DNA of 64,000 nt from Raillietiella orientalis (Eukaryota). The stretch spans positions 1,612,001-1,676,000 of the forward strand of contig JAYWIR010000034.1 in assembly GCA_036172245.1 (NCBI GenBank), written 5' to 3'. Each line of letters begins with the position of its first letter. Within the stretch, counting starts at the first letter, position 1. Shown piece after piece: positions 1-64,000 of the stretch. The notes under the pieces were generated by a model, which ran no database searches, had not been told where the DNA came from, and saw only the letters and a program-made list of their open reading frames with translations. A program made the translations under genes and the position numbers.

Positions 1-1350
1 CAAACATTTAGATTCAGTTAATTATCTATTTATTCATTTATGCAACATGCATGCAACTCTACATCATTTAGTTAGTCACCATAGGACTTCTCCAAGAATA
101 TTTTTACACACCCACATATGGTCCTCCTAAATAATGTAGCCATACGAGTATTTAAAAAGTACTTTATTCAATCACAACTAATAATTCTTTTCAATGATAC
201 ACTTTTTGAGTATTCCTAATTCTTCTAAGTAAGCTCCTTATTCTTGTAAGTAAATCATGAGTCATCCTACTTTTCTGGGTGCTTTATATTAGTTATCCAT
301 TTTTAGTTTTTTAAACTGTTTGATCCCGAGACACACCATTGCTTTTGGTTGTAGAAAATCTATCACCGTCCATAGTAGGGATAAAGTAGAAATAACTCCA
401 GAAGATACACTTTTGTAAAGAAGAAACAAAGTTGCAAGCACAACAGGAAGCCATCAAAGAATAAGTCCATTGCATGCAAGAACTGATGCAACTGATGGGT
501 ACATCACAAAAATATGCATGAAATTGCTGATGATTCCAAACAGCTAAATAGTCTAAAGCATTTTCTGAAATGCTTCAGCAGCTGGGTTATGACAAAATCA
601 TAGCCAAATAGATCTCATAATATGATACCATACAGACACAGGAGTGAATATACTGAAACACAATAGTGGATGTTTATATTTGCTTGAGGAAAACTCAATT
701 CAAAAATGACACAGTGGCAGCTTGCCTTTGACAGCAGATGGCCATGGAGTTTTTTAAGTGTGCTAGGCAATGTGTGAATGGACCAAATAGCTGTTTGAAT
801 AATAAAATGCTATGAATATATGTGTACAAATGTAATCTCACTCCAACCAATAATGGAGTTTAATAAAGTATCTCTAAACTTCAAAACATTCCTCATAACA
901 AGTCTTCAGAATCTATACCTAGTCATACTCCATGTTCGGATAGATTGTATCGGAGATCACAATTAGAACACAATTACAATTCATACCACGATCCACCATA
1001 CTGATTCAAAAATAACTGTATTTTCAGAATTCATCCGATTAATACCTATGAGAATTGGAAAACCGATTCCTTATTCTTGTAAAAAATAATACGATAAATC
1101 AGATATTTCTCTGAACACATATCAACCTTTATTACAATAAAATGAGTTTGCTTAAGATTCTGAAAATGAAAAATTCCCTGTCCAAGCATATACTTGTGCC
1201 TAGAAAAATTGAAGAAAAAAAAAAAGGAATTTCAATACTGACGTTCTGGTAAGAAACGCCAAATCGAAAAGCTGGTTCTGACTGTGTACTGTCACGCTGA
1301 ACGATTCCTAGTACAACTCGAGTGCTGAAAGATAGTGTGACCAGTCGTAC

Positions 1351-1521
1351 CTTAAAATCCAAATAGTTGATTTGAACGGCTTTGGCTTTGGGCATCCGCG
1401 ACACCCCGCCATTTCCAGGTACGACGAACACCGCGGTGACCAGCGCGGAGGCGCTGAGCCTCCAGGCGAGAGCATGCTCGCGCGCACCTGACCCGACCAC
1501 CAACACCCGACCCGCTTCCAT
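1351..1521 (-). CDS. GART: Trifunctional purine biosynthesis protein (GARS/AIRS/GART), first coding exon; the rest lies beyond the left edge of the window
   Basis: Translation MEAGRVLVVGSGAREHALAWRL...FVVPGNGG matches the GARS (PurD) N-terminal signature (VLV.GSG.REHAL..., PGN.G). It ends at a phase-0 donor AAG|GTACGA at 1351/1350 (57 codons). No further exon was recognised in 1-1350. Confidence 0.88.
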
Positions 1522-2488
1522 GAGTCTTCACGCCACGCCAGGCTCGACCTCACTGGCTGTCGGCGCGTTTCCCCAGCGGCTAATGTTTGCTCCCCCGCGC
1601 CCCGGCCGCGGGAGCCAAGATAAACGCTCTGTGCAAACCGAAAACAGGTGAAGGAATGCAGGTCCCAGCGGAATCTTATCCAAATGTCGCCTTGCTGTTT
1701 AGAACCTCTCCCTGTGGATTACTGACTCCAAGGATGACTTTGGAATTGCACCGCTTGCGTCTTTTTGTATTATGTGGTCCGCTGTGACGAGAGGAAAACA
1801 ACACGCTCATTGCACGTCATTTCTACCGTCACTTTCTGTATTCTCCTATTGCCTTGAAACCATCCGTGTATATTCCAGTTTCCTAGGAACACTGCAGGTC
1901 TCCAAGACCGGTTCGATTTATCTACTCTACAGCAGCAGTTTAAAAATTAACATTTTCCGATTGCAATGAACAACTTCAGTTATGTAGTTTACAGAGCAGA
2001 GAGTCAACGAAAATAATCAAATTACGTTGCAATCTTTGGGATGTCAATGAATCTCAAATGCATGACAAAACTGAAAATGTTGCAACTGAAACAGTATTAC
2101 GATAAATTCGAAAAACAGGAAAGAAAAAAAACAAATCCCAGAAGTTCAACTGGTCTGCTGTATTCAGAATCCAAAACGATCATCTACTGTCAGCATCCAT
2201 CATCTGCTCTTCTTACGGGTTACCAAGCACGAGTTATAATTTGTAGACTAAAATTCAAGCGACAGATGAAATTACAATGAAGTGAATATCTCCGCCGTCT
2301 AAATCCACGACTGAAAGCTTACGAAATGGTCAATTTACCGGAAGATTTTCGAGATATTACTAGAACACTTTTTGGTTGACACCTTCCATCATTATAAGCT
2401 GTTTCCGTGCTTTCAATCTCTCTCTTCGCGATTGCTTTTCGGAGTCTGCTGCTGCATCAGTTACGTCAAACAGTTTGGAAGTGTCGAT

Positions 2489-2491
<3 letters not shown>

Positions 2492-2561
<70 letters not shown>

Positions 2562-2567
2562 GTGTGT
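2492..2567. repeat. Compound microsatellite (AT)n-(ATGT)n-(GT)n
   Basis: Directly visible. It is the source of the YIYIYI pseudo-ORFs. A similar (AT)n(ATGT)n tract lies near 35573-35616. Confidence 0.95.
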
Positions 2568-5500
2568 GAGGGGGGGAGTTCATCATTTCCAGATAGTAAA
2601 CTAGGGGCATTCTAATCCAGCAGGCTTCCCTTACTGGTGAGCTCCGATCCACAGGAAAATTGTAAGTGCTTCAGCCTTCGTTTTGAGAACTCATCTTCCA
2701 CATTGACACACTGAGAAATACTTTTTTCTTCTTTTCCTCTTAAAAGAAAAAAAAGACGAAAAACCTCGAACTTGGGACGTGGAAGATGGAAAAGTATTCA
2801 TCAGTTTACTGGGATATGTAGATATTCAAAACAAAAACTTTATTCGCGAGCTACAAAATTGATCGCAAATATTGAAACCGCTTACTGCAGACAGCGTTTT
2901 ATAAATGATAGACGACACACTTATTCTTCATATATAAAGTGAAGATGAGAATTTATCCCTTCTCCTTTTAAGAAGTGTTACATCAAGATAGCCATTTCAT
3001 AAACTTTCCTAAATCTCAGTATGTGAAATTAGGTATGCAATTATTTTATATTCCGTATGCATAGTGACTGACAATTTATTTTCAATCTACACTGAACGCA
3101 GGCAAATAAAGGTCCCGTAATCTGGAGGGAAAAAATACTTCTAGAGATGTTGAGAATTGCCACACTGAATTGAATATGCATGAGAGTACGAAACCGTGCC
3201 CCTTCTTGGAAATGTTATATGTCTGCAGGCAGTCGAGGACAGTCCGTTGTCTGCAAATCCTCTAGAAGTTTCCTGTCATCAAAGGAATCCGCCTGCGAAT
3301 CTGCGAAAGATTCTCGAGTGTTTCACTCGAAGGGACGAAACATCGTGGCCGCCACCTCCGACCTTATTCCGACCGGAGATCAGCTGCACAGAGATATACA
3401 TCAGTGCATTGCTGCTACATGCATACGTGACCCCGGCTTCTGAACGGCCTGGAACTGCCAATAACGGGTATGTGAATTCAATTGGTCCGTCCTTACAGCT
3501 CCAGACGATAAGAACTATTCATAAATCAAAGAAAATGTGAAGAACGAGTGTTGACAGCGTTTTCTGGAATCTTTTAGAAAATTCTAACATTATAATGGAA
3601 GACAAGTGAAATTTCGTTCAAACAGAAGTGAGGCTTCATATTCACGCCGGTGTTGAGTTCCTGTTGTCTTCAGCTTTACAGAAAACCGTTGTACTTACCC
3701 AGGACACTATAATCTTTCTGCATGATCTCGATCAACAGAAAAACGAACTTCCTTTATGAGAGTTTTCACAGGTTTCTTCCTCACTGCGCAGTGTTAGAGT
3801 ACTTCCAACTTCCAAATTATGCATAATGCTAAATGATTATTTCTTAACTCCAGAAATAATGTCTGCACAATGAACAAGATTACCGGAGATATACACATGA
3901 AAGCTTACAAGGTGATAGATTGGAGTCACTTCCCGGAAGTGACCATTTGCGTGAAGGGCGAGCCAAGAACATTGGGAAACTGGACTACGGAAAAAATCTG
4001 GTGACTTCCTGAGAAACGGGAGATTTTCCAATCACAGGGGTAAAATCTCACCATCTGTCATAGGATGTATTGATGAAAAAGAATAACACAAGAGAATGAT
4101 CTTTGCGGAAGGATAGATGAATGCCCTGGAGGAGTTTGCTTGCCCAGTAGCAAAATGAGGTATGGTTGAGATTGCAACTTCTGAGAATGCTCTGCTGAAC
4201 CGAATCTCACATGTCTGAGGTGGACACGAGTGCATACCAGGTGCTCTTTTATCGTGAAGAGCGTGTGTAGTTGAACAGAGCAAAGCAATCCTGCGTGTAC
4301 AACAAGCAGTTCTTCCTTGCAGAGTATCGCTGATTAATCGAATGATGTTAGTCTACAACGAGCAAGGATAAAACTTGTCGAAGGAGAACGTCTAAAAGAA
4401 TGCCTAAATGAAGAGAACATCAAGTGATTGTAGTCCTTCGGAAATTTTTCCATCTGATTGGAGGACCTTGATTGATTGTATAGTGCCTTTCTGAGTCCTC
4501 GACAGGTCATAGATCTTGTTTCAGGGGAATGATGGTGACGTTTATTGCAGTAGAGATGAAGTGCTCCTAATGCACAAGGTGATGAAGGAGGTAGATATGT
4601 ATCACATCTGTAACTGTGAATCAACAAAGAGGATGTTGTATGACATGAAGTGGAAGTGATTGAAGGAGTCCTTTCTTCAGCTCAATGGCTGTGAATGTCA
4701 TAAGCTAATATGACATGTCAGCTTCATATACAGCGAGAAGAACACAAAACATGATGAATACGTCAGAACACTACTGTGAAAATTATGGATGCAACAGCTT
4801 TTTAATTTCCAAGCACGTGGTAATCTCAACCTCAGAGAATAAAAACGTTCTTTCATTATGTTCCTTGGTTTACAAGCCAGTGAACGTTTCTTAGCCTGTG
4901 TTATAAATTGTGCAAAATATGCAGCTGGCGTCAGATAGCTCTCTCTATCAAACTCGATCTAATGGGTGCAACTTGATGTTACGTACTACGTGTTACAAAG
5001 CTCGTCAAGTGTGCAAAATCTGAAGAACCCGGACTGGTATGGGAGGACTGCCATGATCCGTGTTAAATGCCGTCCTACAACTTTTTTCTACTTAGATAGA
5101 GCATTGCACATCTCTTGAAATGTTTTAATAACGATCAGTAGATATCTTGTAAAAACAGGCACTCATATTGGCTTTGGCTGAATGACTTTCAACAACGACT
5201 TTTAGGTATCAACTCTGTCGTTGAGAAGGCAAGTTAAGGATAAACATTGCAGGGTCAGTGCAGGCAGAGTGAAATTTCCTCAATATCAAAATAGGCGCGA
5301 AATGCATACCAATGCAACTTTTGTGTGCTCTTGTCTCGTTTGGGAACTTTTGCATGTTCCTTTTCGAAGTATAGAAGTAGTTTCCCCCCAAACTTGTCTC
5401 CTAGAGTCCTTTCGGGAGATCCATCATCCAGAGTCCTTTGTTTTTGGTCTCCGAACTGTACAGACAACGTCCTGCACATCTCATCCGTGCTGTTGTTAGT

Positions 5501-7510
5501 TAAATGCTCTGGTATCCGAAGTCTATTGCCAACAGTAAGTACAAAGTACAAGGTTGGGCTTATCTGACAACTCAAATACGTGTTTCTTACCACACGTATG
5601 ATCGCTGTGCTGCTGAGTGGGACCTGAGAGTGCTGCAAACCGTGTACCGTCCAATCCACTGAGACTAGGAACCGATGCCTGGTTTCCGGAAAAAAGAAAA
5701 AAAAGTCGAACAACGACTCTGCAATTCGAAATGCAGAATCTGAACTCAATTTGGCTCCTCGGGGGAAATCTTATTTGTCGAATGCACTCTTCAAAAATTA
5801 TTTGCAGCACATGCGATGACACATCTGAAATCACAAAGCAAAGAATTTTGCCATTTCTCATTGTTTTTAACTCATTGAACCCTCGAGCTTTTAGAAAGTT
5901 TTCCCATTTGATGTGAACGTAAATAGCAGCATGTTCAAAACTCTGCAAAAACCTTGCAGAAATCATTCCATTGAAGGGAACGAATCCAGCGTCTAGGAAG
6001 GATAAGTAAGAAGCCTGAAGTAATTTAGGGCAATTTTTTTTTTTTTCTTCTTTGAGTTTGAAATGATTGAGGATGGACATCATTGCACTCATGGGTTATT
6101 GCCCTTTCTGATTAAAAAATGCAAAAACACATACAGCCGAATTCAATCCATTAGTAGATAGGTCTCTATGTTTTAAGATGAAAAAGCTTGTGTGTTTCAA
6201 AAACAAAAAAGTGTTCCAAAGGACAAATGAACGGACCGAAGAAATGTAATGATTTTTCTCTTTGAAACCAGTGAAACATCGTTCTACAAGTTTACTTTTC
6301 TTCTGAGGTTTTTTAAATTAAAAATGGGAATGCTTTATGAAAGCTTCTTGTTTAAAACCGGCCCCTGCCGTTGCTTTGTGTTTTAAGTAACGAATGATTT
6401 ATCTTTCGTTCGTTCCTATTGCATGATGTCCTGCTGAAGAATGCAAATCCCAGTTGCAAACCACTGCTGTTTGCATTCTTCGTACGCTTCGATTTACTCG
6501 TACAGTACAGAACTTTTCCAAGAACCCCCGTCTGAAATTCTATTATTATCACGAATCCTAGTAAATGAATCGAGTAAACGCATGACGTAACTACTATCAA
6601 AAGTGTTTCCCACTTCATTAACAGTTCAGCATAGGAAGTACATGTATTCGGTCTAACAGCAAATCATTATTTTGTTCAACGTTTTTGTTTTTTTTTTTTT
6701 TGGCTTGCTCTCAATGCTTGATGATTACATAACACTCGTTTATAGTAAGTTGGATCGGTTGTCGAAAGTGTGGAAAACTTGATATTGGGAAGATGTGCAT
6801 GTATGGCTTTTCGTGTAGAGGTGCAATTCCTTTTTTTCCTTCCTTTTTTTTTTTCCCTTCCTGTTTTACTGTTATGCCAGATTGGCTCGAAAAGTTGCAA
6901 TTGATGAAAGTCATCATCATCCTTAGGCAGGAAACTTCGTGCTGCTTGTGAGGACGGGCAAACTTTATTACGATTCACGCAAATGTTTAGCCTGTCAGCT
7001 TTCGCGTGCTGAATGTCGCGTCTAGTTTAAGGATCATTGGAACAAGTGTTGGGTAGACTGTTAAAGTGTTTACAATAAATAGTTTGCAATCTCATACGGG
7101 ATTCAAGAAAGTTTAACAAAACGCAGTTTGTTTATTATGCTAATAAAAGCTTCACATAGTCAATAATTTCATTTATTTGTTTGTAGTTGTAATTCTTTTT
7201 TTCTCAATTCCAATGGTGAATACATAGACCCCTGCCCACCAGTATGAACATTGCTCACAAATGAAGAAAAGTAAACGAACTGGTCGTGTAAGCCGGTTGT
7301 AATACCTAGAAATCACATATGAAAGGTAATTACAATGAAAATAAATATTTGGTAACAGAATCTGATGTATGCGTATGGAGTTGATAAATGAACAATTTTA
7401 TGATTCTAATCTAATCACGTATGTATATATATATATATATATATATATGAAACTTATGTTGGAAGCAAAAAAAAAAAAGAATATTTCGGTTTTCAGATCA
7501 TAGTGAAGAT

Positions 7511-8877
7511 ATGGATGAGGATTTAGATTCCAGTTTTCTTCAAAAGTTTAACTGCCTTGGAACAACTGATAAAGAAGTACTGGTTTCAGAGTTGCAGAAA
7601 CTCCTCAATAACCAACTCAGTTATACAGCAGCAACCTTTTTTCTAGACATGAATAATTGGTATTATTTTTTTGTCTTGTGTTTAGATATTAAGTGGTTGT
7701 TGCACAGTTTGATTCCAAGAGTTTAGGAAAATGGTTGACTTGATTTGTGTCATGTGAATGATTTTGAAAGTATTTTTCTGTTCAGTATGGTACTGAACAG
7801 ACCTAAATCTAAAGTAGCATTGCATGGTGCAAAAGCATTTCTGTTAAGGAAAAAAGAATGTTGTAGATAGAATTTTGATTCAAAATTATCAAATAGCCAA
7901 ATGAATAGTGAGATTGCACTTGATGTCTGATTAATGAATCATGTAAGGAAGAGCTTTCTTTTCAAAATCCATTAAAATATCTTAAAAGTGTAATGAAAAA
8001 GAGAAGCTAATGCAAATTTATGAAACAGAATGAATGCTGAGTATTACTGTTTTTTTTTTATTATTATTAATGATTGATTTAATGGATAACTAATGATTTA
8101 AAAAAAAAATTATTGAAGTTCCAAAGATCCGAGAGGAATGAAAATGAATTTAGTAAGTAACATGCCTTAGGTAGTTTTTGCATAACGGAAAATCCGATTA
8201 ATAATTCGACTGTGTTGCTTTGTGTGTAACATTGGTGCTGTAAAGTGCTCAATGGTGAGGTATATGACTAACATGTGATTTTATAAAGGAATTTACAAGC
8301 TGCAGCATGTTCTTACTTTGACTATGAATGCCCCAAGTTGCCATCAGTTGCACTTATCAAAGACGTTACAATAGGTGAGGGGGAAGAGATTCCTCCTTGT
8401 ACTAGGTATGTATCACAAGGTCCTTGATTGCCTTAACATGTTGATAGGTTTATAAAAACATGGCAGATAAGAAATGATGGTGAGGAGCAATGGCCCCCAG
8501 GTTGTTGCTTGAAATTTATTGGTGGCTGTCAGATGACTTTACAAGATAGAGTGATGGTAGATGCACTATACCCAGGATGTGTAGCCAACATTAGTATTGA
8601 GATGACATCTCCACCTGTAGAGGGTGTATACCATGGAAAATGGAAAATGTCCACACCTACAGGCACTTTATTTGGAGGTCAGTTTACATCTGTGCACAGT
8701 GTGTTTATCTCTTCAAAATTGACAGCAGACATTATTTGGGTGATCATAATGGTGAGCAATAATGGTACAACAGCATTGGCACAACAGCTATCTGAGTTCA
8801 AAGACCTTGGATCATCTATCACTTCCCCACAGACAGAACTTAATCCTTTTTCAGTACCCAATAACAATCTGTTATGA
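7511..8877 (+). CDS. ILRUN: ILRUN / C6orf106 homolog (UBA-like + NBR1-FW domain), 4 exons, about 214 aa
   Basis: Exons 7511-7659, 8289-8405, 8448-8677, 8729-8877 (645 nt, all GT-AG, frame-consistent). Spliced protein contains LLQKF-like FLQKFNCLGTTDKEVL, FFLDMNNWNLQAA, DVTIGEGEEIPP, FIKTWQIRNDGEEQWPPG, YHGKWKM and GDIIWVI, all characteristic of C6orf106/ILRUN. Confidence 0.93.
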
Positions 8878-9053
8878 TGCAGTATGTGAATTGAAATACC
8901 CTCAAGCTAAGTCAGCTAGGCTATGCTCTGTTTGCAGCATCTACAAGTTGAGACAACTATGCAGGTTGCTGCACCAAACCAAATTCTATATGCTTGACAT
9001 ATTAAATGTGTGAAATGGAATTTGTATTCAAACCATGTCTTGATGTGCTCAAT

Positions 9054-10059
<1,006 letters not shown>

Positions 10060-10644
10060 GTTTTGGTACGTGTAAAAACTTTCCTAAATTATTTGCTGTT
10101 GTTTTATTTATGATGCCTAAATTGTGAGGCAGATGACATCGATAATTCACTTGCTGATTGCATCCTACTTTAAGTTTTGTGCATTAATATTTTCGTGATA
10201 CAATCCGCAATGTGATGTGTTTTCTACCAGATTAGGAAGTAAAAAACGCACTTTGCAACTCACTACCCCGAAAATTTTCAATTATCAGCTCACTACATAA
10301 TTTTAAGGTCACACTGCCTAATTTATTGCCTACCGCTCACACGTTCTTTTTGTATTGACGTACAGTCAATACAAAAAGAACTCAGAATGATTGAAAAATA
10401 GGGTACCGCATTAATTGAGAACTCTGAAGGCATGCAAACTTTCAACGGACATGTAACAAGCGAGAGAATTTTCAAGCTGATTTGTTTAGCATACACATTT
10501 CTTCCGACATGCACTGTTTGAACGCTTTCCAAGTCACTTTCAAACCATCCGCTCAGCGCAGGTCATGGCGGCCCCACACTCTGCTCCTTTTTCCTAAAGC
10601 AGCGCTTTCCATCCAACGAAGAAATCGAAAAGGCAGAAATCCAA

Positions 10645-10789
10645 GCGCGGGTTTGAAATCGAAAGCATCCCCTTGGGTAAGAAATGCAAACCTGTTAAGG
10701 CACTACTGCGGTGCATCATTTAATTAAAACAGCTGCATCTTGGAAAGAATTGTTAGAGGTGCAGCAACCGCTCTTCAGCTGTTCCCGCC
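10645..10789. promoter_or_regulatory. Candidate cell-cycle promoter elements upstream of TYMS (CDE/CHR-like GCGCGGGTTTGAA; E2F-like TTCCCGCC)
   Basis: GCGCGG at 10645-10650 next to TTTGAA at 10652-10657, and TTCCCGCC at 10782-10789, in a locally CpG-rich patch about 0.6-0.7 kb upstream of the TYMS ATG. These are short motifs, so a chance match is possible. Confidence 0.25.
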
Positions 10790-13700
10790 GGCCCTCCGTT
10801 TCTACGACGGTTGCATCTGTATCTACTAATTAAAAGAATCACCTGCTTTCCCGTGTCACTCTTTGTGGTTATGTTTACGTGTCTTTAAGAGGAAACGTTT
10901 CTTAAAAACAAAAAATGATGTTTTGCAAGTTAGGATTCCTTCTTCCTGGTACGCATTTTTTTGTGATGACCTCCATTTTGTATACCTCTGCACCATTAGG
11001 GATCGATGCTTTTCAATATAAAGTTCCTTCCTTTTGACCTGTTTGCCCATCAGAGACAAGGTGAATCCCAAGTAGTATAATGCTTATGACTTTTAATGTG
11101 CAGATTTCATGCTTTTGATGTATTCATTACAGCACCGCACACAATATACCGGATTAATTAATTGATCTGTAGAGAAATGCAAGAAATTAAAGACCCTACT
11201 GGGTTCAGCCCCTAAAAAGATTAACTCTATATGAGGAGGCAAACATTGCAAAGTGAGACAGTTCTTTCGTGAAGTTAAAATTACAAATTATTGTCGGCAT
11301 GGAATACAAGTCATAGTAAAGAGAAAAAGCAAGAAAACAGAGATAGCAAAAATGCTATCTTTATTTTGCACCTCAACTTTCTTAACATCCTCTGAATTCA
11401 CGACGATTACAGTTTTTACTCTGTAATCATTACTATTTTTGTTCAGTAAACGGATATTTCGAGTCATGCATTTCCTCTGCATGTTTTATAATTTCATTAC
11501 TGAATCACTGGTTTTCCAAAGATAAATATATGGCCTGTGTTATGTTTTAAACGATAATGGTACTTATGTTAAATGCTTTTAAATTCACTTCAATTTTTTT
11601 CGTGTATTTTCTTTGTATATTTTTCGCAGAAGGAAGAGGACATATACTTTCTGCAACCAGCTTGAGAAATTTCTGAATTCTTACACCAAAAGAAAGCATC
11701 CAGAAAGTATCGGTGCCAACTATATTTAGAAAACTGAAACAATGTGGCTTCTTTTTTTTCTTCAAGGAGTACACAAGCATATCAAAAAAAATTCCTTGTG
11801 GACTTGGCAATGTTGCAAATCTTGGGATTTTGATCTGATTCGAAAGATTCCATTCATTATAGATTCATTCGACAGTGAGAAAAGCACAGTCTGTTTAAGA
11901 AGCACGGCCTTCTTAAACTCAGATAGGTCGTGCATTTCATTTCAATGGATAAAGAGGATTTCAAGGTATTTGAGGGAAGGCGAGGGGAGGGGGGGGGGGA
12001 GGATTTGTTCAGAAAAAAGGCCATCCTTAATGCCACTTTGTGCATCTCGATGTGAAGAAGCGTTTAGTTTTCTTGTTAGGCAACAACCATCACCGGTCAG
12101 CAGCAGCAGCACATTGGGAAGCAAACAAAGAGCTATAAATTTCATGTGCGAATTTGAAATTGGCGAAAATATCCGGAAATCGGTTCCTTCCGCATACCAA
12201 CGGAGATGATGCGGAAATAAATACCCGCGAATAAAACAAAATCTCCACTAAGATGGGGGAGTGCTTAGCATGTAGTTCCGGATAGCCCAAAGACAGTGTA
12301 TTGAGTGAACAGTGTCAGGAAGATGAAAACTTAGGACATTTCTGTGGCTTGCAATGTCATACTAATTAGACTATTTTCTTTTTATTGTTCCTTCCCTAGC
12401 CAGGTATTCCTGAGTTTATTCGGACGAGCATTCATGTGAATCAGTGAAACACTTGCTCTCAGTTTCATTATCGATGCAAAATAATTGGTTTTGCATTTAT
12501 AATAACTTGGTTATGTCTTTTGCTGCTTTCGCATCCTACTTTCAAGGTAGTATTCGCAAAACTAATTCATCACAAAAGCTTTTCACCATTGCTACGAACG
12601 ATGGTTAAACAAAGTTCCACTTATGTAATTTTTTTTTTGTCTTAGCCACTTACATTTCTCTCGATTTTTTTTTATTAAAACAATGTCATATTCATTTAAT
12701 CCGACTCAATTTGGGTTCTTTAGAAAAGCGGTCATGTTGACAGAGACACTCCTATCCGCACCTCTGTGGACCTCTGTAGAACTTCGATGTAGTGGAACAC
12801 AGACTTTTAGTATCGTTGGTTAGGTCTTCAGAGAATTTGGATCCCATTATTCAGGTGGTATATACCACATGGTGTCAAGTGGAAGTAGGCACTATGTACT
12901 TATTTTTCTAGTGTCCTCAAATTTTCTTTCTATAGCATACCTTTTTTTTTTTTTTTTTCCGGCTTCAGATTCTGAAGAGGAATTCGCTCAGAGCTCTGAT
13001 GGCACACTGATCTATCGATCTGACCAACACATGGTGCTTCATTGCTTTGGAAAGTCCCAAAAGAATCCATTTATTGTCCCTGACTTTAAACAATCTACGA
13101 AATCATTTGGTCTCCTTATGCTGAATGTTTTTTGCATATGTGTGTGTGTGTGTGTGTCTGTGTCTTAATCAACAGAGAGGTATTTCCCGGTTAGTACTGA
13201 TTTCCCAGTTGCGTTCTTTGCACTCATTTATTCGATGATTATAAATGACTGGCTGCAAATGTTCCTGCGTTCAATGTGCCACGATCATACAGTTATATTG
13301 AAGATTCAATTTTAAGGTGAAAAGTGAAAATTCTGTTTCTGATTCCAGATCTCCGAGGTATCGAAAAAAACTCCTTAAAAGACTTGAAAACTTTCGTCTT
13401 TTGCCTAACTTTTGCTGACGTAAACTTTTCGCATCGGAGAACCATCCTCGAATCGTCAAAGCGTCAGCAAAGTCATGTGAAAGAGTACAGACGGAAGTGA
13501 TAAGACTTCGGAAGACTGCCGAATAGATCGTCTTCATAGGAAGGCAAAGCATCAAAAGAAACCCAACTTCATAACGACTATTTGATAAGGGATAGAGGCA
13601 AGAACACCAAGAAAACGTGCTTCTAAATCTACAACTTTAGTAAAATAATGGTTGAGTAGGTTTGGCATGCAAGTAAACTTTCAGGCAACTCGAGAATTGA

Positions 13701-14107
13701 ACAAAGATCACAAGGAAATAAAGGATGTATATTCTCGAAGTAGAACCTCGAATTTTTTTGATTCCCAGAAGAGAGCATTCCTTTGAAACTAGATCTGCAG
13801 GATTGGTCTTCAAATATACAAAACACTTGAGGTACTTTCATCTTATTTTTTATTTTCAGAATGACAGCAGTTATAGAAAGGAATGAAATAGAAAAAGAAC
13901 AAAAAATCGTCTTTGGAAAATCGTCTTTGTCGGTCCTAAAAAAATAAATGCTGTATTTGGAATGGTGTGGATCGGTAGATTTGCTATGATTAGAATAAAT
14001 GTATGAAATCTTAAGCTCTTATAACTTAGTTTTCTTTGCTCCCTGTCTTTTGCAATGAGATGAAATAGAAACAGAATTTTAAAATGCTCCTAAAGATAAA
14101 AAAATGA

Positions 14108-14143
14108 CACCATTCTCACTAGAATCGACAAGTGAGAATGGTG
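14108..14143. repeat. Perfect 13-bp inverted repeat with a 10-nt loop
   Basis: CACCATTCTCACT-agaatcgaca-AGTGAGAATGGTG. Confidence 0.85.
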
Positions 14144-15758
14144 AACCCGCATGAACCATCCGACTAATAGAAAAAGAATCTATTTTGCATTTTCTCTAAA
14201 TTAAAAATACACACCATTCGGAGATCCAGCAAACAAAGAGGAAACCTTACTCCAGAAGAATGCAATAAGCAATGCGAAAACGTTACTCTTCGATAAGAGA
14301 CAAATCTTTATTCAGATGTGTAAAACCGAAAAAAATAAAGGCAATGTGGGCTATTACCAATAATGGCGAAAGTATCCTCGGCGATAATCTTAGCACTCCA
14401 AGATGCACACCTCTCCTATCTTTCATCATGCTGCCCAGGATGGATGGAACGCTACCGCAAAATAAGGTTTCACATTTTAGCTGAGTGAAGCAGCAGAGTA
14501 TTTCACGATAAACTTTAAGAATGAACTGACCACGAAAAAAGAGAACCGGGAAAAGTATCATCACCTCCCGAAATAGTTCTATGTGCAAAACAGTTTTATT
14601 AACGAGCACATCTTTTTGCTATTTAGGGGGAAAAGGATAGAAGAATATATTTAAAATAGAATATTTATCACAAGGTATTTCATATAGAAAGAATAGGGTG
14701 TAGACTTGGAATAAAAAACTAATGATTTGTTTTTCGTAGGAATGCTGTCTTCAGTCAGTTTTCTGAACCTTCCAGAAGTACCGACAGGAACATGGTAATA
14801 CTGGAATTTTTTTTTTTTCTCTAGCAAAGCTTGTTACTGTATGCATACGCGTAATCTTGGGAACTAACCTTTGAAATGAGTTTATCCACCAAAGATAAAA
14901 CCGAATCTGATGACTGTATCTATGATTTGTTGTTTGTCATACCAATCTTGGCACGATACGATGTTCAGGTTATTGGGTTCAGTAAACTGACAAAGGTAAA
15001 ATAAAAACATGATGATCACATAAAGCACGTAAAACTAAGGTATCTTGGGTACTTATGAAGGATTTGCTGGTGCTATCCGTTTTTATGAGAGCAAAAATTA
15101 ATTGGAAAATAATTCATAGCGTATTTAATCAGTTTTTATGAGTTGTTTAGGTGACGCGTCAAGCAGAATACGCTAACTGAAAAGCCGTGATCACTTTAAA
15201 CGTAATTTAATTTTAAAGACTGAATCATTGCTAGCTTTATTCCCTACAAAGCTCGAAAAACGCGCACCAAAAGTTAAACAGATTAAAGAAAAGTAACCCT
15301 CTATATCCTCAACTTCAAATACAGGCACATACTTCGCAGCAAGGAGCCAAACTGAAAAATTCTCCACCTAAGACATTCAAACCATTATACAGTGAAGCAA
15401 AAGGATCCTGCCTGGGACAAGGTGATTTGTGTTTGACACAAATAAAAAAAAGAGTTTCAAAAATAGGAAGATCCAAACAGTTACCGAAGCCTTTAGCACC
15501 TAATGTACAAAAATTTATTTATATCACTGCACAACCTATTTGCAGGGCAATAATAAGGCAAAAACGACTGCTCGGAATTTTTGGTTTGGCACAAAAGGCA
15601 AGCCATCGGAAACGTCAGGAGAAGGAAGAATTTGATCGAAAAACTCGAAAAAGAGAAACGCTGACAATTTCTGTCTGTACCATCCACCAAAGTCCTTCCT
15701 GAAACAAGCTCAGTAGACCATGAATGATTTCGGCCCGTTGGAACGAGAGCATTGCAAA

Positions 15759-17088
15759 ATCAAGGCGGAGAAGGGAAAAGGACCGCGCAGGTGAAACATA
15801 GGCTGTGGGTGCTGAGGTTCGGATGCATGAGGCAAACGAATGGACTCGGGTACGTACGGTGGGACATCATGCCGGGCCGGAGCACCAGCATTCCAACGAA
15901 AGAGTGTTTGTGAGGTCGGACACGTGCGCTGTTGCGACCCCCTCGCAGCCCGGACAGCAGCGGCTGGCCAGTTGCTTTCGCTTAGAGCGTCCTCCGCCTC
16001 TCGTCATGCGTGTCCCCACACCAATCCTCTTTCTTTTCCAGCCTCTCTTCAGCACACTTTCTTTCGCGGGCTAACGGACCGTGCTTCTTCCGCAGGCCTT
16101 TTAGCGCCAGTGCCACCATCTGCATGAAGAGTTGACACCGGTTGCCGAGCAAGAAATGCCCTCATCGTCTCGACCGTGCAGCAGCTGCGCTGCAGGCACC
16201 TCAGCGCTTCGAACGTTCTGGACGATGCGCAGACGTCTTTTCTCGATGGCTCCCCGCACGCAGCCTGCCAGGTCGACAAATCAATCGGACGTAGCTTGAC
16301 GGGTCGGGTGGGAAGATGGGGCAACTGCTCTGCTTGGACTGCCACAGGCAAAGGACGCGCCGCCTCGAGCGAACGCGCCGGGCGGTTGGCGTCGGCGTTC
16401 GGCGCGCTGCTGGCTGCTCCCGTGCCCGTGGAGCGGGGGCCAAGACGCAACGCCCGGAACGACAGCATCCTTCCGCTCGCGTCGTCGTCCTCGTCGTCGG
16501 ATGGCAACGCGTACCCTCCCCCCTCTCCTCCTCTCCGCCCGTCCAGTACGATCACACGTGCGCAACGGGAAGAAAAAAGAAGTGCCGACACCGGTGGCGT
16601 TGCTACGGGGTCGGATGCGCAGAGTGCGATCCTGTGCGAAGATATCAGTCCATCTCGTGTGTGTGTGTGTGTGTGCGTGCGTGCGCGCACGTGCGTCTCG
16701 TCGTCCAGGGAGTTGGGCCCGCAGCAAACGTGCGTGCACTCGTTGCCACCTGGTCTCGTGCCTGACAGAAGAATTTGCGTGTGCCTCAACGAGACCTCCG
16801 TTATTTGGGTTCAATCGCTCGGGTTCCGAAGAAAGGCGGCGACCGGAGCAAGTAAAATGGAGAAAGTACTGCAATTCAGGCGTGTGCCATGCATCGACGG
16901 AAGGGTGTCTGTGTCGGTGGAGGCGCACCTCGGCAGGCGTCCATGCCGAGTTCTCCCTGCAGCCGTAGCCCAGTCGGGACGCCGCCGTGAACACCGGGTG
17001 CAGGGAGAGCCGAGCATCGCCCGTTAGGAAGGAAGACGAGACGGGCGTTCACAACAACTCAGGACTCCTCGGTCGATCTCAGATTGAT
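15759..17088. mobile_element. GC-rich 1330-bp dispersed repeat, copy 1 (unclassified, probably a non-autonomous mobile element)
   Basis: Matches 55352-56689 base for base by eye except the (GT)n length (offset 39593 before the tract, 39601 after). Sharp GC/AT boundaries, ATCAA...TTGAT ends, different flanks, no TSD or poly(A), and no transposase or RT recognised. Confidence 0.8.
16049..16468 (-). CDS. Putative 139-aa ORF carried by repeat copy 1 (PIDLS motif, C-terminal KR-x10-KK NLS-like tail)
   Basis: ATG in the context ggAagATG-like (A at -3); MLSFRALRLG...RPIDLSTWQ...GAKRPAEEARSVSPRKKVC*. No known family recognised, and GC-rich DNA produces long ORFs by chance. Confidence 0.3.
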   Translation of the reverse strand: MLSFRALRLGPRSTGTGAASSAPNADANRPARSLEAARPLPVAVQAEQLPHLPTRPVKLRPIDLSTWQAACGEPSRKDVCASSRTFEALRCLQRSCCTVETMRAFLARQPVSTLHADGGTGAKRPAEEARSVSPRKKVC

Positions 17089-18567
17089 GTTGGCATCTGT
17101 CAGAAGGCTGTTTACTTTACTGATATAAGAACTATTCCGGGACAAATTTCAAGTTTGATTTGCAAAGTTGAATGTATACAACTATATTATTAATGTGTTT
17201 TTTTCTATTTGTCATTCATCACAGATTGTTTTTTCTTACTTGGAACCGTAGCATTTTCTTTGCTTAATATATGATAGTCTAAGTGAGAGGTAAAGTATGT
17301 GAGATATAACTGGCATTTTAGTTGATATAAAGGACATATGCCCATGTTAACAGGAGAGAAAACGTAAACCGCCTTATGTGTAATAGCACAATACGTGAAG
17401 AACTTCATTCGCATTAATGAATTGAAGCTAACCGTTTTCAGTTGCTAATTAAATAATTTAGGATTTTTTTTCTTTGAAGAATGACTGTATTGTTGTGATT
17501 TGCTGAAGTGGAAATCACCCAAAGTGGATTTCTAATATTTTCGAGCTTCTCAGTTATTAAGAAAGTTCCTTGCATTTGATAACTACTTAACTGCCATCAC
17601 AATGTTCAATGTGGTTTTGGGTGGATATCGCGTAGTAACATCAGGATACAAATGTACTCACTCACTGTAAACTTGATAACTTGGTATAGATCCATAGATA
17701 GAATTGTATGCCTTCTTGATGTATACATATTGTTGAGGTTCTTATGTTATTCTTATGTTGTCCCTTTATTACCCAGCCCATTTGGGTAATAAAGCAATTG
17801 TCTAAACTTAATTCGAATTCAGAAAACTAAACCAGTTTTCATCGTGGATGCACTTTTGCACTTAGCATTTGTTTGAGAATTTATATATTTTTCATATTTA
17901 CTGACTTTTAATATTGGTTTCATATAAAAAAAGGAGATAATGTTTTGGAATCTTTGTTTTATTCTCCTTTCTCATCTCGGAGCTTTGCATTCCTGATCGT
18001 ATAGAAACGTCATTTTGTATACGTAAATATTAAGTGCTATGCATATAGACGGGCGTAAGCAATTACACTGATATAATTAAAGTATCTGGCATTTCATTAT
18101 TCCCTTGAAAATTATAAGATTCCAACTAATCTGGTTTCAGCAGCCTATTAACAAATTCAGCAATTGTATTCTGAAGTGCTTCACGGCCTGTTTTAAAATA
18201 AATGTTTCCATGTTTTTATAAGTAGGTGAAAGCCAATGTTTGTTTCTAAACTTATGAAAATCATAATGTGAAGTGTCTTCGCAAGTGTTCATTCTGTAAG
18301 CAAAATGTTTAAACGTTATGGTATGGGAATATCAATTGCAAAAAAGATAAGACCTTGTTCGCTAAACAAGGTACGATTAGTCATTTAACGTGCGAACGGG
18401 AATGTTCAACTAGTTCGAATTACCTTGGAAATGTTGCACGTAATTTAGAATTTCTGTGCAGTACCAATACAGAATTTGGTGTGAGGCACACAAGAAAGCG
18501 TCATCAATGCTTTTAAGTGATAATAAGTTATTTGCTTATGTTTTGCAGATATAATTAGTAAGTAAAT

Positions 18568-19424
18568 ATGTCAGCTGCATCACTAGGGAAACCCTCGGGA
18601 TATTTATCTGATGAAAGTCTGGGAGGTGAGTGAAGTTTCTTTGTGCTTAATAAAGATACGAAAAACTGGTAACCAGCATGCTGTTAAACCGAAATACAAA
18701 AATATTTGCATTGTATAAACCTATAATACTTTCAAAATAAAATTCACTCATCACTGAGAAGTGTGTTTACACTCTTGTTTTAAGAATCATGGGTGGATTT
18801 GAGTTCTCAAGCTTCTGCTTCACATGCACCTGAAAGAATAACCCCAATTAATTTTACAAATGGAGAGTACATCAGATTGCTTAAGGAGGCCCAGACAGAC
18901 AGTAACCAATCTTCCTGTTTAGTTTCATCAGCTTCTTCTTTGCGTAATTCGTGAGTGATTAAATTTGAAAGCATAGTGAATGAAAAATACCTCAGACCTA
19001 AATCACCCCCCAACAGTCCTAACAATGAACTTTGTTGTGAAAATGAAGAAATGAGAGGTATTTACATAAACCGGAGTCAAGGATTTGCTGTCACTGTTGC
19101 TGACTGGAGCAGTCGACCCGATATTTATCCTCCGAAGTAGGTATAAAAGTTATTAGTTAAATTACAGGGCATTCCCTGTATTCTCAGGGAATGGAAATTT
19201 CAGCATCCTCCTCCCTTGACCTATGGCATGCAGAAAGATAAAATAGGCAGTGCAAAGTTTTTTTCGAAGCACGTTTTGTATACAGTTATGCTAACTAATC
19301 TTATATCCTTTCTTGTGGGAACAGGGATTGGGTAAGTGCTACTTTAATAACATTAATGGTACAGGTCTTCTCAAGGATTCTCATAAGTCGCCGTGGATCA
19401 ACCATACACTCCAAAATTATATAA
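18568..19424 (+). CDS. BNIP3: BNIP3/NIX-like mitophagy receptor, 5 exons, about 185 aa
   Basis: Exons 18568-18625, 18785-18950, 18996-19136, 19188-19331, 19376-19424 (558 nt). Spliced protein has the LIR ESWVDL, RITP..F.NGEYIRLLKEAQ..SNQSS, SPKSPPNSPN, DWSSRP..PPKEWKFQHP, and a C-terminal TM segment (VLYTVMLTNLISFLVGTGIGILISRRG), closely resembling insect BNIP3. Confidence 0.92.
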
Positions 19425-19477
19425 GGAAAACCATGCATTAAATTTTATATAATTGCATATTAATAAATTGCTCTGCT

Positions 19478-22400
19478 TCACAGAACAGGTTCAGTCTGTT
19501 GCAAGAGCCATTTGTAAGCCTCTTCATCTTGTTCCAGGAGTAATGGAGCTAATGTTTCTCTTATTTCCTTGTGATATGCTACAAGCCATTGGATCTGCAA
19601 AATAATATATAAAACTAGTTTATAGTTTATAGCACAAGCTTACTTCTTGAGGTGTCATCAACTCTGTAGCAATCATTTTTTTCTGAATAGGCACCAATGT
19701 AATAGTTTTAAATGTAAGGAATTGTGTATTATGATGTTGATAGGCTGTGTTAGCAGGAACTGCCACCATCACATTTTCAATACGGATCCCAAATTTCCCA
19801 TCCTCATAATAACCAGGTTCTAAAATTAATTTTTTTCTATACCCAAGCATTCAAAAATATCACTGCTAGCACGTGACAAAATGAAACTGCAATGAGTCTA
19901 CTTCTTTGTATTTTAAATAACAGTTGTGTTACGATGTTTTTGTGTTAACTTCAGACTTACCTCAAATATTTCTCACACTTCTGCCAAACTGAAACACTTT
20001 TGGTTTTACAGTATACTAAATTAGATTTGTTAATCTAAACTTTCATTTGGAAACTAGATGCTAAAGGTTTACATATATTAACTCACCATCCGAGAAAACC
20101 ATATTAGCTTCAATTCCTGGATCAGTAAGGCATAGTCTCCAGCTAATGCGTACAGGTTCTTCATGAACATTAAGATAATGCCCTACACCATGGCTTGTGC
20201 CATGCATGTAATCCAGACCTAAATGCCAAAGGGATCTACGAGCAAAAGCATCCAGTCGATGTCCCTGAACTTTGGCAGGAAATGTTGTTGTTGCAAGAGC
20301 AATAACTCCCTGCAACACAGATGTGAAACATTGGCGCTCAAAAGCAGTAGGCTCCCCTAAGTGAATGGTTCTTGTGATGTCAGTGGTTCCATTACTGTGA
20401 TTCTTCTGTAATACTAGTGATAAAGACTCCACTTGTTTTACCGGTATTGTCCTCCTGAATCAACTAGGTATAATTCCTGGAGTGTGATCTGACGATCTGT
20501 GGAAAAGGTGGGCTTGTAATGAATGATGGATGCATTACCACCAACTGCAGATATTGTTTCAAAGCTTGGCCCCACATACCCAGGTTGCAATCTGCAAGGA
20601 ACCTACAGCAGTCAAAAAAAAGATCACTCACCTACGATATTCTTCTAATTTTTTAGCTCCTGATACTTCTGTAACACATTCATTGGGAACAGTCCGTTCT
20701 AACCAAGCCAGGTAACGTACTACTGCCACTGCATCATGGATGTGACACAACTGCATCCCTAAATCCTCATAAGAATAAATATTTTTGGTTTAAAGACTTC
20801 TACCTTGGATTTCAACAGGATTTTTAATAGCTTTCATTAACTGAACAGGGCTTTCAGAAGTAAAGATGCTTCCTGGTGGAACCAAACTATGCAACCACTG
20901 ACTACTGTTCTCACTAATCCAGAAACGATCATCACTATTCTTTGCCTACAAGAAAATAAAGGGCTTTTGCTTAGAATCTGAATAAATAACTGTTTGCTGA
21001 AGATAATTTGCAATGTCATCATATGGTTTCACAGTCACAACAGGGCATTCTGGATCAGCAGGACATTGCAAATGTTGACATGCAGCTGGAGTTAATTTCT
21101 TTTCATTTACAAATAAGAAAACAGCTGATGAGGTTATAGTCACATAAGCAAAGAACACTGGATTATACAAAACGTCGGCTCCTCGTAAATTGAGCAACCC
21201 TACACACATTCAGATGCAATACTATTAAAACACACACGCACAAAAAAACTCACAGGCAATTTCATCTAAGGCAGATAGCAATAACACAGTTACATTATTC
21301 TGTTTCATAACTGCATGAACTGCTGCTACTTTGCTACTCCAGGTTCGACCTATTTCCCAAAATTACTTGCTGGTTTGAAGTCTTGTTCTTACCTGTTAGT
21401 TCTGTGCCCAAAGGAAAAATAGTTGCAAATGGTGCACCAGGTCTATCAGACCATATAAGATCAATAAGATTCTGAGGTATAGCTACAAGTCTTTTCCCAT
21501 TACATGCCAGATGTGTGCTAACTGTTTTCCACCAACTAGCTTTGACTAACATAGGGTCTACGCCCACACAGGAACCAGCAGGGAGGTTCTTGCCAAGCCA
21601 GGACTCTATGGTGGGGGTCTCTGGTTTACCTATGTGTATGATAATAAATGACAATTTAAGACATAAAAGCAAAAAGTTTCTTTTCATTCAAAAGGCTAAC
21701 AAATGCCAAAATCCAAAATTTAAAACAAATACTTGACCATCAGAAGTTATTGCTTCCCCTAATTCCTGCCCATTCAATTAGCCCTTCGATTTTCGGATTT
21801 CAAATGAATATATGCCAGTAACTAGTAATTTCATCAAAATTTCATCAATGTTATTGACAAAGGTAAGTGACTGAGCACAAACAAGCTCTTACAGGGTAAA
21901 GTCTGCTTTAACCAACATTGGGATTAAATGTGCAGAAACAGATGAAAACTCCTTTGTGGAAGCTCTTATGAACAAGAGTTTCCACATACGTATTTGTTGT
22001 TCATATAAAACATAAGTAGAAACCAAAGTGAACTTTTAGGAGGATTGAAACTCCATTACTACATGGCAAAATTTTTCTAAACTTTGTACTTCTTCAAAAA
22101 ATGCTTCTGTGCTTTATACCTACTGCAAACCTTGACATTTAAAATAACCATTACCATGTGAAAGGCTTCAGTTTACATTTTCAACATGGACATTCAACAA
22201 AATGAAATTTATTTTTCAATGAACTTTTTTTGATGCAAGGACTTTTAACTGAATTGTGCTGCACCAGTGTCTAAGTACTCTCTAATCTTCATGGATGATG
22301 CAAATGCAAGAACAAACACTGTGTTGGTTTTCAAAATTTCAGGTTAAGTTTTCCCTTTAGAATGCTAAAAATTTTCAAGAACTTTCAATTTGAAAGAATA

Positions 22401-23408
22401 TATTTTGGAGCTTTGCAATTAGCATTCTATTAAATCTTCTGACCTTGTTTGATGCATACACACCCATGTATCCACAAACTCCTGCCCCTTTACGTGGTGA
22501 CTTAATGAATATTTGTTATTATTAATTTTTTAAATGACTAAACTTTTATTTAACAAAACTGTTCATTCAATCATGCATTCTGTGATTATCTTTTAGGTAC
22601 CTATGAACTTCTATTATTTCAGAACAGATGCATTTTTTAAAAATGGTCACTTTATACAAATCAAGACCACAAATTCCAATTAATTCTTTCAGTTGTTGAA
22701 TTTCAGGAGTTTTGAAAGGAATCTCTTAATATGAGCTGCTGCTTGTAATGATCATATGTGTGCATAAAATGAAAATCCTTTTTAAGAAGTATTATGAACA
22801 CTGACATTTTATCTCCCTGTCCTTGCTATGCTTAGAAAACTTTTTTCCATTGAGGCTCCAAATTTATAACTTGAAATTTTCTTCGAGTTTTCAATAAAGA
22901 TTTCAATCAATCATGGAACAAGAAAAATACTTACCGGAATTTTTGACATCGTATTTCCAAAAAACATGACTGTACAAAAAGAGAATTGGAGTTGCAAATT
23001 TAAAACAAAAACAAAAAACACTAAACTATCTACAAAAGCTGGATGGAATGAGAAACAGAATTTACCTTCTTTCATCAGAGTCCAGTTTTCATCCATTTCC
23101 TGTTCCGCTTGGAGAAAGTATCTTCCATCAGTCCATAAGAATGCATTATCTTTTGTCACTAAAGCAGTTCCTTCTGATCCCGTGAACCCAGTAATAAATG
23201 CCCTTCGGTTATCACATGGTGCCACATATTCACTCTTGATGTCAATGTAAACTCATTAATAGAGAACTTTTTTCATTTGAAGTTCACTTACTTGATGTGC
23301 ATCACATGATGGTATTACATAAGCATCAATAGCTTCACTTAGGATCTTTGTATTCCGCATCAACTTTCTTAACTGATTCAACAACTCAGTTGTGTTTTTT
23401 TTGATCAT
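19478..23408 (-). CDS. XPNPEP1: Xaa-Pro aminopeptidase 1 (cytosolic aminopeptidase P), 11 coding exons, about 615 aa
   Basis: Exons 23408-23292, 23234-23066, 21629-21393, 21349-21254, 21199-20991, 20945-20804, 20758-20632, 20591-20442, 20394-20087, 19819-19644, 19594-19478 (1848 nt). Motifs [88 protein letters not shown] probable 5' UTR exon donor (GTAAGT) lies at about 24187. Confidence 0.96.
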
Positions 23409-25290
23409 TTTATAATGCAGAAAGTAACACAAAAGGAATATAGATTGATGCAAATTAATATGCAGCACAAACAATCCCCTTAAAATACAGAACTATGGAT
23501 ACTGAAAGTCTCAATTAGAATGCACAAACTCAGAATGACGGAAAAAACAATTATTCATAAAAACACTATGAATATGTCAATTTGTGCCACGCGCCTAATG
23601 TAAACCAGTCTTAACATCATCCTACTATTTGATATAATAAGTCTAGTGAAGAATTATACAGATATTTTTTCCTTTTTGTCCTTCATAGCATAACTGAATG
23701 CAGTGAAGTCAGTGAATGCAGTCACAAATTGCATGAATTCCCCTCATACAGTATAACATGAAAATCCTAAGGCTGTGAACAAACCTGTTTTCAAACTATC
23801 CTGTGATTTACAATTTTCTGATATTCATTGTGGGGGATAACAATGAATTTTTTTTTTGTACCTTCAACACAGAAACTTAAAATCCACACGGGGCGTCAAC
23901 CCATGTGCTCCCTTTCAAAAGAACTGTATTTACAAAAAAAAATCGTTAAATCTCTTGTTGCTATTACATTTAAATGAATACTATTCTCCTCCTCTTAACC
24001 GTGCTCAAAACTGAAATGAAACTTGTGAAACACATGCATAGGTTTCAGACGGTGATTGCTTTCATTACGGAAAACGTGGCAAACGCTGTATACGTTCAAA
24101 GACTTCCCTATGCAGGTTTGCTGTAATAAACAGGCTGTTTGCAACGGGAGACTCGCACGCATTCCCGCCAATCCTCCCAGCACTTACGTGTATACTCAAG
24201 CACGGCGGCAATTTCACGAGCCGACCTTCCATTTGTAAGCCCCAACCTTACGTCACGCTAGCCTCCTTCACGTGTGACGATCATCTCGTTTTCAGCCAGG
24301 AAGATAGCCTTATGCTCCTGTAAAATTATATCGCAAAGTCATTTAGTTCCTTGTTCATATATGTCTACTTGGATAACGACGCACTCTGTATGTATGATTC
24401 CTTCGGAATTATACTTCCTTCAAATGAAGTTAGAGTTATACAAAAAATACATGGTTAGATGGTAATGAATGCAAAAAAAAACAAAAGATGTAAACATTAA
24501 CACTACTGTAAACATTAAAAATAAAAAAATGTTTTATGAAGCCCCGTCTTGGAAATTGCATTTTTCCTCTCTAAGAATTTTTCGAATGCAAAATACTCAG
24601 AATAAGACTCACTTTATATTGTCTGTGAGAAAGACGAATTTTTCATACAGCTGTACCATCCCCATTTAATGTATTCTTGTCCATATGACTATAACACTTC
24701 ATGAGGATTTTTCACACAACTATGTAATATTTGTAGTAGAAGGAAATATCAAACATTGTTTCTCGGTTTCAGATTCTACCTGGATACTTAAAAATATCTG
24801 ATTGCTGGATAATATGAGTTATTTTATTCTGATATCATTCTATGTAGTTTGCATCATCACGAATACTATTACAGAAATTTCTCGTTGACGGTGTTCATAA
24901 TGACTGCCATAACCTTAATTCGAAAACTTTAATATAGAAGGAAGTGGTAAGACACTGCACAAATAACTTAATTGATTTCAGCTTTGAAGTTTTCACTCTC
25001 TGATGACTGCGTGCACAAGTTTCAGATTCATGTAATTTATTCTAAACTAAAAAATATCCAAGTAAATGAAATAAGAAAAGGCTATTTTTCGTGACTTTTT
25101 ATCAAAAACAGTCATGCAGAGCTAATGTTCATTCGTTTGCTAATTATCAGGTTGATCACTGATCCCTATTGAAATGCATTAAATGTAATAGAAAAGAAAA
25201 TAACTGAATGTTCTGATTCTTATTCCAACTTAATTTATTCATTGTACTGATTTGCAATTAAGATAAGATAAGTCTGCTTTATCTTAGATT

Positions 25291-25316
25291 ATCACTTTGG
25301 CTAAGATCAAAGTGTA
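25291..25316 (+). pseudogene. U2 snRNA 5' fragment (3'-truncated pseudogene-like remnant)
   Basis: TTTGGCTAAGATCAAAGTGTA (25296-25316) matches the conserved U2 5' region from memory, with the AAA form I recall for invertebrates. The preceding ATCACTT resembles the U2 start ATCGCTT followed by a roughly 10-nt deletion. No Sm site or 3' half follows. Confidence 0.6.
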
Positions 25317-28148
25317 CCTTAGATTAAAAGGTACGATGAAATCCTTCTCCTAGAAGCTGCTCATTTTTTAAAAACCCAAAAATCACAACGATCTACTGGG
25401 AAAAAAAAATACAGAAACACTGTATGCAAAAATTATTTCTTCCTAGAGCATTATATTTCACTTTGCGACTTTTTCGATTCCCGGACACTTGAGTTCCAGT
25501 AAGCAAGACTTAGGCAAGAGCGAACTTTATGTTTCATTCTCGTGAGCCCTCATTCAAGAAGGATGCAATTGAAAGATATAAGTCTGTGACGTTCCATGCA
25601 ACTGTTCACAGGGTTTTCATCTCAAGAAGTCCCGGATTTGAATTTTTCAGCCAAGATTAGATGGAAGTTTGGTTTTTTTTTCTGCATAAGAGAAGTGGAC
25701 TGAATAAGACTAGTTTAGTTAGAGTGAATAGACAAAGAAACAGGTGCTCTCCGTTGCCCTTTCAATGGATATAAAAAGATGTGATGAGACGGTAACTTAG
25801 ATATTTACATTTTGCCGAACATGGATGCTAGAAATTAGTTTGACATAAATAGACGGCTGCAAATTTTGCATTGTTCTTCGAAGTATGGATGTCTGATGGA
25901 AATGAAACTAATTGTATCGTATGTAGAAATTCTGGAAACTATGAACTGAAAGGAGTACAACCATCGGCGAAAATCTTAAGCTGATGGATAATTGGCTCCT
26001 ACTGTATATCTAAGCAACTACTTCATATCAATATAACATAAGTGCTTCCAGTAAAGGAAACCGATATGTATGTGAATATCTAAATAAATGTCATAAATAG
26101 ATATTCTTGGTACGAAAGTATTCATTATTTCATCCAAGCATTCGGATTGACGCAAAATATTTACTAACACTTGTTCAGGTCAAGTATGAAAAGTGTTAAG
26201 AAACTAAAAACTTGTAAAGCATAAGTCATCGGTAATGCTATTAATCATTGTGAGAATGGAAGCCTCATTTTAAGCTGTATCTAACCATGAATTCTATATG
26301 GAATTTTTAATTCAGCAAACAAAATTTTTCTGCTGGAGTACGAGCAAAGCTTCTTTTCCAAGAGAAAAAGACCCTATCTGCTCAAGTGGTTATTCATTAC
26401 ATGTTCTTGACCTCCTCGTCTTCAGAGTTTCAAGCTATCTTAATTGTAGGTATTCCATGACACGCATTAGCCATTCTTTACTTTCTTAACCTCCATTATT
26501 TCTCAGTTATGGTTTTAAATTCATGATGTCCTTTCGTTTCCCCAAATAGAGTTCAGTATTTATTAGCTTTTACCATTACAGACTTTCCATTTCTTAATTT
26601 ACATTTCCATTATTGTTTGTACAATCTGACTGTTTTGTTGAATGAAAACAATGGCCAATCATTCGAAAGGAATCATTGAGGAGGATGAGATTTTGTCGAA
26701 ACTGAAGACTTACTGATTCATTTTCAGCGATTTTCCGTCATACTATCCAATGAATAACGAAACATAAGAATATATTTAACAATATTACCTAAATCGAAAC
26801 AAGTTCGTATCTAAAAACATTTAAATTAATGATGCATAGACGCGCAAATACCTTATAAAGCATATTTGATGTTTAATAGAATCCTATGTATGACATATCG
26901 TGTAATTTTACTAGGATTTGCTCATCAGACCTACCTTAGTTTTTTTCCATTACACAAGGAATGCTTCATTATTTCCTGGCATTTACCAATTCTCTTATGA
27001 AATCATGCTTTTTAGCAAAAACAAATTCGTTACCATTGCCAATGACTGAGATGACAAAAAACAATAATCAATCTGAAATAACTGAGATGTACATAATATT
27101 CTTATGTTGATTAAAGCGAGAATGCATAGCACAGTATTTCGTTCATTCTATGGATATAGGTGCTATTGAAATCTATTAAATTTTTCATGAAATTATTCAT
27201 ATTTAAAATTCAAGTTTTATATCCAAGTGTTGATCTTTACTTGCTATAAATGAGATTAAAAAAAGGAATGTACAATTTGTAAAACTCTTATTCGGATTTT
27301 CAGCTTCGCAGTTATGAAAGAAACCTAACCTAATTAATGTTCTCTGAACATCTAGAGAAAAACACAGACAGAATTTATTGAGTACGAAACCTTTTGTGAA
27401 TAACAATGCTATATTAATCGCTGCTTATTAATGTTACATAAGGTATAGTTCTGTCAGATGTCTGTATAAAGCTGATTCTATTTACAATGTTGTAAAAGTA
27501 TTAGGTGTGAGTAAATAATTTTGTAAGGATCGGAATACTTGATAACATGCTGAACGTTTACTCTTCAGAAATATCTATTTGTACCGTCTAGATAAAATGC
27601 CGAAATAGTTCAGCTAATATCCTTTACTATTTACAACATGCCATTTTTATAAAACTACTACTTGGTTATTAGGCTAGAGAAAAATTTCGAGAAAAAGCGG
27701 CTTAGTAGCGTAAATTCATAATAGAAATAAAAAAGCTAAAATAATACTATATTTTTATTATGACGATGTTATCAATCTGTAAAAGATTATGATGAATGCA
27801 GAATTCTAATCACTGGTTTCATATTTATTCTCCGAGTGACTTTTACATTAAATGTTCTCTGAAGGAAAATGTAATCACATTAGTAGGTCTTGTTATTAAT
27901 TTAAGGGATCTTATTAATAGCAGACAAAATTGCAAAATATTTATGAATTATAAATGAACTTTACAATTATCCAATTTGTATAAATTACTATTCAGAATCA
28001 TTGCATAGTTCTGTAACTATTGTTTCAGATGATTGAATTGAATAGTCTGCTCTCCATTTGAGGCATTTGCATTTTACATTTGATTATGATGATTGTAGGT
28101 GGTGGTAGTACCACTTCGTTTAATATGACGAATTGGTAACCCTGATAA

Positions 28149-28200
28149 GGCGCAATTTTAAATTTGAATTGAATTTTTGTTTCGTTGTGATACTCAGTTG
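28149..28200 (+). promoter_or_regulatory. Candidate CHR/MYB-type G2/M promoter motifs of DLGAP5
   Basis: GGCGC at 28149-28153, TTTAAA at 28157-28162, TTTGAA at 28163-28168 and CAGTTG (YAACKG on the minus strand) at 28195-28200, about 0.4 kb upstream of the ATG. Short AT-rich motifs only. Confidence 0.2.
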
Positions 28201-28567
28201 TTTGAGATAGTTGTTTTTATTAAGCGTTTCTGATTGTATGTACTCTGTGGCATATCTAAAAGAAGGTAAATATTGATGTAGTTGGGAAGAGAATATCTGC
28301 CTACATAATACAATTTGAATCTTTGGTTTTTGTTGACGAAATTACTTTTAATGGTTCTGTTGGTTCGACGAATTCGAGAAATGCATCTGCTGCCATTCAG
28401 TGTTGTGTATTCAGTGTTGATTCGAAATTCTGTACTACGATTACCTAATGTTCGGATATGATTGCCACTATTTTCTGCAAATTTCGAAACTGGAGATTTT
28501 TTTTTTCAGAACAAACTCTGAAGCTATTTAATAAAAATGCATTGTTTGTATTTTTAGTTTTCAAGTG

Positions 28568-30634
28568 ATGGAACACACATTCAGGAAACTTCATAAAAAC
28601 AAAGGTGACTTTATGGATAGGTCTGCCGCACGAAAAAAAACTGTTGCTAGTCTGCAACAACAGAGGAAAAAAGGTAGAGAGGCTCTTATAATGCAAAACA
28701 GGAATATTGACTTCTGCGAGAAGGGTATGTAATTTTTTCATAGGAAACATTTTTAATTACTCTATACACATAGATACAATTGATAATCCGGACAATAAAG
28801 AGAATTTGAGAGTAACTAACAGAGGTATGTATTGAACATCCAAAACTGCATAAATCTTCCTTTGACAATTTATGGTTAGCACGGAAATGCATGGAGATTA
28901 AGTCAAAACTTGCTGCCTGGAAAGAAGAGAGGAATAAAAAGAAACTAGAAGAACAAAAGAAGAAAAAGCCTGCTTTCCGAGCTGGTAAAGTGAATGCTGA
29001 TGAAATCTATGGAGTTGGAGGAATGAAATTTGCAAATGCTTTGAATGTTAAGAACAATAACATCCATTCAAAGAACTCTCCTAAGCATGCCAAAAAACAG
29101 TAAGTATGTTTTTGTATTTTTTTAAAAATTGCAATCAGAAATTTGTATGCAACCTCTTTTACTTTTAATTTTGTTCTGTAATGCAGGGACCAACAGCATC
29201 ACTTACAGGCAGAAATTTCTAAACCTCAAGAGATCGCATCTTTCAAGAGCAATCGTATTCTTGGTAAGGTGCTCTCTCTCGATGATTTACCAATATGATT
29301 TAAGGGAATTATGTGAAAAACAAATCCAGTAATTCAGGACTGATTCTCAATCAACGTGGTATCACAGCAAAATCTAAGGAACTCACAGCAGTGCATCCAA
29401 GTACACCACATCCTGTAAAAACAAAGGACTCCTCACTAAGTGATAGTTTAGTTAAGCAAAAACAAGATGCTGCTAACTTTCGGTGAAGATGCTAGCTTTT
29501 GGTGAGAGTAATAATTTGTTGCTTACATTTCAGAAAGCTCGTAACAGAGCAGCAAGAAAGACTACTAGCTTTGTGTGCACATTGGAATGCTCTGATTAAG
29601 GATCCTAATGTACCTGAAGATGCTTATGGTGAAATTGCTGCTGCTGTAGGTCAAGCCCATCTTCTCCTGAGCCAACGATTCAACCAATTCAGTCAACTTA
29701 TTTCGGACTGTGAATTTAAAAAGGGTGTTAAACGCATCCTCATTCAGGATCTTCAGGGTTATTGGGATATGATGCATGTCCAGGTGTCTTGATGATCATA
29801 ATTATCTTGTGTACAATGGTTTGTAGATTCTGGATGTTAATCGTCGATTTTTGAAGCTGGATGAAATGCGTTCAAATCAATGGATGAAATTTACTCCAAA
29901 ATTCAAAGAAAAAACTAATACTCAAAAAAGGACGAACACTGTACATGTTGTACAAAGAGCTGCCAGAAACTCAGCATTGCGCAAGCATATTCTCAGTAAG
30001 AATGTCTTGGGAAAAGCTTTCCACGTAGATTGTTTCAGGAGCCCGTCAACAATTTAAACAGTCAAAAGATACGCAACCTGCAGAAAAACTTGACTGTAAA
30101 AGTCACTTTGAAATATCCCCAGAAAGCCCCAAACGGGGAAGAACTCTAGAAAACTTACATGTGACATTTAGAGACGACCATCTTGAAACAGAAATTGATT
30201 CTCCAGATGACACTTTCCCAACTTTTTCTTCCGCAAATGCATCTTCTGTAATCCATACATATGGAAAATCAGATACCCCTGGGTTATCAGATCACACTAT
30301 GGATGAACAGTTTGATGCTATGTTGGATAACTGTTCATGCAAAACTCCCTTGCGTCGATCTCTCAGAATAGCTAACAGGCCTGGAACACCCTATCACAAA
30401 ATGGGAGGTTCTTCAACTCGGAAGTCTCGCAAGCATAAAAAATTGCTAAGCACTCCAGCAAAAGAGAATCCTGATATTAACAACAGCATGGAAAATGCTG
30501 CTGTGATTGAAAATTCGAATGAAAAGGTGCACTGTAAACCAAGCTTGTTACCAGGTATGACATTAATGGTTCCCCCACAGGAGCATAGGAATGCCACTGA
30601 GGACATTCCTCTTGGTCAGTTGATAGCTCTTTAA
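28568..30634 (+). CDS. DLGAP5: DLGAP5 / HURP / Mars-like spindle microtubule-associated protein (GKAP domain), 8 exons, about 565 aa
   Basis: Exons 28568-28724, 28774-28824, 28880-29099, 29187-29263, 29305-29482, 29534-29783, 29827-29995, 30039-30634 (1698 nt, frame-consistent). HURP-type basic motif KLAAWKEERNKKKLEEQKKKKPAFRAG; GKAP domain GEIAAAVGQAHLLLSQRFNQF...DLQGYWDMM..Q..DV...F.KL..MRSNQW; TP-rich tail with TPLRRSLR. Confidence 0.9.
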
Positions 30635-33600
30635 TTTGTTTACAAATTCAGAGCATAATAAATTTTATTTAATGCTTCAGACATGAATGGAAATTAGTTT
30701 CTGAATTATAAAGCAAAACAGTTATTGCTAGTCAAAAGATCCTTTGTTCATAAAGAGCAACACATTTAAATAATTTTGTGAACCTTAATAAAACTAATAT
30801 CATTGTTACCAGGTTTTTATTATGAAACTAATTTTCAAAATTGCATGCATAGTTTCAAAGTTGAATTTGTATCTAATCCAGATTTTACTTATGCTGTAGT
30901 TCTCCATTCTTGTCTCACATTTGTTAAATTTATCTTTATCAAACTTGAGAAACGCAATTGCTTATGACAATTATCAATGATGTAAATAACCTATGATGAC
31001 TGAATTTTAAATGGTACAAACCTCTGATTGAATGTTGAGTAGAGAATTCATGATAGTTATCACTTCATTACATCTTTTTTGTTTATAAATACACATAGAT
31101 ATAACTTATAGTTGATTTGATAAGTCATATTTTAATGAATTGCTTTATGGAAACTTTTTCAAAATTTGAGACAAGAAAAAAAAAAAACTCTTTCCAATAC
31201 AACTTCGTACTCATGCAGAAAGCCATTTTGAGTGATGATCTTAGAATTTTGAAAACATGAAAATGATTCTTTCCTTGTTCGTTTTAACATTTCATTGCCC
31301 CATTTCTTGGTATTGGCTTTGGAAGGAGTGTATTTTCTACAAGAATACAATAAAAACAAGTACCAGTTTGAAAGCAGATCTTCAATGTGGTTCTGCATTC
31401 TTTAAAATGCATAAGTGATAGTTTTGAACATACCATAATAAAAGCAGTACTAGAATTGCAGTTGCTATCCTCATCATCTTGAAATTCTTAAGGGAAAACA
31501 ATACTAGGAATGAAAGATTATTCAATGCTCTTATGCATCCTCTTGAACACCAAATTACCACTATTGTGAATACTAATAACAGTAGTTTGTAGAATAAATA
31601 CATACAACTGAGAATTTAAATAGAAATGGGCTTAATAATTTTTTAAAATTGCGAAGAATGAGCAGAAAACATAAAGGCTTTGCAGTTGAAGTTTTTAAAT
31701 AAACTGTTAGGAACATCATTCTTGAAATACACAATTAATTGGGACACAAAAGGTATGCACTCAGTATAGGAAATTGAAAACTACAACAGTAACAAAAGGC
31801 AATGGATCACATGTTCAAGACCAGTGCCACAAAAACTTTGGGTAGCAAAGATGGGATGGCTGAAAAACGGGCACACAATGACAAGTGTACCTTACATGCA
31901 ACAGTTTAGTTGGTTACAAAGGTGCCTGTGACAGCAAGATGGATATCATGAAGAAAAAGTCTGAGAAGAAATGTGAATACATTTGACTGCAGATTTCAAA
32001 ATCAGACAAAAAATCATTTTGGGAATGAAAACATGAGTATTAGGGAAAAATCAAGGAAATCGCAGAAGGTATCTCTGGGAAGGATTCTTGACTGTTGTTA
32101 GAAAAGCAGATGATGTTTGCTGTGAATACAAGAATTCCAAAGATCCAAGAATTTCTTATAAGTGTAGCAGATTAGCAAAGCTGCAGTTAAATTTTTGCTT
32201 TCCTGTATTTTCGGACAGCAGTGCAAATGAATCTTTGCTTATGAGCAGGATAAATAAATGCACATTCTTATGTAACCAGTAAAAAGCCGTTTTATCTTTT
32301 GGGAAAAATTACACTCAAGGACTAAAAAAATTAGTAGAAATTCAATCTGAAATGATTCCTGAAGACTACGAAACCGTTTTTATATGTCAAGATTAGCACG
32401 TGATTGTTTTGCTTGGAAGTGGTCACAACCACGGTAAAGAAACGAGAGAACATACATTATTACTACACCAATGCACGCATACGCTCCATTCATGAATGCA
32501 TCATAATACCGAATGCACAAAACATTGCAAATCCTTCAACGGGAATTACGGACAAATATGTAAAATAAAACAAGTCAACTTTTGCAGATGTTTTCTTCCA
32601 GTTGGGTACATTGAAAAATAATGCGGCAGAGCCTAGCTTGCGGCAGTGTATGTACAAATTAATCGTTTGACAAAGACAACTATTTAGTAAGTTGGGTGGA
32701 CAGCAGTGATTTGACTCCCGAATGGCTTTTTGAACAGTCAATGACTTTTGCAAAGAAAATTGCAACCTCAGGAGAACCGTGTGGCATTCCGACTGTTTTC
32801 ACAGTGTGTCCACGGTGGAAACGCGAACGAAAAAGAAAACGAGACTTTAAGGTTTGACTTAAAAACCGTCTTCTGCATCCACCTACTCGATGCATATTAA
32901 AATTTCACCCTCGAAACAAGTCAAGCAGGGTGAAAAGTTTTGGTTTGTGATGCGGATCCAATTGTGCGACTTCGTGTTGTTTCATTTTTTTTTAGAGATA
33001 AGTGATCTTTAGCATCAAAAACATGGGAAAAAAAAAAAAAAAGGTCTGCGAAAACATGACAAAAGTCGACGTTTCCTTCTTTCGAAGTTCGAAACTCCTA
33101 CAAGCGCATGCACAACAGCTCGATGGATAATTCCTTTTATTATTCCTATCTTATCTTTTCTCTCTCTCTCTCTCCCCCCCCCCCCCTCCAAAGAAGAAAA
33201 AAAAAACGATTTCACAATGAAACACAGTGTGACCCTTTCCCACGTACACGAATATATGAATATAATGTTTTTTGAACATCAGCGTATAATATGGTGCGGT
33301 TTATGTTGCTGAGGTCAACAGTAAGTCTCAAGTTAACGACTTCAAGGGACAAAAGAGAATTTACATATCATACAAGCATGCAAGTAGATTCATTCAGAGA
33401 GTCGACAGTTTTGCTGTTGTTGAAGACTCGAGGAAGATCTCAAGGTATGAATTCTTACAGAAAACTCCCATTTCTAACCGAAAAGGATTCAATAGCCTTC
33501 AGAATATCAGATTATTCTTTACACATTCTCACATATTGGGAACATGCCAGATGACAGATAACAAACAGGAACAAAGCATCCAGGAAGAATAAAACACAAC

Positions 33601-35815
33601 GCAGCATTGGCTCTTTATTAGCTGCCCAGTCACTGCCCGGTCTCCCGTGCCGGGAATCAGGATGCAGCTTATTTTACGCTCTGGATGAAGCTTTTCTAAT
33701 TCTAAGGCCTCGGAGGTGCCAATGCCTACTTTTGCCCTCAAATACATTCTACTGTTCTGTGACGGTATCTGAGAGCAGTTATTGAAATTTGATGCACTGC
33801 AATTTACTCTTTGAAGGCACGAACACTGCGAGCCCAACGAAAACGATTTCTCCACTCGTCCCACTGTTTGGATTCCCTATTTCGAGGTGGGTTGGTCAGC
33901 GTCACTTCAGCGAGCGTTCCGTTCGTGAACGGACGGTTGCTTGGGCGGAAGCAGAAAACTGGCGTGTGATTTTCGATCTTGCCAATCATAAAATCAGAAA
34001 GTACCGTGCGATAGCAAGCTGAGAGAATAACGCCAGGAAATGAAGGAACAACGCAAAGACAATGCGCCAAACTCGAAAATCAGTGTCCCGCAGCTTCGTG
34101 GAACAATACGAAAGCTGTACGGATTGTATGGAGGGAGCCAATACGCGGCACCAGAAAGCCGTAGAAAGGAAAGCCAGGGAAGCGCATCGATGGAGGGGCT
34201 CAAACCAGCTTAGACATTCCAAAGCTCGTACAGACCCTACTTTTCGTCTAAGAGCAAAAAAGCAGCCAAGTAACACATTAGGGTCGACCACTGAAGGAAC
34301 TGCACATTCCCAGACAACTGCAAATGTCTTAGGTTTTCGTAACCCAACAAGTCAAGGTGGATCATCTGCGCAAACTTAGTTGCGACCTGATGGAACTTAA
34401 ATTAGGTATAAGATGATAACAACCAAAGGTGAACACCATCTAGCTGTGTTTAAATGAGAGGTTTGTTTAAGAGTTGAAAACACTTACTGTAGTAAACACC
34501 ATAAGGTTGTGGTGGAAAACTTCTTGCAATCCAACACCAGTGACTGAATTCTACCAAGCCAATAACCACCTGCAAGGCCAAAAAGGAAACGCAGACGACA
34601 CATTTTTTTTTTTTTGCAAAGTAATGCCACCGTAAACTCGAAAAGGGAGAAACACATTCTCCTCAAGAATACGAGAAATTTTAGATTTAATTGAACTGAA
34701 AACGTCAAGTGTTCTTTTGATTAAGTGTCCAAAATGACTATGCTTACAAGAAAACTCGCCAAAGGGGAATCTGATGTCGGACAAACGGCTAGATTCACAC
34801 TGTTCAACTGCTGCATAAAACAGGGCATCTGGTGCTTCTCTGAAAAAAGGAGGAATGCTGACCTCTGATGCTCTGAGGACCCCTTATTACAGAAGTTCTG
34901 GAAAAGTGAAATCGCTTTTTGATCTGCGGTAACACTCATCGAGCCATGACAAACTTTAATAAAGTAATCATGGCAGCAGCATGGGTCCGGAAACGCAACC
35001 ACAAGTTCTTCAGCTGGCAGTCACTTGCGGATGCTTTGCTCGGAGTGGCTTCTGGCTTCAACCTGCTGCAGGAAAAACCTATGGGTCAGTTCCCTTCTCT
35101 CAGAAAATCTGAATTGTGAGTGAAGCACATGCCCACGGGGCGTGGTGAGACTGGAGTGTTGCATCTCAACTGAAACGCATGGAGCTGAAGGCGACTTTGA
35201 GAAGCTGCTGAAATTGGCATTCAGGAAGACAAACGAATCACAGACAAGGTGATGGCGTCGCAGATTTTGCTTGCAGATGTGATGAAACACAAATTCGAAT
35301 TCGTTCGGTCCTCTTGCCTTGCCATACCTCTGTGTAGCCGGAATGGAGCTACCTGCAAGGAATTGTCGTTCCACCTAAGTTTACCTTGGGTAGTGCAATT
35401 GGGTATCCAACCATCCTGCTCTTTTGCTGCAACAGGGAAAAGCTGAAACTGATGGAGGACTCACATAAAACACATCCTAACACACACTTTCCACCCAAAC
35501 TCACACAACTTTCAGCAAGTGCCACAAAAAATGATAACGAATCAAATCAAAATTTTACTTTGTCATATAGAAATATATATATGTATATATATATATATGT
35601 ATGTATGTATGTATGTAATTATGCATGTATCACAATATTCTATAACTCTCTCAAATCACATTAATGAGACTCTAAAAAGGAAACTGTGATTTCACACAAA
35701 ATCATCACAGTCAAATTGTCGCGGTGCACCGTCGAAGTATGCACACGGCCGCAGAATGGAGAAAATGAATTCTTCTTTTCAAGTACCGGAGGCAACTCCC
35801 AAACTTGGACTGCGC

Positions 35816-38800
35816 TCATTTCCACCAAGCATTGCGAAACCACTGCTTGCATTGTGTTTTCGATGTCAGTATGGGGTTTTTGCTGAGGACTGCTTGTTTC
35901 TTCATGTAATTATCTGGTTGATAGACAGATGCTTGCATTTGACTAGAGGAACTCAACCTCTGGTTAACGGCTGATTGGTCCATTTGAAGGGATGCCATGG
36001 AAGGAAGCAAGGAAGATTTACCGTATTCGTTTTGATTATTTTGGGATAAGCATTCAATAACGGCAACATTCGGATCGCAGACTGGCGGAGTTCGCTTTCC
36101 ATGGAAAACGCCTTCTTTATTTTCGGATTGATAAACACTGTGTGGCAGACTGTTCCGAGCAACATCCATTGAGAGAGCATCTTCCTGACGCATTTTTCGC
36201 AAAGTACTTTCTAATATACGTGTACGCGCCATGGTCCCTTCTAGCTCGATGTTTTTCATTTGAAGCTAGTACAGTTTCTATCGTGACATGAGATTTGAGA
36301 GCGAACGTACCTGTATACGCAGATCTTCAATTTGCTCTCGAAAGTCATCTACCTGGGAGTTCCATTCCTTTTTAATGGTTTCCAACTGGGAATTTTTGGT
36401 GTCCAGATTGATGCGGAGTCTCTGCATTTCACTGTTAAGCACCTAGAAAAGGGACCTGGCATTGTATTTATTGGTACACTAACAAAGCATTCGACATAAA
36501 ATCTCCGTAAGAACAAGTACACTAGTAAAGGGACAAAATCTCCATCGAAACAAAAATCCACAGCTTTGATACACTTTGTTTGGCTGAAATATACGTGTGT
36601 GTATATACACATACATATGTTATATTTATCTCCTTCATCTTATATATATATATATATATATATAAGATAAACGAAAAGGTGAAATACTTCTTATTTTAAT
36701 CTTCCTATTTTATAACTGCTTATTTTAATTTTCAAACCTATTACCGATTATTAAGCTGACAAAGACACATTCATTCGAAAAGAGAGAGTTGTGCGGCGGC
36801 GGCAAAAATCAAGAACTTTGCAATGCCCACACAATAAGATGCCCTTTTATTAAAAGACGTGCATGCAGCAGCAATTTTCTCATATAAAGATCATGAAACT
36901 TATGGGCTTCCGCCATGGCTGGAAGCTTTGAAGATACGTTCCCATTTCTTTCAGGTGAAGAGACATGAATGATGATTATTTGTATTTTCCATCCACTCAC
37001 GAGGAATTCCAATTCTTTCGAAAGTCATCGGAAGGAAGGCACAGTGCACACAAGTACAACAAAGCAAGTACGACAAACTCCAGTTACAACGAGTTCGTAT
37101 CTTACTTTTCCGAAGAGCTGCACGAAAGAGAAATGATCCCTCCATAACATTTCCACACGGTTTGGGAAGCTGGGATGCTGTCACTCGAAAGGAAGGACGA
37201 ACGGTGGCGTTTATCAATCAGTAAAATAAATAAAGCAAATTACGAATTCATCAACGCTCTATTATAAATGAGACAACTGCAAGTGGTCTTCATGAGAAGG
37301 CACGGCATTCTTGGAACTTGAGCAACACTGTTCACTTATGAAGGGAGATTACTGGGAGAGAAGTGCTCCTCGTACAAGAAGAGGCAATCCAAAACGCCCA
37401 AACAACGGCAACCTTGCGCGTCAACACCACATGGCGGTCATCAAGCGCATGACAAGGTTTGCGGGTAGGCTCTTTACGGGCTTGGAGACCAACCAAATCC
37501 TACGCACTCTCCTGTTTGTTTTCAGCCGGAACAACCGTCTTTACTGCGACGCATTTCGATGGCGACCAACGGACCAAACCGAAATTCGGGCACACTGTCA
37601 AGAGACCTTCGAGAAACCTAGAAAGCGATTCCTCCCTCGGTAAATCAATGCAATACTTTGCCCATCATGGTACTAAACGAGCTGTTGTTTACTTATGTTT
37701 CTTTCTTTCTTCTTCCAACATGAACTAGTTTTTCCACGAGCCTTAGTTGATAAAAAACGCGCCTGCAAAAAAGTTTTCGAGAATCTAAATGCTGAAATCT
37801 GCCTACACGACGAAGGACAGATTTCAGGACGCGAAAAGAGTACCTGCGAAAGCAACTGTAACGGGGCTCTGACAAAACAAAGAGTGTACTAGAGTGCATT
37901 TCCTGACAAAACCTTCGGGACACCTGAGCTGCCCATTTCCTATTGCTTCTACGAAGCACGTTTCTAAATTGCTTCTAAAACCGCTTTCTTTGTCAACCTG
38001 CTGCACAGATCACCGAGTGGATCCAATCCTTATGGTGGGAACGGGATAGCAAAACCAGGAACGCAAAGATGGCTGTTTTCAAGGAAGACTGATATGAAGA
38101 ACTGAAGAACGCTGATTCCTGCGTCCGTTCCTTGTTTTCCCCACAGACGAGCACCAAACGTGTGGCTTTCGAACAGCCACAGCCCACCACTGGCCACAAA
38201 TACATTCGTCAGGACGATGAGCAAACGCAGGACGAACGGTCTCACGCGAACAAGGAACACATCTGGATCGACTAGAACACGTGACCTTTCTACACGGCCC
38301 CCGACTGCGAGACGCCCAAACTGAGGAGTACTGTTTATTCGACGGCTTTCGCAAGTGTACAATAACCACAACTGTGCAAAAAAATCATCTCATCAACAAA
38401 CGAGTGGCAGGAACACATCACGAACATCACGTGGAGATCTTCAGAAATGTTCCCAAATTACAAAAGTCAATCGATGGGTTCCGTTTCTACTTTCCCTATT
38501 TCTATCGTAGCAAACAGCGAGTGTGGGATGTTTGCTACGATAAATATGTAAGTCACTTTGAAAACAAACATTTTTTTAAAAAATTCCATGGCCATCCTTG
38601 GCGTAATGGAAAGTGGACTTTCGCTACTTCACAATCAAAAATAATGATATGGTACTCTAATTACCGAGAAATCAGTAAATGCAATCTGTAATTTGAAAGC
38701 ATTTATCTTTAAATTACATCATTCAACGTCAGATTTCCAAAGGACATATGAAACCTTCAGAAAGATGCTTTTTTTCTTCGCTTTTTTCTTTTTTTAAAAA

Positions 38801-41800
38801 AATGAGAGGAGGAGAGGAAGAGACCGCATCGCACATTCATAATTACAGTCAGCCGGTAGTAATTACTTCTTGGTCCAACACTCGCCAGGGCTTCAAAGAA
38901 CTAGATGTGGCTGTGAGCAAATACAAAAAAAAAAAAAAAAAAGGAAAAAGGAAAAAGGGATTTTGGGGAAATTTGTTTACACTGGCCAAAGCGCACCCGA
39001 AGTTGCTCGCAAACAGCCCAGCCACGGAATGGACAGCAAGTTTTGACTTCATGATGCATGCCATCATTAATAAACTACAAACGTAGGGAGAACAAACGAA
39101 ACCACATCCTCACATGTGTGTGTGTGTTTTAAAGAAACATATTTTTCAGAAACAACGAAACACATTTTAGCCCAAAGCAATCATAGTTAGAAATTAAAAA
39201 AAAAAAAAAAATAGTGCAACACGCAATTAAATTTACTTATGGTGTAATCTGATTACACATTCATGATGATGGTGGTTTAAAGTGAACCTTAAGACGAATG
39301 AACTTTGGATAAGCAATGCAGAAAGCTGATCCATCAACTGGTGCACATACGTGTATGAGGAAACACGATTTGGGAAAGAACCAATGGGACACACGTTATT
39401 CCCGGGAAAGTATTTTAGGGATGGATTACCGAAAGAACTGCGGAGCACTGGGCGAAGAGCAGGAAATTTCAAGACAAATTTCAAGACTCAAACCATTCCC
39501 ACTAGTTTAAAAGAAGACGGGACGTAAAAGGAAATTAATGTTTGCTTTCTGAACGAATCAATCTAATGAATCTGGAGCTGCCGCTTTCGACTTATCGGGA
39601 TGGATTCACGGGGATCTTCGCTAACGATCACTAAAAAGGTCGATAAAGCACAGGAAACCATTCGAGCCCGCACGCCAACAGTCTTTCATTGGATGCAGCA
39701 GTCCCAGAACTCGTCATCAAATGCGAACTCCAGAAATCCCGGCAAGCACCCGACGGAATTCCTGTGGCGAGACAAAGAGTTTCGGGACTCTCATCCCCGG
39801 TTCCACGCCGCCTCACCGCGCTTTTTGGGCCGGGAACGGCCGATCTGCTACGTGCACGACCACCGCGGGACACACGCACGCACGACCCAAAGGCTGCAGG
39901 CAACCGGCGTGGTGGGCAAAATGACGCGGCGTATCTTTGGGTTCCCGAAGGCCGGCAACAGGAATCCGCCGGTGGAACCTCAGACGACAAGTGCTTGCCT
40001 CGGGAAAAGTACGCTTACCTCACGCTCGTGTATGCACGTAAGCAGGCGTTTCTTCAAACTGACAATGTCATCTTCTCTCAAGGTCGCTGCTATCTCCTTC
40101 CTATTTGGTCTGACGGAATGGTTTTCTGGAAACAGACCACACACGTGAGCGGCAAAAAGAGTCGGGCAGGTTGAGGACCTACCAGCATTCTTCGGCGCAG
40201 CAGACTTCGGACTGACTAGAAATGGGGTGAACACGGCTTCGTTCTTGTCCGCGTGACGGGAGATGGACACACCTGCACGTTCTATTTTCTCTTTGCCGAC
40301 ACCTTGTGCCGACACAAAGGGGAATTCGTTGTGAAAATTGAAATGTGCGGAATGGTGACTGGAATCGGAAGGAACAAGGACGTGATTGGAGTGGCGTCCA
40401 CTGCTCCAGTTTCCATCAAGAAACAGCTGGAGTTGTTCCTCCAACCTTTTCCGATCTCGTTCGAAAAAGTCGAGGCGGGTCTGCAATTCCGCCTCACGCA
40501 GTTTGGAAAAAGACCTGTCTGCTTCTAGCTGGGCCACTCGCTCATTCAGATGCTCGCTGTGCTGCTTCAGCTGCTGAATCTCGTAAAACTGTCGATGGCA
40601 ACACGAGGTAGGAAGCGAAGATCCAGAGAAGCGGATATTATTTTCTTGGAGACCGGCGACAGCGTCGTAAGCCCAATCCAGTCTCTCCTTCATAAATCTG
40701 CCTTTGTCTTCAATTAAATTCAATAATTTCATCAATTCATCTTCGGTAGCCATTGGTTCACGGTGATTCGCTGGTGTCCTCTTGGTTGAATCGTGCATAC
40801 TTCCACTTGAACTGTTTTCTTTCGTTTCGGTACTGAATCCAGAATCAGATACCATCGCGATGCAAGCATCCACACAACTACACTTGGACGAACTTTGATC
40901 AGTGTTTACGTTGGGCCAACCCGTAGACACTTTCGGTTGTCTTTTCAACACTATTTCATTGGAATGAGCAGAAAAATCACAAGGATCTGTGACATGCAAC
41001 GTCTGTCGGGATATCAATCTGTCAACATTAGGATGCACGCGCGAAACATTTTCCACTTGACCGGATGGCATCAAAGGCACACTGTGCACGAGTCTGACGT
41101 CCGGATTAACATTTGGCCGAGTTTGCTAAAAAAAAAAAAAAAAAAAAAAAAAAGAAAAAGAAAAGAAAAGAATAAAACAAACATGGTTACAAAAATTTCC
41201 AGCGCCTGCTGCACGCAAACGTCAAAACCTTAGTGTAATGTAAAAGGAGGCAGAGAATTGGTACGAGGACCTGCGTATCACACAGCACACCACGTACACG
41301 CACACTGAAATTACAAATTGCGAAAAACACCGGGGAAAAGAAGGTTGAGAAAAAAAATCTTATCTCGAGATTCAATGGCTGTGCGAGGCAAACAGTTTAC
41401 TATTGAAAGAAGCTCCTCATCGTTATGGTGGTGTACATAAAAAACAATCGACGCATACACTAAATGTGAACAACAGCAATAAAAGCAGCAGCACAACTCT
41501 AAAATGACACATGGAGGAACGAGTGTTTCAATGTGAATGGGAATGGTGTGATGTGAGTGGGTAGGGCACGCCCCCACCCCCACCATAGGAAAATGGAACG
41601 AAATGAGAAAATTTACTTCAAGATGCCTAACTGGTTCGCCAACAGCAAGCATATCCTCCTCGACGCAGACTGGACCGTGGATCAAGACAGCTTCCGACGG
41701 GATCGTTGCATTGAAACTGGAGCCACAGACGTTTCTGTCATTGCATTGCACTGAATGATGCGAAAGCGTAAAAGGAATTTTTGCAAGAACCAAAGGATCC

Positions 41801-44800
41801 TTTACAACACATCTCTACACTCGCTTTGCACATATCATGCGGGGCTCAGGAGAAAAAGGGAATAACTCATTTCGGCAAGTTTCTTTTTTTTTTTTTTTTT
41901 TCCTAAACACAAAAAAATAAAATAGAAAGTCAACCACAGTTCCGTTTGTTACTGTTTTTGTGCTTTTTTTCTCCCAAGTTCGAAGCGGCAACTTTCGATT
42001 GCGTCCAACCCCGCACCCCAAGGCAAGTTTGCGGATGCAACCGGAGGCAACGTGAAACTCTGCACAACTACGAATGCTTTTCGGAACTGAGACCTCAGGA
42101 CCACGGTCTCCCACATTATCTCCAAACGATGTTTCCCTGCTCACTTCCGGAAGTATCACACTCCCATTACACAACGGTGCATATCATCTTTTCTCGGACT
42201 GTTTCCCAAGCTTCAAGGTATTATGAGCGCTACACATTGACACAAAGACGCAAATAAACGATTTCTTATTCCATTTGGAACATCAAGACGTGCAACGAAT
42301 TCCACTGACGAGCAAGTCCTTCGCTATTTTCGATAAACCTGACGTCTTGGGATGTGGCTCCAGTAAATTCGAGACACAAAATTGACCAAAGCCACTTGCA
42401 CAGTGCGCAAATTCTTACTGCTGTTGCTCTGTGGCTGCCAGGTCGTACGAACTGCACCAATAATTTGCACCTCAAGTGTCAGGCAGTGGCTCACTCCCAA
42501 GTTTTCCACTATCGCCAATTCATCCTTTCTGTTCCCTAAATCGAACTTCGGGAGGACGAGTTTCTTTTTGCTATTCGGCTGACATGAACTTTGATATGCT
42601 TTTACTGCTTCCGATTCCATCCAAACGCTCTTTTTTCTTGTGAACTTAATTCTCGCGGGACAATGTGGTGAGAAGCGTGAAGATATTGTCTTTACTAATG
42701 AGAATGATGTGCTCGCCATTCTACTTCACATTCACACCTTTTTTATATTCAAAGATCCTTTTGTTGCTCCTCATTGTGCGGAGAATCCTCAAATGCGGCT
42801 CCCATCCGCTAATGTCAGGGTTCTCTTTGCCTCTCCAATTCAGTCAAGCGGACAGAAGAGGGAACCCAAGTCCATGATACGGTGATCCATGCCGGAAGAG
42901 AAACCGCAGATTTCAACGAGGGAGGGTTCTTGTTTTCGATGATTTAGGAAAGGCGTTCGACCCACGTCGTCATTACGGCCACGACTGAAGAGTACCCACT
43001 GATTTGACCTTATTTCACCTCATGCATTCTCGACAAATCAAAGGCTGCTTTATAAATCATGAAGCAGTCAAGTTGCGTACTTGAATTGCGCTCGAGTTCA
43101 CCATTCGAAAATTTCTAAATCCTTCCTCTGAGGAGTGTTTTTACTATACGAAATTTTTGAATTTTCGCCTGCCGGACCAATCCTTCGTTTCCATCATATG
43201 CAGAACACGAAACGGTACATGAATACCTAAATTTACTGCCGGCACGGAAAGGAATGGCACGCTTGAATCTTGATTCCTCTGACGTAATCTTCCGAACTGA
43301 TGTTACCGCACAAGTCAATCAGAAATAAGAACACGCCAACTGTTTTCTAGACCAGGAAAACGGAGAATCTGATCCGAGGCAGAAGATCAGGAAAGATCAG
43401 GAATCGGGGACGGAGTGAAAAACACGAATCGAGGAGCTGGGGCGGACTGCGAAGGAGGTCCGGAAAATCAGCCTACCCTAAGAATTCCTCACCTTTCAAG
43501 AAGTGCTGTGCAAACAACGATGGTAACCGTAAGCAAATTTCAAAAAAAAAAAAATCCTGCGTGCTTTTTTGGATAATTCTCCTTCACAGATTACTACAAA
43601 TTCATTGCTGTACAGAAAATGGCCATAAAAACTTATTACGCTTAATCACAGGGGTGACAGAGTCCATCAGAATGCCAACCTGTGGTACTGAATCAGGTTT
43701 CAGAGTTTCTGGCTTCATTTTTATGGGTTTCACGTTTGGTTTGCACGGTCATCCATATTCTACACACGAAACATATGAAAACTGAAAAACTTTTCAGAGA
43801 TCACAAATTCCAGGGATTAAAGGAACGAACTGTCGGATTCATAAGCACGCTAAGGCGTCCAAAGAACGTGCACATCCTGAAACAGTATCAAGCTTGAGTC
43901 GCACATTGCCATCATCAGCACAATTTTCAAAAGTGTAAGCAAACTCAATACTATTTTAAAATACAGGTGAAAAAATGATGACAATAAAGGTTGGCAAGCC
44001 AATGCATTGGTGTATTTACAGCACATCTTTACATAGCAGACGTGAAAAAACATGTGATTCGTTAAAAATCGGTCTACACATGACCAACACATTTTGCATG
44101 CACAAGTTCCGAATGCAAGGGATCTGTGGAATGCACGAATCCTGTTGTTTCTCTCTCTCCCCCCCCCCTCCCCCTTTTGGTGATTAAGATTAGCCATCTT
44201 TCTGCAGAAAATATCGCACCACGTTTCCCCATTTTGCCCATCCCAATCATGCAAACAAACAAACGCAAAAGCAACGTCGAATGAACTTTTTTCTGATTTC
44301 GGAGTGCCATCGACGGAATCGCGACCAACGTCGAACGGGTCGGATGTCTTTTCAGCTTCACGGGGAACGCTGCTGTTGGAAAAGACATTTCGCTGTTGTT
44401 TTTGTAATAAAAGCATTCTGAGTAAGTATGAAGTAAAAAGGGACAACTACGGAGTGGAGCTCTACGCAGACACACACACACACACACACACTCGATTTCT
44501 GTATGCAACACTGCCCCAGAGGGGTAATTAAGAGATTCAATTATTCGTACACCGGATGCAAATCTGAGCATCATGCTTCGTTCCGCCAACAAGTAAACAC
44601 CATAATGGCGAGAAGCACGAGTCGCATTCGAATACCCTGCTTCGTAATTGCTTTATAGACAAATGCACGCAAAGTAAAGGAGGAATTCTTAAAGTCCCTC
44701 CACAGAGGATCCCTCCTCCCCCCCCCCCTCCCAAGAAATACCTTAATGACTGAATTATGATCGGATGCTGCTACCTGGATCTGGGAAAACTGTTCCGTCA

Positions 44801-46048
44801 GTTTCTCGACGTGAAGCAAGTGAAGATTGGGCATGGTACAGCACAGATTCGAAGTATCCATAAAATACAAAGGTTTTCCAGTTACGAAGTTGCATGTGCC
44901 AACACGAAGGGGAAAGAATCATTTTCTTAGGATCTAGAAGAAAATAAAAAAATAGAAAAGACACATTTTGGCGTGAAGATGATCTGCGTTTATCCAAAGG
45001 TACCTTTGAATAATAGGCAAGTGCCAAAAATCACCTGACCAAAATTGTGGGGAAAAAAAAATGAAAAATTTTGTACATGAATTGTGTAACAGACTAAAAC
45101 CATGTGCGCTCTTTCTGTTTAAAACAAGGTACGGAACACAAAAATTTATAAGAACAAGGATTGCAGACAAACAGCAATACATACACACAAAATAATGGAG
45201 AATGTTCTGGATTCACAATCATGCTTTAGTGGAGCCCCAATCACAGTGACACGTTATGAAACACCACCACATAAATCAAAGCCACAGAAGAACACCATCT
45301 GTAAAGGTATACTGATACGGAAATGATCATTCGCAGGTCGCTTTTCATCAAAGTACAAACGAACTTTTGGTTTCGTGGAGTTACACAAAGTTACCACTGT
45401 ACGAAAGTAGCTGTTATTTATGAAACGTACACAGCAATCAAATCAGTCCCCACATTTACTGTGAACACTTATGCTACCCTTATTACACTTTCGTGTACTG
45501 ACACAACGTTCGGACCACACATGAAAGTTACTGAAAATTTGTAAAGAAAAAAAAAAAAAAAATCATTTGTGGAGCCAGGGGACCCCCTTGTGGTGCAAGT
45601 ACATACACAGGGATACCCTGAGCCACTGCTGGATGGAACTTTTGGTGGATTTTTTTTCTGTAAAAAAATGGGAATACCCGGCACGACTCGCCACGCAAGG
45701 ACTCCACGGTGAAGCAATGAAGGAACAAGAACCGAATGAAACAGGGATATGGGTTTCAAGGAACACTGAGAATCGTTTGATCGGATTCATTCCAGAAGAA
45801 TACACAGAATCAATGAAATAGTTACGCAGAGAGAATAACAACGAGAGCATTTCGAAAGTAAGATGTACATGAAATCGACCGTTACAATATTGTGGAGATG
45901 ACCTGGATTATTTCCAGACACACAAAATTACGTACGAGTATGACAAGCACGTCACCAAAATGAGACACAAAAACACAACCGCGAACTTCTTCTCATCTCC
46001 TTCCACAGCGCCATCCATCGCAACTTCATTCCGAGAGCAGGGTGGTCC

Positions 46049-46081
<33 letters not shown>

Positions 46082-46922
46082 CAAAGTCCACGAAACCCGC
46101 AATGATTTCACCCATTACTTCAAGTACTGTGCTCTTAATCAGTACATTTTGCATGCAACCATGACGTCAGAGACCCCAATCCCCCCGTGTTCGTTAAAAA
46201 TCTCAATAGTCAGCTCTCATTACTCTTCAAGGAGACACGCGAACAGATCAGAAGCAGGCATGACAACATTTGCCGAGATACAAATCATTCTGTGCACTAC
46301 TTTGCTCCCAGTCGAACTGGCTCTCTCTACACATGGAAACCCGCGTTCCATCACAACATGCAGGTGGAAGCACAGGGATTCATACATACTCTCATAATGC
46401 ACCAATGTACGTTCGTATTCTTTCTCTAATAGGTGATGGCATCCGCCCTACGTAGATATCCGAAATAACGTGCACGCTAGTCCGCGGCATTCATTTTTTT
46501 TAAAGACACAACAGAATTACTACGGAAAACAGAGGAACCATGTTCGTAACGAACTGAATAAAAACACTAAGATCCAGTTTTTTTCTTAAAAAAGAAAAAA
46601 AAAACAGAGAAAGGTGTCCGATTTATATCACCGATTACGAACACACATCATGGTACACTATGACCCCTTTCTCGAAATTACTTCATTATTTGCATAAAAG
46701 AAAAGAAAAGAAAGAAGGTACGACTCTGGATGTTACGTTCGAGTAAGAACATGAATGACCCAAGTACACTGCACCGCTTGTATTCACTCAATTTATGGCT
46801 CCCTTCCCAAAACGAATGCTCATTTAAGCGGTAACGCCAGGCAAGCAGCAAGGAAGGAGAATTTCGTGAACCGCAAATTCTTCATAAACCCTTCGTAAGG
46901 CTCAACGGAAAAGACCTTTTTC

Positions 46923-46953
<31 letters not shown>

Positions 46954-47464
46954 GAGTTCCGAAATCTCCTTTTTTCCTTTTCGAAAGGCGAACGGAATTG
47001 CTGCCTCGAAATTTGCTGCAAACCTCAACGCTGGACACTGCCCGAATTTCGGGGAACGTACTTTGCACACCCGCGTGCCTTCTTCTACGGCTTAAACACG
47101 AATTTCGTTTAGGAGGTTCCTCTACACCTCGTGCTTTCGCAAAGGTCACCTACGAACTCTACTAGGCACACCATCACAATGCTGGTGCGCTTGCTTCACG
47201 GATGCTACGACTACTTACGGGAGCATGGCAACCGCTGCTGAAACCACCCCCAGCATCACCGTCTTTCCCGTCGCAGTGAGCGAAGCTGCTGCCAAAAGGA
47301 CGGAAAACCGACCCAGAATGGAGAACAAACACAACAGAGTCAAATGCACTGCATGATCGGCTGCACTTTGGCAGCTTTTTACCAGTCGGAATGGAGGTCT
47401 CTCGAACGAGCGACGTCCAACAGGCTCAGAGAGAGCCTCACACGAGCAACGCTGGATAACTAAC
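35816..47464 (-). CDS. Large-intron gene for a coiled-coil protein (tentatively JAKMIP-like arthropod family); both ends uncertain
   Basis: Phase-compatible GT-AG exons 47464-47219 (candidate), 42720-42495, 41125-40019, 36442-36311, 36265-35816. Spliced text includes SDSGFSTETKE, EDELMKLLNLIEDKG, IQQLKQHSEHLNERVAQLEA, SLKKRLLTCIHERE|VLNSEMQRLRINLD and FREQIEDLRIQ|LQMKNIELE (heptad-rich). The family assignment is from memory only. Confidence 0.7.
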
Positions 47465-50011
47465 CTTGCAGAAAGAATCAATGCACAGGGAATCATCATC
47501 ATCATCATCTTTTTTTTTCTTTTCTTTTCCGTAATAAATGTTTCTACTATAATCGTTTTACAAACGTGATTGTGTTGTGTGCATGGCGAATCCGGAAACT
47601 AGCCGAGCTCTATTGCACATGTGTGAATAGCTATACTTGACTACGTTATGTAAAGACTGCTGAAGCATTACGAGGACACGTTGCCAAAAAAGTTTTCCAC
47701 CTTGTCGGTTCGTTTCAACAGGTTCAAGTAAGCACTTCCCACGTTTCCAGCAATTTCGGCAAGAATTTATTGCAATTTATTAACTTTTGTGAAAAACTGA
47801 TGTTTGCTTCTGTGTGTGTGTGTGTGTATTTTAAATATATGTACTTTTTTTTTTTTTTACGAACAAAGCTACGCAATTGCATCGTCACACAAATAGCTGT
47901 TTCCTTCACTTTTTTTTTTTTTTTTTTTTTTTTTTTCTTTTACAATCAACCCATTTATTTGGAGAGCTGAAGTTTGATTAAAATAACAACGAAAAAAAAA
48001 CAGAACAAATGATAAAGTGAGGAGATTTGCTTTTAAGGGGATGAAAATGATGAGCGACTGCGAGATCTCGCAAAGTACAACGAACAAACAACAAGCAGAA
48101 CAACACCAGAGACAAACGCAAAACAACTCACGTGAGTACCTGAAGACACGAAATTAAATTCTATGGAAACATCCGACTCCACGCTGAAGATTACTTCATA
48201 ACGGTACATCGCGACTACATAACCATTTTTGCACTCCTGTTTTCATTTTCGAAAGCACAAAGGATGGGGGGGGGGGGGGGGTAGGACTCGGAGCGAATTT
48301 CTTTTTCTTTCTTTCTTTCTTTCTTTTTTTTTTTTTTTAAGGGACAAACAACATTTCCCGAACGGTTGAAATCACCACGTTTCTTAGGGGCGCGAGGGTG
48401 CGTGCACCCGACATACACACGCACGCACGGTTACACACTCACATCATACGAAAGGTGTTTCTACCACGGTCAACGTCTTGGACTGATGGACAACATGTTC
48501 GACATGAAAGTAGGTGTGCACTACGGACAGAAAGACGTGACACCTAACCGAGCATCACCTGCTACAGAGAAATGCACGTCCACGATGCTGATGGCCACCA
48601 AGCAAACTGGATCACACGGACATCAGTGGAAAAAGCGCAGCACAAATCGATAAATCTCGTACATTTTTCTATGGAAAAAGGAAAAATAAAATGAAGAATC
48701 GCCATGAAAACTAGACTTCAGACACGGGAAATGCATTTTGGTTCTTCAAAGAGACGAGTCCCATCTTTTGAGGATCCTTAATCCTCCTCAGTCACATTTG
48801 TATACAACAAGCTGCCTTTCATATGTGAGAGTGATAGCGAACATTTCGAGGTGTAATGACGAACACACCGAGCACACAAATGACCAACGCGTACAGATGA
48901 GAAAGGATTTCGGTGCAAGTGATTTTCGTAGGGACTGCATGTCAGGGCGGATACCGAGGGTGGCAAAGAAGCAAACAGGCGTGAACCCCGGCCGAGGTGG
49001 TGGAAAAGACGCTTACCAGTCTCGGAAATACTGCAACACACGCAAACGTCAACATTTACATGGGCACCAAGCGACAAGGGAGTGCCACCGTAACCAAGAC
49101 AGCTGTTGTTACCCAAAGCCGAGTCGAAATTTGAACTACGGCACCAAGTTGCTGGGATTTTCAGTCAGATGGCCCGGGGATGTGTACCTCCCCGGAACGT
49201 ACCATCCTGGCACTGAAGATAGCACACAACACGGAGCAGCACACGAAATACGAAACCTTTCTTCGTACAGCACTTTTTATTTACAACTCGTCAATGCTGA
49301 ACAACCGATGCAGGGGAATGAAAAGCTTTCAAAAGTATTCGTACTTCATCCATGTCTTTGGAATGACTCGATCGCTTTCGAACAAAAACCTATTACTACT
49401 ATTTAGAAGAAACGCACAAGGCAAGGCACAATCCTTGCTACCAAAAATTTTCATCCTCAACATCTCACTTGATGGAATGCAATTGCTGGAATTAAACAAC
49501 GTCTAATTGTACTTATCTGATAACGGAAAAGGCATACTCGAAACAAGATGGTTAGTATCAAGCAGGAAATTTTACGATCTGACTTTACTATCTCACGTCT
49601 GGAACAGTCTCGAAACTTCGGGAACACTTTTCGTACAGGGATCACAAAACACCACAAGTTGAAAATGGAAACTCGGTGGCTCCCAACCTTCCCCCATGCA
49701 GCTCCTACACAATTTGTATTTTTGTGACCTTCGCTCAAGAGGAAAACGGGGAAAAAATATATACACATATATACCAATAAAATGTTGCGATCGACGCCTA
49801 TGCAAACAAATTAGTCTGTGCTCAATGACTTGCGACAACCTGGTCGTTCCCATATTACACGATGGAAGGGATGAATGGTGTCTACAGTGTTGAAATGTGT
49901 ACAAACGTCCCGTGCTGTTGCAGACTTCCCGGAAAACTCGTTGGTAACACAACGCGGCAACTGAAATCTTCTCAACAGCTGCAAACACAATTCCTGCAAA
50001 TGTTCAAATTC

Positions 50012-50043
<32 letters not shown>

Positions 50044-51357
50044 CATTAATGTTCACATGGAAGATGAGGAAATCGAAACTACTTCGGAATACAACATTTT
50101 TGACCAAGGAGCGCTCCCGATGAACCGGAAATAAATACACGCCCGATGACAACAAGAATCCCTTGAAAAGGCATAATGAAATTATTTAATAACCTCGAAT
50201 ATTAACAAAGTGAAATGGATGACAATCCTCGATCGATCAAGGTCACTACTGGCCTCTGAGAGGAAAAAAAAGAAAAGAAAGGGTGACATAGCAAACTTAA
50301 TCGATTATATGAATGCACTGCATCCATGTTTTTTTTTTTCTTTCTCTAAAGGTTACCACACGATCGCCGATTTTATCAAAATTTCGGTCCCTTTCAATTA
50401 AGAAATCCAGTAGTTGTGGCTCTATTATAAAGTACGAAGTTTTACGAAGAAACTTGACAATGGACGAAAAAAAAAAAAAAAAAGGGGAAAAAAATTATAA
50501 TTACCGAAATAAGTATATTTCTGAAAATGATTGTGAAAGGCGCAATATATACTTAGACTAAAAATAATTAATTCCTGTAGATCAACACCACGGAAATTCA
50601 CATACGGTTAAAACCATTCGCTAACTTTTGGTGATTACAAGAAAATCACCAAAAGGGCAGCAAAAAACAAGAATTATCGGATGCTTGCGAAACAAATGAT
50701 TGACCTACTTCATATGTTTTTTGATCTTCTTCCCAATTGTCTTAAAATTACAATACTGAAACCCAATAACAACATTGCATGATGCCATAAATTCTAATAC
50801 TTTGTGTAGTTTTCATACAAAAACACTTTACAGACATGAATATCAAATTCCCTAAAAAAACCCTTCACACTAAGAACAAAAACGAAATAATTGAAACTCA
50901 ACATACAGGTAAAAGAGACACATGCGGACAGACACAATTACATTAGTTACATATTGTGGCTGCAGCAGATATGTAATGGTCCACTTTGTTTTGAAGACAA
51001 TCTTACCTTTTCGACAAAATTTTGATGGAACTGTATCAACAATTCTATCTTAAAATATCAATCTGCAAAGGCAATTCCATGCCGTGGGTCCATTCATTCA
51101 ATGAAATTATGATTGTGTGACATTAAATTTGAAACACTCCTTACAAATCAAAATTATACTTTTCAAACGTAAAATTAATCCAATTGTGATGGCTACTTGA
51201 ATATTCATTGCTTTTTTGTTAATTTAATAATCCATATCTGAATGTTCTTTCTAATTTCATCAATTCTCTGTACGGATCACCAATAATCAAGTCGTTTTCT
51301 TCGCTTTTCCAGTTTTTGACATTTCAGTGATATCCACCGATACCATGGTGGAAAAGT

Positions 51358-51416
51358 GATCTTCCAGATCCAGATCCATGGTCTTCCAGATCTTCCATTT
51401 CAGATCTGTCCAGATC
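51358..51416. repeat. Degenerate short tandem repeat built from (CTT)CCAGAT/GATC units
   Basis: gatcttccagatccagatccatggtcttccagatcttccatttcagatctgtccagatc. Confidence 0.6.
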
Positions 51417-54400
51417 AAATTTGATTTTCCAATATTGAAACTACACATTCCTGATCGAACTTTTTGTTTGTTTGTTTTTTTTTTTTTTACATAGTCTTGG
51501 TATTTTTTGCAGACCAAATCCGCCTATATTCCTGATATTTTTTGGTTCATACTAAATGTAAATTACAAAAAAAATCCCATCTGCTGAAATGTGATTATGT
51601 ACATGAAAACTAACATACTTTTAAATCGAAATCTAAAAGCATTCTAAGGAAATTTCAAGACTGCAACAATACTACAAAACATTAAATGACATTTAAAAAA
51701 AAACACTGCAACATTAAAAAAACAAGACTCTGGCTGAGAAAAACAGAAAATACTTGACCATAAAAGAGTTTCCTCTATGATCTCAGTCAATGGAATTGAA
51801 ATCAATTATACTTTTAATCTTGGTTCTGAAAAATAACTCATAAATTCTCAAATCAAAGATACTTGAGAAACAATGACTACACAAAACCAATGGAGATGCA
51901 AGAGTATTTGAGTGCACATTTGAAATGAACTAAGCAATTAAATCAAATGCTAAAATTCAAGAATGCAGCGAAATCTCCAAAATTCCTTGTGCTCAGTAGG
52001 TTGTAAATGTGTTTGGTTGCAAGCACAATTTAATCAAAGAATTCAAAAACATAAACATTCTAACTGTACTGTGATTTGTACAAGAGTACAAGGATTCCTA
52101 AAAAATTATCGATCCCTGAATCATCAATTATTAAAGACTTCTAACAAGATTTTTCTTCTGGCTACATCAATCAGAAGATGAAAGCTTCTCTTCAGCTTTC
52201 TGAAATACCAATACTCACTCACCAAAATCCTCTCCACTTTAAATTTAAAAAAAATTGTAATAAAACTCTCACATCTTAGCCCATAGATGTATGTGTATTT
52301 ATAATAATGCAGTCATCTCAGTCACAACAGTAAGAATACTGAACCATTTTTAATGTTTACACTTTGATTTTATTTCTTAATCAATATGTTTGAGTTGAAT
52401 TTTTAAGCAGGTCTTTTCTCGTTCCTTGTAAACATTCATCATATGATAGAAAACCTCATTAATAACGTTTGCATCTTCTCAAAGATTTTCCAAGTGGATA
52501 TTACTATAAGTTCAAGTTTGGCTTCACATAGTCACTTTTGAGCATAACACACATTTTCTGTTAACGAAAAACTCAATTAAATCACTTTAAAGAATCTCAG
52601 TATAGTTACCCTTGTGAAAAACATTCAAAACTTATAATTCCATTCACAAAGTAATAAAAACAATAAACTTGCCAAACTCCAAACTAATGTAGGTCATCAA
52701 CAACAAGATTCCAACTTTTTGGATGTAGCATGATAATTAGAATGAACACTACTACTTAAGTTCGCAACCAGAAACATATTTCTAGAACATATTGTTATAT
52801 GCTATTAAAATTGAACTTCTTGAAAGTAAATGCAAAAAAGATGCTTCTAACTGAAATGAGTTAAATTTGCCAGTACACAACAAGGAAAAAAAAAAAAAAA
52901 AACGCGGACTGCAATCAAAATAATCATGATAAAGTTTGTAATAATAAGGATACATGTTTCTGACACTAATGTTCAGTAAGGGTTAATCCTATCAAATACA
53001 CACACGTTTGAAAATGTTAAGACTCGACTCGAGCACCCACCGAAGCATGATAAATGCGCTGCATGGTAGAAGTGTACGAGATGCCATCCTATTACTTTAT
53101 AAAATCATGATCATATGACTGTAATTCTCCACATGCTGATAAGTTAATACAGTTGTGATCAGATGAAGAAACAAATCAAATGAAGGATATCTTTCAAAAT
53201 CACGAAAGGAAGCCACACGAAACCTGAGACTACTGTAATCGGGATTTCAGAGAAACAAATGGGGAGATGTTTCCGGCCTGTACAAACTGAAAACATTGCA
53301 TGACGTGATACAAACAGCTGACTGTCAAATGAAAAAAAATGCTACATAACTTTCGATACGGAAACCTTCAACAGTATCCTTGCACATACAACACAACGAA
53401 AACATACGCAAAAAAATCGAACATTGTAACGTTACAAAGTCCACCTTTCTCAATATTTTCCCGTGCCTTGATTCTGATACAGTTCTTCCTCAAAGTACAA
53501 CATAAACATTTGAAGCAAGGCATAATACACATACAAAGAGTGTTCGGGGCATGGAATGCATAAATTCCGGGCTCTCTGGGGAGATAATAAAGACAGTGGA
53601 TACAATAGGCCAAAATTAGTACCTAGCAATATCAAGCTGAAGTATCTAGTTTAGTCTTGAAAGAAATCACTTTAGTTCTTTTACACATAATTACTTTAAT
53701 CGTGCTCAAAGTGTACGATAAGCTTCGTAATTAATCATATATAAAAAAATGCAGTCGAAAGTAAGGCACTTATTAAATAACAACACATTTACAAAATGGT
53801 CTGTATGCAAATTTCAAAACATTGCCTTGACCATCCATCCATACCCTACAAGCTAATCATGTGTCGAAGTCCATACGTTTTCATCTATTATCCTGCCCGG
53901 CAATAGTAAAGGAGGCATTTATCCTCTACAAGATTAAGTAAATTTACTAACGACAGTACCTATTCATCCACGGAGACGACACATGCAAGCATTAGTCACT
54001 CTGGATACGCACACTAACAAAGTTATCAATCCATCCTCACATTGCATTTTGCAAAAAGTGATACCAATGGCTCAGAGAATAAAGCAGAAATTTACAGCTC
54101 GAAACAGTTCACGAGTTGTCGAATTGCTTGCAGCAGGCATCGCTTGGAATCCACAGCTGTGTGAGTCTACGAAGAATGTGAAATGCTTTATTTAGTATAT
54201 GTTGCCAAATGAAACATATAACGGTAACGTATAAAGGATTCATTCTCATCAGCTCTGCGACGCAAAGCCCAGTTCAAGGAACAGCAGACAAGCACGTAGT
54301 CAACACATAATTTCAGAAACATTTCATTTATCACGGAAAAAAACTGATCTGACCAAGTCAGTTATAGATAGGGTTCTTGAACTATCTTACTTCGAAACGG

Positions 54401-55351
54401 ATCATTTTATTTAAAAAATCATTTCTTCTATAAGCAAATTAAAAAGAATTTAAGAAGGAAAATTTGGCAAGACCGTAGCAATCAAATCGAAGCAAGTTAA
54501 TAAGGGCTGGAAATTATCTTTCAAAACATCACTTGGAGAACTTTCGATTCCCCTTACAGAAAAAACTTTTTCCTTGTAAAGGTTATGTCAAATGCAAATC
54601 ATGTTAGCACCAGTGAAAATGCCTGAGTGTGATTATCATAGTAGCAAATCCAATTTACATGTTTAACTAAACATACTGACTTGTCAAATACCGAATTTGC
54701 TATTTCTGCAAAAGAAAGGTTGACATGTACTTTCCACGTGATGTGATATGAGGGCTGCAGGTAGTCGACAAATGTTAGTTGACGGAGGAAGTTTCTGTAA
54801 TATGTAAGCCTTAGAGGAACAGATCAGTACAACTTTCATTTATTGTAATGCAGAATTTATGAAAGATCTTGGAGATTGGCAAAGCACTGAGGAAACCGCA
54901 TACGTTGAAAAAACACTAATACTAGGGACCGGTGTATGTAGAGACCCTGAATGAAAAGTAGTTGTCTGACTATGCAATATATTGGGTTTATTTTTACACT
55001 CTCTCAATAAATGATAAAAATACAAAACTTTTGCAAAAGCAATAATTAAAATACTGAGTAGGGGATTCTCCTCTCCCGTTTGCCAAGTGATCATGTACTT
55101 TCTTCGATCGAAAGTATTCTACTATCAATAATCATTCATGGAATCACCCTTTGAACTTTAAGGAAATTTTGCTGTCTGAATGTTGAAGCACGCTCAGAGC
55201 TCTTTGAGAATTCACGATCGAGACTGGAGAAGGGCATAACAAAATAAGAATGACCAACAAAAAGAATGCTGTTGTTTCAGATTGCAAATTGTAAGAGAAA
55301 AAAATCCATTCTTGCAATTGTTACGATGGCTAGCTTCCAAGAAACAAATAA

Positions 55352-56249
55352 ATCAAGGCGGAGAAGGGAAAAGGACCGCGCAGGTGAAACATAGGCTGTG
55401 GGTGCTGAGGTTCGGATGCATGAGGCAAACGAATGGACTCGGGTACGTACGGTGGGACATCATGCCGGGCCGGAGCACCAGCATTCCAACGAAAGAGTGT
55501 TTGTGAGGTCGGACACGTGCGCTGTTGCGACCCCCTCGCAGCCCGGACAGCAGCGGCTGGCCAGTTGCTTTCGCTTAGAGCGTCCTCCGCCTCTCGTCAT
55601 GCGTGTCCCCACACCAATCCTCTTTCTTTTCCAGCCTCTCTTCAGCACACTTTCTTTCGCGGGCTAACGGACCGTGCTTCTTCCGCAGGCCTTTTAGCGC
55701 CAGTGCCACCATCTGCATGAAGAGTTGACACCGGTTGCCGAGCAAGAAATGCCCTCATCGTCTCGACCGTGCAGCAGCTGCGCTGCAGGCACCTCAGCGC
55801 TTCGAACGTTCTGGACGATGCGCAGACGTCTTTTCTCGATGGCTCCCCGCACGCAGCCTGCCAGGTCGACAAATCAATCGGACGTAGCTTGACGGGTCGG
55901 GTGGGAAGATGGGGCAACTGCTCTGCTTGGACTGCCACAGGCAAAGGACGCGCCGCCTCGAGCGAACGCGCCGGGCGGTTGGCGTCGGCGTTCGGCGCGC
56001 TGCTGGCTGCTCCCGTGCCCGTGGAGCGGGGGCCAAGACGCAACGCCCGGAACGACAGCATCCTTCCGCTCGCGTCGTCGTCCTCGTCGTCGGATGGCAA
56101 CGCGTACCCTCCCCCCTCTCCTCCTCTCCGCCCGTCCAGTACGATCACACGTGCGCAACGGGAAGAAAAAAGAAGTGCCGACACCGGTGGCGTTGCTACG
56201 GGGTCGGATGCGCAGAGTGCGATCCTGTGCGAAGATATCAGTCCATCTC

Positions 56250-56280
<31 letters not shown>

Positions 56281-56689
56281 CGTGCGCGCACGTGCGTCTC
56301 GTCGTCCAGGGAGTTGGGCCCGCAGCAAACGTGCGTGCACTCGTTGCCACCTGGTCTCGTGCCTGACAGAAGAATTTGCGTGTGCCTCAACGAGACCTCC
56401 GTTATTTGGGTTCAATCGCTCGGGTTCCGAAGAAAGGCGGCGACCGGAGCAAGTAAAATGGAGAAAGTACTGCAATTCAGGCGTGTGCCATGCATCGACG
56501 GAAGGGTGTCTGTGTCGGTGGAGGCGCACCTCGGCAGGCGTCCATGCCGAGTTCTCCCTGCAGCCGTAGCCCAGTCGGGACGCCGCCGTGAACACCGGGT
56601 GCAGGGAGAGCCGAGCATCGCCCGTTAGGAAGGAAGACGAGACGGGCGTTCACAACAACTCAGGACTCCTCGGTCGATCTCAGATTGAT
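55352..56689. mobile_element. GC-rich 1338-bp dispersed repeat, copy 2
   Basis: Near-identical to 15759-17088, same orientation, with 4 extra GT units in the microsatellite. Confidence 0.8.
55642..56061 (-). CDS. Putative 139-aa ORF carried by repeat copy 2 (identical to copy 1)
   Basis: Same sequence as 16049-16468. In this copy the frame stays open upstream through the (GT)n tract to 56595. Confidence 0.3.
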   Translation of the reverse strand: MLSFRALRLGPRSTGTGAASSAPNADANRPARSLEAARPLPVAVQAEQLPHLPTRPVKLRPIDLSTWQAACGEPSRKDVCASSRTFEALRCLQRSCCTVETMRAFLARQPVSTLHADGGTGAKRPAEEARSVSPRKKVC

Positions 56690-59600
56690 TCCAACATCAG
56701 TCTGAGATCAGAAGAAGATGACTTCGGTTTGTTGATGAGCGAAGTACTAGAAAAGCACCAAGAGATCTATTGTGCATTCGGTAACCTGTAGTGATGTAGC
56801 ATGTTTGAAAAACGAAATAAGGAAGCTGAAACGAGACTTACCCAGAAAATCGTCTGATGGTTAGGCCATTTGCGATAATACTGGTTAGTTGATACCGTTC
56901 TCCGCGATCTGTCTGTGCCAATTATAATTACTGTGCTTTCAACAAACTTGAGTTATCATTGATTGCCGAAAAGATTCGATTTTATATCAATGGTGTGCAT
57001 GTACATAATGTTCATATTATATTGGAATCGGAAGCAAAAACAAGTGTTTCCATTTATTTCATTACGATTTGTGCAAAAGTTGCTGCTTTTACTGTAGTGA
57101 AGGTGCAGCTATACTCGGCAAGATTTTGGGTACGTATGCAGGTAGGATAGCAACGGGATAATCTGTTCACTCTGTGATGCGTCCCGTTGCCATCGTGAAT
57201 GATTTATCTGATGATAGCAAAGTGTTCCCTAAAAGACAACGAAAAACCAGCGCGTCGCGCCGATTTGGCTCAAATTACAATTAGTCCGGAAGGTGGAGAA
57301 GTAAAAGCAAACGTAAAAGATCGATTGATTCATCGATTTAGGAATGGGACATCACTAGTTTTTTTTTTTTCAATACTCTTACGGACTGAACTGGTGTGTA
57401 TTTGAAACTTTACACAACTGCACGAAAGTGGAAGTGGTTTTGACCTATGGGCACCTGCCACAGGAGCTTAGTGAAATAACCCGACCACTTGGTGAAATGA
57501 ATGAGGGAGTGGTCTACAACTGATCCTTGAAACGAAACGGAAATGTTCTCACAACACGTTGTAAAACATTTCATTTCTTTAAGAAGCTCGGAATGAGAAG
57601 CTGAGATTTCAGAGTAACAAACTGATGACTTGCGTATGACGCTGATACGCTGATTTGTTCAACATGAACCGTTGAAACACATTGCGAGGACAAATCACAC
57701 TTCACTAGCGATAATAAATACTTTGTATCATTCACTCTGACTTCATTCGATAATACTTTGTATACTTTCCCGGAATTGATTCAGAGAAAGCAGCTTCCGA
57801 AAAATCTCAGAAATGTAGTTTTCACAGTTCTCAACATGCGAGCATGTCAAAGAGAGTGCTAAATGGAAGATTTCGGTTAGGATCGTTAAAAGATCGTTTC
57901 AACTCTTATGTGATGTACCGTTCAATTGTTAAATTTCTACATAGGGGTTGCAGTCAATGGAGAGGAAAAAACCGTTTTACTGCATCAGATCAATCACGTG
58001 ATTCTCGATGTAGGTGCTCCGTCGAAAGAAATCCCTGCTCGACGTCGCCCAAGAGAGGACGTGGACAGTTTGTCCGTTTCCAAAGTGCTTTGGTCTGCGA
58101 GCTTGGGTGGGAGCAGTGGTGCCACACAAACGAGAAAGTGGTGGTGGTGGAAAACCTGCTGCTCTCTTAACGGTTCTCGTGCGCAGACTTGGACGGCCTG
58201 CTGCTCGCAAGTGTAAGCAGCACGCGCCTCTGCACGTTTACTTGAAAGCAGGATGGAATGCAGAAAGTGGGAAAGGACTGATGCAAAAAGCCGATTCCCG
58301 ATTCGTGAGCACGAGTACCCGTGAACTGTGCGAGCCCAGTGGAACCCGAAATGGAAAAGAAGAAATGCACACCCTGAAGACAACATGAACTGCACTTGTA
58401 ACACCTTACGTCAGTCAGCAAACTTTCGTTCCTTCACTACTCTGCCATGAGAATCCTTCCTCACTTTTACTTTTAATCCAAACGATAAATGTCGGAGTTG
58501 CGAGAAGATGTGAAAATGTAACCTGCGATATCGTAGTAGGAATGCTTTGTATGATGTTTGAATATGCTGAAAGAGACTGTTTCTCCATAAAAGTTCAATG
58601 AAATTATATCACCGGATTGCTTTTTTTTTTTTTTTTTTCCGATGCCTTCTTTGGAATGACTGCAAATGAACTTGGCTCCGGGAACAGCAGCTCACTATCA
58701 GCTATCACATCAAGCACGTTCAAGCACAAACCCTGCAGTTCCCTTTTTGTCCTTTTCTTCCCCCCTCTCCCCCTCCCCTCCGCACGCTCAAATTGCGTAA
58801 TCATTTCATCCAGTTCCTTAAATATAGTTTCATAAGAAATCAAATCTCGAAAGCAAGCCCACTGCTCTTTTTTCCCCCTTCCCTCAAGTGGTCCACAGTG
58901 ATCGAAATATTTCATGATCTCAGATCGCAGATTCATGAAATCTGAATCCAAAATTGCTAGATCAGATGTGTTTTAAGTTTCGTTTCCATAGGTGCTACTG
59001 GTGAAACAGTTAGTGATGAGCGTTTCATTTAACGAAACCACTGCTTTCGAAAATTTGGCCTCGGCGAAGGCGTCTTTTAATGTCCTCTTCTCCCAAGTAC
59101 ACGGAAAGCTCTGTAGAGAAATGCTTTTATCAAACTCCCCCCTATTTTTTTCTACTTATGGTGGAAGTCTCATGGGCACTACTTGCGAGGAAGACACCAC
59201 CAATATGGCAATCGGATTTCCCCACTGCTGGAGAAGAACCAAAGGTATTTTTGATGAATCTTTTCAAGACAAAACGAAAATGCAATGAAACTAGCTCTAA
59301 AAAAGAAAACTGAAGTGAAAGATGAAAGCGGGACATACGAAGAAATAATGAAAGCATCGATAACTTGAAGCTCGATGCTGATTTGCAAAAAAAAATTTCC
59401 ATGTCTGTAACACGGACGACAGCCTTTCGAAAACGACTCCCCCTGCCATGTCCAGTCCTTTCGAAACATCCACCAAATCACGCTATAAACACGAAAGCCC
59501 TACTTTTCATGTGCCCACGGCATGGACGACCCTGGGCATCTCGAAACGTCTTACCGGAATTCTCTTGCGTTTTGCATCTTCCGCGACTCACGCAATTCGG

Positions 59601-61200
59601 TATGCAAAACTTTTGCACACCGTACTCAGAGCCTATTGAGGTCGAAAAGCGAAATAAAGCCTCAAGTCGGTTGTTTAGGAGCAACGATGACCACCACGAA
59701 CAAACAGCCAGAACAAAAGCAACGCCCACAGCGATGAGAAAATCCTGCACTGGAGATATGCTGTATGCAGTCAAATTTCGAGAGGGGAAAGCCGTGGTCA
59801 TGCGTGGCTCCCGTGGCTGGCGCACAGTGTGGCTCTATGCTCCCGAGGAATAAAAATTCTCGATCAGTTCATTTATTGTGATGAAATGCTCTTCCATCCT
59901 TTCGTATGCGATAAAACACGTCAGTGGGCCAACTGACTGACATTCCTCCTTCGAACACGTCTCGGGTCGTTCACTTCCCGATGCTGTCAGTACCGACCGG
60001 TGAGTTCTACACACGGAAACTCGTGTTGGTCAAGAGGGGCGCGAGAAAAAACACTACATACAACGTGGTGGAGAATTCACGGGAAGTCGCTCACGCGACA
60101 ACCGAAAGGGGCACTCCGCTGATCCCTATCCATGCCAGCACAGCATGCAGCCCGCAGGCCTTGGTCAGATGGCAGGCAGAATGGCTCAAACGCCTCTCGA
60201 CAGCGCGCCGACCACTATAGCAAGAACGATGGTGCTTTCCAGTTGCCCGGGGGCGTCGACTTTTTTTTTCATGTGGCAAGACATGGACTTGGTACACGGC
60301 TTTGCACGTCGTTTTCTAATGTTCGCGCACATGATTTCTACCCAAAAATCGGACACGAAAACACAAAGAATGTCCTGAACAAATGCCCGCATACTGCCCT
60401 ACTTACAAACTGCATGAAGCCGATAAGAAACAACGCAATGCAAGTAACTATAAGAGTAGTAGATTACGGATCTGAATTTTGCTCAAACTCCATACTCCTC
60501 AAAACCATGATGAAAGAACTCTTCAAACTTTGTAAACGATACTTAAGTTTCACTTTTATTTCTGTAAACTAACATGATAGTAATCACTTTCAAGAAATAG
60601 TATGCATGATTAGACGCTGTGAGACACCATGGAATAAAAAAAAATGAAAATAAAAAAATGAAAAATAAAATAAAATATACATATGAATGCAAGGGCATAT
60701 GTGAACAATTTACATAAAACAAGATGATAATACATACTCCTTTCGGATGGTCTAACTGCTTCCGGAATCTGAACCAGCTAGCAGATAATGTTTCGCACGA
60801 GCTCACTGTTATCTGCGCTACGTTCGGTTTGCAAAAATAAAAACTGAAATTCATTCTGCATATCAGTATTTCCCTATATAAATTTATTTAATCAGAACAT
60901 CTCTTAAATAAACATATATATAGAGAGCACAAGCAAACTGGTTTCAAATGCATTATCTAAAATTATTGAATAGCTGCAAACAACATTAAGTAGCCATGGT
61001 GCTACAAAATTACCACCCTGCACTTTACAAAATGTTGCTGTCAAAATGAGGCAGTGATTTGAGGGATGGACTCGGAAATAAATGCCGAAACATTAAGTAA
61101 ATGTTTGGTTGGATATAAAAATCTCTTGACAGGTGGTAAACGCAATGCTGATTTTCAAAACAAAATGCTGATATCAACTTAGGAGATAAGCAAATGAATG

Positions 61201-64000
61201 TTAATGAGATGTGTCAGATTTCTTTTTATCCTTGGACTTCTTCTTTAAAAATGATGGAGTACGCAATCCTTTCTTCTTCTTCTTTTCTTTTTTGTATGAT
61301 TCACTGAAGCTCTGATCCTATGATGGCTAATAGATAGAATTACTGATCTCCAATCTTACCTGTAGAGCTTCTGAATCCTCACCATTTGCAATAGGTTCTG
61401 TATCCACTAGATACAAGTGCAAATGAATAACAATTTCAAATAGCAATCAACTTACAATCTTCATCACTTGGTGACCGAGGAGGAGTATGAGAAGCATCAA
61501 TCAACATGGCTGATAGTGGCTGACTCAGCTCAGTGACCACCACAGATTCAGTAATGGAAGATTGTTGTTTGGATACATCCTCTAAATCCAACTCTTCAAC
61601 TTCATGCTCTGCAGAACACATTAGCACACAATATGCACAACAATCGTCTATTCACACCTGGCTCTCCTTTTTGTTTGCGCTCAATCAGTTCACGATACTC
61701 TTGTAGTTCTTCTTCTGAGATCTGGTCAAAAGGATTTTTGGCATATGGTGTTTTGTACACAATGGCATTGTGTTGGTGGTCACGTTGGATAATGCCTTTA
61801 CTAGCAGCCCCCACGATGATGGCTTGGTCACCAGCACCAGCACCTACAGCTTCCTGGGAAACTTCGTACTTAATGCTATTGGCAAGAGACAATTTACCTG
61901 CAGCTTCTTAGCTTCTTCCCAACTAATACCATCCAATACTTGGGACTGAGGACCAGCACTGATCTCCCCAGCTCGTCGATTTTCTTTGATCTATACGAAA
62001 CTACATAGACATAATCATAGAATAGGCTTACTTCTTTCTGTTTCTGTTTAAATTCTTTAGGGGTAGTATTCCTGGGAACAAACTGCAAATTGTTCTCAAT
62101 CTTCACTGGTGTGCTGTGTGCAACAGAATCGGTCACCCACTGCAAGAAGCAATTAGTGATTGAGAATGATAAGTATAATGCTCATTTTTCAAACATGCAT
62201 CCTCTTAAAGTAGACATGACACGCATAACTAAAAATCTTCGTATAATTCACATAGTAGTTATAATATCCTCAATTGAATGCTAGATAGTTCTTCAATATT
62301 TTGATTGTTCAATGATAACAGCAATCCACGGTTTTCAAGATTTGAAGCATATATTTTCTCAGTTCAGAAGCTCCACAATCTGTCAGTAACAAGACAGTAG
62401 AAATAAGGAGCTTATGCTGTCCAAAGTTAACTTTGAAAACTCAGCATTTCAGATGTGGTAATACTGGAACCAAAATATAAAGTAAAGTGAGTGCCATCAT
62501 TTACATCATGTTCCATCCAAGAGATTGGTACTGTATGCTGAGTTACTGCTCAGCAGAGCAAATCATACATTTGTTGTCAATTTGTTTAAATAACTTGTCT
62601 GTAGTACTTTCACATGCAGAGGAAAAATAACAATCTAATGAAGTACGAAAGAACACAGCTACAAAAGTTTCACGGCAATGCAATTTCTCAGAAATACTGA
62701 TCATTGGAAAAAAAAAAAAATTGCCAAGACGATTTACAGGTAACAAAATCTTGAAAAAAGTTAACAGATGAATGAATTATTAATGAAACTCAATATGGAT
62801 TACTGGATAAATTCTTTAACAAACAAGCACAAACTTTTTTTCACTGATGGCAGATATGCACAAAGCAAAGCTTCTGAAGGTGCAAAATGATTGCAAAACA
62901 AATACATCAAGTCTCATATCTTGTACTCCCACAAATATTTGGGGTCTAACAAGATGTTGAAACTGCAAATCTAAATTTGGTTTCCATACACGTTTTCCAA
63001 CTTCAGCATTACATTCATTATGTTTCATCCTATGAAAATCTCATTTGCTGTGAAATTCTTTGTGTTGCATGGTTTAAATATTATAAACCCTACAGTGTTT
63101 ACAGTAATAATGCACATTTGAATTTTTAGGACGAAGAAAACGATTCTGATACCTAATAAACATAAGCAGCTATTACTTTAGCTGAAAACAATTACAACAC
63201 TTTTGAAATTATGACATATGCTATTATATCAGTTTCCATCTTTTTTAGCACTCAATAACTAAACCTTCTGGAAAGAATTCTAGTAATTCTAAAACTGAAG
63301 TAACTTCATAACATACTGAAACCCAGTTTTCCAGTACAGTAAATTTTCAACTGTTTGGTGATAAAAAATAGACACCTCAATACATGACTTGGATCTCTCA
63401 CATACTGTAAGCAATATACAAACCATACCTTGGTAATCTTCTTGGGATCATCAGTCCCAGTTTCTAATATTTCTATTTTTTGATACATGTTGGGTGAATT
63501 GAGCCATCTACTCTTTTCATGAGCTTTACGGCTTTCCAAAAGTCTATAATACAAAAAGCAGGAAAATTGGATGCTTAAATGAATCGATCTTACTGTTTCT
63601 GAAAATCTGTCTCATCTCGAGAAGTGTGAAAAGATGATGCAGCAGGTGGTACTTCAACATCTGATTTGAATCTCGGGCCGTCAGTTTTCAAGTATGGTTG
63701 TCTGTACATATATCCGGTACGAAAACCCTATGCATGCTTTTGTGAAAGATCTAACATGTAACAACTTACTGCATTGTCCAATAAGCGCATCAAAGCTTCA
63801 AATTCCAATTCACCAAATTTCCAGTTTCTAAAAGTGCTATCTTTCTTTTCTGCTTTTTCTCCTCCCTGGTTACTATTTACTCCTCCAGCCCCACTGCGAT
63901 GAGAAACCTCATAAGCTTGCTTCTGGGCTTGTTCTGAGATGAGGTGTACTTTTTCAATCCCCACAGGCATGAGTTTCAGCTGCACCTCACAGACATATAA
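61201..64000 (-). CDS. hts: Adducin (hu li tai shao homolog), 3' nine coding exons; 5' part lies beyond the window
   Basis: Exons >64000-63770, 63727-63594, 63543-63429, 62139-62032, 61990-61898, 61853-61658, 61608-61456, 61406-61360, 61317-61201. Motifs [87 protein letters not shown].EY, and the MARCKS-related tail KKKKKGLRTPSFLKKK. Confidence 0.96.

Follow-up and report, generated by a model that had tools for sequence, protein, structure and literature searches.

The four-point model of short-range template switching is reportedly that of Loytynoja and Goldman (2017). Among the described outcomes of such switching is an inverted repeat whose spacer has been inverted as well (type 3-1-2-4 / 1-3-4-2; PMC5453318); in these events an imperfect inverted repeat becomes near-perfect, and a threshold of 14 nt was used there for the reverse-complement piece. 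Regarding larger events, junctions whose matches are short and imperfect have been described as a mark of replicative repair (PMC6902434), and templated duplications of the MMBIR/FoSTeS type copy unique DNA from nearby, can hold a small inverted insert, and have tracts that end arbitrarily. Non-allelic conversion between nearby repeats is known as well (10.1101/135152), and the homogenisation of neighbouring Alu copies is cited in PMC3670932; for human conversion tracts, a mean of 250 nt and, for those detected, a mean of 880 nt have been reported.

As for mobile elements, HLE1 is described with TC at the 5' end, insertion between A and T, CTRR at the 3' end and a hairpin before it (PMC11417382); HLE2 (Helentron) has terminal inverted repeats of 11-18 nt and a T|T target, while Spy has an AAA|TTT target and terminal inverted repeats of at least 9 nt starting with GGANNNNG (both PMC4122938). 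Cryptons carry a direct repeat of 4-6 nt at both termini, reported as absent in animal Cryptons, and the sites of tyrosine recombinases have arms of 11-13 nt and a spacer of 6-8 nt (PMC3212892). Finally, Replitron-1 carries over the downstream flank of its parent and generates variable target duplications (10.1101/2022.12.15.520654).

The locus considered here, a GC-rich block found twice on one contig of Raillietiella orientalis, shares traits with several of these systems. The twin is filed under no transposon family, and the reading preferred, with a probability of roughly 55%, is that it arose by templated copying or ectopic conversion carried out by the host, without a transposase that recognises defined ends.

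The block and its two copies

The window, that is the whole stretch of 64 kb that was analysed, lies on contig C34 of a genome assembly of 210 Mb in 491 contigs, in which all match counts are lower bounds. Self-BLAST of the window returned a single long repeat, in direct orientation and of 1340 columns, with 0 mismatches and 8 gap columns and a copy-to-copy distance of 39,593 nt (Table 1). This agrees with the preliminary description, which had reported a second copy differing by 8 bp of (GT)n alone, save that the shared identity begins 2 nt further left than the start given there, the common letters being AAATCAAGG.

Regarding its composition, the block has a GC content of 0.614 and a CpG o/e of 1.12, against 0.383 and 0.78 for the remaining window, where the richest other 1300-nt stretch reaches a GC of 0.52. 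Across the four junctions, with 500 nt taken on either side, GC changes by +0.19, -0.29, +0.23 and -0.21, and steps that large occur at 0.2-0.9% of the 648,000 positions surveyed; a two-state 3-mer model places the change points -26, -8, +7 and -8 nt off the junctions. The sharply bounded, GC- and CpG-rich block in an AT-rich background that had first been noted is real, with 61% GC against 32-41% in all four flanks and with edges within 26 nt of the junctions; judged by these change points, both copies look inserted. The 3-mer score per base is 0.199 for the block and 0.202 for the GC-rich domains of the host, and the composition of the block is ordinary for such domains, merely out of place.

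The assembly-wide search that had been proposed as a check was run with the entire block and gave 20 matches, of which two are the full copies and the other 18 lie wholly in the GT tract; an exact search of the genome for the terminal 14-mer gave two hits, and each half of the block, taken without the GT tract, gave two candidates at E ≤ 1, both of them the known copies. No third copy turned up when the block was compared by local blastn with 879 kb of fetched loci; each left flank occurs once in the genome and, this being the case, no empty-site alleles were found on other contigs. Neither a family nor a donor is visible for the block in these searches of its own genome.

As for a foreign origin, distant blastn gave no plasmid or phage match, and one 20-mer had no match in metagenome contigs and two 20-21-mers none in viral contigs, exact patterns being insensitive. 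A coding role was also discarded: no Pfam family was found in the ORFs of the element (129 ORFs scanned), the plus-strand frame at 16128-16655 gave 440 candidates and no homologue at E ≤ 1, a 149-aa frame starting with MGQLL had no homologue, and a 335-aa minus-strand frame had no usable Atlas match. Rfam gave no match at gathering score, with two weak ones far under the cut-off, and a pyrimidine tract with CAG in the block, which resembles a splice acceptor, is no strong candidate, since 22.5% of 111 GC-matched segments have one equal in strength to the best of the block. In DNA run X1 the four bins over the element were uncovered, as were 8 of 26 other bins, and in RNA run X2 5 of 30 bins were covered, none of them over the element; small shares of the two runs were used, and their coverage is uninformative on the copies or their expression.

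Table 1. Coordinates of the twin, of its junctions and neighbouring gene, and of the other local pairs. Plain numbers are positions in the window; prefixed ones are positions in fetched loci.
Feature	Position	Strand	Remarks
Copy 1 of the identical GC-rich core	15757..17088	+	1332 nt, GC 0.61; probable template copy (direction inferred)
Copy 2 of the identical core	55350..56689	+	1340 nt; probably the one derived or overwritten (direction inferred)
(GT)9 tract of copy 1	16657..16674	+	(GT)13 at 56250-56275 in copy 2; sole core difference
ATCAA	15759..15763	+	complementary to TTGAT at 17084-17088; also 55352-55356 / 56685-56689; apparent 5-nt terminal inverted repeat
GTTGG	15737..15741	+	recurs at 17089-17093; 15 nt off copy 1 left end; possible displaced target duplication, chance about 0.02-0.05
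TCCAA	55336..55340	+	recurs at 56690-56694; 9 nt off copy 2 left end; chance about 0.02-0.05
Imperfect palindrome over copy 1 right junction	17075..17106	+	GATG-TTGG-CATC core; flank of ~18 nt ending TCAGAAG, apparently carried by copy 2
Near-perfect 14-6-14 palindrome over copy 2 right junction	56676..56709	+	z -4.3, 0/200 shuffles
TCAGAAG	56708..56714	+	same as 17100-17106; template-switch return point
BNIP3 gene, spliced	18549..19431	+	Pfam PF06553; four GT..AG joints, RNA run X2; 1.5 kb downstream of copy 1
Local pair, identical core, ragged ends	L087:4501-5292 / L088:8916-9707		
Local pair, identical core, ragged ends	L089:8229-9115 / L090:2160-3046		
Local pair, identical core, ragged ends	L096:779-1099 / 2051-2372		
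Local pair, identical core, ragged ends	L086:5834-6369 / L102:1204-1762		
Twin on contig C29, closest analogue	L085:7661-9867 and L086:7049-9273	inverted	2.2 kb, 68% GC, two copies genome-wide

Copy ends and the right-junction scar

On the left, the two copies have an identical blunt end preceded by a 3-nt AAA microhomology, and no template-switch or filler signal was found at either junction (four-point scores 4 and 9); a templated filler at the left junction of copy 1 was tried and set aside (p about 0.12). Direct repeats that abut the copies do not exceed 3 nt in copy 1 and 4 nt in copy 2, even if the ends are allowed to move by as much as 3 nt, and neither copy has a poly(A) or TG...CA end; the lack of a TSD, of poly(A) and of TG...CA that had been claimed is borne out, as regards TSDs of the ordinary kind. 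Two 5-mers recur on either side of a copy at some distance from its left end (Table 1), and that of copy 2, TCCAA, is probably a chance repeat, the inversion of the spacer described below accounting for its right-hand occurrence. Among random segments, 0.4-1.2% have a 5-nt inverted repeat at their termini through chance alone; it should be noted that the inverted ends, like the displaced 5-mers, were picked out post hoc from many junction features.

On the right, an inversion links the two flanks over a further 16-25 nt, a relation that the preliminary description had missed. In copy 1 the junction is spanned by an imperfect palindrome, and the end of the flank contained in 17075-17106 is likely the true right end of the copied tract. 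In copy 2 the core stops exactly at the edge between arm and spacer of a near-perfect 14-6-14 palindrome; the stretch 56690-56709 matches 17075-17094, read as its reverse complement, in 18 of 20 nt, with the spacer inverted, and the heptamer TCAGAAG then restores the order of copy 1. When copy 1 is taken as the template, the four-point path has a score of 19, which none of 1500 random flanks reaches (maximum 13), and the path in the reverse direction has a score of 10, reached by 22 of 1500.

The junction thus contains both components of a four-point template switch, a reverse-complement piece of at least 14 nt taken from nearby sequence and a return to the original strand. Like the events in PMC5453318, it turns an imperfect inverted repeat into a near-perfect one with an inverted spacer, and its piece of 20 nt is longer than the 14-nt threshold used there; unlike them, it occurs at the end of a 1.3-kb copy, at paralogous sites rather than orthologues, and with 2 mismatches. 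Read from the sequence, this suggests that copy 2 was derived from, or overwritten by, copy 1, together with ~18 extra bases beyond 17088. As for the ends ATCAA...TTGAT that had been proposed for the element, the letters are present in both copies and the right one is probably a switch point instead of a terminus; with the right boundary so placed, neither these ends nor the A|TC...|T reading of them would rest on a terminus.

Palindromes with 14-nt arms are frequent, 41 having been counted in 464 kb. Further short and near-perfect ones occur in unique DNA of the window, at 10343-10381, 14108-14143, 21955-21986 and 38501-38544, and such palindromes are possibly scars of frequent template switching.

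Other local pairs in the genome

A survey of 784 kb, including 120 kb around four prolyl-hydroxylase loci and a further 200 kb of C29, found six pairs of at least 93% identity and at least 200 nt, each within one contig and 1.3-39.6 kb apart, four of them inverted and two direct; pairs across contigs had at most 81% identity. The sample is biased, five of the six pairs touching the deliberately chosen 120 kb; the 664 kb of unselected sequence hold the present pair and one copy of another. In four of the five other pairs an identical core is accompanied by differences piled at the ends: the core covers 763 of 792 nt, 776 of 887 and 242 of 321 (bounds under a uniform spread of 7e-10, 2e-18 and 2e-6), and about 273 of 536. 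All four of these ragged-end pairs touch the 120 kb around the prolyl-4-hydroxylase genes, at a density far above that of unselected sequence.

The fifth pair, on C29, has GAAGA at both ends and a small fold-back at one junction, dismissed as a signal (p about 0.08); it is blunt like the present twin, and BLAST extension may account for the 14 bases that are ragged.

Regarding the 887-nt pair, it belongs to a family that was labelled SINE-like by eye for its tRNA-like start and in which the remaining members are 64-77% alike; the pair represents two old copies locally overwritten to identity, with an identical core and diverged ends a few kb apart as in described non-allelic gene conversion (10.1101/135152, PMC3670932). 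For this reason near-identity does not date an insertion in this genome, and the youth that had been read from the identity of the two copies of the block does not follow, nearby pairs of an old family being open to overwriting over as much as 776 nt. Two SINE-like copies 34.5 kb apart on C34 have 87.5% identity and a longest identical run of 81 nt; being unhomogenised, they argue against a general consensus artefact, and they indicate that overwriting is not universal. GC-biased conversion was not demonstrated in the SINE-like pair by a weak test (215 vs 174 non-independent columns).

The GC excess over the flanks is 0.00, 0.09, 0.10, 0.04, 0.24 and 0.20 for the pairs of 321, 536, 792, 887, 1332 and 2193 nt, respectively, and so rises with pair length. 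A bold and rather unlikely generalisation would be that local twins of non-coding DNA, each with two copies of 0.3-2.2 kb at a distance of 1-40 kb and mutually unrelated, form a recurring class that is not young, in which ectopic conversion keeps overwriting the pairs and GC-biased repair turns them into sharp GC islands, seeding or sustaining the GC mosaic of this genome (30% to 70%). Sharp GC steps fit insertion better than biased conversion, and an equally bold variant, a family-less type of element that hops locally, is possible. If the pattern of twins were genome-wide, the pairs would be natural replicates for ectopic conversion or templated copying as a function of distance, and a test of what drives the GC mosaic; alternatively, they would represent an unrecognised way of moving DNA locally.

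Apart from the pairs, a GC-rich repeat of ~950 nt with a T-rich end is dispersed in the fetched loci (L050:4368-5307, L053:8914-9856, L043:2214-3067, L057:8646-9187); its L050 copy has an apparent flanking direct repeat of about 12-13 nt, and the repeat is probably a SINE-like retroposon.

Origin of the pair and its surroundings

In the pathway that we infer for host copying, a polymerase engaged in replication or repair of site 2 would have taken copy 1, 39.6 kb off on the same chromosome, as its template. Copying would have primed at the 3-nt AAA microhomology on the left and run through the block until the polymerase met the imperfect palindrome at the right edge of copy 1, where a change of strand over ~20 nt would have left the 6-nt spacer inverted and the palindrome perfected; after a return at TC, 5 more bases (AGAAG) would have been copied before site 2 was rejoined. 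The block itself would be host-like DNA of a GC domain that had arrived earlier at site 1. Two versions of the reading are distinguished: a first insertion at site 2 by templated copying is a reasonable possibility that falls short of even odds, and the overwriting of an older related copy at site 2 by ectopic gene conversion is a less likely one. The component events are of known kinds, and on this most likely reading the twin is a structural mutation of an ordinary sort whose junction scar is unusually clean.

Several observations count for host copying: the two-copy state, the four-point path from copy 1 to copy 2, the frequency of palindromes with 14-nt arms, the searches that found neither a mobiliser nor the end signature of any family, the short-range clustering of near-identical pairs together with the local overwriting seen in other pairs, and the 3-mer score of the block, equal to that of host GC-rich domains. 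The two-copy state and the clustering are observed directly, as are the inverted 20 nt and the return sequence. The likeness to MMBIR/FoSTeS duplications (PMC6902434) lies in unique DNA copied from nearby, in short or imperfect junction matches and in a small inverted insert; the tracts described there end arbitrarily, whereas here both ends fall at sharp steps in GC and nothing points to a native context for a donor. As for conversion, the GC-richness of the block recalls that of converted regions relative to their surroundings; the core of 1332 nt is longer than the mean human tracts, and the older homology visible in the twin amounts to 16-25 nt on the right and none on the left.

Other points weigh against host copying. 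A random repair tract should not end near both edges of a GC island, which implies a discrete unit; these tract ends are best explained by a discrete mobile unit, and they keep the element reading alive. Furthermore, no donor was found in a GC-rich domain, the left junction is without a template-switch or filler signal, the survey of pairs is a biased sample whose closest analogue, on C29, is blunt, the templated 20 nt have 2 mismatches while the 1332-nt core has none, and the 5-nt inverted ends (p 0.004-0.012) and the two displaced 5-mers must be chance if the host did the copying.

The strongest competitor, doubtful on balance, is an unclassified non-autonomous mobile element that made a local hop, copy 1 being the first and copy 2 the daughter; the latter would have carried ~18 nt of the parental downstream flank, with a 'fuzzy' right end of rolling-circle type that a template switch scrambled later or simultaneously. 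That both copies look inserted, with the same blunt left end after AAA, favours this view, as does the existence of another blunt, two-copy, GC-rich twin on C29; against it, the block shares no sequence with that twin. The comparison with HLE1 (PMC11417382) is mixed: the lack of a TSD, the 5' TC and the A-T position are alike, A|TCAAGG...TTGA|T being read in both copies and an A|TC start on either strand, although the right boundary is probably not a true end; CTRR is absent, TTGA standing on both strands and the extended end reading CAGAAG; no 3' hairpin was found, the last 45 nt folding with z +1.6 (plus) and -1.7 (minus) and the extended right end of copy 1 folding weakly by itself (z +0.3). 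Dispersed copies and a RepHel partner, of HLE1 or HLE2 type, were not found, the copies being two by counts that are lower bounds. A search of the genome for the Helitron Rep (PF14214) gave none above the cut-off, with two candidates, one of them a sub-threshold match with 2 stops. This match, to Helitron_like_N and located at L101 (G000:C29:451248-451424), is a probable dead Helitron remnant.

The inverted ends of 5 nt and the AAA of the left flank differ from the features of HLE2 (Helentron), and with respect to Spy, the left flank has the AAA but the right flanks of the two copies read TGT and TTC, with inverted ends of 4-5 nt. As for Cryptons, no abutting repeat exceeds 3-4 nt and the displaced 5-mers differ between the copies, animal Cryptons being without terminal repeats; for Crypton or DIRS, no tyrosine recombinase was found as a Pfam match in the ORFs of the element or as PF00589, the family searched for, in the genome. 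Replitron-1 and Replitron-N1 (10.1101/2022.12.15.520654) resemble the twin in a sharp left end and in a right end with parental flank, and Replitron-1 also in its variable target duplications; unlike Replitron-1, the block has no terminal direct repeat and no RG target, and no animals are among the hosts reported in that source. A LINE or SINE retrocopy or a solo LTR is not indicated, with no abutting TSD plus A-rich tail, no TG...CA ends and no RNA family match. The misfit to Helitron that the preliminary description had pointed out is upheld by the end features; as for Crypton, the ends depart from the type with terminal repeats. Its 'very young, possibly active element' is not supported, with two copies in 210 Mb and a search for an autonomous partner in which neither an intact RepHel nor a PF00589 tyrosine recombinase was found. 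The cargo that it proposed would be a conjecture, the block having the 3-mer content of host GC-rich domains and no source locus having been found.

That the pair is an artefact of assembly or polishing, one copy having been placed twice or two diverged copies brought under one consensus, is improbable. Consistent with it are the two runs in which no read or contig covered the element and the 1332 nt free of any substitution, as well as the difference-free cores of several further twins; against it, the GT tract differs between the copies, the left flanks of both are single-copy, the structured 25-nt junction of copy 2 is beyond any simple mis-join, and the SINE-like copies on C34 were left unhomogenised.

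Site-specific integration of tyrosine-recombinase type, beside a target half-site mimicking the element end, is very improbable. It would account for the arm, 6-nt spacer and inverted arm at both right junctions, which fit the arm and spacer lengths of such sites (PMC3212892), and for the 8 of 10 nt shared by both flanks at +7 to +16 (p 0.0008); the left junctions, however, have neither an arm nor an abutting copy of the spacer, the pattern recurs at just one other locus, with 1 mismatch, the genome gave no PF00589 match, and the spacers are inverse complements, an outcome expected of a template switch but not of strand exchange across spacers that match. It is just as improbable that the copies are the duplicated breakpoint ends of a larger rearrangement that moved the 38-kb interval, by a staggered break or a circular intermediate: the flanks of the 322-nt twin on C8 (GC 0.41/0.44 vs 0.60/0.64) fit such a break, but the four flanks of the present twin are all AT-rich and no native left-block-right combination stands out.

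The twin is real and has no visible family, and its junction is explained by a known mutational process; neighbouring near-identical copies are, in this genome, no proof of recent transposition. Being direct repeats, the copies flank 38 kb of genes, and a crossover between them would delete this interval. The twin lies 1.5 kb upstream of BNIP3, which is located between the copies and outside the twin and has introns of 44-159 nt; the other genes between the copies are presumably a Xaa-Pro aminopeptidase, a DLGAP5-like gene and a coiled-coil gene, and we take a gene at 61-64 kb of the window to be adducin-like, all as read from their translations.

For the thymidylate synthase at 9057-9638 the best named matches are from insects, at about 70% identity, with none above 74% among the 120 matches listed, which marks the host as an animal; its last exon is an open frame of 194 codons. 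This minus-strand gene and a plus-strand gene in the 8437-9054 region, presumably ILRUN-like, end less than 200 nt apart. Over 464 kb of C34 (1412001-1876000), GC domains of 30-35% alternate with others of 60-70%. An extreme mosaic is seen both there (L035-L074) and in C29:169001-369000 (L102-L121), with domains of 10-100 kb at ~30% or ~70% and some very sharp edges.

Finally, the only BNIP3 RNA contig of run X2 starts at the splice acceptor (18549 of the window) with 10 loose letters (TACAGTTGAT, then G) that are absent from the window. These leader letters have six matches in the genome, two of which share nine more upstream bases; the match on C450 (L030:811-960, in a stretch of 971 nt; also L029) is followed by a strong donor, GTAAG, and folds into stable hairpins (z -4.6), making this locus a candidate spliced-leader RNA. 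Against the candidate, it rests on one contig, no U-rich Sm site was seen, the six matches compare with four in a control, and the two hits of a metagenome scan were both internal and unrelated. By eye, the right end of the block resembles the junction of this candidate leader RNA.
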